Shown: one piece after another, positions 1-64,000 of the stretch | Layout of the letters: the number at the start of each line of letters is the position of its first letter | Position numbering within the stretch: position 1 is the first letter of the stretch | Sequence record: OV754623 | Source of the DNA: Escherichia phage UGJNEcP1 | Reading direction: 5' to 3' (one strand) | Length of the DNA stretch: 64,000 bases | Program-made: the position numbers and the translations under genes | The notes under the pieces: generated by a model | The model's database searches: none | Told to the model about the DNA's origin: nothing | What the model saw: only the letters and a program-made list of their open reading frames with translations

Positions 1-104
1 CTAACTTCAGAATCTTTGATGCTCTGGCGTTGCAATCTCATTTTATTCTCCTCTTCACTTTTATTTGATAGGGCTACTATAACATAGCCCTATCTGATTG
101 TACA

Positions 105-509
105 CTACTTTTTAAAAGTTTTTTGCAAAAGTTTGATGATTTCGTCGACGTTGGTTTCATCTACGATACAATGGATTTTTGTTACACCTAAAGTTATACC
201 TTCGTTAGTAGGTTGAGGCTTTTCTAAAGTTACCTCAGTAAAGTACTCAATAAAGTATTTGAACTCGTCAGGATAAATCTCAAAATAAGTTTCAATTTCA
301 CCACCGGCAGAGCATACAGTACCATCTTCCATAGTTACACTTACTACGTTTGACGTATCGCTATCATAATCAGGTTCCATTCCGTTTACAACAAAACTAG
401 GCCCGTGGAGTTCAATCAATTTTAACATCTTAGCGTTATTATGTGGTGCTTCTTGAACAAAGTCGTCTTTAAATAAAGGGTTAATGATATAAGATTTTCC
501 GATTTCCAT
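105..509 (-). CDS. hypothetical protein downstream of gene 32 (frd-region small ORF)
   Basis: 134-aa ORF with SD-like GAGGAAA upstream of ATG; position downstream of 32 as in T4; no recognisable motif. Confidence 0.5.
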   Translation of the reverse strand: MEIGKSYIINPLFKDDFVQEAPHNNAKMLKLIELHGPSFVVNGMEPDYDSDTSNVVSVTMEDGTVCSAGGEIETYFEIYPDEFKYFIEYFTEVTLEKPQPTNEGITLGVTKIHCIVDETNVDEIIKLLQKTFKK

Positions 510-538
510 TTTGATTTCCTCATGTTGTTGATAGGTCT

Positions 539-567
539 ATACTAACACATCCAGGGAAGAAGTAAAC
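539..567 (-). promoter_or_regulatory. T4 early-type sigma70 promoter (minus strand: GTTTAC, 17 nt, TAGTAT)
   Basis: plus-strand gtaaac at 562-567 and atacta at 539-544 with 17-nt spacer, just upstream of ORF 105..509. Confidence 0.45.
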
Positions 568-597
568 AACTTTTTCGGCAATTTACAGATACTCAAA

Positions 598-616
598 AGG
601 GAGACCGAAGTCTCCC
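598..616 (-). terminator. intrinsic terminator hairpin with UUCG tetraloop after gene 32
   Basis: minus strand reads GGGAGAC-UUCG-GUCUCCC followed by UUUUGAG, immediately 3' of gene 32 stop. Confidence 0.6.
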
Positions 617-622
617 GATTTA

Positions 623-1525
623 TTATAGACCAGCTAACAGGTCATCGAGGTCACCATCATCAGAGGATGAGGTAGAGCTCATGAAGTCATCTTCAGTTTT
701 TGCAGAACTAAAGGCTTCCATGTCTTTATCAAAATCGTCAAGGTCAGAAGCAACTTTATCTGCAACAGAAGCTGCGGCAGCTGCTGCACCGCCCAGAGCG
801 GCAGTACCAAGAACCTTAGCGAAAGATTCATTTAATTTTTCAAAGGATTTGAACTGGTCTTTAGCCGTCAAAGTGGTAAGGTCTACCATCTGGTCATATA
901 GTTCTTTCTGGAATGCTTCATCATTAATACGAGGAATTTCAGATTGACCCAAGAATTTAGATTCGTCATAGTTGCTAAAACCAGAAACCTGCTTAGCTTT
1001 CAGAACGAAGTTAGCACCTTCAAATGGACAAGTAACATCAACTGGAGTTTCACCCATTTCGGTATCAACTGCAATCATTGCATTGATTTTGTCCCAAATC
1101 TTTTTACCGAAACGATATTTAAATACTTTACCTTCGTTATCTGGAGCTTGAGGGTCTTTAACAACCAGAATATTAGCCCAATAAGAAGTTTTACGTTTCA
1201 GTTGAGAATATTCAGTTTTGTTGGTATTGTACAGGTCATTTTTAATAATGTACTGACATACAGGACAAGAGTCGTAATCCCCATGTGTAGAAGAGCAATT
1301 TTCAATATACCATTTACCATTTTTCTTGAAACCGTGGTTAACAAGAATTGCAAATGGTAGTGCATCATCAGTTTTTGCTGGCAAGAAACGAATTACCGCT
1401 TGACCATTACCTGATGCATCTAGCTTCAGCTTCCATTCGCCTTTATCTTCTGAAGAGAAACCTTTGTTACCGTTCAGTTTAGCCATTTGAGCAGCGAGGT
1501 CAGCAGTAGATTTACGTTTAAACAT
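623..1525 (-). CDS. 32: single-stranded DNA-binding protein gp32
   Basis: 300 aa; N-terminus MFKRKSTA...[27 protein letters not shown] matches T4 gp32 as I recall it; acidic Ser/Asp-rich C-terminal tail. Confidence 0.95.
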
Positions 1526-1612
1526 TATATTTACCTTTATTTAGATTATTTAATTTATTTACAGTTGGTTGCTACGACACTTATACCTCGTAGCTGGTAT
1601 GTTTTATTTATA
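1526..1612 (-). promoter_or_regulatory. gene 32 leader: AU-rich (U)UAAA repeat operator, hairpin/pseudoknot candidate, and a late-promoter motif
   Basis: minus strand upstream of the AUG reads TAAATAAATTAAATAATCTAAATAAAGG; hairpin GCTACGA-loop-TCGTAGC at 1571-1594; TATAAATA on minus strand at 1605-1612. Confidence 0.5.
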
Positions 1613-1641
1613 AAGTAATTTTAACACGCAAGAAATAAAGC

Positions 1642-2295
1642 TTAATACTTACATGATTTGATTGTTTCTATGAACAATTTCTTAGCAGCATTTCCATCGA
1701 TTTGAAGTATTTTTCGATATGCCTTTAATTTGGTAGAATAATTTTGCCAGACTAAATTGTCGGTAAGTTCGTCATGCTTATCTATAATATTCAAGAATGA
1801 ATCTAACAACAAGAAGGTTTCAAATGAAATTATATTGCTTTGTAGCAATTTAAATATGTAGCTCGACTGAACTTTATTATTATAATCAAATATCTCTTGA
1901 AGCGCACTAACTTCCACTTTCTTACTGAAATAGTAGATGTTACGTACGTCTTCAGCAAACGTCTCCTTGGCTTGTTTGAGACGTCCAATGTATTCCCTAT
2001 AGAAAACTAATGCATCAGCGTCTGATATCTCACCAATCCATGCGTCTTGGTTAGCAACTAAGTTGCTTATGAATATCAAGGTGAGTTCCTTCAATTTATA
2101 TTTCTCTGCTAGTTTTTCAAAGAAATATTTATCTCGGCGTTTTTGATACGCATTATCCGAAACACGCATGCACCAGTTATATTTGATTACGTCATACCGA
2201 CCACCAAAATGGTTTTTGCACATCAAGTATAGTTTATATACTGATTTTCCATTAATATAACGTTCTCCATCAGGAGGCATGCGTATTTTAATCAT
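1642..2295 (-). CDS. 59: helicase loader gp59
   Basis: 217 aa, same length as T4 gp59; position between 33-side and 32. Confidence 0.85.
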   Translation of the reverse strand: MIKIRMPPDGERYINGKSVYKLYLMCKNHFGGRYDVIKYNWCMRVSDNAYQKRRDKYFFEKLAEKYKLKELTLIFISNLVANQDAWIGEISDADALVFYREYIGRLKQAKETFAEDVRNIYYFSKKVEVSALQEIFDYNNKVQSSYIFKLLQSNIISFETFLLLDSFLNIIDKHDELTDNLVWQNYSTKLKAYRKILQIDGNAAKKLFIETIKSCKY

Positions 2296-2971
2296 ATTTC
2301 CATCCGGGCCATTTTGAAGATTTAAGTCTATATGTAACTAAAGACGCAGAAATATTAAAAACATTTGAAACTTCTTTACACGAGGCGTATTTTATACCAT
2401 CAATAGTTATAGGTTTTTGTTTTTTAATAGTCCTTTCTCTAGAATGTGGTTTTGAATTTGCTATTCTAAGAGCTTCTTTAGTGGAATCAGGCATCGCCTT
2501 ATTCGTTTTTCTCCCTTTTCGGACTTTACTCAAGGCCAATTTGTGAGCTTCAGATAGTTTCTTACCCTTATTAGGGGACGGTATTTTTCTTTCTAGTCTT
2601 GTTTTAGATACTTTAGCCTTAGTCTCTTCAGATCTAGGTTTACCTAATTTAGAAAGTGAAATGGCCCTTTTAGCTTCATCACTTTGTTTTTTGCCAGGAC
2701 CACCTTTACCACCGGGAACTAAGTTATAAGTATCATCTCGCAAAACAAAATCTTCATTAACCAATTCTGCTTCTTTTTTATAGGCGTCCTTGTCATTATC
2801 ATATTCATAAAGAATTTCGGTATAAAAATTTTTTAGTCCATATTTAGCTTTGGCCGCTAATATAGCGCGGCCTGATCCAATATACCAATCTTTCTCTTTA
2901 TGTTTTTTATGTACGCCTATATAAATTTTACCATTTATTTTATTGGTAGTTTTATACACAACGTATTTCAT
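2288..2971 (-). CDS. GIY-YIG homing endonuclease (Seg-like free-standing HEG)
   Basis: N-terminal YVVYKTTNKINGKIYIGV GIY-YIG motif; Lys/Arg-rich C-terminal DNA-binding region with NUMOD-like repeats; 8-nt overlap with 59 and 4-nt overlap with 33. Confidence 0.8.
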   Translation of the reverse strand: MKYVVYKTTNKINGKIYIGVHKKHKEKDWYIGSGRAILAAKAKYGLKNFYTEILYEYDNDKDAYKKEAELVNEDFVLRDDTYNLVPGGKGGPGKKQSDEAKRAISLSKLGKPRSEETKAKVSKTRLERKIPSPNKGKKLSEAHKLALSKVRKGRKTNKAMPDSTKEALRIANSKPHSRERTIKKQKPITIDGIKYASCKEVSNVFNISASLVTYRLKSSKWPGWKYD

Positions 2972-3306
2972 AATAAGAAATCTAACGTATTAGTTTTTTC
3001 ACCACGAGCAACTGATGGGCGAAGCATGTTTTCGTCAATTGCTTCGCTTGTAATTTTTTCAACAATTCCTGTAGGAATAAATTTAGCAAATTGTGTTTCT
3101 GGAATAGAATTTTCTTCCAAGAAAGCAGTTGTTGCTTCTAAATAAGACATACCAAATTGTTCAACCATGGATTCAATAATGAATCCGTTTTCTTGCCGGT
3201 CAAGCAATTTAGCGATATCATCTTTATCGTGTTTTACTGCTAATTCTTGTTCAGATAAACCGGCCTCATCAACCGGTTTAATATCACTTAGTGAAAACTG
3301 TGTCAT
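2968..3306 (-). CDS. 33: late transcription co-activator gp33
   Basis: 112 aa; MTQFSL...ENGFIIE...EATTAFLEENSIPETQFAKFIP matches T4 gp33 as recalled. Confidence 0.9.
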   Translation of the reverse strand: MTQFSLSDIKPVDEAGLSEQELAVKHDKDDIAKLLDRQENGFIIESMVEQFGMSYLEATTAFLEENSIPETQFAKFIPTGIVEKITSEAIDENMLRPSVARGEKTNTLDFLL

Positions 3307-3553
3307 AAAGCTCGACTACCTCTTCGTTTTCAGCTTCAAATTGGTCACGAGCATCTTTATGATAAAGAGCTAACAAACGATTAAACATTTTTCCATCAAC
3401 GCCAAGCTCTTCTTTAGCACGAGTACGAATGTCTTTAATCAGTTCATTATAACCAGAAATTTTAAGTTTGTTATCGGAAGCTTCCTTGACTAGTTTAGCC
3501 AGTTCTTCACCATGCACATCTTGATTAAATTCAACTGCTTCTTTCTTAGCCAT
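3284..3553 (-). CDS. dsbA: late-transcription dsDNA-binding protein DsbA
   Basis: ORF 3284..3571; likely start at internal MAKKE giving about 89 aa as in T4 DsbA; synteny between 33 and rnh. Confidence 0.75.
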   Translation of the reverse strand: MAKKEAVEFNQDVHGEELAKLVKEASDNKLKISGYNELIKDIRTRAKEELGVDGKMFNRLLALYHKDARDQFEAENEEVVELYDTVFTK

Positions 3554-3560
3554 GTTTACC

Positions 3561-4478
3561 TCAGAATTCATTAATTACACTTGTTAATTTAGAAAGACCA
3601 GATTTTACAAAATATGAATAAATCTTGCCTTTAGGTTGTTGTTTATATGAGTTATAATACTCTATAATGGTTGAAGCAATATTATCAGGGATATAATCAA
3701 AATCAATGAGAACCAAATTTTCTTGATACCGTTTATATTCTTCTGCACTTAATAATACTTCAGCTTGAGAACGGTCGTTAGCAATTGCTTCAATAATTGA
3801 TGTTTTCATGCTCGGAGTTCGTTCACCTTCAACTCGAGTAAACCAGAAGTCACCACGAACTCGAACAGATGCGACACCATCCTTACGGTCACCTTTAAGA
3901 ATTTTAGTCATGCAATCAATTTCAGCAGAACCATTCTTAATTTTAACCCATTTTTTCTGTGGTGGCGACCACTGTTTAACGTTAGGATATTTGTGTAATT
4001 GTGTAAAGTCACCATCTGATGCAACAATACATACCTTATGTCCAGCTAATGACAAATATTTGGTTAATACACCAATATGGTCATCCGCTTCATACTTGTC
4101 AATATCCATTACAACGTATGGCATGTATTTCTTAATCTCATCAACAACTTGATGGAGTGCAGTAAAATATCCTTCCCAATCCCACTTTGAAGCTTCACGA
4201 TCGGTTTTACGATTTTTCTTGTAATAGTAAGCAAAGTCACGTCGCCAATAACCTGAAGTAGCATTATCCATACACAATACAAATTTTGTATAGCCTTGCT
4301 TACGGAACATCACTACGTTTTTACGAATTGAATTCAAGATTACATGGCGAACCATCGGAACAGTAATTTTATCGCCGTCTTCAAAGTTGTTTAATGCAGC
4401 TGCCAATGCAATGTTACTAAAGTCGGCAAGTGCAATACCTTCTTTGTAATCTTCATCCAACATCATTTCTAAATCCAT
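3561..4478 (-). CDS. rnh: RNase H (FEN-family 5'-3' exonuclease)
   Basis: 305 aa, same as T4 RNase H; synteny adjacent to gene 34. Confidence 0.9.
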   Translation of the reverse strand: MDLEMMLDEDYKEGIALADFSNIALAAALNNFEDGDKITVPMVRHVILNSIRKNVVMFRKQGYTKFVLCMDNATSGYWRRDFAYYYKKNRKTDREASKWDWEGYFTALHQVVDEIKKYMPYVVMDIDKYEADDHIGVLTKYLSLAGHKVCIVASDGDFTQLHKYPNVKQWSPPQKKWVKIKNGSAEIDCMTKILKGDRKDGVASVRVRGDFWFTRVEGERTPSMKTSIIEAIANDRSQAEVLLSAEEYKRYQENLVLIDFDYIPDNIASTIIEYYNSYKQQPKGKIYSYFVKSGLSKLTSVINEF

Positions 4479-4510
4479 ATGAACCTCTTGTTCAGTTAGT
4501 CAACTTGACT

Positions 4511-4540
4511 ATAGTAACACACTCATTTGAAAGCGTAAAC
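4511..4540 (-). promoter_or_regulatory. early-type promoter for rnh (minus strand)
   Basis: plus-strand gtaaac at 4535-4540 with TAnnnT -10 candidate about 18 nt away, upstream of rnh start. Confidence 0.35.
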
Positions 4541-4543
4541 TGG

Positions 4544-4551
4544 TATAAATA
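4544..4551 (+). promoter_or_regulatory. T4 late promoter TATAAATA for gene 34
   Basis: exact TATAAATA about 30 nt upstream of gene 34 AUG. Confidence 0.7.
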
Positions 4552-4581
4552 AGTATTATTGAAACAATAAAGGAAAAACGA

Positions 4582-7500
4582 ATGGCCGACATCAAACGTA
4601 AGTTCAGAGCCGAAGACGGTCTGGACGCCGGTGGCGACAAGATTGTTAACGTAGCATTAGCCGACCGTACAGTAGGTACAGATGGCGTAAACGTTGACTT
4701 CCTGGTACAAGAAAACACCGTTCAAGTATATGATTCTACGCGTGGATATAACAAAGGATTTGTTGTTCTTTATGACAACCGTTTATATCAAGCAATAAAT
4801 GATATCGTGTCTCCTTCAGGGGCATTTAACCTTTTACAATGGCGTGCAGTTCGTACCGATGCACAATGGATAACTGTCGCTTCTGGGACTTATCAACTTT
4901 CTTCAGGTGAATCTATTTCGGTTAACACTGGTGCTGGCAATGATATGGTTTTCACATTGCCAAATGCGCCGGTTGATGGTGATACTGTTGTTTTGGCTGA
5001 TATTGGTGGAAGAACCGGGACAGTTAAAGTACAGATTAACGCGTCTGTGCAGAGTATTTTAAACTTTAGAGGTGAACAAGTTCGTACAGTTTTAATGACG
5101 CGCCCACGTTCACAACTATTGTTTGTGTTTAGTAATCGCTTGTGGCAGATGTATATCATTGATTATGGTAAAGAATCAATCACTGTTACACCTGCGACAC
5201 CATATCAAGCACAAGCAAATGATTTTATCGTTCGTCGTTTTACTAGTGCAGCACCAATCAACATTACACTTCCACGTAATGCTAACAATGGCGATATAAT
5301 CACCCTAGTCGATTTAGATAAATTAAACCCACTGTATCATACAATTGTTAAAACATTTGATGATACAACGTCTATTGGTGAAGTCGGGACTCATATTGCC
5401 GAAGGCAGAAATGACTCTGACGCGTTTTTTGTTTTTGATGCTTCAAATAGTTTATGGCGTATATGGGAAGGCGACCAGAAATCGCGTCTTCGTATTATCC
5501 GTGCGGATTCAAATATTCGTCCAAATGAAGAAGTTCTTATTTTTGGCACAAATAACGCTACATCCGGAACTATTAATCTTACGCTGCCTACAGGAATTTT
5601 GAGTGGTGACACTGTTAAAATTTCAATGAACTACATGCGTAAAGGCCAAACAGTAAAAATTAAAGCTGCCGAAGGTGATACAATTGCTTCTTCTGTTGCA
5701 TTGCTTCAGTTCCCTAAACGTTCTGAATATCCACCTGATGCTCAATGGGTCTCTGTTACTGAACTAGAATTCAATGGCACTACTTCGTATGTTCCTGTAT
5801 TAGAATTAGCATATATTGAAGATACCGATTCCGACACTCATTATTGGGTTGTGCAACAGAATGTCCCTACGGTAGAACGTGTTGATGCTGGAACTGATGC
5901 TACACGAGCTCGTTTAGGTGTTATTGCTCTTGCTACTCAAGCGCAAGCAAATGTTGATTTAGAGAATACTCCAGCTAAAGAAGTGGCTATTACTCCTGAA
6001 ACGTTGGCAAATCGTACAGCAACTGAAGCTCGACGTGGTATCGCTAAAATTGCTACAACAGCACAAGTTAACCAGAATTCCACAGCAACATTTGTGGACG
6101 ATACTATTGTTACGCCTAAAAAACTAAATGAGCGTACAGCAACTGAAACTCGTCGTGGTCTTGCTGAAATTGCTACTCAGGCTGAAACCGATGCTGGTCT
6201 TGACGACACAACGATTATTACACCTAAGAAATTGCAGGCACGTCAGGGTTCTGAAACACTATCTGGTATAGTTAAATATGTATCAACTACTTCTGCTACT
6301 CCTGCTGAAACTCGTGGGGCAGCAGGCACTAACGTTTATAATAAAACCGTAAATAATTTAACTATTTCCCCTAAAGCCCTTGACCAATATAAAGCAACTT
6401 ATGCTCAACAAGGTGCAGTAATTTTAGCTGTTGATAGTGAAGTAATTGCTGGACAATCTCAAGCAGGTTATTCTCACGCTGTAGTAACTCCTGAAACACT
6501 ACATAAGAAAACTTCTACTGATGGACGTATTGGTTTAATTGAAATTGCTACGCAAGCAGAAACTAATACTGGGACTGATTATACACGTGCAGTAACGCCT
6601 AAGACGTTAAATGATAGGAAAGCTACGGAAGGAATATCCGGCATAGCCGAACTTGCTACGCAAGTTGAATTTGATACTGGAACTGATGATACTCGTATCT
6701 CGACTCCACTGAAAATTAAAACTCATTTTGATTCTTCTGACCGTACCAGTGTTAATTCTGATTCCGGACTTATTGAAGAAGGAACCTTGTGGAACCATTA
6801 TACTCTTGATATTTCTAAAGCAAATGAAACACAACGTGGTACACTTCGCGTAGCGACCCAGGCAGAATCTAATGCAGGAACTTTAGATGATGTTCTTATT
6901 ACTCCTAAAAAGCTTTTAGGGACTAAGTCCACTGAAACGTCTGAAGGCGTAATTAAGGTTGCTACTCGGGCTGAAACTGTAACAGGAACTTCTGCTAATA
7001 CTGCTGTATCTCCTAAGAATTTAAAATGGATTGTCCAGAACGAACCAACATGGGCTGCTACTACGGCAATTCGCGGATTCGTTAAAACTTCATCCGGTTC
7101 TATTACATTTGTTGGTAATGATACAGTTGGTTCAACACAACCTTTAGAATCATATGAGAAAAATAGCTATGCAGTATCACCATATGAATTAAACCGTGTA
7201 CTTGCTAACTATTTACCATTAAAAGCAAAAGCTGCTGACGCAAATTTATTAGATGGCCTAGATTCATCTCAGTTCATTCGTAGGGACATTGCACAGACGG
7301 TTAATGGTTCACTAACCTTAACCCAACAAACGAATCTGAGTGGCCCTCTTGTATCATCTAGTACCGCTACGTTTGGTGGATCAGTTTCGGCAAATAGTAC
7401 ATTAACTATTTCTAATACTGGAACGGCAACTCGTCTGATTTTTGAAAAAGGACCTCAGACTGGAACTAACCCAGTACAGACGATGACTATCAGAGTTTGG

Positions 7501-8457
7501 GGAAATCAGTTTGGTGGTGGTTCAGATACAACACGTTCTACCGTATTTGAAGTTGGCGATGAAACGTCTAATCACTTTTATTCTCAACGTAATAAAGCTG
7601 GTAATATAACGTTTAGCATTAATGGTACTGTAATGCCAATAAATGTTAACGCTTCGGGTTCATTGAATGCGAATGGCGTAGCAACATTTGGTAGTTCAGT
7701 TACTGCTAATGGCGAATTCATCAGCAAGTCTGCAAATGCTTTCAGAGCAATAAACGGTGATTACGGATTCTTTATTCGTAATGATGCTGCTAATACCTAT
7801 TTTATGCTCACTGCATCTGGTGATCAGACTGGCGGATTTAATGGATTACGTCCTTTGGCTATTAATAATGCATCTGGTCAAGTAACGATTGGTGAAAGCT
7901 TAATCATTGCCAAAGGTGCTACTATAAATTCAGGTGGTTTAACTGTTAACTCGAGAATTCGTTCTCAGGGTTCTAAAACTGCTGATTTATACACTCGTGC
8001 TCCTACTGCTGATACAGTCGGGTTCTGGTCAGTTGACATTAACGATTCAGCCACTTATAACCAATTCCCGGGTTATTTTAAAATGGTTGAAAAAACTAAT
8101 GAAGTGTCTGGACTTCCGTACTTAGAACGTGGTGAAGAAGTTAAATCCCCTGGTACTTTGACTCAGTTTGGTAATACGCTTGATTCTCTTTACCAAGATT
8201 GGATTACTTATCCAACGACACCGGAAGCGCGTACCACTCGCTGGACTCGTACATGGCAGAAAACTAAAAATTCTTGGTCAAGTTTTGTTCAGGTATTTGA
8301 TGGTGGAAACCCTCCTCAACCTTCTGATATTGGTGCTTTACCTTCTGATAATGCAACAATCGGAAACTTGACAATAAGGGATTTCTTAAGGATTGGTAAC
8401 GTCCGCATTATTCCAGACCCTGTGAATAAATCTGTTAAATTCGAGTGGATTGAATAA
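4582..8457 (+). CDS. 34: long tail fibre proximal subunit gp34
   Basis: 1291 aa (T4 gp34 about 1289 aa); internal repeats of a TPKKL/ATQAET motif; late promoter upstream; first gene of the 34-38 operon. Confidence 0.95.
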   Translation: MADIKRKFRAEDGLDAGGDKIVNVALADRTVGTDGVNVDFLVQENTVQVYDSTRGYNKGFVVLYDNRLYQAINDIVSPSGAFNLLQWRAVRTDAQWITVASGTYQLSSGESISVNTGAGNDMVFTLPNAPVDGDTVVLADIGGRTGTVKVQINASVQSILNFRGEQVRTVLMTRPRSQLLFVFSNRLWQMYIIDYGKESITVTPATPYQAQANDFIVRRFTSAAPINITLPRNANNGDIITLVDLDKLNPLYHTIVKTFDDTTSIGEVGTHIAEGRNDSDAFFVFDASNSLWRIWEGDQKSRLRIIRADSNIRPNEEVLIFGTNNATSGTINLTLPTGILSGDTVKISMNYMRKGQTVKIKAAEGDTIASSVALLQFPKRSEYPPDAQWVSVTELEFNGTTSYVPVLELAYIEDTDSDTHYWVVQQNVPTVERVDAGTDATRARLGVIALATQAQANVDLENTPAKEVAITPETLANRTATEARRGIAKIATTAQVNQNSTATFVDDTIVTPKKLNERTATETRRGLAEIATQAETDAGLDDTTIITPKKLQARQGSETLSGIVKYVSTTSATPAETRGAAGTNVYNKTVNNLTISPKALDQYKATYAQQGAVILAVDSEVIAGQSQAGYSHAVVTPETLHKKTSTDGRIGLIEIATQAETNTGTDYTRAVTPKTLNDRKATEGISGIAELATQVEFDTGTDDTRISTPLKIKTHFDSSDRTSVNSDSGLIEEGTLWNHYTLDISKANETQRGTLRVATQAESNAGTLDDVLITPKKLLGTKSTETSEGVIKVATRAETVTGTSANTAVSPKNLKWIVQNEPTWAATTAIRGFVKTSSGSITFVGNDTVGSTQPLESYEKNSYAVSPYELNRVLANYLPLKAKAADANLLDGLDSSQFIRRDIAQTVNGSLTLTQQTNLSGPLVSSSTATFGGSVSANSTLTISNTGTATRLIFEKGPQTGTNPVQTMTIRVWGNQFGGGSDTTRSTVFEVGDETSNHFYSQRNKAGNITFSINGTVMPINVNASGSLNANGVATFGSSVTANGEFISKSANAFRAINGDYGFFIRNDAANTYFMLTASGDQTGGFNGLRPLAINNASGQVTIGESLIIAKGATINSGGLTVNSRIRSQGSKTADLYTRAPTADTVGFWSVDINDSATYNQFPGYFKMVEKTNEVSGLPYLERGEEVKSPGTLTQFGNTLDSLYQDWITYPTTPEARTTRWTRTWQKTKNSWSSFVQVFDGGNPPQPSDIGALPSDNATIGNLTIRDFLRIGNVRIIPDPVNKSVKFEWIE

Positions 8458-8465
8458 GAGGTATT

Positions 8466-9593
8466 ATGGAAAAATTTATGGCTAAGTTTGGACAAGGATA
8501 CGTCCAAACGCCATTTTTATCGGAAAGCAATTCAGTACGATTTAAATTAAGCATAGCGGGCTCTTGCCCGCTATCAACATCTCCTGCTTATATTAAGTTC
8601 CAGGATAATCCACTTGGGTCTCAGGTTTTTTCCGTTGGATTAAACGTTCGTGTAATAAACCCTACAACAGGTACAGTAGTTGAATCTAAGACATATAATT
8701 TCTCTACTGAAAACGACACCACGTCAAGTGCATTTGTTACTTTCATGGACACATATGCTTCAAATTTTATATTTGCTCTTGTTACTAACGCTAAAACAAA
8801 CTTTCCACCTGAAGTTCTTGCATGGTTTAATAAAGCCGGAAGTTCTGCTATTCCATTAGCTCAACAAGTTTTAAATATAGTGGACATTTCTTATTCGGCA
8901 TTTTATATTTCTGGTAAGAATGCTATAGCACTAGAACATATTAAGTATAGTAATAAGAAAACTTCAACCGACTATAGTACACCACTTGATGTTGTGTATG
9001 ACACAATCGATGATATCGGTGCTACCGGCTTCCCTAGTCGTACGTATGAATCGTCAGACACATTTTTATCTGCCATTGGAGGTACTAATAATGAAATTAA
9101 AAGGATGCCTACAACATCCCTTATTACACCTCTCGCTGGGTATAAATTGAAGCCTGGAGATTTCCTTTATATGAAATTCCAACTAATGGCTGATGCCGAT
9201 TTGTTAGCACAAGGGACGACACGACTTTCTATTCGTTTCTTTAAATCTCCTTCTACTTCACCTATTTCATTTAAGGATACAAACTTTGATGGGGCTGCAG
9301 GTGAATGGAAGATATATGAAGACTACATAGAAATTCCTGCTGGTGCTGACGGGTTCACGATTTATTGTTATCGTACAGCTCCAGTCGGGCAAGGTGGATT
9401 AAGAAACGTTATATTCACTGAAGTATCATGTAATGGAAGCGTTTCAAAACCTGCCGAGTTTGGTATAAATGGTATTCGTGTAAATTATGTTTCAGAATCT
9501 TTAAGTGCCCCAGACATAATGACATTACCTACTCAATCTTCAACTGATACTGGTAAGGTATTTGGACAAGAATTTAAAGAAGCATCAGAATAA
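8466..9593 (+). CDS. 35: long tail fibre hinge connector gp35
   Basis: 375 aa (T4 gp35 372 aa); synteny. Confidence 0.85.
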   Translation: MEKFMAKFGQGYVQTPFLSESNSVRFKLSIAGSCPLSTSPAYIKFQDNPLGSQVFSVGLNVRVINPTTGTVVESKTYNFSTENDTTSSAFVTFMDTYASNFIFALVTNAKTNFPPEVLAWFNKAGSSAIPLAQQVLNIVDISYSAFYISGKNAIALEHIKYSNKKTSTDYSTPLDVVYDTIDDIGATGFPSRTYESSDTFLSAIGGTNNEIKRMPTTSLITPLAGYKLKPGDFLYMKFQLMADADLLAQGTTRLSIRFFKSPSTSPISFKDTNFDGAAGEWKIYEDYIEIPAGADGFTIYCYRTAPVGQGGLRNVIFTEVSCNGSVSKPAEFGINGIRVNYVSESLSAPDIMTLPTQSSTDTGKVFGQEFKEASE

Positions 9594-9598
9594 ATTTA

Positions 9599-9616
9599 GG
9601 GAGACTTCGGTCTCCC
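9599..9616 (+). terminator. hairpin with UUCG tetraloop plus U-tract after gene 35
   Basis: GGGAGAC-UUCG-GUCUCCC followed by AUUUUUG on plus strand. Confidence 0.55.
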
Positions 9617-9623
9617 ATTTTTG

Positions 9624-9631
9624 TATAAATA
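9624..9631 (+). promoter_or_regulatory. T4 late promoter TATAAATA for gene 36
   Basis: exact TATAAATA 25 nt upstream of gene 36 AUG, preceded by the hairpin. Confidence 0.7.
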
Positions 9632-9655
9632 TGGTATACATATAAGGAGACAACT

Positions 9656-10321
9656 ATGGCCGATTTAAAAGCTGGTAGTACAACTGGCGGTGCTGTTATA
9701 TGGCATCAAGGTAATTTCCCTTTAATGCCGGCAGGTGATGACGTCCTGTATAAAACGTTTAAACTCTATTCAGAATATAATAAGCCACAAGCGGCTGATA
9801 ACGATTTCGTTTCTAAAGCTAATGGTGGTACGTATGCCGCTCGAGTAACATTTAATAATGGTGTGCAAGTACCTTATGCCGTAAATAACACAAATCAAAG
9901 TGGTATTTATCCTGGCAATGGCGATGCTGCTACTTTTGATACAGCAAATATTGATATTGTTTCATGGTATGGCATTGGTTTTAAATCATCACAAGGATCT
10001 GCAGGTAGAACTGTTGTTGTTAACACTCGTACTGGTGATATCAGCACTAAAGGTGGTATTTATGCAACTGGTCCTGTCCGTTCTAACGCTACTGCTCCTA
10101 TAGCAGCGAATGACCTTACTAGAAAGGACTATGTTGACGGACGAATAAATATTGTTACGGATAACGCAAATTCCCGTGTATTGCGTAAAGGCGATACCAT
10201 GACTGGTACTTTAACAGCACCAAACTTTTTCTCACAGAATCCGGCGTCTGAGGCTAATCATGTTCCTCGTTTCGACCAGATTGTAATTAAAGATTCTGTT
10301 CAAGATTTCGGCTATTATTAA
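9656..10321 (+). CDS. 36: long tail fibre distal connector gp36
   Basis: 221 aa, same as T4 gp36; SD AAGGAG upstream. Confidence 0.9.
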
Positions 10322-10329
10322 GAGGACTT

Positions 10330-13300
10330 ATGGCTACATTAAAACAGATACAATTTAAAAGAAGCAAAGTGGCAGGAGTTAATCCTACTGCAGCACAATT
10401 AGCCGAAGGCGAATTAGCGATAAACTTAAAAGATCGAACTCTTTTTACTAAAGATGACCTCGGTAATATTATTAGCCTAGGCTTTGCTAAGGGTGGGGAT
10501 ATTAACGGTAATGTAACTCAAACTGGCGATTATTTACAAAACGGCACGTATAATCTCAATGGAAATCAGTTTGTTTATGCAGGAAAATACATTGAATTTT
10601 TACCTAAAACCACTGGAAATGGCGCTTGGGCTAACCAACATTCGAATAAAGCCCCTATCTTTACAGATTTAAGTTCAACTACTTCTGTTTCAGAATACCA
10701 TCCACTGATTAAACAACGCTATAAAGATGGAACTTTTTCTGCTGGTACATTAGTAAACGAAGGTAGTTTTAAATTCCATTATATTGATGAAACCGGGACT
10801 TCAAAATACTGGACTTTTAATCGAAACGGTAATTTTCAAGTTGATTCCGGAAGTTTATTAGTATCTAATGGATATTTAGTTACTCAAAGTAATATTGAAA
10901 CTAAAGCTGGTTCTTTAATTGGTCCTAAAGTTATTACCAAAAATATCAATGTGAGCACTAAATCTTGGGACACTAATATTGATACTGCATATGATTTAGT
11001 TTCATTACCGACTTGGCAGTATACTCCAACCGAAACAGATTTGGATACTAATGGTATAAACTACCTTCGTAAATTCCGCGGACATGTTTCTTCTGCTATT
11101 TTCCATGAAGTTGCTGATGCTCGTTCAGGTAAACCACAGAATATTTCGTATTGGACAGGACGTAATGCTGAAGTTTATCAATGGTCTTATACCACAGATG
11201 GGCGTATGTCTGTTGCTAATTCGATAGGTATAGGTCTTGCTGATGTTGGTGACCAAGGACGTTATCCATTGGTTTCGTTTGGTAAAGGTATTGCAATTGG
11301 TGACAATGATACTGGTATTAAATGGGTTCGTGACGGGGTTATCGATTTAGTTGCGAATGGTATTTCTGCCGGCACTATTCTTAATAACGGTATTAACAGT
11401 ACTAAAAAATTGATGGTTGGTTATAGTCGAGATTCTGGTTCTACTTGGGATTACCCAAATAACAACCAAGCAATGTTTACTGCGCGTACCGATGTTGATG
11501 GTAATAATAACGGTGACGGTCAGACTCATATCGGTTATAGTAGCAATGCCAAGATGTATCACTATTTCCGTGGCACTGGTCGTATGTCCGTTAGTATGGG
11601 TGATGGGCTTCTTGTTGAGCCTGGCATTTTAGATATTAAAACCAGTTCAAATAGGGTTGCTATTAGAGCAGATGGTACATTTGACTCAACCCAACGTATT
11701 TCAATGCGTACTGGGTTATTTTTATCAGGTGATGACAATACCAATGCTTTGACATTTAAAGCGCCTACAGGCGTTGACGGGACAAAAACCATTAACTGGG
11801 ATGCAGGTACTCGTAATGGTCAGAATAAAAATACTGTAACCATTAAAGCATGGGGTAACTCATTTAACGCTGAAAAGGGTAATAGAGAAACTGTATTTGA
11901 AGTATCAGATTCACAAGGTTATTATTTTTATGCTCAACGTACCAACCCGGCTTCTGGTGAAACAGTAGGTCCTGTTAACTTTAAATTTAACGGAACTGTC
12001 GAAACAGGCCATATCATAGGCCTTGGTAATATAAGTGCCTCCGGTACAGGTTCTTTTGGTGGCAATGTTACCATGACTAATGGCCTGTTTGTCCAAGGTG
12101 GTTCTTCTATTACAGGCCAAGTTAAAATTGGTGGAACAGCTGATGCATTAAGAATTTGGAATGCTGAATACGGTGCTATTTTCCGTCGTTCTGAAGATAA
12201 GCTTTATATTATTCCAACCCCGCAGAATGCTGGCGAATCAGGTGGTATTTCTAATTTACGTCCGTTCTATATTACATTAAGTACCGGTAAAGTTTCTATG
12301 GACCATGATGTAGATATCGGTGGTGGAATATTTAAAGTAGAAACTAGTGGAACAACAGCAGGGAAACGTATTACAGTTAATGCGGCGTCAGATGCTATTA
12401 GAATAAATGCCCCAACGCAAGAGTCTTCTAACTTTATTCAAGGACGTAAAGCAGATGTTACAAAATGGTATTTAGGTATTGGCGATGGCGGCAACGTCGT
12501 TCGTATGCATAGTTACACCTATTCACATGGTATTGCACTGAATTCTGATACTGTCGATATTACTAAACCATTAAAAGTTGGTAATGCTCAATTCGGTACT
12601 GATGGTAATATCACTGGTGGTTCTGGTAATTTTGCTAACTTGAATACCACAATAAATAACCTTAAGACAGATATTGTCTCAAGTTATCCAATTGGTGCTC
12701 CGATTCCTTGGCCTACTGATACACCTCCTGAAGGTTATGCCATAATGGAAGGCCAGACGTTTGATACTGACTTGTATCCTAAGTTAGCTGCGGTGTATCC
12801 TTCCGGCGCTCTGCCTGATATGCGCGGTCAAACTATCAAGGGTAAACCATCCGGGCGTGCTGTATTAAGTACAGAAGCAGACGGTGTTAAGTCACATAGC
12901 CATAGTGCAAGTGCGTCAAGCACGGATTTAGGTACTAAGACCACTTCTAGTTTTGATTACGGTAGCAAAACGACTTCAAGCTTTGATTATGGTACTAAAA
13001 CCAGTAATACTACTGGTAACCATAACCATACAGTGAGTGGTAATACTAGTGCCGCTGGTAATCACCAGCACTCACAGACAGGCCCAAGAGGACCTAGTAA
13101 CCAACCGACCGGGATATTTCCTAATGGGGCTACTCTAATTAGTGGGACTCAGGTTATTAGTTTTGGCCTAAGCAACGGTATCGTGCCTGGTACAAGCCAA
13201 TATATTGCAAAGTCGTCAACAGAAGGTAACCATACCCATAGTTGGTCAGGAACTACTAGCGCTACTGGTAACCATGCCCATACGGTAGGTATTGGTGCTC

Positions 13301-13443
13301 ATACCCATTCGGTAGGTATTGGTGCTCATTCTCATACTGTTGCAATTGGTTCCCATGGGCATACAATAACTGTAAATGCCACAGGAAATACAGAAAACAC
13401 TGTTAAAAACGTTGCTTTTAACTATATCGTTCGTTTAGCATAA
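10330..13443 (+). CDS. 37: long tail fibre distal subunit gp37 with His-x-His tip motifs
   Basis: 1037 aa (T4 gp37 1026 aa); C-terminal GNHTHSWSG...[23 protein letters not shown] HxH repeats. Confidence 0.95.
12931..13002 (+). repeat. tandem 30-nt direct repeat within gene 37 encoding (T)KTTSSFDYG twice
   Basis: actaagaccacttctagttttgattacggt followed by agcaaaacgacttcaagctttgattatggt; peptide [25 protein letters not shown]. Confidence 0.7.
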
Positions 13444-13449
13444 GGAGAA

Positions 13450-13463
13450 GGGACTTCGGTCCC
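13450..13463 (+). promoter_or_regulatory. UUCG-tetraloop hairpin between the gene 38 Shine-Dalgarno and AUG (also a possible gene 37 terminator)
   Basis: AAGGAG at 13442-13447, hairpin GGGAC-UUCG-GUCCC, then UUUUUAUAAU-AUG at 13474. Confidence 0.55.
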
Positions 13464-13473
13464 TTTTTATAAT

Positions 13474-14025
13474 ATGAAACTCTATCACTATTATTTTGAC
13501 ACTAAAGAATTTTACAAAGAAGAAAATTATAAACCATTAAAAGGCGTAGGATTTCCGGCTCATTCGACACCAAAAAAACCTTTAGACCCTAAAGAAGGCT
13601 ATGCTGTTATATTTGACGAACGCGAGCAAGAATGGGTATATGTTGAAGACCATCGTGGAAAAACAGTATGGACTTATGATAAGCAAAAAATTGTTATTGA
13701 CACTCCAGGTGCTCTTCAAAATGTTACTACAGAAGAACCTGGTGAATTTGACATTTGGACCGACGACGGGTGGAAGGAAGATGAAGCATATAAACGCGTA
13801 GTTCAACGTGATAAGAAAATTCATGAACTCTATAAATTATTCAGTGTTTTAAGTTCTCTTATTGACGCAGAGGTTGCTAATAGAGAAGAAAAACGAAAAT
13901 TTAAAGAGCTCAAAAAATTCTTTGCCCTTTTAGAAAAACATGAACATCTTGGCGGCGAATTCCCTAAATTCCCTGACCTTGAAAAAAAATCTATTGTCAA
14001 AGCGATTATAAATATCTTTAAGTAA
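13474..14025 (+). CDS. 38: tail fibre assembly protein gp38 (T4-type, short form)
   Basis: 183 aa as T4 gp38; no glycine-rich T2-type adhesin segments; synteny after 37. Confidence 0.85.
   Translation: MKLYHYYFDTKEFYKEENYKPLKGVGFPAHSTPKKPLDPKEGYAVIFDEREQEWVYVEDHRGKTVWTYDKQKIVIDTPGALQNVTTEEPGEFDIWTDDGWKEDEAYKRVVQRDKKIHELYKLFSVLSSLIDAEVANREEKRKFKELKKFFALLEKHEHLGGEFPKFPDLEKKSIVKAIINIFK
14007..14014 (+). promoter_or_regulatory. T4 late promoter TATAAATA for holin gene t
   Basis: exact TATAAATA inside the 3' end of gene 38, about 20 nt upstream of t AUG. Confidence 0.65.
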
Positions 14026-14034
14026 GGAGGTATT

Positions 14035-14697
14035 ATGGCAACACCAAAAGTGTCATTTTCGCCTAGTGATATTCTATTTGGGTTGCTAGATCGTATTTTC
14101 AAAGATAACGCTACTGGAAAGGTTTTAATGTCCCGAGTAGCGGTAATTATTCTTTTGTTCCTAATGGCACTAATATGGTACAAAGGAAGTATTTTGCTGG
14201 ATTATTATGTAAGAGCTAAGTATGATACTTATACTGAAATAATCCAAAAAGAACGAGCTTTACGTTTTGAATCTGCGGCTCTAGAACAACTGCAAATAGT
14301 TCATATCTCATCTGGTGCAGATTTTAGTGCTGTGTATTCTTTCAGACCTAAAAACTTAAATTATTTTGTCGACCTTATAGCTTATGAAGGCAAACTACCT
14401 AGCACAATTTCTGAAAAGTCGCTTGGTGGATTCCCGGTGGATAAAACGGCTAATGAATATATAATTCATTTAAGTGGCCGTCATTTCTCATCTAAATCAG
14501 AATTTGCATTTTTGCCTACAAAATCTAAGACTGCCGAACTTTCTTATATGTATAGTTGTCCATACTTTAATTTGGATAACATCTATGCTGGAACTGTGGC
14601 GATGTATTGGTATAAGGGGAATAATAATATACTTGAGGAAGATCGCTTAGCGGCTATATGCAACCAAGCGATCCGAATACTAGGAAGGGCTAAATAA
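14035..14697 (+). CDS. t: holin T
   Basis: 220 aa; KDNATGKVL.SRVAV and FESAALEQLQIVHISSGADFSAVYSFRPKNLNYFVD match T4 holin as recalled; single N-terminal TM segment. Confidence 0.95.
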   Translation: MATPKVSFSPSDILFGLLDRIFKDNATGKVLMSRVAVIILLFLMALIWYKGSILLDYYVRAKYDTYTEIIQKERALRFESAALEQLQIVHISSGADFSAVYSFRPKNLNYFVDLIAYEGKLPSTISEKSLGGFPVDKTANEYIIHLSGRHFSSKSEFAFLPTKSKTAELSYMYSCPYFNLDNIYAGTVAMYWYKGNNNILEEDRLAAICNQAIRILGRAK

Positions 14698-14970
14698 TTA
14701 GTTGTTAGAATACATCGCTAAATGACGATAAATATTTTCAAAACCTTCATTGAATTCACTAATCAGTGTTTTCTTTTCTTCGGCAGTTAAATTTGTAATT
14801 AGTTTTCTAAAAGAATTCTGATTTAGCTGCCGACCATCTTTTTTAATTCCAATCTCATTCAAGAATCCGATGAAACTTGCTCGGTCTTCAACAATATCTT
14901 CCCTAGAGAATTTAATCAAAATAGAAGCAATAGTAATAATTTCACGTACAATTTCAATATCTTTATTCAT
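14698..14970 (-). CDS. asiA: anti-sigma70 factor AsiA
   Basis: 90 aa; VREIIT.ASILIKFSREDIVE...FLNEIG matches T4 AsiA as recalled. Confidence 0.95.
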   Translation of the reverse strand: MNKDIEIVREIITIASILIKFSREDIVEDRASFIGFLNEIGIKKDGRQLNQNSFRKLITNLTAEEKKTLISEFNEGFENIYRHLAMYSNN

Positions 14971-15016
14971 AACGTTTTATTCATTCTACTTAGTTGATAT
15001 GGATATAGTACCATTA

Positions 15017-15232
15017 TCAGTGTTGATTGTAAACAGCTTTTTCTACGCTTTTAACGTAATTGACGTAGTCTTCCTGTTCGTACGAGTGTAAGGCTAAGAA
15101 CAGAGCTAATAGTTCATTATAGACTAAAGCCTCACGCTCGCGTTCGGCCTCTACTACGTTCTGAAGATTATGGCTCATACCGTTCCTTATAACTATCAAT
15201 ATAGTCCTGTATGTCGAAGAATGACATTTCAT
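15017..15232 (-). CDS. hypothetical small early protein
   Basis: 71-aa ORF in the asiA-motA interval; no motif recognised. Confidence 0.35.
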   Translation of the reverse strand: MKCHSSTYRTILIVIRNGMSHNLQNVVEAEREREALVYNELLALFLALHSYEQEDYVNYVKSVEKAVYNQH

Positions 15233-15467
15233 ATTCTAGGGCATTAAGAGCCCGTTCTTCAGTATAGTCAGAACCAAAGACGATAGTGATTTCACCAGGC
15301 TTCATGTGATTGAAATCAACACTAAAAGGAATACGAGAACATACTTCGTCTGCCATATCTGCAACAACACTACGATACACTTCTCGGTTAACCTGATAAA
15401 GCTCTGCAAGTTCTTCGCATCGAATAACAAGTTCAGTGGCAGGATTTTCTTTGATTTTAGTAAGCAT
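15168..15467 (-). CDS. hypothetical early protein
   Basis: ORF 15168..15554; internal Met at MLTKIKE is the more likely start; acidic. Confidence 0.4.
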   Translation of the reverse strand: MLTKIKENPATELVIRCEELAELYQVNREVYRSVVADMADEVCSRIPFSVDFNHMKPGEITIVFGSDYTEERALNALEYEMSFFDIQDYIDSYKERYEP

Positions 15468-15550
15468 AGTCTTTACCCTTATGTTTTTGTTTGCGTTTAG
15501 ATTGAAGTTCTGATTTCTTCTTGTCCTTATGGACAGAAGCCTTATTGAAA

Positions 15551-15769
15551 TCATGTTTTGCTACAAGATTGTTCATAATGATTTATAACCTCATTTAAGC
15601 ATTTATCGGTAAAAGAAAACTTTTTAGCCACAGAACATTCGATAATGTGCTCTTTCAAATCTTTAGAGTCGGTATATCCCATCTCAGTAATAAAGTGGCG
15701 AATTAAAGCTTTATTCTTATCATTGACAGAATTAAAATAATCTGCTTTAGAATCAATTATTCTCATCAT
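15551..15769 (-). CDS. hypothetical early protein
   Basis: 72-aa ORF, stop/start overlap with neighbour. Confidence 0.4.
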   Translation of the reverse strand: MMRIIDSKADYFNSVNDKNKALIRHFITEMGYTDSKDLKEHIIECSVAKKFSFTDKCLNEVINHYEQSCSKT

Positions 15770-16034
15770 CTAATTTCCTTAATTGATATTGCAACGAGCT
15801 AATAATTTCTTCATTCATTTTAATATACATGTCACACAAGAAAGATTTTAACCCGTCACGAATAATTGCTAACTTATCACCTTTACATAAATTGACCAAA
15901 TAAGGATGATCTAAAGCATCCCAACCAGGCTGATTAGCATACATACCATAGTTTTCTTCCATCATATGATTAAGACGTTTGATATCTTGGATACGTGTTT
16001 CAATAGCATCTTTCTGGAGTTGTTTAATATTCAT
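15753..16034 (-). CDS. hypothetical early protein in the arn region
   Basis: 93 aa; T4 arn (about 92 aa) lies between asiA and motA, but identity cannot be confirmed from sequence alone. Confidence 0.4.
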   Translation of the reverse strand: MNIKQLQKDAIETRIQDIKRLNHMMEENYGMYANQPGWDALDHPYLVNLCKGDKLAIIRDGLKSFLCDMYIKMNEEIISSLQYQLRKLDDENN

Positions 16035-16495
16035 TAATAAAGGTCCTCTGAATAAAGTTCTTTCTCACTTCCGCCACGTTCAATACGTACCTGTCCAGCA
16101 TATGTTGCAATAATCATTGCTTCTTCACGAGTCCAGTAATTAGAGTATTGGTCGATAAAGCCTTGGTCGTCACCACAAACTTGTTGCGAGACTAATTGAG
16201 GACCAACTATATCAAGTACTTCAGCCATATCTTTAGAGTAATGACGAACTCCAGGAATAACCAGAGTTCCACCGCTCTTCAATTTAAACCTATTAGCTGC
16301 ACATACTATAACACGTTGAACTTTTTGGTCATTATTCCAATAGCATGTTTGCCAACAGATTTCAGGAACTTCATTCATTATATCATCAGCAGAATAATTA
16401 TAACCGTAGGACTGGAATTTTTCTGCTAGACTTTCAGGAGTCTCACGAGACAAGGCCAAATCTAATAGCTCTAAACGTTCTTTAAATGATTTCAT
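16034..16495 (-). CDS. hypothetical early protein
   Basis: 153-aa ORF, tight packing with neighbours. Confidence 0.45.
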
Positions 16496-16836
16496 TTAAA
16501 CCATTCCTTAATACGTTGCCAAATAGATTTTTGTGCTTGTTTATTTACACCAATCGAACGAATAACTGGTTGTGACTGCTGATATTCTTTATAATCTTCT
16601 TTATAGATTTCGTAAGCTGCATCAACAAATGAACTGATCGCTGCCATGTAGTTTTTACGAAGACCACCAGGAGCTACTCCATTAGGGAATTCGGAATTTT
16701 CGCGAATAATTAAATATAACCCAGCTTTAACCTTTACAATTGTCCCTAAATAAGCCCCGTGGTACCAAATATCCCATCCTTCCTGAGTAGGTTCTGCACA
16801 TTTACGAAGTTCGTTAATAATATTCAGCTTATTCAT
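16492..16836 (-). CDS. hypothetical early protein
   Basis: 114-aa ORF with ATGA-type overlap to the downstream gene. Confidence 0.45.
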
Positions 16837-16846
16837 TATGTATTCC

Positions 16847-17479
16847 TCACAGTACGTTAGTTACAAGAGTAATGATTTCTTTGGACACATTAGGGAAGTC
16901 AATGTAAGTATATTTACCACCGATCTTAATCTTAACATCATTTTCAAGAGAAGTAAACAGCTTTGATTCAGTTTCTGACATGTTGTATGCAAAGATTCTA
17001 AGAGCGCCATCTCGTCGAATTTCAATTTGGCGAATGCCTAGAACTCGTTTAGCGAATCGAACTTCTAAGTTACTACGGTTTTCACCAATTTCTTTAACTT
17101 CAACTTTATCTTTAATATTTTCAAAAACAAAGTTTGCTAATTCATGCATTTCAGGAGTAACTCCACGTGCTTTTCTAGTGTTACGTTTCTGAAGAAGTTC
17201 TGGAGCATTTTCTTGGGCAAAGAGGTCTGCAGCTTTTTGGATAATATCCATTGCTTCGCCTGTTGCTATAAGTCCATCACCAGATTTTTCGACTAAACCT
17301 TTCTTAATCAATACACCAATGTTAGAGTTAACAACCGATGCATTGTATTCAGCTTCCAGAGCTTCACGGACATTAGCAGCAGTGGTGAAGTTGTTCTTAA
17401 TGATATAAACCATTATTGCAGCAGTTTTTTCATTCAGAGCGTTTTCAGAAGCTTTGATGATGTAAGTAACTTTAGACAT
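16847..17479 (-). CDS. motA: middle-transcription activator MotA
   Basis: ORF 16847..17539; likely start at MSKVTYIIKAS as in T4 MotA; NSNIGVLIKKGLVEKSGDGLI matches T4 MotA as recalled. Confidence 0.9.
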   Translation of the reverse strand: MSKVTYIIKASENALNEKTAAIMVYIIKNNFTTAANVREALEAEYNASVVNSNIGVLIKKGLVEKSGDGLIATGEAMDIIQKAADLFAQENAPELLQKRNTRKARGVTPEMHELANFVFENIKDKVEVKEIGENRSNLEVRFAKRVLGIRQIEIRRDGALRIFAYNMSETESKLFTSLENDVKIKIGGKYTYIDFPNVSKEIITLVTNVL

Positions 17480-17518
17480 TTTATTTCTCCAATTTGGTTG
17501 TTTTGTTTTGATATGTCT

Positions 17519-17547
17519 ATAATACCATGTTTGAAGCAAAAGTAAAC
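17519..17547 (-). promoter_or_regulatory. early promoter for motA (GTTTAC, 17 nt, TATTAT)
   Basis: minus strand GTTTACTTTTGCTTCAAACATGGTATTAT, then GGAG SD and AUG. Confidence 0.55.
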
Positions 17548-17584
17548 TTTATTTTGGGCTCTTTTTCAAAAGCCCTGGTAAAAT

Positions 17585-17800
17585 TTACAAACTCATTTCT
17601 TTAATAAGGCTAATAAGTTTTGCCTTTTTAGAACGAAGCTTTTCTAAATGATGCCCATTTGAACCGCGAACCACTAAAGAATTGATTTCAACTTCTAAGA
17701 AATTTAATTCTTCAACAAGTGCTTTACGGAGAGCATTCATACCAGGTTTAACTTTACCGAAACGAGTAGTTGTGTTTTGAGTTAATTTCATTTTAGACAT
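17585..17800 (-). CDS. hypothetical small basic protein (motA.1 position)
   Basis: 71 aa; begins MSK as MotA does and shares the same promoter/leader sequence. Confidence 0.5.
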   Translation of the reverse strand: MSKMKLTQNTTTRFGKVKPGMNALRKALVEELNFLEVEINSLVVRGSNGHHLEKLRSKKAKLISLIKEMSL

Positions 17801-17839
17801 TTTATTTCTCCAATTTGGCTGTTTTGTTTTGATAGGTTT

Positions 17840-17868
17840 ATAATATCATGTTTGAAGCAAAAGTAAAC
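17840..17868 (-). promoter_or_regulatory. early promoter, near-identical copy of the motA promoter
   Basis: minus strand GTTTACTTTTGCTTCAAACATGATATTAT; about 73 nt near-identical to 17470-17545. Confidence 0.55.
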
Positions 17869-17896
17869 TGTTTTCGTGAGAAAAAAATGCACAAAA

Positions 17897-17912
17897 GGGA
17901 GCTTCGGCTCCC
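17897..17912 (-). terminator. hairpin terminator after gene 52
   Basis: GGGAGC-loop-GCUCCC followed on the minus strand by UUUUGUGCAUUUUUUU. Confidence 0.5.
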
Positions 17913-17988
17913 TAATCATGTTTGTCTAACCAATACAGCCAAATCACTAGTGCAGCTATTGCACCGAGAAATCCTAAGGCTAGGGCAC

Positions 17989-19314
17989 TCAAAGTGCCTC
18001 CAAGTCTTTAGTGTACTCTGTCACAACATCAGTAGACTTCCAATACTCGTTTTCTTCTTTCTTAGCTTTAGCTTCTTCTGCTAGTTTACGTGCTTCGTCG
18101 GAAGTGATATGGAAGATGTTAAGACCTACCAGTTTATCGACATGTTCTTTATACATTTCGATTTGTGCTAGCTCTTCAGTCAAAGCTTTACGAGTCTTGC
18201 CTTGAATCACAATTTCACCGGCAATAACTTTTTTGATGAAGTGTGCCTTAGCAAAAGCAAGTTTAAATGCTTTTTCAGATTCAAGGATTTTGTTGTCAAT
18301 ACGTTTCTGAACGTAAGTCTTACGGACTTCAACAAAATCTTTGATTAAGTCCACTACGTTATCGTAGACCGCTAATTTACCCTTTTCATTAATCACTGTG
18401 ATGTTTTGTGAACGACGTTCGATGAGACTAAAATCTTTCATGATTTTTTCGTGACGTAGCTCTTCATCATCAGGAAGCGAGTACTCTTTACGGAACTTCA
18501 CCTTAAACCCAAAGCCGTGTTCACCACAATCATCTTCCCATGAGATTAGACCTTTGTCTTCCAACGGGTCAAGAACCTTACTCACATACGTTTCACGGTC
18601 GAATTTATATGGGATTTCAGTTATCTGCATTTGAGTGCGAGATGTGAACTTATATGTTCCGTGAATCTCATAACGCCCATCAACTTCATGTACTTCACCA
18701 CGGAATTCCGGGAATTCAACTTTTGGCTTAGTGACATTTTTACCTTGAAGAGCTTGTAATACAGCCTTTTTAACTGATTTAAAACTATGAGGCAGAATAT
18801 TTGTTGCGTAACCGGTTGCAATACCAGAGACGCCATTCAAAAGAACTGTCGGAATAATAGGAAGATAGAATTTTGGTGGAACGTGTTCTTTATCTTCATG
18901 AGCTGGAGCGTATTCAGTATCTTTATAGACATTATAGAAATTTTTACTTACACGAGCAAAAATATAACGAGATGCTGCAGCTTTTTGGACTGTTCTAGAA
19001 CCAAAGTTGCCCTGGCCGTCTAACAGTGGATAGTTGTTGTTCCATGTGTTAGCCATCAATGCACCTGCATCTTGTGCAGAAGATTCGCCATGATGATAAC
19101 CTAAATCTGCAACACCTCCTGCAATTGACGCAAGTTTATGAAATTTTTCTTTATTACCACGAGCCAAATCTAATGCCCGATGAACAACAAAACGTTGAAC
19201 CGGCTTAAATCCATCAATCATGTTTGGGATTGCACGGTTTTCAACGGTGTACATCGCATATGCTAAGGCTTCGTTATCAATAATACTTTTTAGATTACGA
19301 GAATTCAATTGCAT
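17989..19314 (-). CDS. 52: DNA topoisomerase II medium subunit gp52 (GyrA-like)
   Basis: 441 aa (T4 gp52 442 aa); GyrA-like N-terminal region with DGFKPVQRFVVHRALDL and active-site Tyr region. Confidence 0.9.
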   Translation of the reverse strand: MQLNSRNLKSIIDNEALAYAMYTVENRAIPNMIDGFKPVQRFVVHRALDLARGNKEKFHKLASIAGGVADLGYHHGESSAQDAGALMANTWNNNYPLLDGQGNFGSRTVQKAAASRYIFARVSKNFYNVYKDTEYAPAHEDKEHVPPKFYLPIIPTVLLNGVSGIATGYATNILPHSFKSVKKAVLQALQGKNVTKPKVEFPEFRGEVHEVDGRYEIHGTYKFTSRTQMQITEIPYKFDRETYVSKVLDPLEDKGLISWEDDCGEHGFGFKVKFRKEYSLPDDEELRHEKIMKDFSLIERRSQNITVINEKGKLAVYDNVVDLIKDFVEVRKTYVQKRIDNKILESEKAFKLAFAKAHFIKKVIAGEIVIQGKTRKALTEELAQIEMYKEHVDKLVGLNIFHITSDEARKLAEEAKAKKEENEYWKSTDVVTEYTKDLEAL

Positions 19315-19318
19315 ATTT

Positions 19319-19459
19319 TCACCATATTAATGAACGAATAACCATTATAACATCTGAAATGAAAAGCACTACTTGGATTAGTCCAAACATCACACCATAA
19401 TACAGAACCGTAAGCAACAACAAGAGCCCGAAGGCTCCTGCTAAGATTTTCTTAATCAT
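19319..19459 (-). CDS. small hydrophobic protein (52.1 position)
   Basis: 46-aa ORF below the 60-aa track cutoff: MIKKILAGAFGLLLLLTVLYYG...; overlaps neighbours out of frame. Confidence 0.3.
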   Translation of the reverse strand: MIKKILAGAFGLLLLLTVLYYGVMFGLIQVVLFISDVIMVIRSLIW

Positions 19460-19604
19460 TACTCGCCTTTAACACGTTAAGAAGAGCTAAGACCGCTAAG
19501 GTGCCTTGTGATACGGCTTGTTGAAATACTGTTGTTTCGCCTGTAACTAAAGTGTTAACGAATAAAAACAACCAACACAGCAATGCAATAATCCATGATA
19601 CCAT
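19452..19604 (-). CDS. small membrane protein (ac position)
   Basis: 50-aa ORF MVSWIIALLCWLFLFVNTLVTGETT...; position of T4 ac between ndd and 52; below track cutoff. Confidence 0.35.
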   Translation of the reverse strand: MVSWIIALLCWLFLFVNTLVTGETTVFQQAVSQGTLAVLALLNVLKASND

Positions 19605-19656
19605 TTTAATTACCTCAAAAATAAATTAAAGGACTATTAAGCTAGGCCCGTATAAA

Positions 19657-20103
19657 TTAGTAACTCTGCAGAATGAATTTGAAATTATCTGCCAGAAGAC
19701 GGTTCATTTCAGTGAGTGTTTGATATTCTGATGTATGATTGCGAGTGAATGCCAGAGCCAATTGTCCTTTACCATAACCAGTAGTCAGGGGTTTCATGTT
19801 CTTAGCTGCAACAAAGATTACATCATATTCAATATTGTTAGTGCCCATAGTACGGGCTAGTTGTGAACGGCCTTGACGAATGTGAGAAAGAATTGCATCC
19901 AACCCTTGTTTAGAACGTTGACGTCCTACAAAGAATCGTGCTGCTACTTGTCGCCAATCAGATGAACCTTTAACAAAGAAGTAAAAACCTTCACGAGAAC
20001 GAAACTCTTTAGAAACTTCAGAACCGTATTCACCATTACGAACTACTGCAACAACTTCACCGCCAACTGCCAGAAGGTCTTTACGAGTTAAATATTTGGA
20101 CAT
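19657..20103 (-). CDS. ndd: nucleoid disruption protein Ndd
   Basis: 148 aa; [13 protein letters not shown]...[14 protein letters not shown]...[38 protein letters not shown] matches T4 Ndd as recalled. Confidence 0.85.
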
Positions 20104-20179
20104 GCTAATTTCCTCAATTGATTAATGTTTTTGTAATCCATGAGAGCATTATACTCTGCTCTCAAGAGTTTGTACAATT

Positions 20180-20380
20180 TTATTCGGCCATATCAGAACG
20201 TTCAAAAAGCTCTTCAACAGTTAAACATTCAGTGTCATCCTCAATAAAGAATCGAGTCCAACACGTTGGGGCGATACAGTTATGAGTTTGTCCGGCGATA
20301 GAAGCTACACGAATAAGCTGCTGACCGTTATTCAGAACAAATTTTTCACCAATTTCAACATCTTTAAAAAGCTTAGCCAT
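20180..20380 (-). CDS. hypothetical small protein
   Basis: 66-aa ORF in the ndd-denB interval. Confidence 0.4.
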   Translation of the reverse strand: MAKLFKDVEIGEKFVLNNGQQLIRVASIAGQTHNCIAPTCWTRFFIEDDTECLTVEELFERSDMAE

Positions 20381-20630
20381 TTTGTGTTCCTCATGTTTCA
20401 GTAGGACTACTATACCATAATCCTACCTTGTTGTAAACAATTAAATTACATTAAAATATGTTAAAGCCAACCATGTTCCTGTGAACGAACACGCAATGTA
20501 AAAACCCGTATCGCAAATTGTTCTTAGTACAATAAGAAGTGCATTTTTCATAAGTACCTCAATGCAATTGAAAATATTATACAAATCATAGGGATACTAA
20601 GCAACCATATTCCGATCCACATTTTAGAGC

Positions 20631-20894
20631 TCATAGCTCAACTTCCGCCAGTTCCATATATCCTTTGTTGATAGTCTCTTTAAGGTCTTTAGAAAGAATG
20701 ACATTAAAATGGTCGTTCATATGTCCGTTAACTAAACGAGTTATTTCGGCTTCAGATGACATATAAGGCACGTCTGAGTCCCAATGAGATAGTCCCAAAT
20801 GGGTATAAATCATCCCTTCGTCATCTGCAGTGTTGTACATTGAAACAAATTCGCCTGTTACTTTATGTTTTGCGTAGAAAAATTTAAATTTCAT
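20631..20894 (-). CDS. hypothetical small protein
   Basis: 87-aa ORF with an early promoter upstream. Confidence 0.45.
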   Translation of the reverse strand: MKFKFFYAKHKVTGEFVSMYNTADDEGMIYTHLGLSHWDSDVPYMSSEAEITRLVNGHMNDHFNVILSKDLKETINKGYMELAEVEL

Positions 20895-20920
20895 AATGTT
20901 ATCCTCTTTTAGATAGGACT

Positions 20921-20950
20921 ACTATAACATAGTCCTACTTAGTTGTAAAC
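20921..20950 (-). promoter_or_regulatory. early promoter with a palindrome spanning the -10 element
   Basis: minus strand GTTTAC-AACTAAGTAGGACTATGTTATAGTAGTCCTA; inverted repeat taggacta/tagtccta around the -10. Confidence 0.45.
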
Positions 20951-20962
20951 ACTTTTATGAAA

Positions 20963-21520
20963 TTAAAGATGAAGATACCACCCGTTGTAGTTGCTCTTGC
21001 GGACGATTTTCTTTAGGTCTTCATGGTCTCCCACAAACTTTATAGAATAAGAGAAGACGTCAGGTGAGGTTTCTTTGACATCTAATATAATAATGCAATC
21101 TGCGACTCGATGATTCAAGAAGGGCCCTATATTGATTCCATTACCACCCGGATAATCACCGCTGTATCCTGTGGTAACCGAAATCCATTTAGAATCTATC
21201 TGATGGGTCTTTACTTCTACGCGTAGACCACAGTACTTAGGATGAGCTAAAACGTCCCACGCATACGTGTACGGGTCTTCTACGTCTTCAATACCTTTAT
21301 TAACATATCCGTCTAGCCAATTTGCTACTACGTACTCTGCAAAGACCGCAACCTTACAACGTCGAACTACATCTTCTTTGTTTTGGTCAGGATTTTGGCT
21401 CAGGGAATACCGAGCAGTGTCAGCAATCTTCACCTTCATTTCACTAGTCAAAAACTCATTCGACAGGATAAATGTCGGAAGATTCTTCAGTCTCAACAGT
21501 CCCAAGTTCGTCTTTACCAT
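20963..21520 (-). CDS. denB: endonuclease IV (DenB) candidate
   Basis: ORF 20963..21583; start at internal MVK gives 185 aa, the T4 DenB length; synteny between ndd and rIIB; sequence identity not verified. Confidence 0.5.
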   Translation of the reverse strand: MVKTNLGLLRLKNLPTFILSNEFLTSEMKVKIADTARYSLSQNPDQNKEDVVRRCKVAVFAEYVVANWLDGYVNKGIEDVEDPYTYAWDVLAHPKYCGLRVEVKTHQIDSKWISVTTGYSGDYPGGNGINIGPFLNHRVADCIIILDVKETSPDVFSYSIKFVGDHEDLKKIVRKSNYNGWYLHL

Positions 21521-21743
21521 AGATACCTCTGATGTGTAGTTCGCCAAAATAAATGCGGTCACCTTCTTCAAGATATTCAGCATCTACAGATGGAATTTCA
21601 ATAACAACTTCGTCGCATTCTAACCAGCCGTAGTGTGCATCACCAGGATGTTTTACCAATTTAGCACAATAAACTGATTTACACTTATGATGACCACGAA
21701 GATTAGCAATTTTGGATTCTGATACGTCAAATGGATGAATCAT
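21456..21743 (-). CDS. hypothetical protein between rIIB and denB
   Basis: 95-aa ORF with several Cys/His; overlaps the N-terminus of the denB ORF. Confidence 0.4.
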   Translation of the reverse strand: MIHPFDVSESKIANLRGHHKCKSVYCAKLVKHPGDAHYGWLECDEVVIEIPSVDAEYLEEGDRIYFGELHIRGIYGKDELGTVETEESSDIYPVE

Positions 21744-21763
21744 AATTACCCCTAAAGAAAAAA

Positions 21764-21779
21764 GGGGACCGAAGTCCCC
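21764..21779 (-). terminator. UUCG-tetraloop hairpin terminator after rIIB
   Basis: minus strand GGGGAC-UUCG-GUCCCC followed by UUUUUUCUUUAG. Confidence 0.6.
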
Positions 21780-21784
21780 AATTA

Positions 21785-22732
21785 TTATTCTGCAAATAAT
21801 TCAGTAACGTCTGAAATTACTTCATAACGACATGTACGCATCTTAGCATCACCATAGTCAACTGGGATGGATACAACATCACGTGGATGAACTTTAACCT
21901 TAACAACTTTATCTGAGCTAGAACCAAAGTAACGAATATATGATTTAGCACAAACGTGGAGACCGCGAGAACAGGTTTGTGTATCATCGTCGTTAACTCG
22001 AGTACGAGGCATTGAAACAACTTTACCAGGCGAGTTATCAAATGTGCCACTATAGCAATCTAAATAGTCTTTACGAACTACTTTCCATGCATAGAAATAC
22101 CCATCTTCAGTGATTTCAATATCGTTTGCAACCAAGAAGTCGAATAAACGTTGTACAGCTTTTTCGCTTGGGTTTTCTAACAGGTTTTCAAGGAATGGCA
22201 GATAGAATTTAAAGTCTTCACCTTTTTCCATGGAATCAATAATACGGTTAACCAGCCCTGAACGAATCTCTATACCTTGATAAAATAAACTACCACCTTC
22301 AATAGTAACATTACCGTCAACAAACTTACTAATAGCTTTCTTGATGTTAATAAGTTCGACAGCTTTACTAAGGTTTCCTGCGACCAAATTAGCTTTAATT
22401 TCTTCAAAATTTGCATGACTTGATGGGGTCGCATTGTATGCTACGCGTCCTTCAATGATTGAAATAAATTTAGATGACGCGTTCCATATGATTTCAGGAC
22501 GATGTCCGCCGATAATAGGTTCATCATTTTCTGGAACTTCTTCGATTACATAAGAGGCATCGTTTGCTTCAGGGACAACGCCTTCAGCTTTAAAATTCTT
22601 AACAATCTTACGAAGAGTATCTGTTGAAATGTCGAAGTAATCGGCAATTTCTTTACGAGTCCATTTGCCTGATTCAACCAGGCCGTAAGCTTCTAACTGT
22701 TCTTCTTGGGACAAGCATTTGATATTGTACAT
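21785..22732 (-). CDS. rIIB: rIIB protein
   Basis: 315 aa; MYNIKCL..., IIWNAS.KFISI, GGSLFYQ.IE.RSGLV.RI.DSMEKGE.F.FY.PFLENLLENPS.KAV.RLFDFLVANDIEITEDGYFYAWKVVR match T4 rIIB as recalled. Confidence 0.95.
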   Translation of the reverse strand: MYNIKCLSQEEQLEAYGLVESGKWTRKEIADYFDISTDTLRKIVKNFKAEGVVPEANDASYVIEEVPENDEPIIGGHRPEIIWNASSKFISIIEGRVAYNATPSSHANFEEIKANLVAGNLSKAVELINIKKAISKFVDGNVTIEGGSLFYQGIEIRSGLVNRIIDSMEKGEDFKFYLPFLENLLENPSEKAVQRLFDFLVANDIEITEDGYFYAWKVVRKDYLDCYSGTFDNSPGKVVSMPRTRVNDDDTQTCSRGLHVCAKSYIRYFGSSSDKVVKVKVHPRDVVSIPVDYGDAKMRTCRYEVISDVTELFAE

Positions 22733-22741
22733 AATGTTTCC

Positions 22742-24955
22742 TTATTTGGCCGCTTCCACGGCCTTCATGAATTTAACGATTTGAGCGACCTGTTCTTTTG
22801 AAAGAGTACCACGTCGTCCCATGTATTCTGACACAATATGATAATTGGTTTCAAATTCAATAACCATTTTATCATCATTATCGTAAGCATTATCTTTAAG
22901 CTTATCGAAAATTTTAGCACACAATTCTAACTTCCTGTTCAGGTCTGTATTAGTAGCACCTGCGAATCGATTCCATCCCCAGCGATTATTTACTGTTGAG
23001 AGTTTTGCAAAGTCTTTACTGATTTCTTTGTTCTTAGAGCTAAAATACTTACTAAGGAAGTTAAGCTCTTCATTACGAGTAATATGATTCAAATAAGGCT
23101 GTGCTCTACGACTTGGTGATACATACTCATCATAATCTACTTTATCGATTAGCATAATATAGTCATTAATTGATTTTTCAAACAAACATTCTACTTCACC
23201 AAGTTTACGAACTTTCTTAGCAATCTGTGGGCGAACTACAGTGAACTCTTTAATACCTGACAAATCGGCAATACGAGTCAAGAAATTAGAATCATAGTTC
23301 AACCAACCTTTATCTGCGTCAAGACATTCAGCGTTAGAACGATTACGAATTACAACATAACCTTGAATCTCATCAGCTTTACCGGCCGGAATAAAGAGAT
23401 CTTCTGATACCCAAACATCGTTTTCATTCTTAAAGAACCGATGAGCACTCGGCGATTTAGGACGAGGCTGCGATGAACGTTCTTTAACTTCAATCCACGG
23501 TTTAACTAATGCAAGAATTTCAGATGTCTTATAAAATTTAAGGCTATCACCAGCGAAAATAACCTTTAATCGTTCCAGAAGTTTCATTGCAACTTCATCT
23601 TCCGGGTTAATGAATAATACGCTACTACCCCATCCGGAAGGAACCTTATCAACGAGTGTTGATGCATCGGTGGAAGTCAAAGCATCGTTCAGAGCACGCA
23701 TCATTGGTACGCGGCCTTTCACATCGTCAATAACGATATCAATATGCTTACGACTAATACCTAGCAGGCTATTAATTGAAATAGTTGCAGACGAGCTTCC
23801 GCTTTCACGAATACGACGAAGTCGTGGGTCTGAAACGATATCATATACAACGCCAAGGTTGCACCATTCAGGTCCCATTTTAAAACGTTTGTACAACTCA
23901 GAATAAGTTAGTTGTTCTTTAGAGTATTTCAGTGATTCAATATTAGAACCGGCTTTTTCCATATATTTACGAGCAGAGTAACCAAGAGAATCGATTTCAC
24001 GGAATACATGACGTGGATATTCACAATCAATCCATTTCTTAGAATCTTCAGCAAATAATTTTGCATCGATTTCTGCAACACGTTTATGGATATTTGCTAC
24101 TGTACGTTTATCAAATGACAATGCTTCACGAGACGGGGCTACATCTAGTTCACCCATAGGGAATTTAATATAAGCTGTAGTGCATCGCGTCATCATCCAT
24201 GTTTGTTCTTTAATAACACTTCCGATTGGATATACAATACCGCCATAAACAGCCATGATATTACCACGTTCACCCCATGGAGCTTCCTTGGCCAAATATA
24301 CATCGTCAAATTCAGGAAAGTATTTAATATCTTTAACACCGCGAACTTCTGCAATATCACCTAGAGGACGCATAACATATGCAATTTCAGATGCGAACTT
24401 TTCAAAATCTTCTGGGTTAACAGGTACAACTACTTCTACACCCGTACGGTCATCAGGACCCATCTTATCTACAAAGGTTGGCTTAATCTGTGGACCACTG
24501 TCATCTTGGTAGATTACGTAACCACGAACTTCACCGTTGTGATAAGACGTAAGGTTAAACGTATCAGTATATGCTAGCGGAGCTTTAGAGCCGAGTCCGA
24601 ATCCACCAATGAAATCGTTACTCGATGTTTTAGTTGAAGCAAAATATGAGTTATAGATTCCTGGCTCTTCGTCATTACCTCGAATGGTGAAATCACTCAT
24701 ACCAGGACCAAAGTCTCGAACTACAAAACGTGGGTCTAAACGACCTGGTGCCTGAACAATAAACTTATCAGTGCAACCATTAAGAATTTGTCCATCGATA
24801 CAGTTTGTGATTAATTCACGTACACAAGCCAATTCTTTGTTTGTATAAAGGTCATTAGACAAAATCTTATAAACTTTGCTATTGCCTTGAATAGTAAATG
24901 CTGTGCTCTTACCGCCTGAACCAATAATCGTTTCTTTAGCCGTTTCAATAATCAT
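22742..24955 (-). CDS. rIIA: rIIA protein
   Basis: 737 aa (T4 rIIA 725 aa); synteny directly upstream of rIIB. Confidence 0.95.
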   Translation of the reverse strand: MIIETAKETIIGSGGKSTAFTIQGNSKVYKILSNDLYTNKELACVRELITNCIDGQILNGCTDKFIVQAPGRLDPRFVVRDFGPGMSDFTIRGNDEEPGIYNSYFASTKTSSNDFIGGFGLGSKAPLAYTDTFNLTSYHNGEVRGYVIYQDDSGPQIKPTFVDKMGPDDRTGVEVVVPVNPEDFEKFASEIAYVMRPLGDIAEVRGVKDIKYFPEFDDVYLAKEAPWGERGNIMAVYGGIVYPIGSVIKEQTWMMTRCTTAYIKFPMGELDVAPSREALSFDKRTVANIHKRVAEIDAKLFAEDSKKWIDCEYPRHVFREIDSLGYSARKYMEKAGSNIESLKYSKEQLTYSELYKRFKMGPEWCNLGVVYDIVSDPRLRRIRESGSSSATISINSLLGISRKHIDIVIDDVKGRVPMMRALNDALTSTDASTLVDKVPSGWGSSVLFINPEDEVAMKLLERLKVIFAGDSLKFYKTSEILALVKPWIEVKERSSQPRPKSPSAHRFFKNENDVWVSEDLFIPAGKADEIQGYVVIRNRSNAECLDADKGWLNYDSNFLTRIADLSGIKEFTVVRPQIAKKVRKLGEVECLFEKSINDYIMLIDKVDYDEYVSPSRRAQPYLNHITRNEELNFLSKYFSSKNKEISKDFAKLSTVNNRWGWNRFAGATNTDLNRKLELCAKIFDKLKDNAYDNDDKMVIEFETNYHIVSEYMGRRGTLSKEQVAQIVKFMKAVEAAK

Positions 24956-24967
24956 ATTTTTCTCTCA

Positions 24968-25168
24968 TCACAAGTTACGTTTAAAAATTTCTGCCACTTC
25001 GAGAAGTTCTTCTTTAGTAGCTGTATCGGTTTGTATTTTATATCGAATTTCTTTAAAGCGTTCTTTAAAGGACTCTGCTGACTCGATATCAAAAAATCTT
25101 TGGATAAGCCGGAATTCCCGGAGCACTGCTTTATCAAAAAGTTCCAAGTCCACGTTATATGTTCTCAT
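24968..25168 (-). CDS. hypothetical small protein (rIIA.1 position)
   Basis: 66-aa ORF immediately upstream of rIIA. Confidence 0.5.
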   Translation of the reverse strand: MRTYNVDLELFDKAVLREFRLIQRFFDIESAESFKERFKEIRYKIQTDTATKEELLEVAEIFKRNL

Positions 25169-25260
25169 AATATTCTCTTCAGTAGATTCCTAGGGCACTA
25201 TTACTAAAGACCATATAATCTATCATCTTATGTGTAATAGTGCCTCAGGCTATTCAGGAT

Positions 25261-26361
25261 TTACGCTGTGAAGATTTTATCCCACATCGCAACAACTGCA
25301 TCTCGGTTATACTTCTTCCATACTGCTTCAGCACGTTTAACTCGAGCTTCGTATGTGTCAGTGAATTCTAATACAGCTTTTGTGTAAAGCGCAACTACTT
25401 CTTTCTTAGGAGTAGAGGAATCAATTTCTACACGCACAGTATCTGGGTCGTATTCGAATGTCGCATGAGGATAATCCTTAAAAACTAACTGGATTACAGG
25501 GACACCTTTAGAGATGGCTTCAATAGAACTATTCTCTACAGTACCTGTGTCAGGACACGTATTAATAAGTGCTTTAGCTGTTTTAAGACGTTCCATAATT
25601 TCACTGTGTGGAGCATCAATAATAACAGGATATTTAGCTGGTGGCGCCCATTTGCTTGGACAGTATCCTGCACCATTTTCGCCTAGTGCTTTAATCGCTT
25701 CAAGAGCAACATCAGTACGACGCATTTTAGTGTCATAACGTTGTGCACTAATAATCAGATCCGTCGCCGGAAGAACTTCTGGCTTTTCAGTCAAACAAAT
25801 AACCGGATAATCTTCGGCTTCAAACAACGGATTTGCTCGCCAATAATCATAATCAATTTTGTCAGTCAGACCTGAAGTCATATAACAATATTTGCGTTCA
25901 AATTCACGGAAGGCTTTAGTAGGAGCATAACTCTTACCACCATTCTTATGAATTTGAATAGTCTGGTCCCAAATTTGAACAATGCCACGAGATACCGGTT
26001 CAAATGGTGTTGCCATAAAATTCTTATGAACTTTAGAGAGACCTGCGTCTTTAATTGCCTGAACGGTTAGTTTAGTCGGTTCCATAGTAACAACAAAATC
26101 GTATTCATGGATGCCGGCTAGTTCAACAATCTTACGAGCCATAGTATAACTCATACCTAGACTGAATTTAGTCAGATGACCAACAGGATGATGATTAACT
26201 TTCCAATCACCAAATGTGTCATTATCAAAACCGATATAATCAATATCAGCACCGATGGACACAAGATATTTCAACACGTTCAAATGAACCGCTTCAAGAC
26301 CACCTTGTACACGGTCAGGATTAAATGGGACTGCACGAGATGGGATAAACATAACTTTCAT
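25261..26361 (-). CDS. putative GT4-like GT-B glycosyltransferase; candidate DNA sugar transferase
   Basis: 366 aa; N-terminal RVQGGLEAVHLNVLKYLVSIG resembles the GT4 GG.E..V..L...L...G motif; C-terminal TGTVENSSIEAISKGVPVIQ resembles the GT4 EGFG...EAMA.G.PVI donor-binding motif. Confidence 0.65.
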   Translation of the reverse strand: MKVMFIPSRAVPFNPDRVQGGLEAVHLNVLKYLVSIGADIDYIGFDNDTFGDWKVNHHPVGHLTKFSLGMSYTMARKIVELAGIHEYDFVVTMEPTKLTVQAIKDAGLSKVHKNFMATPFEPVSRGIVQIWDQTIQIHKNGGKSYAPTKAFREFERKYCYMTSGLTDKIDYDYWRANPLFEAEDYPVICLTEKPEVLPATDLIISAQRYDTKMRRTDVALEAIKALGENGAGYCPSKWAPPAKYPVIIDAPHSEIMERLKTAKALINTCPDTGTVENSSIEAISKGVPVIQLVFKDYPHATFEYDPDTVRVEIDSSTPKKEVVALYTKAVLEFTDTYEARVKRAEAVWKKYNRDAVVAMWDKIFTA

Positions 26362-26387
26362 AATTAAGCCTTATTAAAATTAAAATG

Positions 26388-26405
26388 AAGCTCCCGAAGG
26401 AGCTT
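26388..26405 (-). terminator. UUCG-tetraloop hairpin at the 3' end of gene 39
   Basis: minus strand AAGCUCC-UUCG-GGAGCUU overlapping the gene 39 stop. Confidence 0.4.
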
Positions 26406-28221
26406 AGGACATCCATTCTTTACGAAGTTCTGAATCATCACCCATCAACATTTCAAAGAGTTCTTTCCAATTTTCAGGAAGTTTAACTACGTCGTACACA
26501 GGGTTCTGAATCATTTCACGATATTCTGACTTTTCAAGGGAGCCTAATCCCTTGATGTATCTAATACTATGCTTAGGCAGTGTATCTTTAACTTCTTCAT
26601 ACTCAGCTACAGTATAAAACCATTTTTGAGTTTTGCCAATTTGTGCAATAATTACAGGCGTTTTAACAAAACGAATACGTCCTTGTTCAAACAATTCAGG
26701 CCAATTACTAAAGAAAGCAAGCAAAGCCGGATAGATACTTCCAAGACCGTCGTGATCTGCATCGGTCATAATTGCAATATTACGATAGTTCGTATTCTCT
26801 GCCTTTTCACCAAGAATAAGACCTGTGATAGCACAGATATCGAAGAGCTCTTTGTTCTTCATCATATCGGCATATGACATACCCCAGCTATTCATCACCT
26901 TACCACGTAATGGGAATCCACCGTGTAGTTCACGGTCACGAACATCAATGAGATAACCAATTGCCGAATCACCTTCTGTTAAAAACAATGTTGTATCTGC
27001 ATCTTTACCGCATTGGTTAGCTTTAATATGCTTATGAACCTTAGCTTTAGTTGCCTTTTTAGCTGCTTTAGTTTCTGCAGCCTTTTCTGCCGCCAATTTA
27101 CGAGCTAATGCTGCTTCAACAATAGGCATAATCAAGGCTTCGTTTTTAAGAAGTGCCTGAGCAATTTTCTTAGCATCTAATTGGATATGATTACGAATAT
27201 CACCGTACGTTGACGTTAAACGCTCTTTAGTCTGAGAATCAAAACGCATGTTGCTCATGTCTCTAATAAACATCAACATTGTGAGACATTCTTTAACACG
27301 AGCTTTAGTGACTTCAATACCCTTATATTTCTTTTTAATACCTGGCAAAAGATGTTCACAGATATCATCCATTACACATTCAACATGATGACCACCATTT
27401 TTAGTATGGATGTTATTCACATAAGTTAAATGACGGAAGCCATCTGGTGATGTTGTGAATGCTATAGAAACTTTATCATTTTCTTGAATGATGTTATCTT
27501 CACCAAATTGTTTAGCAAATCGTTTAAAATTACCATCAACCTTTTTACCATTAAATGTGAACTTGATATCAGGATAAACGACTGCCAATGTTTGAAGTCG
27601 GTCTAAAGTAATATCTAAATAAATTTGAGATAAATTGTGCTCTTCAAACGAAGAGAAATCAGGAGTGAAGATTACTTTAGTGCCTTTACCTTTAGATTTC
27701 TTAGAAGACCATGATTTGTTTTCCATTCCATTTGAACAGTTAACAGTGATTTCATTTTCGCCATCTGACGTAATGCCTGTAAACAACGTAGAGAAGATAT
27801 TAGTTAAACTACTCCCGACGCCATTCATACCACCAGTCTTGCGTTCAGAGTCATCACCAAAGTTACCACCGGCCTTTGGAATAGTCCAGGCTGCTACAGG
27901 CCCAGGAATTTGTTCACCTGTTTGGTCGGTAACTAAACCTTGAGGAATACCACGTCCGTTATCTTCCACCGAAACTTGATTATTTTTAATTTGCACATCA
28001 ATTTTATTTGCAAACTTAAATGATGTACGAATAGCTTCATCAACCGAGTTGTCAATAATCTCATCGATTAATTTAACCAGACCAGGAACATATTCAACTT
28101 GTTGATATTTACCAAACAAAAAACGCTCATGTGCTTCTTTAGCTGAAGAACCAATATACATACCACTGCGTTTCTTAATATGTTCTACATCCGACAATAC
28201 CTTAATTTCATTTTTAATCAT
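26404..28221 (-). CDS. 39: DNA topoisomerase II large subunit gp39, unsplit (GyrB-like, includes the T4 gene 60 portion)
   Basis: 605 aa single ORF with GHKL ATPase and TOPRIM regions; T4 splits this into 39 and 60. Confidence 0.9.
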   Translation of the reverse strand: MIKNEIKVLSDVEHIKKRSGMYIGSSAKEAHERFLFGKYQQVEYVPGLVKLIDEIIDNSVDEAIRTSFKFANKIDVQIKNNQVSVEDNGRGIPQGLVTDQTGEQIPGPVAAWTIPKAGGNFGDDSERKTGGMNGVGSSLTNIFSTLFTGITSDGENEITVNCSNGMENKSWSSKKSKGKGTKVIFTPDFSSFEEHNLSQIYLDITLDRLQTLAVVYPDIKFTFNGKKVDGNFKRFAKQFGEDNIIQENDKVSIAFTTSPDGFRHLTYVNNIHTKNGGHHVECVMDDICEHLLPGIKKKYKGIEVTKARVKECLTMLMFIRDMSNMRFDSQTKERLTSTYGDIRNHIQLDAKKIAQALLKNEALIMPIVEAALARKLAAEKAAETKAAKKATKAKVHKHIKANQCGKDADTTLFLTEGDSAIGYLIDVRDRELHGGFPLRGKVMNSWGMSYADMMKNKELFDICAITGLILGEKAENTNYRNIAIMTDADHDGLGSIYPALLAFFSNWPELFEQGRIRFVKTPVIIAQIGKTQKWFYTVAEYEEVKDTLPKHSIRYIKGLGSLEKSEYREMIQNPVYDVVKLPENWKELFEMLMGDDSELRKEWMS

Positions 28222-28271
28222 GTTGTCTCCTCGTTATGAAGGTATTCTATCATCCGAAATCTAAAGCAAAA

Positions 28272-28285
28272 AGGGCCGAAGCCCT
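28272..28285 (-). terminator. UUCG-tetraloop hairpin terminator
   Basis: minus strand AGGGC-UUCG-GCCCU followed by UUUUUGCUUUAG. Confidence 0.5.
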
Positions 28286-28728
28286 TATTTAAATTTAATT
28301 TTCTGAAGTGCATCAATTGCAGCTAAACGCCCTTGTTCACTTTTAACTGTAATGACCACATCGCCTGATACGATCACCGAACCATCAACAAATTCTATAG
28401 AGCCTTTTTTGAAATCGACAGCTGTATCTGGTTCCGGAACTTCTTCAAAGAATTTAAATTCTGCACCATAAATCAGAATATCACCTTGCATACTAATGAT
28501 TGTACGTCTAGGTCCATCGGTTTCAGCGGCAATCATTGAAACACCATAACCAATCATCTCTTCTACAATAAAATCTCTTGATAATAAAACTGTATGCAGA
28601 GTAGTGTTAAGACGTTTACCAGTTGTATTAAGAATTCTCAAGAAATTATCTTCTTGACCTTTGATAATACGATATTTCTTACCAACTTCAAAACCTTTAA
28701 AACCTTTAAAAGCCGTATTAAAAGCCAT
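28285..28728 (-). CDS. hypothetical protein (goF/39.x region)
   Basis: 147-aa ORF; no motif recognised. Confidence 0.45.
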   Translation of the reverse strand: MAFNTAFKGFKGFEVGKKYRIIKGQEDNFLRILNTTGKRLNTTLHTVLLSRDFIVEEMIGYGVSMIAAETDGPRRTIISMQGDILIYGAEFKFFEEVPEPDTAVDFKKGSIEFVDGSVIVSGDVVITVKSEQGRLAAIDALQKIKFK

Positions 28729-28730
28729 AA

Positions 28731-28910
28731 TTAACCCTTCTTAAGTAAGTCGTAAAAACCACCGTTCACATGTTTAGGAGCAGAAACCCGACGAGTAGAC
28801 AGACGATGACATTCAGGGCAAACATCGTTTTCTCGTTCAGAAATCCTTTTAATTTTTTCATATTCATGACCACAATCTTCAGATTGACATTTATAGTCGT
28901 ATAACGGCAT
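28731..28910 (-). CDS. FmdB-family zinc-ribbon protein
   Basis: 59-aa [24 protein letters not shown]...CPECH matching the FmdB zinc-ribbon pattern; TAATG overlap with upstream ORF; below track cutoff. Confidence 0.5.
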   Translation of the reverse strand: MPLYDYKCQSEDCGHEYEKIKRISERENDVCPECHRLSTRRVSAPKHVNGGFYDLLKKG

Positions 28911-29341
28911 TATTGTTCCTTAAAATGTGCTTTCAACATTTGATACAAAGACCATGCCTGGTCGTTATTTTCGATAGTAATCGTCATCACAGGAAATTCA
29001 GACAATTCGTCAAGTTCATCAGAATCTTGCTCTTCAGACGCTTGATATGGATTTCCAACTTCGTCAAAGAACTCTGCTTCATTCGTGGAGAGCCAGATAA
29101 AGTTTTCATCAAGGATATCACCGCCTGTTGCGTATCCAACCGTGCCAGTAGATGTTAAAATTTTAGTAGGACGTCCGAGATGGTCAACATCTAATACTTT
29201 AAATGGTTCCATGCCAAGACGTCGTGCATAAATCCCATTATCAGTGTGGTCTTTAATAAACTCTTCTTGGGCACGTTTATCTATAAATTGATACCATGAG
29301 TTAACGCGGAATTTATTAGCCATTAGTAAGTTTCCTTCCAA
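28910..29341 (-). CDS. hypothetical acidic protein
   Basis: 143-aa ORF with acidic C-terminal stretch. Confidence 0.45.
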
Positions 29342-29595
29342 TAAGTTGTACCATTTTCAGTGATTTCACGGAAGATACCATAGATAGGCATTTCATCGCC
29401 GAGTTTTTCGTAAACGTAAACCACTTCGGTGTAGCATAAAAATTCAGTCCAGTTTTTCTGTACAACAACTAAATCAGGATTAAACAGAACATCTTCAAAC
29501 TCATCGATGTTTGAATCGGTAGTTACGTTTTTAATGATTTGACGTTTCATAATATTCTCCTCTTGTTTTGATAGGTCTATAGTATCATAGACCAT
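29323..29595 (-). CDS. hypothetical small protein
   Basis: 90-aa ORF, possibly starting at internal MKRQ. Confidence 0.4.
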
Positions 29596-29607
29596 AGTTG
29601 TTGTACA

Positions 29608-30132
29608 TCATTTTAGCAAAATAAAATCAACTTGTTCTGCCAATGAACGTCTGAACATTAATTGACAACTTCCAAGGATGAAATCAGGTGCTTCATAGAC
29701 CGCGATGTAGTATCCTTTAGCTTTCAAGAGTTCAACATCCACCTGGTCATCAAACCATGCATAGACCGCGTCAACACTTTCAAATCCAAAATAGAACTCT
29801 TGAGCCCAATCTTCGCTCAATTCAAATGTGTGCTCAATTCTATGGTATCTTAAGGTATTTTGTTCAAGGAGTTTGTCTTCATTTACTGTAGGACGATTAG
29901 GGACATTATAGTTGTCGCCATGATGGTAGAAGTTACCTGAGAGTATTCCATGCTTATCAAGGAACTCCCATGTTTCTTCAGAGTTGTCGGTGCCCGACCA
30001 ACCGTATGGCGAACGAGGTTCTTTATTCCAAGAGGTTTCCCAAATTCTGACGGCTTTACCGTCTTCAATAGCAATTCCTGGTAATGATTCACGTTGAGTA
30101 CAAAAACTACGTTCTACTCGGTAAACTAACAT
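29608..30132 (-). CDS. hypothetical protein
   Basis: 174-aa ORF with an early promoter upstream. Confidence 0.5.
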   Translation of the reverse strand: MLVYRVERSFCTQRESLPGIAIEDGKAVRIWETSWNKEPRSPYGWSGTDNSEETWEFLDKHGILSGNFYHHGDNYNVPNRPTVNEDKLLEQNTLRYHRIEHTFELSEDWAQEFYFGFESVDAVYAWFDDQVDVELLKAKGYYIAVYEAPDFILGSCQLMFRRSLAEQVDFILLK

Positions 30133-30158
30133 ATTATTCTCCTCTGGTTGATATGGTT

Positions 30159-30187
30159 ATAATATCAAAACCAGAGGAGAAGTAAAC
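30159..30187 (-). promoter_or_regulatory. early promoter flanked by an inverted repeat
   Basis: plus gtaaac 30182-30187 and ataata 30159-30164; arms cctctggtt/aaccagagg flank the -10 region. Confidence 0.45.
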
Positions 30188-30191
30188 AACT

Positions 30192-30611
30192 TTATGCAAA
30201 AGATGCTGGACAATATTTTTTGATTTGGAACTCAGGAACTACCATGAACTGACCAGCAAAAACAATGTTATAAAGCTTGACGCCATCTTCAACCCATTGG
30301 TCACTGATGAACCCAGCGACTTGATTCGTTGTCCACGGTGTTCCGTCTGTCGCAGAGGCAATGGTGAACTTGTGGTCTTTTACAACTAAAACCGATCTGC
30401 ACAGTTTCCATTTGAACGCTTTTTCTTCCGGTTCAATGAATTGGCTTTTAACGTAACCAATGTTACCATCGGCGTCACGAACTTTAATTTCGTTACGTCC
30501 AAAAACAGGATCACTCACATAAAGAACTTCAACCAACTTCCCGGCAACTTTAGAGCGAGAAGCATCCGATACGTGTACATAATCACCAATAGAGAGATTT
30601 GCAATATTCAT
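30192..30611 (-). CDS. paralog A of a three-member tandem family (shared C-terminal DQW.EDG domain)
   Basis: 139 aa; C-terminus GFISDQWVEDGVKLYNIVFAGQFMVVPE shared with the two upstream ORFs. Confidence 0.6.
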   Translation of the reverse strand: MNIANLSIGDYVHVSDASRSKVAGKLVEVLYVSDPVFGRNEIKVRDADGNIGYVKSQFIEPEEKAFKWKLCRSVLVVKDHKFTIASATDGTPWTTNQVAGFISDQWVEDGVKLYNIVFAGQFMVVPEFQIKKYCPASFA

Positions 30612-30620
30612 AATAATTCC

Positions 30621-31085
30621 TTAAGCTTTACGAGGAGACACATAGCGAGTGATTTCAGATTCTTCAACAACTCGGAAGTCACCTAAGAATACAATATTGT
30701 ATAGCTTTTTACCATCTTCAACCCATTGGTCGCTGATGAAGCCGCACATAGTATCAGTTTTGCTTGGATAACCGTATTCGTCGATGTAATCAAATTCTTT
30801 ATCGGTTATAAATTCAACGCCTTTGCAAAGGGCCCATTTGAACTGTGTAGTAGGCTCAACGATATCGCTTGAAGCAAATTGGACTCGTATATGTTTTTCC
30901 AGGAATTTAGGACTTACGTAAGCATACTGGGCATCTTGTCCGCCAAAACTCGGGATGATTCGAACTTTAACTTCTTTAACACGTCCCATGCCGTTAGTAC
31001 GAAGCCCTGCTACTTCAACCAGACGACCTGCAGCTTTAGAACGAGAAGCAGGAGATACACGAAGGATTTCACCAATAGTAATCAT
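30621..31085 (-). CDS. paralog B of the tandem family
   Basis: ORF 30621..31148; likely start at MITIGEIL; N-terminus parallels paralog A and C-terminus GFISDQWVEDGKKLYNIVFLGDFRVV. Confidence 0.6.
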   Translation of the reverse strand: MITIGEILRVSPASRSKAAGRLVEVAGLRTNGMGRVKEVKVRIIPSFGGQDAQYAYVSPKFLEKHIRVQFASSDIVEPTTQFKWALCKGVEFITDKEFDYIDEYGYPSKTDTMCGFISDQWVEDGKKLYNIVFLGDFRVVEESEITRYVSPRKA

Positions 31086-31115
31086 AATTTCTCTCTCTTT
31101 GTTTAAATTGAATTC

Positions 31116-31144
31116 ACTATACTCCATCCATCCTTGGATGTACA
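31116..31144 (-). promoter_or_regulatory. early-type promoter in front of paralog B
   Basis: minus strand TGTACA-TCCAAGGATGGATGGAG-TATAGT; spacer nearly identical to the promoter in front of paralog C. Confidence 0.4.
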
Positions 31145-31147
31145 ACA

Positions 31148-31642
31148 TTAATTAAGGATATTAACCACAGCACTACGTGGAACAACACTAAAATCACCAG
31201 CATGAACAACGTTAATAAGTTCAACACCATCTTCAATCCACTGGTCAGTTACCCATCCACTCACTGGACCTGCGAACGGACGTCGAATTGAAACGGCTTT
31301 ACACAACAAATCAGTAGGCTCAATAGGCTTAATCAGAGTACCGTACATACAAGCGATGTCCATATCAAAGTGGAGACCATCTTTAACAGGTGCTTCTTCA
31401 ATCAACAGTTCAAAGTCTGTGCTTGGAAGGGCGGTAGTAGAAATTGTACCGTATGAATTTTTAATTTCTAAGAATAACCAAGGGCCTTCAGCTTGTTTGA
31501 TGAAGTTAACAATAGTGAAACTATTACCTTGAGTGGCACCTAAAATTTCACAAAACTTTTCATAAGCTCGCACTGAAGCACCGTACCAATTGATTTGTTT
31601 TTCGTCTTTCAGGATGTAAGTAGCCGTAGTATTGATATTCAT
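31148..31642 (-). CDS. paralog C of the tandem family
   Basis: 164 aa; distinct N-terminus but shared C-terminal GWVTDQWIEDGVELINVVHAGDFSVVPR. Confidence 0.6.
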   Translation of the reverse strand: MNINTTATYILKDEKQINWYGASVRAYEKFCEILGATQGNSFTIVNFIKQAEGPWLFLEIKNSYGTISTTALPSTDFELLIEEAPVKDGLHFDMDIACMYGTLIKPIEPTDLLCKAVSIRRPFAGPVSGWVTDQWIEDGVELINVVHAGDFSVVPRSAVVNILN

Positions 31643-31673
31643 AATGTTTTTCCTGTTTGGTTAAGATAGAAAG

Positions 31674-31703
31674 ATTATACTCCAACCATCCTTGGTTGTA
31701 AAC
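31674..31703 (-). promoter_or_regulatory. early promoter in front of paralog C
   Basis: minus strand GTTTAC-AACCAAGGATGGTTGGAG-TATAAT. Confidence 0.5.
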
Positions 31704-31707
31704 TGTT

Positions 31708-32385
31708 TTATCGCTGTTTTACACTTAACGGGTCAGGATTCTCAGGGACATCTTCAAGGCCAAGCGCATAACGCTGGGCATATTTTAACATCAAAATATC
31801 TTTAGCACAATCATGAATACTATCATGGGCAACGAATCCTTTTAGCGTACCCATCGGTAATGGACACATACTTAATCCTCGTGTCAACGAGTAAGCTTCG
31901 ATTGCCGTACGAATATCACGTTGAGCCCAGAATTTAACAGGTTCTAATTTATCAGTATCAATATCTGGTTCAAGAACACCTTCATCACGATAGAGGTCAC
32001 GAATCAAATCGACCAAGATTGGGAAGTCAAAGCTCATACCACGACACCACATCTGTGATTTCCATTGGTCAACTTTATTAGCTCGACAATAATCTAAAAA
32101 GATTTTAATGCCTTCAAGCGTAGTGACATCGTCTTCAGACGGAGCCAAGTTTTTACGTGCTTCAGCCGATTGTTCTTTCCACCATTTCATAGTTGATTTA
32201 GCGAAAACTCGCTTCCCTTTCTGAGAAGCTAAATTAAATTTAATTCGCTTACCTCGTTGAACAAGTTCTTCGAATGATTCAACAACTTCAGGGTCGGAAT
32301 TATATGCAATAACCGCAAGGTCAATAACGGCCGCTTTTGATGTATTGCCGAATGTTTCAAAATCTATAATAACATCAGTGCTCAT
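31708..32385 (-). CDS. dexA: exonuclease A (DEDDh 3'-5' exonuclease)
   Basis: 225 aa (T4 DexA 227 aa); IIDFETFG Exo I motif and C-terminal H..D motif; synteny next to dda. Confidence 0.8.
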   Translation of the reverse strand: MSTDVIIDFETFGNTSKAAVIDLAVIAYNSDPEVVESFEELVQRGKRIKFNLASQKGKRVFAKSTMKWWKEQSAEARKNLAPSEDDVTTLEGIKIFLDYCRANKVDQWKSQMWCRGMSFDFPILVDLIRDLYRDEGVLEPDIDTDKLEPVKFWAQRDIRTAIEAYSLTRGLSMCPLPMGTLKGFVAHDSIHDCAKDILMLKYAQRYALGLEDVPENPDPLSVKQR

Positions 32386-32394
32386 AATTTTCTC

Positions 32395-33708
32395 TCAAAT
32401 AAAATGGACGTCAAACCGACCACGAGTTGTGCCGACATACAATAACTGTTTAGCTAATTCTGAATCGGCATAATGGATACACGGTGTATAAACAAAGGCC
32501 GTGTCAACAGACATACCCTGGGCCTTATGGAAGGTTGATACAGGTAGTGCCTTCACCTTAGTGAACATACGTTTAGCATCCCAGAATTCGCTCCATGGAG
32601 CTTTACCACCTTTATTCCAGAATTTGTATGTTTCTGCGGTCTTAGCCAAAAACAAATTGAATTTATAAAGCTCTTCTTCAGAAGAAATAACCTTTATATC
32701 TTCGCGGATGTATTCTTCATCATCCCCATATGTTTCTACTGTAAGATTCCAGTATCGTATCATATATTCGCCTGAAACACCACGTGCTTTAACGAATGTA
32801 GACGTTTCTACAGCATCTCGAATACGAACGAATTGCCCGTTATTGAAAAGCATTTCAGTCATATTTTTGCCATCTAGCTTGTACGTCTTAGTAAATGGCT
32901 CTTGTAGAACAATGACTTCGTCTTTAATAAATGGTTTTTCTGTTTCAAGAAGTTTTCGGCGAATAATTGAATTTAACTTGTCCACCGACTTATTTGTGAA
33001 TGCCATCATTCGATTTTCGAAAAGGTCTTCAGGAGTTTTAACGACGTTAAAATAGTTCATCATATACGATTTAAGGTCTGTATATCCATGAACACCGTGT
33101 CCATCAACTACTTTATCGTAAATCCATTTGCCATTACGAATATCAGTCGCAACATCAATAATTGGTGCATTGCTACGTTTAACTTCTGTAAGGTTGCATT
33201 GCACGAAGTCTTTGTGAGTGAAGAAAGGACTTAGATACGCAGTTGATTCGCCTGGGTCTACCGGACGAATCTGGCATCGGTCGCCGATTCCAATTACTGT
33301 ACACCATTTAGGGATACTAGCTAACATTATTTTAAACAGAGAACGGTCGCACATTGACGCTTCATCAAATAACAGTACACGACACAAGGCTAAGTCGGGA
33401 ACCTTTTTCTGTTCAAACAATACGTTTTCTTCGTATGTAGTTGGGTTGATTTTAAGAATGCTATGAATAGTCGATGCTTCTTGACCCGCAAGTTTGCTTA
33501 GAACCTTTTTAGCAGCATGTGTAGGGGCTGCTAAAATAATACCTGATTCTCCAGAAGAAATAAGGGCTTCAACGATGAATCTAGTAAGGGTTGTTTTACC
33601 TGTACCAGCAGGTCCATTAATAGTTACATGATGTTTCTTTTCTTTAATAGCTTTCATAACAACGTTGAAGGCGTTTTTCTGGCCTTCAGTCAAATCATCA
33701 AATGTCAT
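32395..33708 (-). CDS. dda: Dda DNA helicase (SF1B)
   Basis: 437 aa; MTFDDLTEGQKNAFN.VMKAIKEKKHHVTINGPAGTGKTT and downstream motifs match T4 Dda as recalled. Confidence 0.95.
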   Translation of the reverse strand: MTFDDLTEGQKNAFNVVMKAIKEKKHHVTINGPAGTGKTTLTRFIVEALISSGESGIILAAPTHAAKKVLSKLAGQEASTIHSILKINPTTYEENVLFEQKKVPDLALCRVLLFDEASMCDRSLFKIMLASIPKWCTVIGIGDRCQIRPVDPGESTAYLSPFFTHKDFVQCNLTEVKRSNAPIIDVATDIRNGKWIYDKVVDGHGVHGYTDLKSYMMNYFNVVKTPEDLFENRMMAFTNKSVDKLNSIIRRKLLETEKPFIKDEVIVLQEPFTKTYKLDGKNMTEMLFNNGQFVRIRDAVETSTFVKARGVSGEYMIRYWNLTVETYGDDEEYIREDIKVISSEEELYKFNLFLAKTAETYKFWNKGGKAPWSEFWDAKRMFTKVKALPVSTFHKAQGMSVDTAFVYTPCIHYADSELAKQLLYVGTTRGRFDVHFI

Positions 33709-34016
33709 CGTAAAGTCCCTGCAATTGGAATACTAACAATACGGCCTGTGTCCAGAATTCGTTGATACAATCTTTGCGTCTCCGCATCTAGTTTAACGTG
33801 TTTCATTTCAAGCTTATTAAACCAGAACTTACGCGGAGTTTCGACCATTCTTAGAGCTCCCATTTTTAAATCTGTTTTATACTGTGTTTTCAAAGTATCG
33901 AAAACTTTATCTGCAATATCCTTTCTAAAAAATACTGCAGGACGATGCTCATCAAGTGGAACCGGGACAGTAAATCCTTCCATATCTCGATAAACTATTG
34001 CATATACATAAACCAT
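33705..34016 (-). CDS. hypothetical protein (dda.1 position)
   Basis: 103-aa ORF with ATGA overlap with dda. Confidence 0.5.
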   Translation of the reverse strand: MVYVYAIVYRDMEGFTVPVPLDEHRPAVFFRKDIADKVFDTLKTQYKTDLKMGALRMVETPRKFWFNKLEMKHVKLDAETQRLYQRILDTGRIVSIPIAGTLR

Positions 34017-34018
34017 AA

Positions 34019-34765
34019 TTAACCTTTAATCAGTTGGAATAATGATGCGCTAAGTGGTAAGCCACGTTTCAATTTTAATTTACCAATGAAACCAATCTTT
34101 TCAAAACGTTGCAGACCTTGGATAACTTTATCATATGTATCGAAAAGCGATTCAGCGTCAGTTAATTTAGTTTTAGTTTTCCAGTCAGAGCCTTTAAGAA
34201 GAACGTTGAGTTTAGTAAGTTCATGGCCTTCTGCTTGATGTGAGCCGTTAATGCGTGCTTTCAAAGCAACAATTCTAAGTTTAGATTCGTTAGATAAAGG
34301 TTGATTTTTCATCATGTTCGCCATATGCTTAACACGATTTTCACGTTTTGCTCGGATTTTTAAAATAGTACCATAAACCTTTTTAATTTGGGCCCATTTC
34401 TTCTCGTCGAGATTAAGTTTCTCTACTTTACGAACAGAAGGATTAGCGATACGTCTTGCAATAGCATCACGTTTCTCAATAAGTTCTTCTAATGTTAAAT
34501 CAGAACGAGCCGTGTTATATTTTTTCTTAACTGGGATAACATTACCTTTAATGTAGCCTATATCATTATTAAAACGTTCTAAGGATAATTTCTCACCTTC
34601 AACAGAGTTATTGAAAGATTCACCTGAGTAAGCGCAGACCTTTTGATCAAGAATGTTTTTAAGGTAATTAAAGTCTAAGTTAAAATCCTTAGAGCGTCTC
34701 TTCGCAGAAGCTCTGGTGTGGTCAAGACGACGATTGATTTTGTTAATTTTATTATTTGATAACAT
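34019..34765 (-). CDS. hypothetical basic protein (srd position)
   Basis: 248 aa, Lys/Arg-rich; T4 srd (about 250 aa) occupies this slot; identity unverified. Confidence 0.5.
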   Translation of the reverse strand: MLSNNKINKINRRLDHTRASAKRRSKDFNLDFNYLKNILDQKVCAYSGESFNNSVEGEKLSLERFNNDIGYIKGNVIPVKKKYNTARSDLTLEELIEKRDAIARRIANPSVRKVEKLNLDEKKWAQIKKVYGTILKIRAKRENRVKHMANMMKNQPLSNESKLRIVALKARINGSHQAEGHELTKLNVLLKGSDWKTKTKLTDAESLFDTYDKVIQGLQRFEKIGFIGKLKLKRGLPLSASLFQLIKG

Positions 34766-34918
34766 AATATTTTCCTCTGTCTTACGGACGTTAAGGTCAT
34801 TTAGCTGATAAGCTTATAATATCATGCCCTCAGGTAGTGTACACTCTTTTTTCATGAAATGCTTTAATTTTTTATGTGTTATAATGGTTCTGAGTTCCAT
34901 CCGGTTATTCCAATTCAG

Positions 34919-35527
34919 TCAGTAACTGACAATAGACAGATTCCAGATTGTATAACGTCCATCCTGAATAATAGAATCTACACACAGTGTAGTCCCTATA
35001 GGGAGCATAAATTCACATTCGTCAGATATAAGTCTAGCATTAGACCGTCTTGTCGCTTCAGGGAAAGCTCCATTGAACTCACAAGATGGCGCAGCCAGAA
35101 TCATGTTAAGCATATGTTCACGGAAGTTGAAAGCAAATGGTGCATCTTTGATGCAGAACATATTAAATGTTCCGTAAAAATTATACGAAGCAAAGTTACG
35201 TGCTACACCGAACACTGGGCTGAAGCTCATTACTCTGTCAAATTTAATAATACTACCAATGCCTTTATCATCGAGTGTGGCCATAGTTTTCTTAGAGATT
35301 CCACGATACATTGTCTCAGGAACAGAAGACGTCCAATTTCTACGAACGATTGAACTTAACTCCTGTTGAATACAGTCTGGCTTGTTTTCCATACACTGCC
35401 AAAGGACACTTTGTTCAATGTCGCTGAATTGACTATCAATTTCGTACTGCAATACATCTTGATATTCGGGGTTTTGAGCACGACGAACCATTTCTTCAAT
35501 TTCACACTCGTTATACGGCATAAACAT
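34919..35527 (-). CDS. modA: ADP-ribosyltransferase, ModA/ModB family
   Basis: 202 aa; R-S-E-type ART motif candidates MYRGI, FSPVF, SDECEF; tandem with a paralog; T4 modA/modB lie after srd. Confidence 0.6.
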   Translation of the reverse strand: MFMPYNECEIEEMVRRAQNPEYQDVLQYEIDSQFSDIEQSVLWQCMENKPDCIQQELSSIVRRNWTSSVPETMYRGISKKTMATLDDKGIGSIIKFDRVMSFSPVFGVARNFASYNFYGTFNMFCIKDAPFAFNFREHMLNMILAAPSCEFNGAFPEATRRSNARLISDECEFMLPIGTTLCVDSIIQDGRYTIWNLSIVSY

Positions 35528-35584
35528 TTTGGTTTCTCCTGTGGTTGATAAAGGTATAGTATCATCATCGGAAGAGTTTGTACA

Positions 35585-36166
35585 CTAAAAATTCAACATT
35601 TTCAAATGAATGATTTTGTATAATCGAGATAAAGGGTCATACTCTAACTCTTCGATTTCCACAATCTCAAATCTAGAGATACTTGAAACCATGTACTCTT
35701 GTTCAGATTCAATCATATCTAGGACATCAACACGTGTTTCTTCCATAACATGCTTAGGGTTCTTTCCGGCGAGTACAATATTAACCATGTTTTGGTAGTA
35801 ATCAAAAATGAATGGAGCATTCCTGAGACTAAGAATAGTGTACGTCTGATATTCCCATCTCCCAGAGAATTGACGAGCTGTACTGAAATCAGTTGTGAAC
35901 GATGTTACTCGTCCAGGAGACCAATGGCATCCAACAGAAAGAAGTGAAAGACGTTCTACTTCTTCTGGAGTTACACCACGGTAAAGTTCTACTGGTACTG
36001 TAGAAGTCATATGCTTACGAACAAGATGGTCTAATTCATAGTGGAAATCCGGGTCTTCCTTAGAATCGGTGCAAGCCCAGAGAATGTTTTGTTCTTGGCG
36101 GGTGAATTTGTTATCAATAAGATTTGTTAGGTATTCACGTTCTTGAAGTTCAGATTGACATGTCAT
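35585..36166 (-). CDS. modB: ADP-ribosyltransferase, ModA/ModB family (second paralog)
   Basis: ORF 35585..36199; LYRGV, FSTA, ESEQEY motif candidates; paralogous to the adjacent ORF. Confidence 0.6.
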   Translation of the reverse strand: MTCQSELQEREYLTNLIDNKFTRQEQNILWACTDSKEDPDFHYELDHLVRKHMTSTVPVELYRGVTPEEVERLSLLSVGCHWSPGRVTSFTTDFSTARQFSGRWEYQTYTILSLRNAPFIFDYYQNMVNIVLAGKNPKHVMEETRVDVLDMIESEQEYMVSSISRFEIVEIEELEYDPLSRLYKIIHLKMLNF

Positions 36167-36383
36167 GATAGACCTCCATTTAAAGATAAAGCCTATCATA
36201 ACACGAGAGGAGGGAATGTAAACTACTTTTTAAGCTTTCCTACTAAAGGACCATCAGGACCAGGTTGTTCTAACATGAATAACGATGCTTTAAAAAGCAA
36301 TGTCAACCCTTTCACCATTCGATACCATGTCTCAAAGTCTTTTTCCTTAATTTCTAGTAAGAATTTCTCTTTAAATTTCTCTT

Positions 36384-36572
36384 TCATTTCCAAGGACTCC
36401 ATGGTGGAGGGTCGTCATAATAAGATGCAAGGTCTTTCAGGGCTTCAACAGGTAAACTAAAGCCATGACGCTGTATAATACTATCTAGTTCATCAACAAG
36501 TTCACTACGATGCACTTTAGGAGCCTCAACTTCAGGCTCGTCAAACATACTCATAAGGTCCATATTATTCAC
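36384..36572 (-). CDS. hypothetical small acidic protein
   Basis: 62-aa ORF. Confidence 0.4.
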   Translation of the reverse strand: MNNMDLMSMFDEPEVEAPKVHRSELVDELDSIIQRHGFSLPVEALKDLASYYDDPPPWSPWK

Positions 36573-37029
36573 CTAAATAAAAACTAGGCTGCTCGGAGAA
36601 TGTTTCTAGCGCTACACCTTTTGTCTTAAAAAATTTCCAAATAGCTCGTTGCAAATGGATTAAATCTGCTAATGATGTAATAAAGTATTTTTTGGCAAAA
36701 TATTTATGGTCTCGCTTTTCAAACAAGTCTAAACGCTTTTCAGGATTCACATAAACGGCATTTTCCGTAGATTCATAACCTAAGTCCTTTATGCCTTCTT
36801 CAAGACTAAACGGAGAATTTTTAGAACGAGTAATAGCTCCAACTCGCTCTACACGAATTTTGTAACCTTTAGGAATCTGCAATTTGCAGAATTCTTCTAC
36901 GATATATTGCGGATTATTTAGACTTTTGTTAATGAGAATAGCTATTTCTAGTGGAGTCTTATCTTCCACTGGTATATGTTTAAATGACTTGGCTTCAAGC
37001 AAATACATTTTAAATAACATAGCATCCAT
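36565..37029 (-). CDS. hypothetical protein
   Basis: 154-aa ORF, overlapping start/stop with neighbours. Confidence 0.5.
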   Translation of the reverse strand: MDAMLFKMYLLEAKSFKHIPVEDKTPLEIAILINKSLNNPQYIVEEFCKLQIPKGYKIRVERVGAITRSKNSPFSLEEGIKDLGYESTENAVYVNPEKRLDLFEKRDHKYFAKKYFITSLADLIHLQRAIWKFFKTKGVALETFSEQPSFYLGE

Positions 37030-37208
37030 TATAATTTCCTCGATGGTTCACCCATATAAAGTTTTACAATACGTTCGCCTTCATCTTCGACGAGCTTTTC
37101 TTCATGTTTCTGGAATTCTTTAGCCATATTCTCTTCAAGAACATCCAGCCAATCTTCTGGACCGACACCATCGTCCCAGCTTTTAAACCATTTAACTATC
37201 TTGTTCAT
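37029..37208 (-). CDS. hypothetical small protein
   Basis: 59-aa ORF MNKIVKWFKSWDDGVGPEDW...; TAATG overlap with downstream gene; below track cutoff. Confidence 0.4.
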   Translation of the reverse strand: MNKIVKWFKSWDDGVGPEDWLDVLEENMAKEFQKHEEKLVEDEGERIVKLYMGEPSRKL

Positions 37209-37393
37209 TCGCAGCTCCCTGAGCTTGAATCACAATCAGAATAACTTGACCCAGAATCACCAGACCAAGACGATACATATGAATGATTATAACTTGAAGA
37301 GTTTGAAGCAGACTTAGGACGAATAACTTCTTCCATCATTCCGTCACCGATATATTCCCAACTTTTTTCGTGTGTATCAGGAATAGGCATCAT
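37205..37393 (-). CDS. hypothetical small protein with Ser/Tyr-rich tail
   Basis: ORF 37205..37516 trimmed to internal MMPIP start to avoid overlap; C-terminus SSYNHSYVSSWSGDSGSSYSDCDSSSGSCE. Confidence 0.3.
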   Translation of the reverse strand: MMPIPDTHEKSWEYIGDGMMEEVIRPKSASNSSSYNHSYVSSWSGDSGSSYSDCDSSSGSCE

Positions 37394-37406
37394 ACCTTCG
37401 CCTGGT

Positions 37407-37634
37407 TTAACAGCAAACAACTTCTTCAGTATCGTAAGCATTAATTGTTCCTCGAACAAAACGAACACCACCATTATCCCAGCGGATTTCGGCATTAAAT
37501 TTGACGTCTTCACCATCCATCATGAATGAGTGTACGACTACATCATCGTAATATCCAAGACCGTATTTCAACGAAACTTCTTGAGCAATCAAAGCACCTA
37601 ATGTGTTATTAGGTTTAATCCAACGATTTAACAT
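37407..37634 (-). CDS. hypothetical small protein
   Basis: ORF 37407..37703, likely start at internal MLNRW. Confidence 0.35.
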   Translation of the reverse strand: MLNRWIKPNNTLGALIAQEVSLKYGLGYYDDVVVHSFMMDGEDVKFNAEIRWDNGGVRFVRGTINAYDTEEVVCC

Positions 37635-37712
37635 ATTGTTCTCCTCTTGAGTAAGTAAGAATATCTTAACACAGTTTTTAGCGGTTGTAAACTGTAGAAA
37701 CAAAAAAAAAAA

Positions 37713-37730
37713 GGAATCCCGAAGGATTCC
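37713..37730 (-). terminator. UUCG-tetraloop hairpin terminator after soc
   Basis: minus strand GGAAUCC-UUCG-GGAUUCC followed by a run of 11 U. Confidence 0.7.
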
Positions 37731-37738
37731 TAAATTAT

Positions 37739-37975
37739 TTAACCACTTACTGGTGTAGGGGTAAACATTGCAGCGTTCTTAGTTTTCCAGTCAGCTGCAT
37801 CAGAAACTACAGTAGAATAAGCTGCCTTTTCAGAAGGAAAGGTCTGATAATGAGAATCTGCAATCCGATGTTCGTTTGAATAAATCTCAAACGGTACAGA
37901 AACTTCCATACCTTTAACTTCTTTGCCTTCACCAGCCGGACGTGTAAAGGTTTTGATATTAACGTAACCACCCAT
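37739..37975 (-). CDS. soc: small outer capsid protein Soc
   Basis: 78 aa; GYVNIKTF and HYQTFPSEKAAYSTV match T4 Soc as recalled. Confidence 0.85.
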   Translation of the reverse strand: MGGYVNIKTFTRPAGEGKEVKGMEVSVPFEIYSNEHRIADSHYQTFPSEKAAYSTVVSDAADWKTKNAAMFTPTPVSG

Positions 37976-38020
37976 AATTAACTCCTTTGTTGTTTAATTA
38001 CAGGTGTATTTATAACTTAA

Positions 38021-38557
38021 TCAGTAACCATTATCCTGACGTTCAAAGTTGTGTTGGTTTTTCAAGTAGTAAAGTTTAAAGATTTCTTCTGCAGTGAGTC
38101 CAAGACCCTGGAACATATTCAGAACAAAGTGGAGGATATCAATCATTTCAAATTTAATTTCAAGCTGGTCTTCAGGAGACAGTTCATCGATACGACGATT
38201 TCGATATTCAGCATGTTGTGCTTTCCAAGGCTTCCATACAGAGCTAGCGGCTTTTTCACCATTGCTCATACCACCGAGTGAAGTCAGCAGTTCACGGAAT
38301 TCATCATCAATATAATCTTTCTGATTACGCAGCCAATCAACAACATCACCAGCAGTGGCCAATTCATCAGGATGTTTGTTATGTTCAGGCTTGTCATTTG
38401 CCAGACGAACCTGTAAAGATTTCTGCATATCAAGCATTACCTGCAGTGGGTCTTTATCTTCGTGAATCAGAGCATTAAAATAAGCTTCTTCCGCTTTATC
38501 AACACCAGAAATAAGTTGTGAACATTCGTTAAAGTGTGCCATTATTTTTCCTTTCAA
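38021..38557 (-). CDS. 56: dCTPase/dUTPase gp56 candidate (all-alpha NTP pyrophosphatase)
   Basis: 178 aa (T4 gp56 171 aa); acidic E..E....E..D-like pattern; synteny between soc and 61. Confidence 0.55.
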   Translation of the reverse strand: MKGKIMAHFNECSQLISGVDKAEEAYFNALIHEDKDPLQVMLDMQKSLQVRLANDKPEHNKHPDELATAGDVVDWLRNQKDYIDDEFRELLTSLGGMSNGEKAASSVWKPWKAQHAEYRNRRIDELSPEDQLEIKFEMIDILHFVLNMFQGLGLTAEEIFKLYYLKNQHNFERQDNGY

Positions 38558-38630
38558 TTCAGTATAAGAGAGTTAATTTTAACATTAATTTTATAAAGCG
38601 TAATAAATAATAGGTAACTAAGGAGATATT

Positions 38631-38828
38631 ATGTTTAAACTTCCATCGTTAATCAACGCTATTAAAGGCAATAAAAAGAAAACTGCTATCGCTGCAATAG
38701 TTGTAGGTGGCATTATTTCATGGAACTTCGGGATTGCACCATTGTTAGTTGCCCATGGTATTATAGTTCCTTCTGTTCCATTGGATACTGTAGTTGATTT
38801 GGCCTTTGCTATTATAGGGCTTGTTTAA
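38631..38828 (+). CDS. hypothetical small membrane protein on the plus strand
   Basis: 65 aa, two hydrophobic segments; AAGGAG SD 7 nt upstream of AUG; opposite orientation to its neighbours. Confidence 0.35.
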   Translation: MFKLPSLINAIKGNKKKTAIAAIVVGGIISWNFGIAPLLVAHGIIVPSVPLDTVVDLAFAIIGLV

Positions 38829-39847
38829 ATCTTCGAATAACGAGATAATCTCATTTTAGCATGCAACCCACTTGAAATATTCTGTTTCATATATTCTAAA
38901 ATTTCTTGTGGTGTTGCATTTTCTTTCATTACCATATCATTCACATCCTTTGATCTCCACGGAGCTCGGTCCCAGAACATGACACGTTCGCCTGCATCAA
39001 CTAATCGCTTCATGCGAGCTATAGTATCCGGATGCCTAGGTTCATTATCCATTACCCATACCCGACGTTCTTTAAATGGTACCACATCTAAATCTATTGA
39101 GCCGCCTGTAATAGCGATTGCATTGGGTATGAATAAACTATCAATAGGGCCTTCCATTACCCAGACGTCTCCTTCCTTAACACGTTCAACACCATAAATT
39201 TTTGTTGCAGACTCAAACGCTTTAATAGTGATATATTTCTGAGGAGCATCTTTACGAAGTGCACGTCCTTGGAATGACTCGGCCTTACCATCTTTATTAA
39301 AAATAGGAATCACTAAACGTGGTTCGGGAATCTCTTTCTTGTACGTACCAGGTTGAATCTTGTTGACCAATTTAGGCCATTCTAATGTGAACCATAATCT
39401 GTTCCATGATTCTTTAGGAATACACCGAGACTTGACATATTTCACAATAGGATGCTCTTCAGGCAACTTGTCCAGACGAGAACAAGACGGCAAAGAATTT
39501 ATAGTCTTTTTCTCCGGTTCTGGTTTATGTTCAGGAACCTTTTCAATTTTTGGTTCCATTCTAGCTTTTTCTTTACGAACTTCCATTAGATATTCGCGAT
39601 AAAGCTCTTCATCATACTCTTTTAAGTATCCAGAAATTGTATTATGGTATTGACAGTTATAGCAATGTACATTACCAGGAGTACCGCCATAATACCATCC
39701 GCGAGCTTTCATTGCATCTGTCTGGGAGTCGCCACAAACTGGACAACGAAACGTTAATTTAAATGTGCTTGAATTATTGATTTGTCTAAAACGAGGGAGG
39801 TGAGAAAACGCACGATAAGCAAATTCATTATCTATCCATTCAGCCAT
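38825..39847 (-). CDS. 61: DNA primase gp61
   Basis: 340 aa (T4 gp61 342 aa); N-terminal zinc ribbon CPVCGDS...CYNC and TOPRIM-like region. Confidence 0.9.
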   Translation of the reverse strand: MAEWIDNEFAYRAFSHLPRFRQINNSSTFKLTFRCPVCGDSQTDAMKARGWYYGGTPGNVHCYNCQYHNTISGYLKEYDEELYREYLMEVRKEKARMEPKIEKVPEHKPEPEKKTINSLPSCSRLDKLPEEHPIVKYVKSRCIPKESWNRLWFTLEWPKLVNKIQPGTYKKEIPEPRLVIPIFNKDGKAESFQGRALRKDAPQKYITIKAFESATKIYGVERVKEGDVWVMEGPIDSLFIPNAIAITGGSIDLDVVPFKERRVWVMDNEPRHPDTIARMKRLVDAGERVMFWDRAPWRSKDVNDMVMKENATPQEILEYMKQNISSGLHAKMRLSRYSKI

Positions 39848-39886
39848 AGTATTCTCCAGAGGCCTTAAATTAATAAGGCCATCATA

Positions 39887-40381
39887 TCACAACTTATTAA
39901 TATTTACTTTAATTCGCTTTCTTTTCTTGGAAGGAATTTGTTCTGGACCTTTATTTACGACTGCACCTGAAGTAGTTCCTGATGCAATAGCTTGAGGACT
40001 GCCACCTGAATCACCAGCAACCATATCCTCAAATAAAGGGAGTTCTTTAAATATTTCTTTCTGTTGTTCTTCCGTAATGTTATAGCGTGAAGCTACAGCA
40101 CTCCAGGCAGACATCATTGAGGCCATTCCATTAAGACCTGGAACAGTGCTCATCATTCGCTTCATTGAACGAACTGAAGCATGAAAAGGTGTATAAGCCG
40201 CTTTCTCTTCAGGAGTGGAAGGGCGTTTAAGAACACTTCCACGTTCATCGATGATTTTGGCTTCATACGCTTTCCATTCGGTAAAAGGTTTTTGCATTAG
40301 TCGAATAAACTTATATGCGTAAACAGAATCTATTGCAGTGTTAATAATACCCATAGGTACCTCCTGAGTATATTTAATCAA
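39887..40381 (-). CDS. hypothetical protein (61.1 position)
   Basis: 164-aa ORF. Confidence 0.5.
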   Translation of the reverse strand: MIKYTQEVPMGIINTAIDSVYAYKFIRLMQKPFTEWKAYEAKIIDERGSVLKRPSTPEEKAAYTPFHASVRSMKRMMSTVPGLNGMASMMSAWSAVASRYNITEEQQKEIFKELPLFEDMVAGDSGGSPQAIASGTTSGAVVNKGPEQIPSKKRKRIKVNINKL

Positions 40382-40571
40382 TTACAAAGATTGCTTTGTC
40401 ACCATTTATATCTGTGACTTCATATGTAGTGCCTTCATACTGTGGAATATTCCAAATTACACCATCATTAGCTTTTACGCTAATATGGCATTGGTGTTTT
40501 GAAACAACTTCATAATCTTCAAAACTTGTAAAAACACTAATTTTAGAACCAGTGCAAATTGCAGTAGTCAT
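40374..40571 (-). CDS. hypothetical small protein
   Basis: 65-aa ORF with overlapping start/stop. Confidence 0.4.
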   Translation of the reverse strand: MTTAICTGSKISVFTSFEDYEVVSKHQCHISVKANDGVIWNIPQYEGTTYEVTDINGDKAIFVID

Positions 40572-40572
40572 T

Positions 40573-41232
40573 TTAACCTCGATTCATAAATGCATTAAAT
40601 ATTTGGTCATCAACAGAAATTTCTAATTCGACTTCAATTGCTTCAGCCTTTTCTTCAGGCGGTAATTCGTATCCACACACTACAATTTTTTCATCGATAT
40701 CAAAATATACAGAAGCAATATGATTAATGTTATTTTCAGTTAAGTCCAAATCAACATCAACATCTTTTTGACCTTCACTTAAAGGATAACTAATACGGGT
40801 TATTTTATTATCTTTAACAAAGAGTCCGCCAACATACTCTGTACTACGTTTGAAGTTTACACGTTTCCGAATTGAAAGATATGATGCATCTTTACCGTGA
40901 GCTCGGCTCATAGGACATAATGAATAGCTAGAATAAGAGATGTCAAATCCTACACCTTCAATATGAGCCAACGTATCATGATTAAACCAATTATAATCAT
41001 ATGCCAAATCCATTATATTGTAATATGTGAAAGGCACAGGATTAACATCATATGTTGTACCTTTAAAATCCGCCCATGCAACGATTTCGTTATCTTTAAC
41101 AATTACAAAAATTACACCAATATGGTATCCATTATTATTTTCATTCGGCGTTATATTATAACATTGTGCATTAGGAAATTTACCATATTTAAATGGCGCA
41201 TTTTTGTGCATATAATAAATCATATTATTCAC
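40573..41232 (-). CDS. hypothetical protein (61.2 position)
   Basis: 219-aa ORF. Confidence 0.5.
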   Translation of the reverse strand: MNNMIYYMHKNAPFKYGKFPNAQCYNITPNENNNGYHIGVIFVIVKDNEIVAWADFKGTTYDVNPVPFTYYNIMDLAYDYNWFNHDTLAHIEGVGFDISYSSYSLCPMSRAHGKDASYLSIRKRVNFKRSTEYVGGLFVKDNKITRISYPLSEGQKDVDVDLDLTENNINHIASVYFDIDEKIVVCGYELPPEEKAEAIEVELEISVDDQIFNAFMNRG

Positions 41233-41518
41233 CTGTGATTTCGGTTACGATATCTTTGTTATCGAAATTAGGGTCACAATACAAAACATAGTTGTACTGC
41301 ATGATACCGCCAGACTTAAGTTGTTCAACAACTTTATTAACCATATTAGGACGGTCTCGTTTAGTGATGTTCATGATATCAGAGAAGATTTGTTGTTCAA
41401 CATCTTCTTGATTTGCAGTCATTGACCACTCACAGAGGTCTTTATCATAACCTGCCGTAACTGGAGCCGGTGCACATGATACTGCAAGTAAGATTGCTGC
41501 CAATGATAACTTTTTCAT
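41225..41518 (-). CDS. sp: Spackle (Sp), periplasmic superinfection-exclusion protein
   Basis: 97 aa with signal peptide; GYDKDLCEWSMTA, IMNI.KRDRP, QLKSGG.MQYNYVLYCD match T4 Sp as recalled. Confidence 0.8.
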   Translation of the reverse strand: MKKLSLAAILLAVSCAPAPVTAGYDKDLCEWSMTANQEDVEQQIFSDIMNITKRDRPNMVNKVVEQLKSGGIMQYNYVLYCDPNFDNKDIVTEITGE

Positions 41519-41581
41519 TTTAACTCCTTAGTTGATTTGATAGGACTACTATACTATAGTCCATCTATAATGTAAACAAGT

Positions 41582-41830
41582 TTATTCTTTTTCGCGAATA
41601 ATAATTACTTGTTGAGGCTGCTGAGCAGATTTCTTTTCGGCAACGATAGACCAAATTAAAGTTCCAATCCAACCAACCATCGTCCAGTTAAAGAGTAAAG
41701 ATACAAAGAAGATTGCTGCTGTGCTTTTTGTGCCACGAATAAGTGCGATTACCCAAGGCAACATGTAAATGATGATTGAACCAATACCTGCGATTAAAAC
41801 TGCTACTGAACTAGCCACGAATAATTCCAT
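41582..41830 (-). CDS. small inner-membrane protein (two TM segments), immunity-like candidate
   Basis: 82 aa, two hydrophobic helices; adjacent to sp; function unverified. Confidence 0.45.
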   Translation of the reverse strand: MELFVASSVAVLIAGIGSIIIYMLPWVIALIRGTKSTAAIFFVSLLFNWTMVGWIGTLIWSIVAEKKSAQQPQQVIIIREKE

Positions 41831-41891
41831 GATAATTTCCTCTTGATTTGTTATGTTTATAGTATCTTATTTTAACTTTGGTGTAAACCAA

Positions 41892-42260
41892 TTAATTAAA
41901 TTTGTTTAAACGTTCAATACACTGGACGTAGTTATTCGCGATTTGTTTCTGGGTAGGCTCTTTACCAGTTGTTTCAACATAGCGAATGAATGCGATTTCA
42001 GTAGCCTGTAAGCAATGTTCTTTAACGCGTTGTTCCTTTGACAATGCTACAGTATCAGAGTCACGATAACGTTGAGCATGAGCGTCAGCTTGAATCATTC
42101 GATTACCTACAGTAACCGGGTCTTCCACTTCAACTTTAGGTTGTTCATATTGTTTAACATTCGGATTGTAAATCAGTTGGCCAACGTTATTAGGGATAAA
42201 GCCATGAGCACCACATCCGGTTAATCCGAATACCATTGCTAAAGCGATTAATTTTTTCAT
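41892..42260 (-). CDS. putative lipoprotein
   Basis: 122 aa; signal peptide with lipobox LTGC. Confidence 0.55.
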   Translation of the reverse strand: MKKLIALAMVFGLTGCGAHGFIPNNVGQLIYNPNVKQYEQPKVEVEDPVTVGNRMIQADAHAQRYRDSDTVALSKEQRVKEHCLQATEIAFIRYVETTGKEPTQKQIANNYVQCIERLNKFN

Positions 42261-42320
42261 TTCAATTTCCTCTGTAGTTGATAGAAAGATAGTAACACAG
42301 TATGTGGTGCTTGTAAACAG

Positions 42321-42578
42321 CTATTTTAAACTTTTGCGAAATTTGCGTTTTTCTTGACGAATCTGTCGTTTAGTCGGACGTACAGCAAATTTAACGAAGT
42401 CCACTTTGCCGTGTGGAAACTTTTCAGATGCTTCACAATCCATCATTAGTTCCCATCCTTCCAAAATAAGAGCTTTCCATTGGGTAGTTGATGCAAATTC
42501 GTATGTTGATGGTTTAAACACAGTTGAATACATATTAACCTCTGAAGTCTGCTTCAAAAACTTTCTCATCATTAACAA
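42321..42578 (-). CDS. hypothetical small basic protein
   Basis: 85-aa ORF. Confidence 0.4.
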   Translation of the reverse strand: MLMMRKFLKQTSEVNMYSTVFKPSTYEFASTTQWKALILEGWELMMDCEASEKFPHGKVDFVKFAVRPTKRQIRQEKRKFRKSLK

Positions 42579-42726
42579 ATGCTTTAACTAATGCATTGTT
42601 CACTTCAGCAAGTTGTACCGCAACCCACTCGATTTCTTCGCGATCACCTGATAACATGATATCTTTAGTGAACATCTCACCGCTTTTAAACCAACCGATA
42701 AAAGTAACTTTAGTTAATTTGCTCAT
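42535..42726 (-). CDS. dmd: Dmd antitoxin (inhibitor of RnlA/LsoA-type toxins)
   Basis: ORF 42535..42747; start at internal MSKLTKV gives about 63 aa; V.F.GWFK...MFTK.I and AEVN.ALVKAF..D.KV.E.D.RG match T4 Dmd as recalled. Confidence 0.75.
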   Translation of the reverse strand: MSKLTKVTFIGWFKSGEMFTKDIMLSGDREEIEWVAVQLAEVNNALVKAFVNDEKVFEADFRG

Positions 42727-43040
42727 ATTTCCTCGCAAAATGCCCATTCAGCGTGATAAACTGTAGCGCCTTTAGTATCATTCATTTGAACTACATCTAC
42801 CGGAGAAATTACTCGATAGAGACGTGGTTCACCTCCATAAGAGCGTGCTGCTCGTCCTGCATAAATCTTTGCTAAACCGATATCTTCGGTAAAGAATACA
42901 CGATCCAAGTTTTTCTTACGTCCTGTTTCAGACAGAACTCCTGTTTCTTCAGGAGGACAAAGCATGTTTTCGATGTTAGCTGAACTACTTGAACCGTGAT
43001 AAAAAATCTTAAATTCTGCTTTACAATCGATGGTTTTCAT
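42723..43040 (-). CDS. hypothetical protein
   Basis: 105-aa ORF. Confidence 0.45.
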   Translation of the reverse strand: MKTIDCKAEFKIFYHGSSSSANIENMLCPPEETGVLSETGRKKNLDRVFFTEDIGLAKIYAGRAARSYGGEPRLYRVISPVDVVQMNDTKGATVYHAEWAFCEEI

Positions 43041-43095
43041 TTTGTTCTCCAGTAGTTGATAGGTCTATAATAACACAACTACTGGAGAAGTAAAC

Positions 43096-43470
43096 TTAAA
43101 AACGTAATTTAGATATATCTGCGTTGATTTCGTTTTGGTTTGCGTCGTATGCAATTAAACGAACCGCTTTAGATGGGTCATTCAATGCATAGAAATGATG
43201 GAACATTGCTCGAACGATATCACCATTTACGAGTTCTACCTGGATAGGAGAACCTTTTTCGAGTTGGAAATGTTCATAAGCTTTGATGGTTCGTAGATAA
43301 TCAAGTTTTTGATTTCCAGCTCCAACTATTTGTACGATACGTTTGCCCATGTTTTCCATACGAGATACAATAGTTTTAGGAGCAAGAATAACGTAGGTTG
43401 CCAGCGGAGAAACTACTTCAACAGTTGTGTTTTCGGTGATTGCAGTAAAAATTGCTTGAGACATATTCAT
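43096..43470 (-). CDS. hypothetical protein
   Basis: 124-aa ORF downstream of gene 41 with a promoter-like sequence upstream. Confidence 0.5.
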   Translation of the reverse strand: MNMSQAIFTAITENTTVEVVSPLATYVILAPKTIVSRMENMGKRIVQIVGAGNQKLDYLRTIKAYEHFQLEKGSPIQVELVNGDIVRAMFHHFYALNDPSKAVRLIAYDANQNEINADISKLRF

Positions 43471-43535
43471 AATGTTTTCCTCTTGGTTTGTGTAAGTGCA
43501 TCATATCATGCCTAGAGGAAGATGTAAACCCCGAA

Positions 43536-43553
43536 AGGAGACCGAAGTCTCCT
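43536..43553 (-). terminator. tetraloop hairpin after gene 41
   Basis: AGGAGAC-loop-GUCUCCU; U-tract on the plus side, GTTTAC promoter element follows on the minus side. Confidence 0.4.
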
Positions 43554-43558
43554 TTTTA

Positions 43559-45001
43559 TTAAAATTTTAACTCATTGGCTAAGCTATCTAGGTCAGCACG
43601 TGTTGCTTTGGCTTTACCTACGCGTTCCGTACGATTCACCTCTGCCTGACGCATCTGAGCACCTGCGTTTTCATTTACTGTGTTAGGTGTGTTCATGCCT
43701 TCTTGCTCAATCTCAATCCATTTCTGGTTGCCTTTACGTACACCCATCAGGAATTTATTCCACTTATTCTTATCACCATAACGTGATTTGATTTGTTTGA
43801 TAAGTTGTTGTTCGGCTTGTGCAAGTTCTTCGGTTTCAATTACAGCCAACATGAAATCTGCCGTTGCTGGTAAACCTGCTGATTCTGCGATATCACTCAT
43901 GTTCATGTCTGAAGCATCCCATGCTGCACGTCCTACTTGAGCTGCAGTCCATAGAACTGTTTCAGATTCTACTGCTAATGCACGAAGTTCTTCTGCGATA
44001 GCTTTAACTAATGTGTAGCTATTTTCAGTGTAAACTCTGATACGACAAGACCCACAAATACCTAAGTAATCAACCATGATTACAGATGGCACAAAGTTCT
44101 TCTTAAGTTTTAACTCATTAAGCAATGCACGGAATGTATTAGCATTAGCTCCACCAGTAGGATACTGTTTAACTACTAAACGTCCTAATGTGGATTTTGA
44201 ACGCCATTTTTCCATCTTGGCTTTATATTCAGCATAAGATACGTTACCATCATCGATATCATCGAGTGATACGTCAAGCATGTTTGCATCTATACGCTTA
44301 GCACAAACTTCTTCAGCCATTTCCATGGAAATATAAAGAACATTATGTCCTGTTTGAAGATAATCTGCAGCAAGTGAACAAAGGCCTAAAGATTTACCAA
44401 CGTTAACACCTGCCATTAAAACGTTTAGTGTACCAGTTTCAGCACCGCCTTTGGTGATTTTATTCAAAATGTTTAATTTGAACGGGACCTTACGTGCTTT
44501 GTTCAGATAAGAAAGCCAGCGTGCTTCGTAGTCTTCCATCCAGTCATGTCCAACATAACTATCGAACGAAATTGAAAGTGCTTGACGCATAATATCAGGA
44601 ATAGCTCCTACATCAGGCATTTTCTTGTTACGTTGTTCTGGAGGTAGTTCAGCATTAGACTGAATCTCAATGATTTTGGACGTAGCATTATACATCGCTT
44701 TTTGCTGGACATATTTCTCAGTTTCTTTAACCAACCATTCGTGGTCTTCAGGAGTATCAGCCAATTTTTCAATTAGGTCTGAAGTTCCTTTATATTCGGC
44801 TTCAGTTAAAGAACTGTTATCTAAAGCCACCTTTAATGCATTGATAGATGGCATTGCATTATATTCGTTAACGTGGCTCTTTATAATTTTAAAGACATTT
44901 TTTGCCGGTCCACGCTCAAAGTAATCAGAATCCATATAAGGCCAGACCTTAGAAAAATAAGCCTGGTCATATACTAGATGAGACAAAATAATTTCTACCA
45001 C
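43559..45001 (-). CDS. 41: replicative DNA helicase gp41 (DnaB-like)
   Basis: 480 aa (T4 gp41 475 aa); Walker A GVNVGKS and DnaB-family C-terminal domain. Confidence 0.95.
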   Translation of the reverse strand: MVEIILSHLVYDQAYFSKVWPYMDSDYFERGPAKNVFKIIKSHVNEYNAMPSINALKVALDNSSLTEAEYKGTSDLIEKLADTPEDHEWLVKETEKYVQQKAMYNATSKIIEIQSNAELPPEQRNKKMPDVGAIPDIMRQALSISFDSYVGHDWMEDYEARWLSYLNKARKVPFKLNILNKITKGGAETGTLNVLMAGVNVGKSLGLCSLAADYLQTGHNVLYISMEMAEEVCAKRIDANMLDVSLDDIDDGNVSYAEYKAKMEKWRSKSTLGRLVVKQYPTGGANANTFRALLNELKLKKNFVPSVIMVDYLGICGSCRIRVYTENSYTLVKAIAEELRALAVESETVLWTAAQVGRAAWDASDMNMSDIAESAGLPATADFMLAVIETEELAQAEQQLIKQIKSRYGDKNKWNKFLMGVRKGNQKWIEIEQEGMNTPNTVNENAGAQMRQAEVNRTERVGKAKATRADLDSLANELKF

Positions 45002-45010
45002 GATAACTCC

Positions 45011-45373
45011 TTAAAAGAATTTAAATTTTTTCTTGGCCCGTTCATTAAAAGCTTGTTGTACTTGCATTGTAACACATTTTTCAACATGTGGTGCAAGTTC
45101 TGCTTTTCTGTCCTGGTCAAGAACTGCAAAGTCCATTACGATTTTACCATCAACCCAGTCTAGTTTTGTAATATAGACTATATGATGGGAACCATCTTCA
45201 AGTGTAATCAGAATCTCTTGAATGACATTTTCCATTGCTGAACGGATAATTTTAAGAGATTCATTAAACACTCGTTCTTTGCGAATGTCTTCCCCTTCCG
45301 AAGAAGGGGATTCATCAACGATTTCTAGATTTAAATCATCGAGATTATTCATCGAAATCTTCCATTTCGTCAA
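45011..45373 (-). CDS. 40: gp40 candidate (head vertex assembly chaperone)
   Basis: 120 aa (T4 gp40 114 aa); synteny between 41 and uvsX. Confidence 0.55.
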   Translation of the reverse strand: MTKWKISMNNLDDLNLEIVDESPSSEGEDIRKERVFNESLKIIRSAMENVIQEILITLEDGSHHIVYITKLDWVDGKIVMDFAVLDQDRKAELAPHVEKCVTMQVQQAFNERAKKKFKFF

Positions 45374-46517
45374 GGTCGTTTTCTATATCTGCTGCAGACG
45401 GAGCATCAGAAGTTTTAACCGGAACTTTAGTTGTTGCTTTGCAATTAATAAGGTCATTAACAGCGTCATCAACTTCTTTAATAGAAGAGATAGCACCTAG
45501 TTTATATTTAGTTTCAATTGCATCTCGGAAAGGTTTGTGTTTAAACAAAGGTCCCCAGAATTCTACACAATCAGTAGCTTTAGCACGCCATGATTTTTCT
45601 TCACGAATCATTTCACCTGTTTCTTCGTCAAGGAATTCGCGAGCATACCAACCGGCTTTAGGCTTAACTACAAAACCAATTTCAGTTGCCATTTCTAACA
45701 AGCCACTGAATGGGTCAATACCGCCATCAAAATTAACCGTGATTGGGAAAGTAGATTTTTCTTTAACGGTGCGAGATTTTTCTGCTTTCAACGTGAAGTC
45801 ATAACCGGTCAATTCTGTACCTTCTTTAACCTGACGTTTAGAGATAAAAAATACCGTGTTGGCAGAATAAAGAATACCTGTACCACCGCCCATAATCTCT
45901 TTAGGATACAATCCGCCAATTTCCATTGCGGTATGGTTGATTGCAACACATGGAATATCTTTAATAGTCAGATAAGGAGTCACAATACGGAACAGAGATT
46001 TAAGTGCCTTAGCACGAGACATATCACCTACAACTTTCTCGTTCAACGCATCTTCGGTTTCTTTCTTAGATGCAGTATTACCGATTGAATCGATAAAGAT
46101 AATAACTTTATCACCGCGTTCAATCGCGTCAAGCTGATTAGTCATATCAACTTTAAGTTGTTCGACTGACTGAATTGGTGTATGAACTACACGGTCTAAA
46201 TCAACACCCATTGAACGAAAATAAGATTCTGAAGCACCAAATTCTGAATCATAGAACAAACAAATTGCATCTTTATATTTCTTCATATATGCTGCAACCA
46301 TAGTTAGTCCAAACAACGTTTTAAAGTGTTTAGAAGGAGCAGCAAAAATAGTCAAGCCTGATTGCAATCCTGCATTCAGAGCACCACCTAATGCAATATT
46401 CAACATCGGAATACGAGTAGGGACTTCATCACGATTATTAAACAGCTTAGACTTAGTCAAGTCTGCAGTCATTTTAGAAGTAGAAGCTTTAATCAGACGA
46501 GATTTTAAATCAGACAT
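45345..46517 (-). CDS. uvsX: UvsX recombinase (RecA-like)
   Basis: 390 aa (T4 UvsX 391 aa); RecA-fold Walker A region and acidic C-terminus. Confidence 0.95.
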   Translation of the reverse strand: MSDLKSRLIKASTSKMTADLTKSKLFNNRDEVPTRIPMLNIALGGALNAGLQSGLTIFAAPSKHFKTLFGLTMVAAYMKKYKDAICLFYDSEFGASESYFRSMGVDLDRVVHTPIQSVEQLKVDMTNQLDAIERGDKVIIFIDSIGNTASKKETEDALNEKVVGDMSRAKALKSLFRIVTPYLTIKDIPCVAINHTAMEIGGLYPKEIMGGGTGILYSANTVFFISKRQVKEGTELTGYDFTLKAEKSRTVKEKSTFPITVNFDGGIDPFSGLLEMATEIGFVVKPKAGWYAREFLDEETGEMIREEKSWRAKATDCVEFWGPLFKHKPFRDAIETKYKLGAISSIKEVDDAVNDLINCKATTKVPVKTSDAPSAADIENDLDEMEDFDE

Positions 46518-46615
46518 TGTATTTTTCCATAGGCATCATTATATTTTACTCATGTTTAAAAGATAAGATGATTATATACTAAGAGTTATACAGCATTTAA
46601 AACTTTAAATGGCTC

Positions 46616-47164
46616 TTAACGAGCCCATTTAATGATTTCTGTAATCAAATTATTACGTTCGCTTGCATTAAATCCTATAACTTTGTTAGAACCATCATGA
46701 TTAAGTAATTGATACGTTTGGATTTTGTTATGAATTGCAAACTCTTCAAAATGTGAAATGACTGTATTAAAACCGAATGAAGACAAAGTAATAAGGTCGT
46801 CTTCAAAACTTTCAGTCATTTCGTTACGTGTTAAAATAATTGTGAACACATCATGGTTTTGGCAAAGACGAACATAATCCTGTTCATAAACGTCAAGAAC
46901 CGAGTCCGCATCTTGTCGAATACGTCCATAAACCCAGTTACTAATATATCCACGGTCTAATAGATAAATCTTAGTAGGGTCTAAATAATTCAACATCGTT
47001 TCGAAACAGCCAACTTCATTTCGAGACTTAACATCGAAACGCCCATCAACTGTTCGTTTAGGGAAATCAATCTTTACATATCTTTCACTAATTTCCATTA
47101 TATCATTAATGAAAGTTGTTTTACCAGCATTATCCGGCCCGTCTACTAAAATAATTTTAGCCAT
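46616..47164 (-). CDS. P-loop kinase (thymidylate/deoxynucleoside-kinase-like fold)
   Basis: 182 aa; Walker A GPDNAGKTT and downstream LLDRGY (DR motif); occupies part of the T4 beta-gt slot. Confidence 0.6.
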   Translation of the reverse strand: MAKIILVDGPDNAGKTTFINDIMEISERYVKIDFPKRTVDGRFDVKSRNEVGCFETMLNYLDPTKIYLLDRGYISNWVYGRIRQDADSVLDVYEQDYVRLCQNHDVFTIILTRNEMTESFEDDLITLSSFGFNTVISHFEEFAIHNKIQTYQLLNHDGSNKVIGFNASERNNLITEIIKWAR

Positions 47165-47165
47165 T

Positions 47166-48065
47166 TTATTCCTCGATTACGACATCTTCGTATTTAGGTA
47201 TATTATACGGTGAAGAAATTAAAGCATTAAAGTAGATGAACTCACCAAGACCTGGATGGAATACTTCTTCAGGATTTTCGAAATATTGAATCTTCGGACG
47301 TCCTTTAAGAATTTGATAGTACTCAGTTTTAGTTGGATTAAAAATTCGAATCAGCGCTTCTTCAGGATACTTATTTCTGTCGAAACTATTATTTGGATCA
47401 GTTATATAAAGCGGTTGACCTAATTGAATTGCGCATTCAACCACTTGTTCAAAACGATAGCATGGGTCACTAATTCGAAATGGATGAAAAATACCATCTA
47501 GATGAATAGGAGCCAAATCACCTACAAGACGCTGCATGACGGAAGGACGTATAACTTTCTGCGTTACGATAATCTTATTACCATCTGCACCTGCGTTAAC
47601 CAGCACTTCTTTTTGACGTTCATTCAACATAGTAGTTTGAAGTGAACGATTAACAGACAACATGTCGGTTTTTAAGAATTCATCAATATAAAAACGTGGT
47701 TTATTAGGGTCTGCAGTGATATTGAAATTGAATTCTACATCAAAAGCGCCGTCATATCCAGTGATATCTGTGATTAGAAAATCACAATCATAATAAGCAA
47801 TTAATGAATCAACCACAAATTCATTTTCAGACCAAAAATATTTACGAGTGTTATACGCGTTATCTTTATACCATAATGGAACAAACTTAAATTCTGGGAA
47901 AAGACGTTCACATTCTTTAATATCAGATGCATTACGTGGATATGTAATCACATCACCCGGATTAGCACGGTGCAAATGAAGTTGGAAGTTGCCATCCTTA
48001 AGGATAGCATACTGTCCAGTTTCATAAGACCGCATACTCAAGATAGGTACGCGGAAAATAGCCAT
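47166..48065 (-). CDS. hypothetical protein in the beta-gt slot (candidate transferase)
   Basis: 299 aa; no confident motif; positional replacement of T4 beta-glucosyltransferase; stop/start abutting neighbours. Confidence 0.5.
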   Translation of the reverse strand: MAIFRVPILSMRSYETGQYAILKDGNFQLHLHRANPGDVITYPRNASDIKECERLFPEFKFVPLWYKDNAYNTRKYFWSENEFVVDSLIAYYDCDFLITDITGYDGAFDVEFNFNITADPNKPRFYIDEFLKTDMLSVNRSLQTTMLNERQKEVLVNAGADGNKIIVTQKVIRPSVMQRLVGDLAPIHLDGIFHPFRISDPCYRFEQVVECAIQLGQPLYITDPNNSFDRNKYPEEALIRIFNPTKTEYYQILKGRPKIQYFENPEEVFHPGLGEFIYFNALISSPYNIPKYEDVVIEE

Positions 48066-48781
48066 TAGTCAAGGAATCCTTTAACATAATCAAAATCACG
48101 TTCAAACACATGGGCACTTACCATGGTATGAGTATAATCACCAACTTCTACACCACATTCGTTAGCGATATAATGAAGTAATTTTCCTTGGAGATAAAAA
48201 TCCAACTGCATAACAACAGCACAGTTCTGGGAACGCATATGACAGTGGGTATAAAGCTTACCATCACGAATATAATAAGTCACTGAGTCAGTACATGGAT
48301 ATTCAAGCGTTTCGTCCGAATCAAGCAAAGCCTGATCAGAACTTTCTAGAATTTGGAACACAACTCTTCGGGAGTTAGGCTTCTCTTTAAGTTCTTTTAG
48401 AAGAGCTGGTAATTGAGCCGCAATGCGAGGGCCATAGAAAGTGTTGAAGTTCGCCGGCAAAACATCTGATTTTGGTTTAGAAATAAATTTAGCGACATTA
48501 GGATATGCCTTAAACGCTTCTTCTGCGTTGGTACCACCAGAAATCATAAACTTCCAGAAGTCTTCGGCATATTCATAAGAGATGCGGTTAATACGTGGGT
48601 CGGTCATTTTGAATGATGATGGAGTGTCAACAACCACTGTCATAGACCCAATTTCATTACAACGTCCAATACGAGAATCAGTTACGAATTCCGGGTTTTC
48701 TAAAATTTCACGATTGACTGCTTTAAATGCGGCTTGAAAATCTGCGGCTTTGATATATTTCATTGTGTTATGTTTTCCCAT
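48065..48781 (-). CDS. 42: thymidylate-synthase-fold pyrimidine C5-modifying enzyme, probable dCMP hydroxymethylase gp42
   Basis: 238 aa; YPCTDSVTYYIRDGKLYTHCHMRSQN has the catalytic-Cys and R/S motifs of the TS/dCMP-hydroxymethylase fold; synteny. Confidence 0.65.
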   Translation of the reverse strand: MGKHNTMKYIKAADFQAAFKAVNREILENPEFVTDSRIGRCNEIGSMTVVVDTPSSFKMTDPRINRISYEYAEDFWKFMISGGTNAEEAFKAYPNVAKFISKPKSDVLPANFNTFYGPRIAAQLPALLKELKEKPNSRRVVFQILESSDQALLDSDETLEYPCTDSVTYYIRDGKLYTHCHMRSQNCAVVMQLDFYLQGKLLHYIANECGVEVGDYTHTMVSAHVFERDFDYVKGFLD

Positions 48782-48823
48782 GTTTACCTCAATACAATTT
48801 ATTATATACTCAATTCGTAAAGC

Positions 48824-49063
48824 TTATTTGAATTTCTTGACAATGTTGATATAACGTAAAGCTTCAGCATCGATACTTCCAAGAACACTATGAAGAAATG
48901 CATCAGCGTAATATTCTAGTTGAACAGGTTCTTTAATCACTTTAGCCGCTTTAGTTTCAAACAGGCCCATCAGGGCCTTTTTAAGAATTTGTTCGTTAGT
49001 GTTCAGTTTAATAGTCAAAATCTCTTCGTTAAGTTGGTGGTTAAAAGTTTTTCTAGAAATCAT
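48824..49063 (-). CDS. hypothetical small protein
   Basis: 79-aa ORF with ATGA-type overlap with the upstream gene. Confidence 0.45.
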   Translation of the reverse strand: MISRKTFNHQLNEEILTIKLNTNEQILKKALMGLFETKAAKVIKEPVQLEYYADAFLHSVLGSIDAEALRYINIVKKFK

Positions 49064-50220
49064 TCCGGGTACCTCAAAGCGTCATCAGAGTTAGTTATAT
49101 CAATAATAGATATAGAGTTTTCTGCTAACCCGTTTTTAGATAATTGACGTTTATAATATCTTTCACAATATGTACACGTCGTCCCGCAGATTTCATTAGC
49201 ACAATCGAAATCTGGATGTCTGAACCACCTTTTTTCTAAAAAGCCATCTAACAAAGAGGTTTCAATATTTACTGTATGTGAAAACTCAGTTTCGTTTTCA
49301 AGAGTGAAAATAGTCTCTAAAGGCTTCCACAGTTCTAACAAATTACCTTCAAACTTTTCAGAAGCGTATGCTTCAAGAACTTTCAAAATGTAGTCTGTGC
49401 TACCTGTACGTCCTGAAACTTTGAATTGAGTGATACCAATATCATTATAAAGTTTCAAATCTTGAGGACGAACAAAACGAGTTCTCAACCAGTTAAATGG
49501 GTCTGTATCACGAGCTTTAATACAGTGCTGCATAGGATATCCGTTTAAGGATTTAGCATCATCGGCTGTAACATCAGTACTATGGAAAATATAGCAAGAG
49601 TCACGATAGCTACAATGTGTTGTATACCCTTTACCAGCATTAGAACAGAACTCATTTACAAGAACTTCAAATATTATATTGTTCTTATTGCAAAACTCTG
49701 CTGCACGCTTCAGGAAAGAAACTGAACGGTTCTTATGAATTCCACAGCAGACCTTTTTGATATTATATTGGTCATGCAAGTATTTGATTTGAGTTACAGC
49801 ATCGACATGTAGAATTGTTGAAACTTCAATCTCAATGTCTTTATTGACTTCACGAACAATTTCCATAACAACAGGGTTAGCGATAGTAATACGCCATACG
49901 CCTATTGACCAAAGATACTGAACATAATCCTGAATAGCTTTCTTCTTCCACTCAACTAGTTCTCTTTTTGAACCAGGATTTATCGTGTTGAGTGTATAGT
50001 TAAAGCAAATACCTAATTCGTTACAACGTTTAACGTAATCTTCTAACATCTTTTTGTCAACGTCAGGAAGCCTAAAATCAGGTCTGGCTGCTACAAAAGC
50101 CATTTCTCTTGTAGAGCCGTATACTTCATTTATCAAGCTATTAGGATAAGTTTTATTGAGCTCTACGATTTTATCAAGAAGAGCTAAATCAAAATTCGTT
50201 CCGATTTTAAAAGTATTCAT
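49060..50220 (-). CDS. U32-family (collagenase-like / Fe-S hydroxylase-like) enzyme candidate
   Basis: 386 aa; NYTLNTIN and VLVNEFCSNAGKGYTTHCSY resemble U32 TIM-barrel motifs (partial match to the E.F..G..C....G.C..S signature); C-terminal C-x4-C-x3-C-x2-C cluster. Confidence 0.45.
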   Translation of the reverse strand: MNTFKIGTNFDLALLDKIVELNKTYPNSLINEVYGSTREMAFVAARPDFRLPDVDKKMLEDYVKRCNELGICFNYTLNTINPGSKRELVEWKKKAIQDYVQYLWSIGVWRITIANPVVMEIVREVNKDIEIEVSTILHVDAVTQIKYLHDQYNIKKVCCGIHKNRSVSFLKRAAEFCNKNNIIFEVLVNEFCSNAGKGYTTHCSYRDSCYIFHSTDVTADDAKSLNGYPMQHCIKARDTDPFNWLRTRFVRPQDLKLYNDIGITQFKVSGRTGSTDYILKVLEAYASEKFEGNLLELWKPLETIFTLENETEFSHTVNIETSLLDGFLEKRWFRHPDFDCANEICGTTCTYCERYYKRQLSKNGLAENSISIIDITNSDDALRYPE

Positions 50221-50274
50221 TTTTTACATCTCGCGTTAATTGATGCGATGGTTTTTTTGCAGGTCTTACTTAAA

Positions 50275-50679
50275 TTATTGTAGATTCGGTTTATATGATT
50301 TAAATGTTTCGAATTCGCCTTTATTCATAAGAGCTTTGAATTCGTCAGGACGCATAGCTTTGTCGTCGATAATCCAATCATATACTGGTTTATGTGTTAG
50401 CAAATTATGGTACTTCAAGCCAATGTTTGCCAAGTTCTGAATCAGACTTGGGAGAATGTCAATTGCTATACGACCAGGACCTACTGACTTCATACCGCGA
50501 GCAGTGTAAAGCGTTATGGTATGCCCTGCATCATACAGGGCATTAATGGCAGACACCATTTCGACGTCTGGTTTGAAGTTCACGTAATCACGATTGTTAT
50601 TCCACTCTGTTATACAATCATCGACATCAAAACAAAGATTAAGCATGTTTTCTACACGGTGCATTAGATTCGTTCCCAT
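50275..50679 (-). CDS. HAD-superfamily phosphatase-like protein
   Basis: 134 aa; LCFDVDDCIT (DxD motif I), TLYTARG (motif II), IIDDK (motif IV). Confidence 0.55.
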   Translation of the reverse strand: MGTNLMHRVENMLNLCFDVDDCITEWNNNRDYVNFKPDVEMVSAINALYDAGHTITLYTARGMKSVGPGRIAIDILPSLIQNLANIGLKYHNLLTHKPVYDWIIDDKAMRPDEFKALMNKGEFETFKSYKPNLQ

Positions 50680-52349
50680 TGATGAGTGATATCGCCACCG
50701 ATTGGACGATAAGAAACACCAGTTTCTTTATCAGTTAGTACCCATTTACCAGGATTTTTTGTAATCAGAGTAGCCGTTACAGGCTCTGCTACGTCATAAC
50801 TAATAGAGCCGTCTTGAAGTACACGGCCCATGTTACGTAATTGCTTAGTCAGAAGTTCCATACCTTTATAATATGCGGCTACCGCTTTAAGTGGATTATT
50901 CTTGAAATAACCACCTAATGCAATCCAGATAATTGCCACCGCCAAATGATGATACTCGTTAAACGAACTCATCTTTCCATATTTGTAAATTAATGGATTG
51001 ATGTTAATAGTCACATTACAAGTTGTTTCATCAATAGTAAACTGTCCCCAGGTCGGATTAGCATTGAATTCATCATAACCTGAAACAGCATAAAGCACTT
51101 TAGCTTCATCGTACAATTTTGGCCCGTAAATCTTGGTTTCGCCAAAATATCCACGAGGGTCGATAAACTTGACTTCGCCGTTATCAGTAATCATAGTATT
51201 ACTGAAGTTCGGGTCACCGTGAATAACAGAGTACTGTCCCTGAGAACGGTTATGATAACGAATAAGGTGTTCTAAAGCTTGTTTCAGCATTGGCTTCAGA
51301 CGTCCAATCTTAGTGTAGTTCACGTGTGTGATTTTACCAAATGAATCAATCAATGGTTGAATGCTTTCACAACGATCAATAACTTTCGTATAGAATTCTT
51401 TAGTGAAATCACGACGAACAGTTTCAGGACTTACAAAATAAGTGTCTGTGCTGAATTTCAGTGCATCTAAAATTGCATCAACAATTTGTGGACGAGCAAG
51501 ACTTGATTTGGATTTAATATATTCAAATGCCGGCTTACCTTTAATGCGTTCCATTTCAAAGTTATTTTCATTAACAGAAACTAACTGAGGAACTGAATCT
51601 GATTTCACTTTAAGATACCATGAAATCTCATCTTTCTGAAGAGCTCGGCCCTGTTCGGTTAATGCGAATTTAGTTACAGTTTCTTCACCAATTTCAACTG
51701 CATTAAAACTACGATTAAGTTCACGAACTTCATGAGCCTTTTCAAGTTTAGGCATATCACCTAAATCAATTAGATTCATAAGCTCTGATTTATTGAATGC
51801 ACTCCCGTAAAGGAATTCTACAAAATCACGTCCTTTGCAATATTCGTGAATTTCCTCATCAGTAGAACCCATGTAGAATTCCCAGTCTTTGAACTGATAA
51901 ATTCCTACAACATTACCACCTGTTGAACCTACGTTAGTGATATTTTCACCGTCGAAATTATATCGACATTCGTCACCCTTAACATAGATTGCGTTAACAT
52001 TCCAAGACCATGAACCAAAATCAGGAATAATATCACACCAGTTAACAATTACGTTATGGCCGTCTAAATCTTTGTGTAATTTAGCAAGAGCATAAGCAGA
52101 ACCATACGCTTCATCAACTGTACGAATAGTCACATTGAACCCTTCTTGCTCACAATAAGCTCGAACAGTTTCAGCAAATTTTGAATGAACTACTACAATA
52201 ATTTCATCTGCGCCAAGGTCAGAATAAATTGTATACAAATTGCTCAGAATAGTGTCTTGTTTATAGTTAACAAGCACCTTAGGAATATGATGCGTTATTG
52301 GATACAAACGAGTTGCCAGTCCAGCACCAAGAATAACAGCTTTTTTCAT
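50664..52349 (-). CDS. bifunctional sugar-1-phosphate nucleotidyltransferase / APH-like sugar kinase
   Basis: 561 aa; N-terminal MKKAVILGAGLATRLYPITHHIPKVLV (nucleotidyltransferase G-loop); C-terminal VIHGDPNFSNTMI...FIDPRGYFGE (HGD...N and ID motifs of the aminoglycoside/choline-kinase fold). Confidence 0.75.
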   Translation of the reverse strand: MKKAVILGAGLATRLYPITHHIPKVLVNYKQDTILSNLYTIYSDLGADEIIVVVHSKFAETVRAYCEQEGFNVTIRTVDEAYGSAYALAKLHKDLDGHNVIVNWCDIIPDFGSWSWNVNAIYVKGDECRYNFDGENITNVGSTGGNVVGIYQFKDWEFYMGSTDEEIHEYCKGRDFVEFLYGSAFNKSELMNLIDLGDMPKLEKAHEVRELNRSFNAVEIGEETVTKFALTEQGRALQKDEISWYLKVKSDSVPQLVSVNENNFEMERIKGKPAFEYIKSKSSLARPQIVDAILDALKFSTDTYFVSPETVRRDFTKEFYTKVIDRCESIQPLIDSFGKITHVNYTKIGRLKPMLKQALEHLIRYHNRSQGQYSVIHGDPNFSNTMITDNGEVKFIDPRGYFGETKIYGPKLYDEAKVLYAVSGYDEFNANPTWGQFTIDETTCNVTININPLIYKYGKMSSFNEYHHLAVAIIWIALGGYFKNNPLKAVAAYYKGMELLTKQLRNMGRVLQDGSISYDVAEPVTATLITKNPGKWVLTDKETGVSYRPIGGDITHQWERI

Positions 52350-52390
52350 GTTGAAGTCCTCATTGGTAAGTAGGAGTATTGTACACTATT

Positions 52391-52534
52391 CTAGTTAAAG
52401 CATTCATACTTTGCTTGTAGTCCAATCATAATCCATCCGATTATAAGAGTCGGAATCATTACCGGAGCCGTTAAGCTCCAGTAGATAGTCATGACAAGCA
52501 TCAATAGTAAAAGTCCTATTGTTATTGCTTTCAT
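52391..52534 (-). CDS. small hydrophobic peptide
   Basis: 47-aa ORF MKAITIGLLLLMLVMTIYWSL...; ATGA overlap with the SIS gene stop; below track cutoff. Confidence 0.3.
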   Translation of the reverse strand: MKAITIGLLLLMLVMTIYWSLTAPVMIPTLIIGWIMIGLQAKYECFN

Positions 52535-53166
52535 TGTTCGCCTCGTAACATGGCACCTAGTGCACCGCCTGGATGGAACTTAAGGAAGTCATTAGAGGTA
52601 AATCCACGTTCAGACGAAAGGTTGATAGCAAACGTATCGATAAGCGCTAACAACAATGTAGTGGACATAGTCGGAGCCAGAGAATTCTCATCAACCTCTA
52701 CCGCGATGCCTGTACAGAAAGAGTAATCAAAAAGGGCTTCATTTTCTTGCGGAATGTCTGGGTTACAATGCAACAGAATCTGTTTGACGTTCGGTCGAAT
52801 CATTTTAAGATGCTTAGCCACGCCTATCATTTCTTCAGTTTTACCAGAACGACTAATATGAATCAACACATCATTAGGCGCAATGAATCCTGCGTCACCG
52901 TGAGAATAATGTCCAGTGTTCAAGTACATACTCGGGATACCGAGTGAAGCAAATGTCTCAGAAGCTTTAGTTGCAATATTAGCATTCTTACCAACACCTG
53001 TAATAATTACTCGGCTTTCATAATTACTAAGTCCAGGGCGTCGAAGAGTTTCTAGAATAGCATTATAACGAGCAGGGTTTTGACTAATTACTTTGGCCAT
53101 AGCGGCCAAAGAAGAAGCTTGTTTTATGATTGCGTCAATAGCGATAGTAATAGGAGTAGTTTTCAT
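52531..53166 (-). CDS. SIS-domain sugar-phosphate isomerase (arabinose-5-phosphate isomerase / GmhA-like)
   Basis: 211 aa; ITGVGKNANIA and HISRSGKTEE are canonical SIS phosphosugar-binding motifs; no CBS domains. Confidence 0.75.
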   Translation of the reverse strand: MKTTPITIAIDAIIKQASSLAAMAKVISQNPARYNAILETLRRPGLSNYESRVIITGVGKNANIATKASETFASLGIPSMYLNTGHYSHGDAGFIAPNDVLIHISRSGKTEEMIGVAKHLKMIRPNVKQILLHCNPDIPQENEALFDYSFCTGIAVEVDENSLAPTMSTTLLLALIDTFAINLSSERGFTSNDFLKFHPGGALGAMLRGEQ

Positions 53167-53206
53167 ATTTCTCTCATTTAATTAGTTTACCGTCCATGGC
53201 ATTATA

Positions 53207-55918
53207 TCAAAAATCGAACATATCGAACAGAGATGCTTTCTTCTCGTAATCGAGTTTCGCTGCTGATGTGAATCCTTCAAGTGGTTTAATAAATGTCTTC
53301 TCAAGGAGAACAGTGTAGTCCATCCAATGAAGTACGTCGTCTTTAATTAAATCTGTGATTTCCGTACCAGAAGGCCATGCGATACATTTATCACCGAATG
53401 GGTTTCCATCACGTAAAGGCAGAACGTATACCTTTTCGCCTTCTACAACTTGTGGAGCATCAATATTACCTTTGATAGCTCGGTTATATGTCAGAATTCC
53501 ACGAATATGGAACGGGCATTTAGGTCCTGGATATCCACCTACATCATATTTAGCAATGTTATTCGCAGAAGATACCGACGCGATGCTAATATAATTCAAT
53601 TGACGGAATTCTTTTTCAAACTCTTTAAAATATTCTTGTAATGATTCTTCACCTTCTTGAAGCATACGACGAATACATTCTTTAAGAGCTTTCTGTACTG
53701 CTTTAGGAGTCGAAGATTTCTGAGTCTCTAGACCCATGATTTTGAGTTTAGGCTCAGCGTAACGAGTACCTTCCATATCCCACACGTTTAATGCATAACG
53801 TTTCTTACCAGTCCAGAATCCACCAATACCTTTAGAACCGAGCGGAGGTCCAGCGATAGCTTCTCGGTCCATGAACATTAAGTGTTGTTTATTGTTCATG
53901 TATTCACACATTTCACGGAAACCTTTATCAATAGCTGGTTCCATACGTTCACGTGCAAACTTATCTAAGAAGTCTACCCAATGGTTGGTATCACGGAATT
54001 TAGATTCACCAACCTTATCGATAATTTTATCAGCAGATACGTAAATAGAGTCTGTATCACCATAAAGAACGAAAGCTTCACCTTCTGTGCCACAAACTTC
54101 ATTCAGATATTCATTAACTTTACGTTCAATCCACTGTAAAGCCATTTGACCAAATGTTGTGATTGCAGTTGCATTACGCAAATCGTAATAACGGAACCAA
54201 ACGTTGCCAAGTGCACCATAAAGCGAGTTGATGAGCAATTTACGGTTAATCTGTGCAGTCATACCTGCAACTTCAGTACGTTGAGCTCTAAACAACATTT
54301 CATTAAGAGATTTAGCAGACAACTTTTTAATCTTTTCTTTAATCTCATCGCTGAAGTCGAAACGATAATCAACATCTAATGGTTCGTCAACAGAAAGATT
54401 AGGATTATGCAATGCCTCTTTAATTATTTCACCATTACGTTGAGCTGCAAGCATGTAACCTTTATGTTCTTTACGTTGATTAAAGACCTTAGTTATTTCA
54501 GTTGGAACTACACCATCACGGTCTTTATAATACATCATGCCGTTAGGAGAACAACTGTACACATCTGAAGGACGTTCAGCGATTGCGTTAATATAATCAT
54601 GCAATGGAGCTACTTTAAACGTTCCTGCTATTGTTTCCGGGCTAATATTCACTTGGCGAATAATACTTGGATACAGAGATGTAAGGTCGAAACTCATTAC
54701 ATATTTGTATCGATTTGGAATAGGTTCCTTAACAAAAGCACCCGGGTAAGGTTGAACTGGATGCGAACGACCTTGTGGAATCACCTTGTTTTGTTCTTTA
54801 AGGCTATTAAAAATAATAGCGTCCCAAGTTTTAATTGGACTGAACACAGATTGAATCTGAATTTTAGCATAATAACCCATGTCCAAACTCAAGTTGATGA
54901 ACTGACGCTTAGCATCAATTTGCAATACACGATACACGTCGATAATGTTATAAGAAATATATCGTTGGTGATTGCTTTCACGAAGCTTAGAAATAGGGCC
55001 GTCATATTTCAGTTTACCAACGTTCAATTCAAATTCTGAAATGTAATCCAGAGAATACGACGGTTGATTAGTAAAAGAGAATTTTTTGTAAAGGTCGATG
55101 TAATCAAGAACAGAGATACCGAACAATGTAATGATTTCACGAGAACCATACATGTTTTCGATAACTTTAACACGAGTTTTACGATGTGGTGATAAACGTT
55201 TCGCAGTAGATTCGCCAAAAATATTCTTGATTCGGTTATACACATATGGAATATCAAATGACTCAACGTTCCATCCGGTTAAAATGACAGGAGTTTTCTG
55301 TTGCCAGAAGTTGAGATATTCCATCAACAATTCTTTTTCGTTATCGAACGGCATATAAACGATTTTATCGATAATTTCAGATGGAACCTCATCACCACCT
55401 TGTTCTTGAAGCTTAGCAGCGATTTCAATAGACCATTCTTCTACATTACCGTATGGAGAATTCAATAGATCAAATACGTAGAACCTGTCGTCAATTGAGT
55501 CATAATGGGTGATAGCATCAATCGGATGTTTTGCTTGTGACGGCTCAGGGAACCCGTCCGGAGATGTTACTTCGATGTCGAAGTTAGCCACACGAATTTT
55601 TGTATGGTCGTATTTGATTTCATAGTTATAAGTGTCAGACAAATACGCCAATTTGAAATCGTCCATGCCAAGTGCTTCAAGTCCGATATCTTCCATGCGT
55701 TTAATCCATTGGGAGGCATCACGCATATTAGCGAACAACTTACGAGTACACGGCTTACCGTAGATATCGAAATATTTCGTAGCCTGACTTTCCGGACAAT
55801 GAGCAAACAGTGATGGTTTATATTCTACTTCACGAGTACGTTCACGGCCATTAGAATCGATGTAACGTTCAAAAATTGAATCACCAATCTGTTCAACCGT
55901 TAAGTAAAATTCTTTCAT
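53207..55918 (-). CDS. 43: DNA polymerase gp43 (family B)
   Basis: 903 aa; N-terminus MKEFYLTVEQIGDSIFERYIDSNGRERTRE matches RB69 gp43 as recalled; exonuclease FDIE and polymerase YGDTDS motifs. Confidence 0.97.
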   Translation of the reverse strand: MKEFYLTVEQIGDSIFERYIDSNGRERTREVEYKPSLFAHCPESQATKYFDIYGKPCTRKLFANMRDASQWIKRMEDIGLEALGMDDFKLAYLSDTYNYEIKYDHTKIRVANFDIEVTSPDGFPEPSQAKHPIDAITHYDSIDDRFYVFDLLNSPYGNVEEWSIEIAAKLQEQGGDEVPSEIIDKIVYMPFDNEKELLMEYLNFWQQKTPVILTGWNVESFDIPYVYNRIKNIFGESTAKRLSPHRKTRVKVIENMYGSREIITLFGISVLDYIDLYKKFSFTNQPSYSLDYISEFELNVGKLKYDGPISKLRESNHQRYISYNIIDVYRVLQIDAKRQFINLSLDMGYYAKIQIQSVFSPIKTWDAIIFNSLKEQNKVIPQGRSHPVQPYPGAFVKEPIPNRYKYVMSFDLTSLYPSIIRQVNISPETIAGTFKVAPLHDYINAIAERPSDVYSCSPNGMMYYKDRDGVVPTEITKVFNQRKEHKGYMLAAQRNGEIIKEALHNPNLSVDEPLDVDYRFDFSDEIKEKIKKLSAKSLNEMLFRAQRTEVAGMTAQINRKLLINSLYGALGNVWFRYYDLRNATAITTFGQMALQWIERKVNEYLNEVCGTEGEAFVLYGDTDSIYVSADKIIDKVGESKFRDTNHWVDFLDKFARERMEPAIDKGFREMCEYMNNKQHLMFMDREAIAGPPLGSKGIGGFWTGKKRYALNVWDMEGTRYAEPKLKIMGLETQKSSTPKAVQKALKECIRRMLQEGEESLQEYFKEFEKEFRQLNYISIASVSSANNIAKYDVGGYPGPKCPFHIRGILTYNRAIKGNIDAPQVVEGEKVYVLPLRDGNPFGDKCIAWPSGTEITDLIKDDVLHWMDYTVLLEKTFIKPLEGFTSAAKLDYEKKASLFDMFDF

Positions 55919-55978
55919 TTAATTTCCTTTAGACGAGTTATTGTCTTTTGTTTGTTGATGAACTTATTATACTCCAAA

Positions 55979-55994
55979 TGGGACCGAAGTCCCA
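55979..55994 (-). terminator. UUCG-tetraloop hairpin between regA and gene 43
   Basis: minus strand UGGGAC-UUCG-GUCCCA followed by UUUGGAG and a TATAAT element. Confidence 0.45.
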
Positions 55995-55999
55995 TTGCT

Positions 56000-56368
56000 T
56001 TAATTACCAATTGTATATTTTGCTTTCAAAGTCCAGTCATCTTTCTGTTTAAAAGAGATAACACGGAAGTTATTAGTCAGGCCAAACAGATCTTCACGAG
56101 CAGAGTCTTCAATAACAATCAAGCCCCAGTCTTCAAGCAACTGAGCAATCGAATCACGTCGCTGATAGTCTTCACCATCAATATCAACCTGACGTCCGTC
56201 CATACGCAGCATTTCTTTAAAGTGGACGATGTAGTATTTACCTTGCTTTTGGAGGATATGACAGGACTGATAAAGGACTTTATCCTTGTTATTAGCGATG
56301 CCCATACGGGTCAGAGTCTCTTTGACTTTCAGAAAATCTTCGGGGTTCTTCAATTTAATTTCGATCAT
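56000..56368 (-). CDS. regA: translational repressor RegA
   Basis: ORF 56000..56377, start at MIEIKL gives 122 aa; PEDFLKVKETLTRMGIANNKDKVLYQSCHILQK matches T4 RegA as recalled. Confidence 0.9.
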   Translation of the reverse strand: MIEIKLKNPEDFLKVKETLTRMGIANNKDKVLYQSCHILQKQGKYYIVHFKEMLRMDGRQVDIDGEDYQRRDSIAQLLEDWGLIVIEDSAREDLFGLTNNFRVISFKQKDDWTLKAKYTIGN

Positions 56369-56370
56369 TT

Positions 56371-56934
56371 TTACCATTCCAATGCTAATTTTTTAAATTG
56401 TTTTTGTTCTTTCACATTTTTTGTAACTTCTTTGAGAAACTCATCAGTGACCATGGCCTTCAGTTCTTTAAGGACTATTGGCAACTTGTTATTTTTTTCA
56501 AGGAGCCGCTTATACTCGGTAGCATCATTCATGTTGATTGTGTAATGTTTCATCAACAGTTTGATAACTAGTAACTCTGAAGTGTCTTCGACTAGTTTAG
56601 CCCATTTAGAGAATCGACGACCACGCGGAATTGCCGCCATCATATAGTTGAAGTGCGCTTCATCACTTAATTCAGAACCGACTAAGTTCATCATGTAAAC
56701 AGCTGGCATACATTCTGGGAACTGGGATAATGAGTTCTCAACCATAAATTTTGAGTAGTCGACCTGAGCAATTGACATAGGTTTCTTTTCATTAATAGCA
56801 TTAATGATTTTAAAGAATTCGTTCTCAGGTTTTTCTTTAAACATGTCAGCGCATTTTTGAATCGCATCAGCGTCGTTAGACTTCCATGCGATTTGGTGCT
56901 CGTTAAGTTGGACGTCATCATCAAATAAGTTCAT
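56371..56934 (-). CDS. 62: clamp loader small subunit gp62
   Basis: 187 aa as T4 gp62; synteny. Confidence 0.85.
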
Positions 56935-56935
56935 A

Positions 56936-57898
56936 TTATTTCCAAGTCAATTCACAAGTCAATTGAAGAAGCATATACATAACATGTAATTCAATATTAC
57001 TAGCTAGTCCATGAAACTTATTATTTTCACCTGCAATTTCATAAAGCGAAATAATACTTTTACCAGGTGCAACTTGGTCATAACATTCTGAAACTAATTT
57101 ATCGATGAACCATGAATAATCTGCAGCGTATTTTGGAGCTAATGCACGAAGTTGTTTGATATCTTTGTTCTTCATTGCTTCGATAACATCAGAGACTGTG
57201 CCACGGTCATTAGTTACGATAGACAGAATACCTGCATCAAGAACACCTTTAGACGAGTACTGGTCTAATTGACCAATTGTACGACGAAAGTCCGGGAAGT
57301 TCTTTTTAACAAGAGCTGCAACAACTTTCATATCAGCGATTTCAATATTTTCGTTCTTACAGATTTCAACCATACGATGAATCATTTTCTTCATCATTGA
57401 GATTTTATCTTCTTCGGTTGGACGTCCGAATTCGATAACTCGACAACGACTACGTAACGGTTCGATAATTCCATCGATGTTGTTGGCAGTAATAATAATA
57501 GAACAGTTACTAGAGAATTCTTCCATGAATGTACGAAGGTGTCGTTGTGATTCAGCAAGGCCACTACGGTCAAATTCATCGATAACGATAACTTTCGGCT
57601 TGCCTTCCATTGAGACTGAACGAGCAAATGCAGTTAACGGACCACGCACAAAATCAATCTTACAATCAGAACCGTTGACGAACATCATTTCGGCATTGAT
57701 ATCATTACATAATGCTTTTGCTACGGTTGTTTTACCGGTACCAGGAGATGGAGAGTGTAAAATAATATGAGGAAGTTTTCCTTTAGATACTAAAGACTTG
57801 AATGTTTCATGGTCATACGCAGGCAGAATACATTCGTCAATGGAAGAAGGACGATATTTCTGTTCTAGAATGTGTTCTTTGGAATTGATAGTAATCAT
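56936..57898 (-). CDS. 44: clamp loader large subunit gp44 (AAA+)
   Basis: 320 aa; Walker [11 protein letters not shown], Walker B VIVIDEFD. Confidence 0.92.
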
Positions 57899-57973
57899 GT
57901 AATTTTCCTCATTATCATTAAACTGGAGGATTTCTCCTCCATAATCGTATCACAATAAATGTAAAGCTTTGAC

Positions 57974-58660
57974 TTAGAAGTCGTGAGTAGAATCGGCTTC
58001 CATCGCAATAACATAACTTACTTGAGAGCTTTCAAACTTGGCTGCAACTTTATCACCAGCTCCCCACAACATTACTTTATAGTTACCTGGCTGGATTTTC
58101 ATATTAGCCATATTGATTACGAAGTTAAAGTTGTTAGAACCATCATAATCGGTAAGAGTTAAAGAATACTTAGGACGAGTTAGTCCAGAATCTTCAACTT
58201 TATTATAGCCATTGATAACAATTTTACCATCTTTATTTGTAATAGCAATTGTATCAATCTGAAGACCACGTGAAACTCGAAGCAATTGTTGAAGGTCTTC
58301 AGCTTTAATTTCAGTAATCACAGAAGCCACTGGGAATTGAATTGGCTTATTAGGAAAAACAATAGTGCTCTTGTCAGCGGCAGGCCAATAAACTGTGGAA
58401 CGTGTATCTGCAATTTTAATATTGCCATCGGTGTGCATTGAAATTTCAGCATCATCAGACACTAGACTCAAAATGCTTAAGAAGCTATTCAAATCATAAA
58501 GTGCTACGTCAAAATCAATTTCATCAGAGATATTTGCTTCCGCATAAGTGGTGCCATTAACTGCACGAGTCATAATAAATTTACCTTGACTCAGCAGAAT
58601 GCCAGAGTTAATAGAGGCAAAGTTTTTCAGAATAGCGATAGTATCTTTAGACAGTTTCAT
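57974..58660 (-). CDS. 45: sliding clamp gp45
   Basis: ORF 57974..58675, start at MKLSKD gives 228 aa as T4 gp45; synteny. Confidence 0.88.
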   Translation of the reverse strand: MKLSKDTIAILKNFASINSGILLSQGKFIMTRAVNGTTYAEANISDEIDFDVALYDLNSFLSILSLVSDDAEISMHTDGNIKIADTRSTVYWPAADKSTIVFPNKPIQFPVASVITEIKAEDLQQLLRVSRGLQIDTIAITNKDGKIVINGYNKVEDSGLTRPKYSLTLTDYDGSNNFNFVINMANMKIQPGNYKVMLWGAGDKVAAKFESSQVSYVIAMEADSTHDF

Positions 58661-58702
58661 TTTATTTCCTTTCAAGACAATTCAAAGTTTATAACAAATT
58701 TA

Positions 58703-59119
58703 TTATGCAGCAACCATCTGCTTTTTAATAGCTTCAGGCAGTGATTCAATATATTCTGGAATTTTAGAAGCAACAATTTCGCCAGCTGCAATTAGTTGTT
58801 CGTCGGCATCAACACAATAGAAATCTTCCAGACGCTCAGAACCGTCTTTATCAAGAACGATTTTTCCGCCGGCTTCAATAGAATCTTTATAGTGCTTACG
58901 CATCAGATGAATCCACATATCAGATACATCGTTATCAATAAAACCATAAATCATAAAACGAGTTTCTTGTGGCAAAGATTGGAGTTTTTTAGCACTTGCG
59001 TCATCACAATGCAGGACCCATGCTTTACGAACACGATTATGGTTATGTGGGTTAGCGTCAGTACGGATAGAAGTAACTTTCAGATCAGCAGCAGTGAAAC
59101 CTTTAGCAGTAGTAAACAT
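58703..59119 (-). CDS. rpbA: RNA polymerase-binding protein RpbA candidate
   Basis: 138 aa; synteny between 45 and 46. Confidence 0.55.
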   Translation of the reverse strand: MFTTAKGFTAADLKVTSIRTDANPHNHNRVRKAWVLHCDDASAKKLQSLPQETRFMIYGFIDNDVSDMWIHLMRKHYKDSIEAGGKIVLDKDGSERLEDFYCVDADEQLIAAGEIVASKIPEYIESLPEAIKKQMVAA

Positions 59120-59131
59120 ATTATTTCTCTC

Positions 59132-59332
59132 TTATTCGTAGAAGTCGGTAACTGTCCATGCGGAATTGCGATTAGACATTATTTTATTATACTCATCTTT
59201 AAAAGCAGATTTGAGCATTTGTTCAGTAACAATATGTTCTTCACCTGAAAACGTATTGGTCAAAACATATTTTTTAATTTCAGGGACAACGAGAAGATGT
59301 TGGCCAGTTGAATACTCCATGTTGTTCTCCAT
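59132..59332 (-). CDS. hypothetical small protein (45.2 position)
   Basis: 66-aa ORF. Confidence 0.45.
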   Translation of the reverse strand: MENNMEYSTGQHLLVVPEIKKYVLTNTFSGEEHIVTEQMLKSAFKDEYNKIMSNRNSAWTVTDFYE

Positions 59333-59374
59333 TTAATTTGATGTGGTCATTATAACCACATCGTGTTAAAGCGT

Positions 59375-61063
59375 TTATGAAACAGTCATTACAGTAAATC
59401 GTCCAACTTTGCTCATTTGAAGATGTTGTCCATAACGTTGAGGGTCATGGTCTCGATGAGAGATAATGAACACATTAGTATTTTGTAAACTTCCAAGAAT
59501 GGTATCTATAGCCTTAACAGCCTCAGAATCGACAGCCCCGTCAAAAACCTCATCAAGAATCAGAGTGTTGATTTTAACGCCAGAGACCTTTTCAGCAATA
59601 TCTCGCCATGTAAACAACAATGCGATATCGATACGTGCCTTTTCACCTTGACTAAATGAAGCGTAACTAAAATCTTCACGACCACGTGATTTTATAGATT
59701 CATTGAATTCTTCGTCAATAGAAAACACGTAATCAGCTTCCATGATTTTAAGATAATGGTTAATCTGCTTGTTAAACAGAGGCACATATTTTTTAATGAT
59801 AGCACCTTTAATACCAGAATCTTTTAACATATCTGTGATAATACCACGATGGTATTTTTCAAGAACGATATCCGATTTTGTCTTAATGATTTTATCAAGT
59901 TCTTTTTGAAGCAAAGCTATCTCATCAGCATGGTCGATAAATTCTGCTGAGGCTTGCTCTATTGCAGCTTTAACTTTCTTAGCTTTATCAATAGTGGCAA
60001 TCATTGCTTGTTTCTTGGTACGAATATCAGATGCAAGGTCCTGTTTAGTCTTAACATTAGCTCTATATTCGTCCACTAGGACACTCAGATTATCTCTGTG
60101 ACATGTAAGTTGCTCGAATGAGTGATTACATTCGTGAAGCTTATCGGTAATCTTAGAGACAATAGGATCACCCTGGTGCAACTGTGATGCACAAGTAGGA
60201 CATGTACCGCCATCGTGATACATCTTAATAACTTTGTTATATGAGTCAATTTTAGATTTAATCAAGAACGCTTCTTGTCCTATCTTGTTGAATGCCTCAG
60301 TAGGGTCCTCATCAAGAACGATATTAAGTAGTCGCTCATTAGCTTCTTCGATTTCTGCTTTTAATGAACGAGCTTCTTTGGCTAGGTCGTCATACATATT
60401 CTGTAGACGCGCTACATTATCACCAGATAATTTCTTTTGACGTTCGATATTCTCGTTATAAATCTTAATTTGTTGGATAATACCATCTTTCTTGGCATCG
60501 AGAACTTGTCCCTGGGAATTAAGTTCTCGAACTTGAGCCTTATTGATTTTATCCATTTCAGCGAGTGTGCCGACTTCTAAAAGGTCTTCGACAAGTTTTC
60601 TACGAGCAGGGGTGCTAAGAGCCATGAAAGGGGTATACCCTGCCGTCCCAAGCACAACGATTTGTTTAAAAGACGCGTATGACATTCCGATGCTACGTTC
60701 AAATTCTTCTTGGAAGTCACGACTGCTGGCAGATTCATCAAGACGAACACCGTCAACGGAGATTTCGAAAATATTGGGCTTTTGGCCGCGTTTAATGAAG
60801 TATTTTTTACCATCGAATTCCATCCAAAGCTCAACTAAGAGCTCTTTCTTGTTCGTGCTATTAATGATTTGTCCTTTCTTAACATCACGAAATGGTTTAC
60901 CGAAAAGTCCGAAAGTAATGGCTTCTAACATCGTAGATTTACCGCCGCCGTTTTTTCCAGTGATTAATGTCTTTTGGACTTTATCTAATTGGATATCAAT
61001 AGGATTCCCACCTACCGACATGATGTTTTGATAACGAACACGATTTAATTTAAATGATTTCAT
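59375..61063 (-). CDS. 46: recombination nuclease ATPase subunit gp46 (Rad50/SbcC-like)
   Basis: 562 aa; Walker A GKNGGGKST, coiled-coil middle with CPTC zinc hook, C-terminal signature/Walker B LILDEVFD. Confidence 0.93.
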   Translation of the reverse strand: MKSFKLNRVRYQNIMSVGGNPIDIQLDKVQKTLITGKNGGGKSTMLEAITFGLFGKPFRDVKKGQIINSTNKKELLVELWMEFDGKKYFIKRGQKPNIFEISVDGVRLDESASSRDFQEEFERSIGMSYASFKQIVVLGTAGYTPFMALSTPARRKLVEDLLEVGTLAEMDKINKAQVRELNSQGQVLDAKKDGIIQQIKIYNENIERQKKLSGDNVARLQNMYDDLAKEARSLKAEIEEANERLLNIVLDEDPTEAFNKIGQEAFLIKSKIDSYNKVIKMYHDGGTCPTCASQLHQGDPIVSKITDKLHECNHSFEQLTCHRDNLSVLVDEYRANVKTKQDLASDIRTKKQAMIATIDKAKKVKAAIEQASAEFIDHADEIALLQKELDKIIKTKSDIVLEKYHRGIITDMLKDSGIKGAIIKKYVPLFNKQINHYLKIMEADYVFSIDEEFNESIKSRGREDFSYASFSQGEKARIDIALLFTWRDIAEKVSGVKINTLILDEVFDGAVDSEAVKAIDTILGSLQNTNVFIISHRDHDPQRYGQHLQMSKVGRFTVMTVS

Positions 61064-61314
61064 ATGTATTCTCTTCGAATGAAGTCCTCTACATATTTTA
61101 ACATGTCATCTCTATCAGCAAAATATTCATCTAGTTCTGCATACATGACAACACCTGGTGCGTACTCACAGGTAACATACATTGTTCCAAAGAAACGAGG
61201 AGTTGTCTCCTCGTAATTCTCAGTCCATTCAACGATACCAATATAACCGTCACCAATACTAAATTCGTGACGATGGATTTCATAATCAGTCTTCGTCATT
61301 ATACGCATCCTCAA
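61060..61314 (-). CDS. hypothetical small protein (46.1 position)
   Basis: 84-aa ORF with ATGA overlap. Confidence 0.5.
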   Translation of the reverse strand: MRMRIMTKTDYEIHRHEFSIGDGYIGIVEWTENYEETTPRFFGTMYVTCEYAPGVVMYAELDEYFADRDDMLKYVEDFIRREYI

Positions 61315-61543
61315 TACACGCTTCGGCCATTTTAAGAATAGAGCCAGGAGTATCGTTGTCCATTATATTAAAGCTAAATTCAATAGCCCAGTCAGTGCAG
61401 ACATGAACTGCTTTAACTTCATTGCCTTCAACGCGTAATGGCTCAATCCAATACTTGATAGTGTTCTCGAATCCATCATCATCTTTAACGTCCATTTCAA
61501 CTTCAAGCCTGAGTCCAGCATTGTTAAATTCATCTAAAGTCAT
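61286..61543 (-). CDS. hypothetical small protein (46.2 position)
   Basis: 85-aa acidic ORF. Confidence 0.5.
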   Translation of the reverse strand: MTLDEFNNAGLRLEVEMDVKDDDGFENTIKYWIEPLRVEGNEVKAVHVCTDWAIEFSFNIMDNDTPGSILKMAEACIEDAYNDED

Positions 61544-62559
61544 TGTGTTGCCTCAACATAAAGTTCGTTGGAATATTTGACCAGCGCTTCTCTGTCTTCA
61601 TCTGAGATATCCGGAATCGCGTCAATATATTCTTTAATGATATCTTGAAGCGATTTAATCTCGATTTCCTGGTCGTCATCAGATTCAACACTGTTATCAA
61701 CTTTAGAAACCATGCGAAGAGAGTGAACTACTTTTTCAAGTTCAGATTCAAACTTAGTCAACTCTGAATCAATTTCTGATACTATAACACGTACGGCTAG
61801 ATTAGTATAATCAGAATAATTGATTTTGCCTTTAAACGGATAAGTGATTCGTCGATGCCATGTTGTTTCATTAGGAATAAATTCCATACGTTCAACATCA
61901 GTGTCAAATACCCAGAATCCGCGAGGGTCGTTCTCATCACCTGCAGTAAGGGTCCATGGTGTCCCAATATATTTGACGTTAGCAGCTTCAGAGATTGTGT
62001 GGAAGTGGCCAGAACAGACTTGTTTATAGGTCTTTAAGAAATCAGGTTCAAGCCCATGAGACTTCATTCCTTTATAGAAATAAAAGCCATTCAGTTCCCA
62101 GTGCCCAACACAATACGCTGCGGAAGAAGTCTTGATGTGCTCTAAGATTTCACCTGTATTTTCTTCACACATCCATGGAACGATATCAATCAGACATCCA
62201 TCAAAATCTACAGTAGTTGGATGCTCATAAATAGTAAAGTTTTCAAATTGAGTTAACAATTCAGAAACAGTGTTAGGTGTTATTGTATTCTTAAACGCCA
62301 TGTCATGGTTTCCTACCGTGACATGAACGTGAATGCCTGCTTTAGAAATCATATCAACGATTTCACGATTGAATTCCATCGTACGATGTGTTATTGCTTT
62401 ACGGACGTCAAACCAATCACCGCACTGAATCCAAGTTTTAATCCCGTGTTTCTTAGAGTATTCAATTGCTTGACGAATACCATCACGTTGAATGTCTTGA
62501 ACCCATGGGTCGTCTTGTTTGACTCCGATATGGAAGTCGCCTAAGTACAAAATTTTCAT
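61540..62559 (-). CDS. 47: recombination nuclease gp47 (Mre11/SbcD-like)
   Basis: 339 aa as T4 gp47; phosphoesterase motifs LGDFH, GDWFD, GNHD, GHFH. Confidence 0.93.
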   Translation of the reverse strand: MKILYLGDFHIGVKQDDPWVQDIQRDGIRQAIEYSKKHGIKTWIQCGDWFDVRKAITHRTMEFNREIVDMISKAGIHVHVTVGNHDMAFKNTITPNTVSELLTQFENFTIYEHPTTVDFDGCLIDIVPWMCEENTGEILEHIKTSSAAYCVGHWELNGFYFYKGMKSHGLEPDFLKTYKQVCSGHFHTISEAANVKYIGTPWTLTAGDENDPRGFWVFDTDVERMEFIPNETTWHRRITYPFKGKINYSDYTNLAVRVIVSEIDSELTKFESELEKVVHSLRMVSKVDNSVESDDDQEIEIKSLQDIIKEYIDAIPDISDEDREALVKYSNELYVEATQ

Positions 62560-62610
62560 ATTATTTCCTCATTAGTTAATTCATTTTATCATCCGTTTAT
62601 AAAGCAAAAA

Positions 62611-62628
62611 AGGAACTCCGAAGAGTTC
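62611..62628 (-). terminator. UUCG-tetraloop hairpin terminator upstream of gene 47
   Basis: minus strand GGAACUC-UUCG-GAGUUCC followed by UUUUUUGC. Confidence 0.6.
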
Positions 62629-62841
62629 CTATCCACATAGTACACCATACAGAGGCTCATTTGAACTTTTAAATCGAATGGGCTTGTATGTAATAGTTCC
62701 TTCGGCTTTAGCTTTATCATAAGACTCTTTAAAACGTCTCATTCTTTCTGCTTTGCCTTTACGGATTTTATCGAAATTTTCAGAAGTCGGGATGTTCGTC
62801 ATGCATAAGCACCTCTCAGAAAATGCCTAAATCAATTTCTC

Positions 62842-63063
62842 TCATCGTTTCCACCATTTCTTAACTTGAAATGAATCGACCCACACGAGTTGTTTTGGGT
62901 CTGCCTTTACAATAGGCGGACAAATTTCTGTAATAGAACCGTCGTGATATTCCTTTTCAGAAATTTTAACACAAAGAGGACCTCCCAATTTAAGGGTGAA
63001 CCCTGCGTTCAGCTTCAGACGTTTAAACTTTGTTTGAACTAGCGCCATTAATGATGTCCTCAA
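62842..63063 (-). CDS. hypothetical small protein
   Basis: 73-aa ORF in the 47-55 interval. Confidence 0.4.
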   Translation of the reverse strand: MRTSLMALVQTKFKRLKLNAGFTLKLGGPLCVKISEKEYHDGSITEICPPIVKADPKQLVWVDSFQVKKWWKR

Positions 63064-63346
63064 TAGCCTGACGAGTAGTAACCCACTGGATTTTAATTAA
63101 CTTGTCATTATATGGTTGTCGTAGAATATCCCGAGATTTCTTAATAGCATATTCGTAAGCTTCGAAGTTGTTTTGAATTGCTGCTTCTTGAGCGTGAGCA
63201 TAAAGACGGTTTAGTTCAAAACGATTCTTTTTAAGAATCTTTTCGGATTTTTTACGTGCTTCAGCTTCATTTTTCTTTTGGATTTCTTGTAGCATTTTAG
63301 CTACTGCATCTTCTGCTTCTTTATTTTCAATAATCTCGGTAGTCAT
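63023..63346 (-). CDS. hypothetical protein
   Basis: 107-aa Lys/Glu-rich ORF. Confidence 0.45.
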   Translation of the reverse strand: MTTEIIENKEAEDAVAKMLQEIQKKNEAEARKKSEKILKKNRFELNRLYAHAQEAAIQNNFEAYEYAIKKSRDILRQPYNDKLIKIQWVTTRQAIEDIINGASSNKV

Positions 63347-63347
63347 A

Positions 63348-63563
63348 TTATCTCATTAAATTAAAATAAAAACGTCCATCCTCTTCAATACAGAACTCAT
63401 ACTCAACCGGAGTCCCATTTATCGAAAATGACACGTCGTGTGGGTTCAAAGGGTCGATGTCAAAATTAATTTTAAATTCACGACCCAACAGTTTTACCAA
63501 ATAAGGGATTGCTTCGTCAAAAGGTTCTTCTAAGTAGTTAGAGATGTCAATTGTCGTCCTCAT
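63348..63563 (-). CDS. hypothetical small protein
   Basis: ORF 63348..63641, trimmed to internal MRTT start to limit overlap with gene 55. Confidence 0.4.
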
Positions 63564-64000
63564 ATAAAAAATCCAAACTAGGCGAATCGCTAACAACTTC
63601 CTTCTTTTCAGCCCCAGGAGCTTTATAAGCGGATTCTTCATAATGCGTCATTTTATCGTAGATGTCTTGAATAAACGTTTCATCTACCAACGCTACCATA
63701 TCATCGTCATGACTGTCGTAGACATTATGAACGAAGTAACTATATTTCTTTGCAACTTCCTTACGTTCTTTTTTGATACGTTGGACAAAAGCATTAAAAC
63801 AAGCTCGAGTTATGTATGCATGTGGGTTATTGTACTTAGTTTCGTCGAAATTATGAAGTCCCTTAATAGAGGCTTCAATCCCATCTGCAATCATCTCCTG
63901 CTTCCAAGACTGGGTATATCCTGAAAAGTTGAAACGTTTAGACAGGCCTTCGGCAATAAGCATAATTGCTAAACCGATGGTATCATTCTGACGAATAATT
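63547..64000 (-). CDS. 55: late sigma factor gp55 (N-terminus beyond window end)
   Basis: [41 protein letters not shown] and downstream sequence match T4 gp55 as recalled; ORF continues past position 64000. Confidence 0.9.

Follow-up and report, generated by a model that had tools for sequence, protein, structure and literature searches.

A kinase and a nucleotidyltransferase in one phage protein

The gene at 50664..52349 raises the question of which sugar a phage activates with a nucleotidyltransferase and a kinase joined in one polypeptide, and by which route. It lies in the window, the 64,000-nucleotide stretch of a Mosigvirus genome analyzed here, on the minus strand, as do all of the features described below. 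Its open reading frame of 561 aa is the counterpart of RB69 ORF53_52c (gp52:53), with 98.5% nucleotide identity to RB69 ORF052c+053c, and is 100% identical in phage UGJNEcP2. The protein matches PHROG 4098 with an E-value of 5.5e-295. A preliminary description of the locus regarded such a gene as unusual for a T-even-type phage, a view that did not hold up, as the gene is found in every Mosigvirus match and in 373 phage records, covering Escherichia, Acinetobacter, Klebsiella, Vibrio and other phages. In the database entries sampled (15 named members among those listed), the protein cluster goes under the names "hypothetical", "GlmU" or "NTP transferase".

The counterpart in RB69, a phage whose DNA carries arabinose (PMC6024577), has a published history. 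ORF053c+052c was described as a single 561-aa ORF expressed as a protein of ~64 kDa and was proposed as a candidate for UDP-arabinose synthesis (Thomas 2018, PMC6024577). Both domains of gp52:53 were later assigned by structure, and the protein was equated with AfhE of Escherichia phage HY126 (Lee 2026, NAR, PMC13326640). [quoted passage not shown] HY126 is absent among the phage records listed as matches to our protein, and the link to AfhE runs via RB69 gp52:53. Since the protein and its role in activated-arabinose synthesis of RB69-like phages were published between 2018 and 2026, in papers that also recognized its importance, the finding is correct but not new. The expectation that the fusion would give a handle on the identity of the sugar donor fared similarly: an NDP-arabinose donor for DNA modification is indeed indicated, but this handle has already been used in print. 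The value of the present analysis lies in a correction of the annotation, in the pathway logic and in a lead on multi-domain relatives on giant-virus-like contigs.

The N-terminal domain is of the sugar-1-phosphate nucleotidyltransferase type

Residues 1–205 (51735..52349) were assigned to a sugar-1-phosphate nucleotidyltransferase domain by Pfam, profile and Foldseek matches. PF00483 scores 39.1 bits over aa 3–99, against a cut-off of 21.2, and is matched in 34 of 41 homologues. In this type of enzyme the conserved Lys that comes after the G-x-G-x-x-R-(L) loop binds the phosphates of the NTP. The glycine-rich loop of the phage protein (52305..52328) reads G8-A-G10-L-A-T-R14-L15 and is followed by K24; residues G10, R14 and K24, together with D106, D195 and D198, are invariant across the 41 homologues, which share 29–72% identity. 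When the family profile was compared with the PDB, HddC was the best match (E 1.7e-13), followed by LicC and GDP-mannose pyrophosphorylases. Two high-confidence structure models were obtained (pLDDT 92.9 and 89.5), and in the first of these, an AF2 model, the domain is predicted to adopt the Rossmann-like α/β/α nucleotidyltransferase fold, with Foldseek probabilities of 1.00 to HddC, MurU, RmlA, LicC and GMPP. The assignment of UTP and arabinofuranose-1-P as its substrates comes from the HY126 biochemistry, to the extent that PMC13326640 summarizes it, as the sequence offered no reliable determinant of nucleotide specificity. A solved structure of AfhE was found in the PDB neither by sequence nor by fold.

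The C-terminal domain has the fold of small-molecule kinases

Motifs and fold matches place approximately residues 206–510 (50820..51734) among the small-molecule kinases of the APH/choline-kinase fold. The domain contains a catalytic loop, HGDPNFSN (51198..51221; H377-G-D379-P-N-F-S-N384), and a metal-binding motif, IDPRGYFGE (51138..51164), which includes D397. All 41 homologues have G378, D379, N384 and D397, and at least 90% keep H377. The preliminary description had already noted these two motifs and the GAGLATRL loop of the N-terminal domain. K227, in a predicted strand (residues 224–229), and E241, in a predicted helix (residues 232–247), are invariant in the same set. Four further basic residues, R213, R326, R399 and K417, are invariant and are candidates for holding a 5-phosphate.

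The kinase families of Pfam remain below threshold for this protein (Fructosamin_kin, 17.1 versus 22.4; EcKL, 16.2 versus 22), and APH is matched in 16 of the 41 homologues, with a best E-value of 6e-10. Single-sequence and profile HMM searches of the PDB with the kinase half returned marginal matches around the catalytic loop only, to COQ8B, RIO2 and APH (E 0.01–1). As these marginal sequence matches are insufficient for the kinase half, structure prediction was needed. The top 50 Foldseek matches of the full-length model were nucleotidyltransferases only, and a separate model of the C-terminal part was therefore made. Its best fold matches are APH-family small-molecule kinases, including maltokinase, methylthioribose kinase and NahK, all of which are C1 kinases of sugars, and the bilobal kinase fold of the model resembles small-molecule kinases more closely than it does protein kinases. 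The fusion of a sugar kinase with a nucleotidyltransferase is therefore real: the ORF, PF00483, the Foldseek matches and the invariant motif residues all confirm the earlier proposal that a sugar-1-phosphate nucleotidyltransferase and an APH-fold kinase are joined within 561 aa.

The protein ends in a small beta-rich tail of ~50 aa (aa 511–561; 50667..50819), delimited by length comparison and by its lower pLDDT of 65–84. The lengths of the trimmed homologues indicate that the tail is present in the proteins of T4-like phages and missing from shorter distant homologues. It could act as a docking part for the phosphatase or for glycosyltransferases.

The gene lies in a putative module for arabinosylation of DNA

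The upstream gene (52531..53166), a homologue of RB69 gp55, encodes a SIS-domain (Pfam SIS) arabinose-5-phosphate isomerase; it matches the NCBIfam models KpsF/GutQ (E 2e-32) and KdsD (E 7e-31) and belongs to PHROG 5670, "arabinose 5-phosphate isomerase". Between this gene and that of the bifunctional protein, translation and the RB69 annotation (RB69ORF054c region) place a hydrophobic ORF of 47 aa (52391..52534), whose ATG overlaps the stop codon of the isomerase (ATGA). The downstream gene (50275..50679), a homologue of RB69 gp51, encodes a HAD-type phosphatase (NCBIfam TIGR01689, capsule-biosynthesis phosphatase, E 4e-13) and is mislabelled "phosphoheptose isomerase" in databases. Translation of the phosphatase probably begins with the ATG at 50664, in overlap with the TAA that ends the kinase/nucleotidyltransferase gene (TAATG). 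PMC13326640 pairs gp51 with AfhF of HY126, a Mg-dependent phosphatase. The phage enzyme is predicted to take the 5-phosphate off arabinose-1,5-bisphosphate.

The module continues with a Peptidase_U32-family gene (RB69 gp50; 49060..50220; PF01136, E 7e-11), which has a weak match to UbiU; a literature search on phage U32 hydroxylases found nothing relevant among the papers searched. The module also has a thymidylate-synthase homologue (48065..48781; Pfam Thymidylat_synt), whose RB69 equivalent, gp48, is reported as the 5-hydroxy-dCMP synthase that makes the acceptor base (literature including PMC13326640). A putative DNA arabinosyltransferase 1 (47166..48065; RB69 gp46:47), assigned from its ORF, PHROG 3891 and Table 1 of PMC13326640, is one intact ORF of 299 aa in this phage, and the adjacent gene (46616..47164; RB69 gp45) encodes a thymidylate-kinase-like nucleotide kinase (PHROG 761 and the same table). 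A putative DNA arabinosyltransferase 2, known from the literature, is encoded elsewhere in the window (25261..26361), is identical to RB69 ORF003c in 364 of 366 aa and would be a consumer of UDP-arabinose from the module. A scan for promoters and terminators between 46.0 and 56.2 kb gave no excess over shuffled sequence (35 found versus 37.4 expected and 5 versus 5.6, respectively).

A probable four-step route by way of a bisphosphate

Our main reading, to which we give a probability of roughly 0.85, is that the gene is the Mosigvirus counterpart of AfhE and that, in a de novo pathway of four steps leading to UDP-D-arabinofuranose, its product catalyzes two that do not follow one another. In this route the SIS isomerase would convert ribulose-5-P of the host to D-arabinose-5-P, and the C-terminal APH-fold kinase would then use ATP to phosphorylate the anomeric C1 hydroxyl, giving arabinofuranose-1,5-bisphosphate. 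The translationally coupled HAD phosphatase would remove the 5-phosphate to leave arabinofuranose-1-P, which the N-terminal nucleotidyltransferase would join with UTP to form UDP-arabinofuranose and PPi. Finally, the arabinosyltransferases of the phage would transfer arabinose from UDP-arabinofuranose to 5-hydroxycytosine in DNA. The substrates, the use of UTP and the order of the steps are taken from the literature on homologues, while the ORF, the folds, residue conservation, gene order and overlap, and the fusions were computed here. A start from the 5-phosphate would hold the pentose in its furanose form and thereby make a mutase unnecessary.

UDP-D-arabinofuranose is not a normal metabolite of E. 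coli, and the phage must therefore bring its own pathway; from sequence and gene context, the protein is the predicted supplier of the UDP-arabinose donor for DNA modification. Arabinosylated 5-hydroxycytosine protects the DNA of the phage against restriction enzymes and CRISPR nucleases. Of the four steps, two would fall to this protein. A homologue of 54% identity, TH1_060 of phage Thanatos, is essential for phage growth, as its inactivation abolishes propagation (PMC12838424). In assays with xylose-1-P, TH1_060 showed no pyrophosphorylase activity whichever NTP was supplied (PMC12838424), a negative result, though one obtained with a sugar other than arabinose.

The preliminary description had instead proposed a salvage route starting from the free sugar. 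In that order of events the HAD phosphatase would strip arabinose-5-P to free D-arabinose before the kinase phosphorylates C1 and the nucleotidyltransferase makes the NDP-sugar. The kinase fold family does include the free-sugar anomeric kinases NahK, maltokinase and methylthioribose kinase, and MurU, which partners the free-sugar kinase AmgK, is among the closest predicted structural relatives of the nucleotidyltransferase domain. However, the flanking isomerase and phosphatase genes complete a de novo route, for which reason salvage is probably wrong, and the sequence of isomerase, kinase, HAD phosphatase and nucleotidyltransferase is established for the synthesis of GDP- and ADP-heptose, with HddC from such a pathway as the best profile match. 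Free arabinose is mostly pyranose, so that making a furanose product from it would call for a mutase or for unusual selectivity; no mutase is evident in the module by Pfam, NCBIfam or PHROG. Table 1 of PMC13326640 puts the phosphatase first and the kinase second, with gp51 labelled "dephosphorylates Araf5p to Ara" and the C-terminal domain "phosphorylates Ara to Araf1p"; the text of the same paper, revised in the light of the HY126 biochemistry, has the order Ara5P -> Ara-1,5-P2 -> Ara-1-P. In a paper of June 2026 the precursor of the arabinose is still described as unclear (PMC13390438). Taking these points with the four-domain fusions described below, we consider salvage of free arabinose unlikely and read the route as probably de novo via a bisphosphate, like the synthesis of nucleotide-heptoses.

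Two further readings were rejected on motif, fold and gene-context evidence. That the protein is a fused LicA/LicC-like pair, activating choline, ethanolamine or another sugar as a CDP or NDP conjugate unrelated to arabinose, is very improbable: all matches lie at 9–20% identity and define the fold only, the surrounding genes encode an arabinose-5-P isomerase, a phosphatase and DNA glycosyltransferases, homologues have SIS and HAD domains fused to them, and the sugar found chemically on the DNA of RB69 and Mosigvirus is arabinose (literature including PMC13390438). The notion that the protein is itself a DNA glycosyltransferase goes back to CDD, which put its N terminus in the GT-A superfamily (PMC6024577), and to the authors of the Thanatos study, who speculatively kept TH1_060 as a glycosyltransferase candidate (PMC12838424). 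We find this hardly credible, as Pfam family, structural matches and the glycine-rich loop (G-x-G-x-x-R...K) all point to a nucleotidyltransferase rather than a glycosyltransferase, scores against phage glucosyltransferase HMMs reported in the literature are poor, dedicated GT-B arabinosyltransferases are encoded separately, and in vitro the Thanatos protein transferred no sugar, whether the acceptor was DNA, dCMP or dCTP (PMC12838424).

Comparison with known kinase-nucleotidyltransferase systems

The closest system is that of AfhE and RB69 gp52:53, in which the nucleotidyltransferase domain is likewise N-terminal and the kinase C-terminal in one polypeptide of about 550–570 aa, next to the same neighbors (arabinose-5-P isomerase, AfhF-like HAD phosphatase, ThyA-like 5-hydroxy-dCMP synthase and arabinosyltransferases). 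No substantive difference was found in a comparison made by sequence with the RB69 gene. The nucleotide-heptose pathway (SIS isomerase GmhA, kinase HddA or HldE, HAD phosphatase GmhB, nucleotidyltransferase HddC or HldE) has the logic of the proposed route, i.e. isomerization, phosphorylation at C1, distal dephosphorylation and nucleotidylation, and HldE also fuses a kinase and a nucleotidyltransferase for two non-consecutive steps. It starts from heptose-7-P, whereas the proposed phage route starts from a pentose-5-P, and its product goes to LPS or capsule rather than to DNA. The folds differ as well, as HddA has the GHMP fold and HldE combines a ribokinase-like kinase domain with a cytidylyltransferase-like domain, in contrast to the APH/choline-kinase fold of the phage kinase.

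AmgK-MurU, for MurNAc/GlcNAc salvage, and LicA-LicC, which turns choline into CDP-choline, likewise combine a small-molecule kinase of the APH fold with a nucleotidyltransferase of the minimal RmlA-like kind, and the predicted structures have MurU, LicC and LicA among their best matches. These pairs are separate proteins that act in consecutive steps on a free substrate, whereas the phage protein is fused, with a sugar phosphate as its proposed substrate and a phosphatase intervening. FKP (L-fucokinase/GDP-fucose pyrophosphorylase) and the arabino/fucokinase-pyrophosphorylase of Leishmania, which makes GDP-D-arabinose, also carry a nucleotidyltransferase and an anomeric kinase on one polypeptide and yield an NDP-sugar. 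Kinases of the FKP type have the GHMP fold, use free sugars and lead to pyranose GDP-sugars, and their kinase half is probably not homologous to that of the phage protein. 5-Methylthioribose kinase (MtnK; 16–18% identity) acts on a sugar whose 5-substituent is methylthio rather than phosphate, and is without a nucleotidyltransferase domain.

Multi-domain relatives on giant-virus-like contigs

Distant homologues of 30–35% identity combine HAD, SIS, nucleotidyltransferase and kinase domains in a single polypeptide of about 890–955 aa, and variants with the orders HAD-NT-kinase and NT-kinase-cupin also occur. The contigs that encode these multi-domain proteins carry the giant-virus hallmark genes Rpb2, Rpb10 and MutS-HNH. 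The four-domain HAD-SIS-NT-kinase fusions on giant-virus-like contigs are new here, and a literature search on arabinose pathways of giant viruses found nothing relevant among the papers searched. Their genes adjoin those of NDP-sugar epimerases or dehydratases and GT2 glycosyltransferases, not DNA-modification genes. We offer the tentative suggestion, which we regard as possible but rather doubtful, that giant viruses may make an NDP-pentofuranose by the bisphosphate route for the glycans of their virions, by a pathway that would have a common origin with the DNA-arabinosylation module of phages. If so, the NDP-pentofuranose in giant viruses would be that of arabinose or a relative. A module of SIS, glycosyltransferase, NT-kinase, HAD and ThyA-like genes is also present in an unrelated jumbo-phage-like contig.

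The Kinase/Nucleotidyltransferase Gene

The 561-aa protein is encoded by a single minus-strand ORF running from an ATG at 52349 to a TAA at 50666..50664. By sequence comparison this is a genuine gene and not a chance ORF, because it has an end-to-end match in PHROG 4098 (E 5.5e-295), is present in 373 phage records (tblastn), and has 314 homologues at E <= 1e-5 in the protein database. The preliminary description had called the fusion of kinase and nucleotidyltransferase (NT) unusual for a T-even-type phage, a view that the 373 records refute. The gene is 100% identical in Escherichia phage UGJNEcP2, 98.5% identical to RB69 ORF052c+053c, and 95-99% identical in about 150 more Mosigvirus records; the surrounding base composition is not unusual for the window. 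Around it the window carries gp41, gp40, uvsX, the module treated below, gp43, regA, 62, 44, and 45, in the order known from RB69.

The fusion is already published. By re-sequencing this part of RB69, Thomas et al. 2018 (PMC6024577) showed that ORF053c and ORF052c form one 561-aa gene, whose product they expressed as a ~64 kDa protein. They described its domain structure as complex, with matches to NTP-transferases and pyrophosphotransferases, and named this protein and the SIS protein as candidates for UDP-arabinose synthesis. The names in sampled database entries, i.e. "bifunctional protein GlmU," "mannose-1-phosphate guanyltransferase," "NTP transferase," or "hypothetical," trail this literature, and the neighboring HAD phosphatase is mislabeled "phosphoheptose isomerase" in PHROG 1238 and many GenBank phage records; annotation errors are thus spreading in public records.

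Folds and Catalytic Residues of the Two Domains

All motifs quoted in the preliminary description are present: GAGLATRL (aa 8-15), PKVLV (aa 23-27), HGDPNFSN (aa 377-384), and IDPRGYFGE (aa 396-404). Pfam NTP_transferase matches aa 3-99 with 39.1 bits (gathering score 21.2), and the NCBIfam matches of this N-terminal domain are all sub-cutoff and all to sugar-1-P or other small-molecule nucleotidyltransferases. The top PDB relative by single-sequence search is LicC (E 2e-5), and with a family profile of 41 sequences it is the heptose-1-P guanylyltransferase HddC (E 1.7e-13), followed by LicC, GDP-mannose pyrophosphorylases, and RmlA. An AlphaFold model with the family alignment as input (mean pLDDT 92.9, pTM 0.88) retrieved HddC, MurU, RmlA, GalU, and LicC in Foldseek, each with probability 1.00. 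Residues G10, R14, K24, D106, D195, and D198 are invariant among homologues of 29-72% identity. Residues 1-31 (MKKAVILGAGLATRLYPITHHIPKVLVNYKQ; 52257..52349 (-)) are 100% identical to those of the Acinetobacter phage Stupor homologue, whereas the whole proteins share only 56%; the region around the NTP-binding loop is thus under unusually tight constraint.

For the C-terminal half, sequence methods alone are weak, and it is the predicted structure that settles the fold. No Pfam kinase family matched the window protein above threshold (Fructosamin_kin, EcKL, and RIO1 were sub-threshold), PDB profile searches gave only marginal matches restricted to the catalytic loop, and Pfam APH was matched by 16 of the 41 family members (best E 6e-10). 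A separate model of aa 206-561 (pLDDT 89.5) retrieved APH(2'')-IIa (3ham) as the best Foldseek match (E 1.6e-7), then ethanolamine kinases, choline kinases, and LicA. Invariant residues in this half are K227, E241, G378, D379, N384, and D397; H377 occurs in at least 90% of sequences. The matches do not show the domain to be a protein kinase or an antibiotic kinase unrelated to sugars, either of which the preliminary description had named as evidence against its proposal. Comparison of predicted folds alone cannot choose the substrate of the kinase. These structural matches agree with those of Lee et al. 2026 (PMC13326640) for the RB69 homologue gp52:53, whose modeled N-domain matches MurU and LicC and whose C-domain matches 3ham, choline kinase, and glucosamine kinase. 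The T4-like phage proteins end in a beta-rich tail of ~50 aa (aa 511-561; 50667..50819 (-); lower pLDDT, 65-84) that the shorter distant homologues lack and that may serve in docking.

Gene Coupling and Domain Fusions

From 53166 down to 46616 all genes lie closely packed on the same strand. The SIS protein (52531..53166 (-)) matches best the arabinose-5-P isomerases KpsF/GutQ (E 2e-32) and KdsD (E 7e-31). Downstream of the kinase/NT gene (50664..52349 (-)) is the HAD phosphatase ORF (50275..50679 (-), ATG at 50664), whose ATG overlaps the TAA of the kinase/NT gene (TAATG) and whose best family is the capsule-biosynthesis phosphatase TIGR01689. There follow a Peptidase_U32-family protein (49060..50220 (-), Pfam), a 79-aa ORF (48824..49063 (-), ORF call and PHROG comparison), a thymidylate-synthase homologue (48065..48781 (-), Pfam), the 299-aa putative arabinosyltransferase 1 (47166..48065 (-), PHROG 3891), and a thymidylate-kinase-like protein (46616..47164 (-), PHROG).

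Distant homologues of ~890-955 aa have the Pfam order HAD, SIS, NTP_transferase, kinase, and further variants are HAD-NT-kinase and NT-kinase-cupin. These fusions and the conserved linkage argue that isomerase, phosphatase, and both domains of the kinase/NT protein provide four activities of one route. On a 350-kb jumbo-phage-like metagenomic contig (L004, 5135-10997) the order is SIS, GT2, NT/kinase, HAD, ThyA homologue, the NT/kinase protein being a two-domain form of 519 aa that lacks the tail; because this contig carries the same module, arabinosyl-type cytosine modification probably reaches beyond Straboviridae. SegE-like, EndoIV-like, and gyrB genes are also found there.

The large fusions (P0084, L001 8001-10781; P0118, L006/L007 8001-10679; P0106, L008 8001-10361) are 30-35% identical to the kinase/NT protein and lie on giant-virus-like contigs with the hallmark genes Rpb2, Rpb10, MutS+HNH, dUTPase, PIF1, and RING. 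They adjoin NDP-sugar epimerases/dehydratases, GT2, and UDP-GlcNAc 2-epimerase, a neighborhood that looks like a glycan rather than a DNA-modification type. We found no mention of these fusions in the literature searched. One homologue (P0091) derives from a set of eukaryote transcriptomes.

Proposed Route to the Arabinosyl Donor

The best-supported reading of the gene and its neighbors is a de novo route. The SIS isomerase would convert ribulose-5-P to arabinose-5-P, which the C-terminal kinase domain would phosphorylate to arabinofuranose-1,5-bisphosphate; the HAD phosphatase would then yield arabinofuranose-1-P, the N-terminal domain would form UDP-arabinofuranose, and two glycosyltransferases would transfer the sugar to 5-hydroxycytosine in DNA. 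Phosphorylation at C1 with C5 still phosphorylated would hold the pentose as a furanose, so that no mutase would be needed to obtain a furanosyl donor. The same logic is established for nucleotide-heptose synthesis, where the order is GmhA, HddA or HldE, GmhB, HddC or HldE, and where HldE also joins two non-consecutive steps, with folds unlike those of the kinase/NT protein.

What the present analysis shows is the two folds, the catalytic residues, the coupling of the genes, and the fusions; the substrates, nucleotide, and step order of the route are taken from the literature on homologues. As summarized in PMC13326640, He et al. showed that phage HY126 AfhE, homologous to RB69 gp52:53, is an arabinose-5-P kinase and UDP-arabinose pyrophosphorylase; AfhF, a Mg-dependent phosphatase, is described there as forming the 1-phosphate from the 1,5-bisphosphate. 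The same paper revises the identity of the acceptor base: in place of hydroxymethylcytosine it names 5-hydroxycytosine, which the ThyA homologue produces. This revision is supported by PMC13390438, a June 2026 paper that still calls the precursor unclear. In Shewanella phage Thanatos, inactivation of TH1_060 (54% identical) nearly abolished propagation, and the protein, once purified, did not accept xylose-1-P as a substrate (PMC12838424).

The preliminary description was correct on the fusion and on an NDP-arabinose donor and probably wrong in proposing salvage of a free sugar. Such an order, with the phosphatase acting first and the kinase then on free arabinose, persists in the Table 1 labels of Lee et al. 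2026 (PMC13326640), but the fusions and linkage of the neighbors and the literature on homologues favor the de novo order, and we regard salvage as improbable. Choline activation of the LicA/LicC type is opposed by gene context, RB69 DNA chemistry, and the fold evidence, and negative tests in print also oppose a glycosyltransferase role for the protein.

Other Genes of the Module

The sole NCBIfam match of the U32-family gene, labeled "sugar or heterocycle reductase" for its RB69 homologue gp50 (PMC13326640), is a weak one to UbiU (E 9e-4). Members of this family include the O2-independent hydroxylases RlhA (5-hydroxycytidine in 23S rRNA; PMC5727448), TrhP (5-hydroxyuridine in tRNA; PMC6599085), and UbiU/V (PMC6747719). 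By analogy, the phage gene might provide an anaerobic 5-hydroxycytosine route backing up the O2-dependent ThyA-like synthase, a link not made in the literature searched.

Between the isomerase and kinase/NT genes is a strongly hydrophobic 47-aa ORF (MKAITIGLLLLMLVMTIYWSLTAPVMIPTLIIGWIMIGLQAKYECFN; 52391..52534 (-)), whose ATG overlaps the isomerase stop (ATGA) and of which only a 36-aa version, ORF054c, is annotated in RB69; it would place a small membrane peptide within a soluble sugar-nucleotide module. An RB69 ORF003c homologue (364/366 aa identical) is encoded at 25261..26361 (-). The putative arabinosyltransferase 1 is an intact 299-aa ORF in the window as against ORF046c and ORF047c in GenBank RB69, and this comparison thus supports the published view that the split is a sequencing error.

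Follow-up and report, generated by a model that had tools for sequence, protein, structure and literature searches.

afhF, a gene for a probable cap-less HAD phosphatase adjoining afhE in the RB69-like Escherichia phage UGJNEcP1

The small gene at 50275..50679 on the minus strand of the window (the whole stretch of DNA analysed, 64,000 nucleotides) is, by its sequence, afhF, the orthologue of RB69 gp51 and of AfhF of phage HY126. Its product is very probably a phage HAD phosphatase, dependent on Mg2+, that works in the UDP-D-arabinofuranose pathway feeding 5-hydroxycytosine arabinosylation in RB69-like phages. The identity of the gene, the fold, the motifs, the genetic context and the conservation of the junction with the upstream gene come from the present analysis, while the substrate and the order of the steps are taken from the literature and from the title of a PDB entry. 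The gene, the pathway, the enzyme activity and a crystal structure were published in 2025-2026 and the orthologue had already been named, so the finding brings no new biology. Mildly new are a corrected start codon and junction, a Shine-Dalgarno-like element inside the conserved C-terminus of afhE, and the recognition of a misannotation.

A 6.8-kb stretch around the gene matches Escherichia phage UGJNEcP2 at 100% identity and, across the cluster, RB69 at 98.2%; in each of 151 phage records one match spans at least 80% of it. The window is that of an RB69-like Mosigvirus. The cluster is flanked by the genes for gp43 DNA polymerase and UvsX, and all genes between these two lie on the minus strand (Table 1). 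The open reading frame picked out in an earlier, sequence-only reading of this DNA is present as described. It runs from ATG to stop, encodes 134 aa in its longest form and corresponds to RB69 gp51 (RB69p051; ORF051c in RB69 coordinates). It is a true gene and no chance ORF, since it has 48 database homologues, 383 phage records contain a match, and an identical protein has been crystallised. Residues 6-133 of the long ORF (128 residues) are identical to chain A of PDB entry 9iqw, which, as retrieved through Foldseek, carries the title 'phage HY126 encoded D-arabinose 1,5-diphosphate phosphatase AfhF' and the release date 2025-07-16. Lee et al. (NAR 2026, PMC13326640) treat RB69 gp51 and the HY126 protein AfhF as equivalent, and gp81 of Acinetobacter phage DLP3 is the counterpart of both. 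RB69, Bas46 and the related locus L012 end the gene with a tandem stop (CTA TAA TAA). In the window the first TAA reads CAA, adding one C-terminal Gln before the next TAA (50275..50280, minus strand), and this extra residue is the sole difference from the crystallised HY126 protein.

The upstream neighbour, afhE, encodes a protein with a Pfam NTP_transferase match at residues 3-99, weak APH/fructosamine-kinase matches at 350-405 and NCBIfam nucleotidyltransferase matches, MurU among them; against PDB sequences it gave a distant cytidylyltransferase match only, with no solved identical protein. The RB69 reference has afhE split into ORF052c/ORF053c and the glycosyltransferase gene into ORF046c/ORF047c, splits that have been reported as sequencing errors (PMC13326640), and both genes are intact in the window. 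The product of the isomerase gene matched Pfam SIS (1e-10) and NCBIfam KpsF (2e-32) and KdsD (7e-31), and the RB69 annotation agrees. The gp48 protein is near-identical to PDB entries 9iqc, 9ir2 and 9iqu and makes 5-hydroxy-dCMP, which is later arabinosylated in DNA (PMC13326640). The putative arabinosyltransferase gp46:47 had no Pfam match and no PDB sequence match.

Directly downstream of afhF lies gp50, a U32 'peptidase'-family protein with a weak NCBIfam UbiU match, a CGTTCTYC (CxxxCxxC) motif at its C-terminal end and no match among PDB sequences. Two other members of the U32 family are RlhA, needed for 5-hydroxycytidine in 23S rRNA (PMC5727448), and TrhP, with a part in forming tRNA ho5U (PMC6599085); in PMC13326640 gp50 figures only under 'sugar or heterocycle reductase', with no tie drawn to these hydroxylases. 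The protein could provide an oxygen-independent route to 5-hydroxycytosine, complementing the O2-dependent ThyA-like hydroxylase. Its gene was found in the Mosigvirus, Winklervirus, Marfavirus and PM2 loci, and none was seen within about 3 kb in JS98, IME523 or any of the Acinetobacter phage loci.

A 47-aa hydrophobic ORF (MKAITIGLLLLMLVMTIYWSL...; 52391..52534, minus strand) lies between the isomerase gene and afhE and overlaps the isomerase stop by 4 nt. A counterpart small ORF is annotated at this position in Bas46, CHI14, Kc304 and RB69 (ORF054c, shorter).

Table 1. Features of the afhF locus in the window. Residue numbers are those of the 134-aa ORF unless stated otherwise.
Feature	Position	Strand	Remarks
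afhF coding sequence, best-supported start	50275..50664	-	ATG 50664..50662, stop 50277..50275, 129 aa
Extra 15 nt of the longest ORF (MGTNL)	50665..50679	-	probably untranslated in AfhF
TAATG junction	50662..50666	-	last A of the afhE stop TAA (50666..50664) is also the first base of the afhF ATG (50664..50662)
In-frame ATG	50679	-	16-nt overlap with afhE stop
In-frame ATG	50664	-	1-nt overlap with afhE stop (TAATG)
In-frame ATG	50646	-	17-nt gap from afhE stop
Weak SD-like GGGAA	50673..50677	-	8 nt upstream of ATG 50664, in the Trp-Glu codons of the afhE C-terminal QWERI
HAD motif I, D18-V-D20	50620..50628	-	D13 and D15 when counted from ATG 50664; putative nucleophile Asp and acid/base Asp
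HAD motif II region, T59-A-R61-G62 (TARG)	50494..50505	-	T59, R61 and G62 invariant
K97, candidate HAD motif III lysine	50389..50391	-	invariant, P98 next; assigned by position
HAD motif IV, D105-D106 in IIDDK	50362..50367	-	putative Mg2+-binding acidic pair; invariant columns
Putative DNA arabinosyltransferase 1 (RB69 gp46:47)	47166..48065	-	intact, 299 aa; assigned from Table 1 of PMC13326640
Thymidylate-synthase-like dCMP 5-hydroxylase (RB69 gp48)	48065..48781	-	Pfam Thymidylat_synt
U32 'peptidase'-family protein (RB69 gp50)	49060..50220	-	Pfam PF01136, 7e-11
afhE (RB69 gp52:53)	50664..52349	-	intact, 561 aa; N-terminal sugar-1-P nucleotidyltransferase and C-terminal APH-like kinase
Arabinose-5-phosphate isomerase (RB69 gp55), SIS, KpsF/GutQ/KdsD-like	52531..53166	-	would supply Araf5P from ribulose-5-P

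Fold, motifs and closest relatives

The sequence-only reading had proposed a minimal cap-less HAD phosphatase from the motifs FDVDD, TARG and IIDDK. These fall at residues 17-21, 59-62 and 103-107 of the long ORF, on columns that do not vary among 25 aligned homologues, the most distant at 35% identity; the invariant positions are D18, D20, T59, R61, G62, K97, D105 and D106. Motif I reads F-D18-V-D20-D-C-I-T, with Cys at the place of the usual Thr that most relatives have (DIDNTIT). The protein combines a motif I of the DxDx(T/V) type, a motif II Ser/Thr, a motif III Lys and a motif IV DD pair with a Rossmann-like core fold, and its chain of about 129 aa amounts to little more than the HAD core and lacks a separate cap domain. 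If the residues play the parts known from established HAD chemistry, an aspartyl-phosphate intermediate would form on the first Asp of DVDD and the second Asp would serve as acid/base, while Thr59 and Lys97 would bind the phosphoryl group and Asp105/Asp106 would hold the Mg2+.

AlphaFold2, given the family alignment, produced a model (pLDDT 82.8) that matched almost only HAD enzymes. Foldseek against the PDB returned 9iqw first, followed by 1xpj, two GmhB structures, PNKP phosphatase domains and HisB-N. The predicted fold thus lies inside the HAD superfamily, and the outcome that had been named beforehand as fatal to the assignment, a fold outside it, was not what the model gave. Curated sequence models were less telling. 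A Pfam scan of the 134-aa protein found no family at E <= 0.1, and the best NCBIfam match, to the capsule biosynthesis phosphatase family TIGR01689 (E 4.4e-13), scored 49.3 bits against a cut-off of 162; the NCBIfam HAD-IIIA match was faint (14.6 bits, cut-off 44.6). For the curated HAD models the protein is too divergent, and its placement in the superfamily relies on fold and motifs. AfhF is a sister group related to TIGR01689, not a member of it.

In the PDB sequence search the next match after 9iqw was 1xpj from Vibrio cholerae, and EcbF/BcbF-type proteins of TIGR01689, which 1xpj represents structurally, are the closest cellular relatives of AfhF, at about 28-30% identity. 1xpj and AfhF share the four motifs and a HAD core of roughly 125 aa to which no separate cap is added, but EcbF and 1xpj sit in bacterial capsule loci and AfhF in a phage DNA-modification cluster. 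The family profile, run against PDB sequences, reached only 9iqw and 1xpj and missed both GmhB and KdsC, so that kinship with either of these is a matter of structure. GmhB, the D-glycero-D-manno-heptose-1,7-bisphosphate 7-phosphatase, has no detectable sequence homology to AfhF beyond the HAD motifs and, unlike AfhF, is about 180 aa long with extra loops and a Zn site; AfhF is not a member of the GmhB family. The Kdo-8-phosphate phosphatase KdsC resembles AfhF in being a small HAD phosphatase that acts downstream of an arabinose-5-P isomerase in its own pathway, that of sugar-acid metabolism. Kinship with KdsC/YrbI was considered and rejected, there being no sequence or close structural similarity (in the Foldseek PDB search KdsC appeared only at E about 0.08). 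The likeness in size to KdsC that had been suggested earlier did not hold up either: at 129 aa AfhF is clearly smaller than the KdsC chains of 170-180 residues, and KdsC is not its closest relative.

Start codon and junction with afhE

Three in-frame ATG codons, at 50679, 50664 and 50646, precede the first catalytic Asp. The most likely start of afhF is the ATG at 50664, giving a protein of 129 aa. It is preferred because it is conserved across genera, because its equivalent is the start annotated in the RB69 RefSeq record, and because its Met is the first native residue of the crystallised 9iqw construct. The practical gain is a gene model corrected to a TAATG overlap of one nucleotide. The 16-nt overlap given in the sequence-only reading applies to the most upstream ATG only. 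That reading had also placed the overlap, in its heading, between the 3' end of the small gene and the start of the kinase gene, which is the reverse of what is found, the 5' end of afhF overlapping the 3' end of afhE; its reasoning, by which the upstream gene overlaps the small one, had the direction right.

It seems unlikely that the real product is the full 134-aa ORF read from 50679. This is the longest ORF, Bas46 and JS98 are annotated with a start of that type, and an ATG occurs at the position in several genera. Against this, the 50679 ATG arises as CA-ATG-G from the conserved Gln-Trp codons of afhE and looks like a by-product of them: its equivalent is GTG where the Gln codon is CAG (loci L015 and L020) and TTG where the residue is His (phage Lazarus), and loci without an overlap between the two genes lack an ATG of this type. 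In Pectobacterium phage PM2, where the genes do not overlap, the sole possible start gives MHRVEN..., the counterpart of the 50664 start. No SD-like sequence precedes the 50679 ATG, and the five extra residues are predicted to be disordered (pLDDT below 50 for residues 1-7 of the long ORF in the AlphaFold2 model).

A start at Met-12 (50646) was considered as most homologues are 119-121 aa long. It was rejected as the main model because the N-terminus of the short homologues begins at the ATG that overlaps the stop. In Mosigvirus, JS98 and PM2 an insertion of 7-8 residues follows the stop-overlapping ATG, and PM2 lacks a Met where Met-12 would fall.

The comparison of the junction drew on 9 annotated phages and 11 IMG/VR contigs, together 20 loci and 18 distinct sequences besides the window. 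An overlap of one nucleotide was found in 11 of the 18, of 4 nt in two (ATGA/GTGA, L018 and L019) and of 17 nt in one. The sharing of a single base between stop and ATG occurs in Mosigvirus (the window, RB69, Bas46, L012), Kosakonia phage Kc304, JS98 and L016, Enterobacter phage IME523, Acinetobacter phage Lazarus, L015 and L020. The 17-nt case is Serratia phage CHI14 (L003/L014, 3001..3017), where the afhE stop TAA has changed to TCA, lengthening AfhE by five residues and the overlap from 1 to 17 nt. PM2, Acj9 and Potts1 have gaps of 52-117 nt between the two genes and no overlap, and in L021 an insertion of 1.7 kb (735..2485) parts them; in 19 of the 20 close loci afhE is directly upstream of afhF, and in L021 it lies 1.7 kb upstream. 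Thus the overlap for which related phages were to be checked proved common, but it is mostly of 1 nt and not 16, and four lineages have a gap or an insertion instead. In CHI14, a segB-like endonuclease gene is inserted immediately after afhF.

Since the 50664 ATG shares one base with the afhE stop, ribosomes that end AfhE may re-initiate on afhF through TAATG, and the two genes may be translationally coupled. The co-stoichiometric expression suggested in the sequence-only reading is conjectural and finds no support in the present results. The element upstream of this ATG is GGGAA in the enterobacterial phages and GGGAG in Acinetobacter phage Lazarus, and from its sequence and position it may serve as a Shine-Dalgarno element. 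Points against coupling are the weakness of this element, the four lineages with gaps of 52-117 nt or an insertion, and the predicted folding of the RNA, which in a 100-nt stretch around the junction showed nothing unusual (z = -0.99), so that occlusion of the start site by structure cannot be claimed. A promoter and terminator scan of 49900-53300 gave no enrichment over shuffles. As judged from the junction sequences, tight afhE-afhF coupling is common, not universal.

Substrate and order of the steps

RB69 DNA carries mono- and di-arabinosylated 5-hydroxycytosine; the arabinosyl-hydroxymethylcytosine first reported for it in 2018 has been corrected (PMC13326640). The pathway gives RB69-like phages arabinosylated 5-hydroxycytosine DNA, which shields them from restriction enzymes and CRISPR. 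The afhF locus of the window has what such a pathway calls for: afhE adjoins afhF, and the genes for an arabinose-5-phosphate isomerase, a dCMP hydroxylase of the ThyA type and a DNA glycosyltransferase are nearby. The earlier view that the small gene belongs to a pathway for sugar nucleotides and is tightly linked to the kinase/nucleotidyltransferase gene stands.

For the substrate and the order of steps we relied on the title of 9iqw and on the summary by Lee et al. (PMC13326640) of He et al. (2026, Nat Chem Biol). According to that summary, AfhE is a D-arabinose-5-phosphate kinase that is also a UDP-arabinose pyrophosphorylase and whose kinase domain acts first, turning Araf5P into Araf-1,5-P2, and AfhF is the Mg2+-dependent phosphatase that converts Araf-1,5-P2 to Araf-1-P. 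The practical gain is a defined order, kinase first and then a phosphatase acting on the bisphosphate. Under this scheme, the SIS isomerase gp55 would make arabinose-5-P from host ribulose-5-P, the C-terminal kinase domain of AfhE would phosphorylate the anomeric position to yield Araf-1,5-bisphosphate, and AfhF would strip one phosphate to leave Araf-1-P. The N-terminal nucleotidyltransferase domain of AfhE would then form UDP-Araf, from which the DNA arabinosyltransferases would transfer the sugar onto 5-hydroxy-dC. By analogy with GmhB, the phosphate that AfhF takes off is presumably the 5-phosphate.

The analogy lies in the role, that of a bisphosphate phosphatase between a kinase and a nucleotidyltransferase step. 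In ADP-heptose synthesis the GmhA isomerase, the HldE kinase, the bisphosphate phosphatase GmhB and the HldE adenylyltransferase act in turn, the kinase and the transferase being fused in HldE and the HAD phosphatase separate. The kinase of AfhE is APH-like and that of HldE ribokinase-like, and the sugar is a pentofuranose in the AfhF pathway and a heptose in the GmhB pathway.

A more elaborate arrangement can be envisaged, in which a conserved termination-reinitiation signal (TAATG/ATGA plus an SD element in the QWE(R/K)I codons) makes AfhF synthesis dependent on AfhE translation and an AfhE-AfhF complex channels Araf-1,5-bisphosphate between the two active sites of AfhE. We regard this combined proposal as speculative and rather doubtful. 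If true, reinitiation and channeling would add a new mechanistic detail to a known pathway, not a new system, and would be of modest interest.

The sequence-only reading had put the phosphatase ahead of the kinase. On that route AfhF would convert arabinose-5-phosphate to free D-arabinose, and the APH-like domain would then phosphorylate C1 in the manner of AmgK. The kinase domain of AfhE does have an APH-like signature, its N-terminal domain resembles MurU, and AmgK, the natural partner of MurU, acts on a free sugar (MurNAc). Moreover, Table 1 of PMC13326640 keeps this step, as an older putative 'Araf5P to Ara', for RB69p051 and DLP3_081. The same paper's text, where it cites He et al., attributes A5P kinase activity to AfhE and gives Araf-1,5-P2 as the substrate of AfhF, and the title given in the PDB to the identical protein names a D-arabinose 1,5-diphosphate phosphatase; both contradict the free-arabinose route. 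In the structural search with the model, the neighbours among named sugar-phosphate phosphatases include the bisphosphate phosphatase GmhB. Dephosphorylation to free arabinose was a reasonable prior that has been overtaken by experiment, and we now consider it very improbable. Least credible of all is a nucleic-acid or nucleotide phosphatase (a PNKP-like 3'-phosphatase or a 5'(3')-deoxyribonucleotidase-like enzyme) acting on DNA ends or dNMP pools. The likeness of AfhF to such enzymes does not exceed its likeness to the remaining cap-less HAD enzymes; the T4 polynucleotide kinase 3'-phosphatase domain and Pnkp1, at 12-15% identity, have nucleic-acid 3'-phosphates as substrates and form fusions with a kinase domain. 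The gene is always accompanied by afhE and the isomerase gene and not by repair genes, and the identical protein has, by the 9iqw title and the Lee et al. summary, already been assigned sugar-bisphosphate activity.

Database labels and wider viral homologues

The RefSeq entry RB69p051, PHROG 1238 (phrog_1238) and many phage records carry the label 'phosphoheptose isomerase' (GmhA). The label is wrong for the AfhF family, because the fold is HAD and not SIS, and the Pfam scan gave no SIS match; it is a propagated misnomer, and its correction is a further practical gain. The orthologue in the BASEL phage Bas46 is annotated 'putative phosphatase' and stands beside a gene annotated in UDP-arabinose biosynthesis. 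Other records name proteins of the family 'polynucleotide kinase' or 'capsule biosynthesis protein', and the isomerase label is also attached to cyanophage genes, PSSM2_311 and SSSM7_130 for example.

AfhF-like HAD proteins of 97-111 aa with 35-44% identity are encoded by more than 490 further viral contigs, cyanomyoviruses and giant-virus bins among them (IMG/VR and cyanophage loci, including L010, L011 and L022-L091). These contigs have the AfhF-like gene without an AfhE homologue, and the gene overlaps its neighbours by a few bases. In three sampled AfhE-less loci, Pfam identified class II aldolase, NeuB, GT61 and NTP-transferase genes as neighbours, and annotation places a carbohydrate kinase and a nucleotidyltransferase near the AfhF-like gene in the records of P-SSM2 and S-SSM7. 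Such AfhE-less genes may mark other viral sugar-nucleotide pathways that proceed through a phosphorylated intermediate.

Follow-up and report, generated by a model that had tools for sequence, protein, structure and literature searches.

In T4, the genes between the recombination gene 47 and the late sigma factor gene 55 follow the order 47 / 47.1 / a-gt / mobB / a-gt.2 / a-gt.3 / a-gt.4 / a-gt.5 / 55. A different situation was described for RB69 by Thomas et al. in 2018, who detected arabinose in RB69 DNA and reported that its genome lacks homologues of a-gt, b-gt, and ba-gt (PMC6024577). More recently, RB69 DNA was shown to contain mono- and poly-arabinosylated 5-hydroxycytosine, with an ether linkage direct to C5 as established by NMR and MS (Lee et al. 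2026, PMC13326640). According to the latter study, RB69-type phages make no hydroxymethylcytosine (hmC); 5-hydroxycytosine is made and then arabinosylated. RB69 gp48 is the flavin-associated 5-hydroxy-dCMP (5hodCMP) synthase, an assignment based on in vivo expression, 18-O2 labelling, and the bound flavin, and the modification cluster is kept across Mosigviruses and other Straboviridae (PMC13326640). Table 1 of that study marks as "confirmed experimentally" DLP3 gp76, gp77, and gp80 and RB69 gp48, not RB69 gp3 or gp46:47. The lack of T4-type glucosylation in this group is established knowledge (PMC6024577, PMC13326640).

Here, we analyzed a stretch of 64,000 nucleotides from Escherichia phage UGJNEcP1 (OV754623), hereafter the window, in which a preliminary description made from the sequence had pointed to a missing alpha-glucosyltransferase gene between genes 47 and 55. 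We propose that the window comes from a Mosigvirus without T4-type glucosyltransferases, in which cytosine would be modified by the different, published route leading to arabinosylated 5-hydroxycytosine, a reading to which we assign a probability of about 0.93. The present analysis provides the gene content, orthologies, and genome-wide absence of Agt and Bgt, and the enzymology and chemistry are those of the RB69 literature.

Relationship of the window to RB69 and its relatives

Over the 50 kb compared, the window is >99.9% identical to Escherichia phage UGJNEcP2 (OV877511.1), the differences amounting to insertions of 12 nt and 1 nt and 3 substitutions; a byte-identical database record for the window was not found. 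Positions 61500 to 64000 match UGJNEcP2 (Straboviridae, Tevenvirinae, Mosigvirus) at 100%. The window is also 97 to 99% identical to JS09, mar005P1, Shf125875, and APCEc01, and its 47-55 region matches many Mosigvirus records at 98 to 99% identity, among them Shf125875, APCEc01, PhAPEC2, and JS09. Judged by this nucleotide identity to RB69 and relatives, the source of the window is a Mosigvirus, an RB69-like T-even relative that is essentially UGJNEcP2. JS09 and Shf125875, both among the top matches to the window, were named by Thomas et al. as having ORF003c in common with RB69 (PMC6024577).

Gene content between genes 47 and 55

The left boundary of the interval is gene 47 (61540-62559, minus strand), a 339-aa ORF for an SbcD/Mre11-like recombination nuclease subunit whose product is 75.8% identical to T4 gp47 over the full length and 98.5% identical to RB69 gp47, with the same annotation in OV877511.1. 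The right boundary is gene 55 for the late sigma factor, which extends on the minus strand from 63547 to beyond 64000, its 5' part lying past the window end; its product is 90% identical to T4 gp55, and the 150 aa encoded within the window are 100% identical to RB69 gp55. The limits given earlier for the interval, 62560 to 63563, are accurate: the first is the base next to the gene 47 start codon, and the last lies at the start codon of a-gt.5. Where three or four small ORFs of 57 to 107 aa had been announced, exactly four are present, all on the minus strand and of 57, 68, 107, and 71 aa in order from gene 47.

The first of these (62629-62802, minus strand, 57 aa) is an orthologue of a-gt.2, with 76% identity to the T4 protein (tBLASTn E value of 8e-24) and 94.7% to RB69p067 "a-gt.2"; it belongs to Pfam DUF5486 (E value of 4.5e-28) and phrog_2140. 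The a-gt.3 orthologue (62842-63048, minus strand; 68 aa, or 73 aa from an upstream TTG) is 71% identical to its T4 counterpart (E value of 4e-29) and 100% identical to RB69p068, and falls in phrog_1648 with no Pfam family. The a-gt.4 orthologue (63023-63346, minus strand, 107 aa) shows 58% identity to T4 a-gt.4 (E value of 7e-32) and 100% to RB69p069, with matches to Pfam DUF2654 (E value of 1e-27) and phrog_951. Finally, the a-gt.5 orthologue (63348-63563, minus strand, 71 aa) is 47% identical to T4 a-gt.5 (E value of 7e-14) and 100% identical to RB69p070 over 68 aa, and is assigned to Pfam DUF5491 and phrog_1169.

Neither the ORF list nor tBLASTn revealed an ORF of ~400 aa or any Agt similarity in the 47-55 interval, which also lacks the T4 segment 47.1 / a-gt / mobB. 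The statement that no alpha-glucosyltransferase gene lies between 47 and 55 is thus confirmed, the place being held by four a-gt.2 to a-gt.5 orthologues devoid of Agt similarity; because this statement concerns gene content, a chance test is inapplicable. T4 resembles the window in its flanks 47 and 55 and in the order and overlaps of a-gt.2 to a-gt.5, the overlaps being 26 nt between the a-gt.4 3' end and the a-gt.3 start and 17 nt between the a-gt.5 start and the gene 55 end. RB69 has the very layout of the window, 47 / a-gt.2 / a-gt.3 / a-gt.4 / a-gt.5 / 55, with 98.0% DNA identity over the interval, and in its reference genome the four genes have been named a-gt.2 to a-gt.5 since deposition. 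These four genes are retained regardless of the type of DNA modification system.

Pfam and PHROGs searches for a function of a-gt.2 to a-gt.5 returned only families without known function, and a full-text literature search for the same purpose yielded a single incidental mention. A "head maturation protease" label for a-gt.2 (phrog_17354), a match that aligns 34 residues to a profile of 62 positions, was treated as an annotation artefact.

A probable terminator and a putative middle promoter upstream of gene 47

The spacer between a-gt.2 and gene 47 is 69 bp long, identical in sequence in RB69, and no a-gt remnants were found in it. As previously noted from the sequence, the interval contains a UUCG hairpin terminator, and this was borne out by a terminator scan, by RNA folding, and by a terminator annotation in the related record MH243438. 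The hairpin (62611-62630, minus strand) reads from 62630 to 62611 as AGGAACUC-UUCG-GAGUUCCU, then UUUUUUGC, with an 8-bp stem; its start falls within the a-gt.2 stop codon and it is followed by a U-run at 62606-62611.

In T4, MotA-dependent middle promoters have as consensus a TGCTTTA element followed by TAnnnT at 11 to 13 nt. Reading of the window sequence gives a MotA-box-like element for gene 47 (62583-62608, minus strand) made of TTTGCTTTA at 62608-62600, an 11-nt spacer, and TAAAAT at 62588-62583; a GAGGA ribosome-binding site at 62570-62566 and the gene 47 ATG come next. The fit of these elements and of their spacing to the middle-promoter consensus argues for a spacer composed of a probable terminator and then a probable middle promoter of gene 47. 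Termination would then be expected at about 62606, and a MotA-dependent start ~7 nt downstream of 62583. Together, the hairpin, the U-run, the MotA-box-like and -10 elements, and the ribosome-binding site account for the entire 69 bp. A sigma-70 promoter scan of the region yielded 11 sites versus 7.7 +/- 3.1 in shuffles, thus without enrichment.

Such a well-formed module, the same in RB69, bears on the idea that a-gt is missing only from this isolate, through a recent deletion or an assembly artefact. We consider this idea extremely unlikely: the contiguous 47-55 interval occurs in at least 146 independent phage records at 95 to 100% identity, the RB69 reference genome among them, and among the matches listed no close Mosigvirus relative carries a-gt at the site.

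Genome-wide search for Agt and Bgt

The genome searched, of 169.5 kb, consisted of the window and of flanks taken from the near-identical OV877511.1. A tBLASTn search with T4 Agt and Bgt against the whole genome had been set beforehand as the test of the missing glucosylation genes. Run on the rebuilt genome with E values up to 10, it gave no significant match for either protein, the best E value being 0.011 for Agt (29% identity over 69 aa) and 4.3 for Bgt. Similarly, phmmer (--max) against all 1522 six-frame stop-to-stop segments of at least 40 aa gave no significant match, with best E values of 0.057 for Agt and 1.1 for Bgt; such sequence searches are blind to a glucosyltransferase of an unrelated family. 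In a Pfam scan, T4 Agt as positive control matched AGT (PF11440) at 2.9e-260, a control that covered the Agt family only, and AGT was absent from the nine phage ORFs scanned beside it. These nine were the 200-aa ORF containing the best Agt match, six large ORFs outside the window, and the window ORFs at 25261-26361 and 52531-53166. The six large hypothetical ORFs were considered as hidden glycosyltransferases and rejected, Pfam giving only DUF7235, DUF7275/7277, AAA-like, and RlaP.

These results bear directly on the possibility that a-gt and/or b-gt moved elsewhere in the genome and that the phage still glucosylates its DNA. The T4 gene order is indeed not fully kept, with imm and imm.1 upstream of gene 41 and not beside 42, and the weak Agt match by tBLASTn, at OV877511.1 133299-133478, could be taken for a relocated gene. 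Nevertheless, this match lies inside a 200-aa ORF (132963-133565) for which the Pfam scan gives no family and phmmer an E value of 0.057 versus Agt; Bgt has no match below an E value of 1 by tBLASTn or phmmer; and Pfam AGT was detected in 0 of the 6 large ORFs outside the window. The same negative result was obtained for RB69 by Thomas et al. (PMC6024577), and we see hardly any chance that the genes were relocated.

Within the phage collection, 657 records (hosts Escherichia, Shigella, Klebsiella, and others) contain an Agt homologue and 126 a Bgt homologue; no known RB69 relative is among the 65 Agt/Bgt homologue matches listed. Of the genes for T4-type hmC glucosylation, Agt, Bgt, and a gp42 orthologue were not found; for the T2/T6 beta-alpha-gt, absence has been reported for RB69 (PMC6024577). 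Altogether, the comparisons support a phage that probably carries no T4-type DNA glucosyltransferase. They also uphold the earlier suggestion that it does not use the T4 glucosylation system, since Agt and Bgt orthologues were not found elsewhere in the rebuilt genome.

The RB69 cytosine-modification genes in the window

All RB69 cytosine-modification genes are present in the window, in RB69 order and with 94 to 100% protein identity. The orthologue of RB69 gp3 (ORF003c), a predicted beta-arabinosyltransferase 2 (25261-26361, minus strand), is 99.5% identical to RB69p003 over 366 aa and lies between rIIA.1 and gene 39; its arabinosyltransferase role has been proposed (PMC6024577; PMC13326640). 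Gene 56 for the dCTPase (38021-38542, minus strand) encodes a product 97.7% identical to RB69 gp56 and is annotated as nucleoside triphosphate pyrophosphohydrolase in OV877511.1.

The T4 segA/beta-gt slot, which extends from uvsX to the thymidylate-synthase homologue, holds the orthologues of RB69 gp45 and gp46:47 instead. The former (46616-47164, minus strand), a thymidylate-kinase-like nucleotide kinase following Table 1 of PMC13326640, is 98.4% identical to RB69p045. The latter (47166-48065, minus strand) is a predicted DNA arabinosyltransferase 1 of GT-B fold, 98 to 99% identical to RB69p046 and RB69p047. The preliminary description had regarded the beta-gt slot as replaced, and this was correct: T4 b-gt and segA give way in the window to a nucleotide kinase and a predicted arabinosyltransferase 1. 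The gp46:47 orthologue, for which a Pfam scan gives no match, is a single intact ORF of 299 aa onto which RB69p046 and RB69p047 map end to end, and the split between RB69 genes 46 and 47 has been ascribed to a sequencing error (PMC13326640). In the 2003 RB69 record, unlike the window, both arabinosyltransferase 1 and the nucleotidyltransferase-kinase described below are split.

The T4 gene 42 position is taken by a thymidylate-synthase homologue (48065-48781, minus strand; Pfam Thymidylat_synt), the orthologue of the 5-hydroxy-dCMP synthase RB69 gp48. It is 98.7% identical to RB69 gp48 over 238 aa, with 3 substitutions (A17T, N85D, and V107A, window residue first), versus only 24.8% to T4 gp42. 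The gp49 orthologue follows at 48824-49063.

Next comes the gp50 orthologue (49060-50220, minus strand), peptidase-U32-like (Pfam Peptidase_U32) and 99.2% identical to RB69p050; for RB69 gp50, Table 1 of PMC13326640 gives "sugar or heterocycle reductase". The gp51 orthologue (50275-50679, minus strand), 99.2% identical to RB69p051, is a predicted arabinose-5-phosphate phosphatase (PMC13326640). The gp52:53 orthologue (50664-52349, minus strand) is a single 561-aa ORF that combines an N-terminal nucleotidyltransferase and a C-terminal sugar kinase (Pfam NTP_transferase and weak kinase families); its identities to RB69p052 and RB69p053 are 99.4% and 99.5%, and its predicted role is in UDP-arabinose synthesis (PMC13326640). 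The gp55 orthologue, an arabinose-5-phosphate isomerase (52531-53166, minus strand; Pfam SIS), is 100% identical to RB69p055. The donor genes gp50, gp51, gp52:53, and gp55 are thus present together with gp45 and gp56, at 97.7 to 100% identity, so that the genes of an RB69-type system (5hodCMP synthase, two arabinosyltransferases, and NDP-arabinose donor genes) were all found. A dNMP kinase is annotated outside the window, at OV877511.1 139257-139991.

Proposed route of cytosine modification

We propose that alpha- and beta-glucosyltransferase genes are lacking because this group instead attaches arabinose to the 5-hydroxycytosine of its DNA. In this model, dCMP would be converted to 5-hydroxy-dCMP by the gp48-type thymidylate-synthase homologue (48065-48781). 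The product would be phosphorylated and incorporated into DNA, while gp56 would clear dCTP from the pool. Arabinose would then be added by the two GT-B arabinosyltransferases (47166-48065 and 25261-26361), whose action with arabinose is assigned by homology to the RB69 proteins. The donor would be an NDP-arabinose made by the phage, the predicted synthesis genes being those at 49060-53166. Given its near-identity to RB69, we infer that this phage probably carries the same DNA modification.

Another model, that of Thomas et al. in 2018, would have hmC made as in T4 and arabinose attached to it (ara-hmC). It was the original interpretation for RB69 (PMC6024577) and fits with a thymidylate-synthase homologue at the gene 42 position that keeps the dCMP-type active-site features (per PMC13326640). 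However, this homologue is the orthologue of gp48 rather than of gp42, as the identities of 98.7% and 24.8% indicate, and 5hodCMP synthesis by RB69 gp48 together with the ether linkage direct to C5 in RB69 DNA (PMC13326640) argues against an hmC intermediate. We thus regard the ara-hmC model as improbable for this phage, T4 gp42 being replaced in the window by a 25%-identical homologue of presumably different chemistry.

Returning to the arabinosylated 5-hydroxycytosine reading, the phage most likely makes no hydroxymethylcytosine at all. The conclusion that the phage does not glucosylate its DNA as T4 does was, therefore, supported, and it can be refined: by near-identity to RB69, hydroxymethylcytosine is most likely absent as well. 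With a window from the RB69 group, annotations carried over from T4 can be misleading, e.g., "gene 42 = dCMP hydroxymethylase" or "hmC DNA". DNA of this kind is resistant to many type II restriction enzymes, as already reported in the literature, and defences recognising glucosyl-hmC or hmC are not expected to act on it. Insensitivity to GmrSD, Brig1, or McrBC-type defences would thus be expected, but would bear only indirectly on the modification: the phage may have anti-restriction functions of its own, an "anti-restriction nuclease" CDS being annotated in the window region and an IPI homologue being encoded by RB69, and enzymes of the GmrSD family can be promiscuous. Accordingly, in the probable absence of hydroxymethylcytosine, neither the glucosyl-hmC-dependent nor the hmC-dependent nucleases, whose comparison had been put forward as a check, would be expected to act on this phage DNA.

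In a lineage with no T4-type glucosyltransferases, the 47-55 interval would therefore keep only what the T4 relatives share there. This shared remainder would comprise a-gt.2 to a-gt.5, which are small early genes, together with the gene 47 middle promoter and the terminator that follows a-gt.2.

The a-gt.2-to-47 site in T4, Klebsiella phage Mineola, and the window

T4 and the window both have a UUCG hairpin directly after a-gt.2 and then a MotA-box-like element, whereas T4 has an extra unit of ~2.2 kb (mobB, a-gt, and 47.1) between a-gt.2 and 47. The first T4 module, directly after a-gt.2 and before mobB, is made of the orthologous hairpin and of ATTGCTTTA / TAAAAT. The second one, after a-gt and before 47.1, is made of GGGC UUCG GCCC, then TTAGCTTTA / TATAAT. 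Two hairpin-plus-MotA-box copies thus bound the mobB/a-gt/47.1 unit of T4, against a single one in the window.

Klebsiella phage Mineola (Jiaodavirus) shares with the window the arrangement 55 / a-gt.5 / a-gt.4 / a-gt.3 / a-gt.2 / ... / 47 with a terminator before 47. Unlike the window, it carries an a-gt (66% identity to T4 Agt) between a-gt.2 and 47, without mobB or 47.1. As T4 and Mineola both carry a-gt between a-gt.2 and 47, this slot, empty in Mosigvirus, is occupied in two other genera; it is a conserved site, filled in some genera and empty here.

Two modules around the T4 unit versus one in Mosigvirus suggest gain or loss of a self-contained cassette. An attractive but tentative hypothesis, which we hold to be rather less than even in probability, could be that the glucosyltransferase unit is a transcription cassette gained or lost by recombination between the modules; equally tentatively, a second possibility is that the function of a-gt.2 to a-gt.5, whatever their names suggest, could be unrelated to DNA glycosylation. 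The only small addition of the present study is that the terminator/middle-promoter module occurs twice around the T4 a-gt cassette but once in the window.

Hairpin-promoter modules and the a-gt site

In T4, two similar modules, each composed of a UUCG hairpin, a (T/A)GCTTTA motif and a -10 element, flank the mobB, a-gt and 47.1 block (modules at 24733 and 22625 in L003, the T4 sequence used here), whereas the window (62583-62630) and RB69 each carry one copy. From the sequence arrangement, two modules in T4 versus one in the window and RB69 suggest a cassette-like gain or loss at the site between a-gt.2 and gene 47. The terminator scan also returned a terminator-like hairpin on the plus strand at 62899-62921, inside a-gt.3 and antisense to it; as 2 sites were observed versus 1.3 expected in shuffles, this hairpin is probably due to chance.

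Outside the window, the best match to T4 Agt was a 200-aa hypothetical ORF of OV877511.1, the record of phage UGJNEcP2 (132963-133565, corresponding to 30964-31566 in the L005 frame for that part of the record). This match was non-significant (tBLASTn, E of 0.011; phmmer, E of 0.057), and a Pfam scan assigned the ORF to no family; the match was therefore regarded as noise.

Arabinosylation genes and gene order

Two predicted arabinosylation genes are each a single intact ORF in the window, namely arabinosyltransferase 1 (47166-48065, 299 aa) and the nucleotidyltransferase-kinase (50664-52349, 561 aa), whereas the RB69 reference record (2003) splits them into ORF046c/047c and ORF052c/053c, respectively. 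The RB69 46/47 split has been attributed to a sequencing error (PMC13326640), and the intact ORF at 47166-48065 agrees with this view.

Gene order differs in places from that of T4. A 227-aa GIY-YIG homing-endonuclease-like ORF (2288-2971), sharing 34% identity with T4 SegA, is flanked by the helicase loader gene 59 and the late transcription regulator gene 33; T4 segA is located elsewhere, adjoining b-gt. The genes imm and imm.1 (41585-42254) are found upstream of gene 41, beside sp, and not between 42 and 43 as in T4, a local rearrangement shared with RB69.

Relative to OV877511.1, the window carries a 12-nt insertion, GTATTAAAAGCC, at 28715, adding 4 aa near the N-terminus of a 147-aa ORF (28285-28728). 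One further nucleotide is inserted at 37712, apparently in the intergenic region immediately preceding soc, and the bases at positions 2399, 13151 and 15836 are substituted. The two sequences are thus near-identical but distinct.
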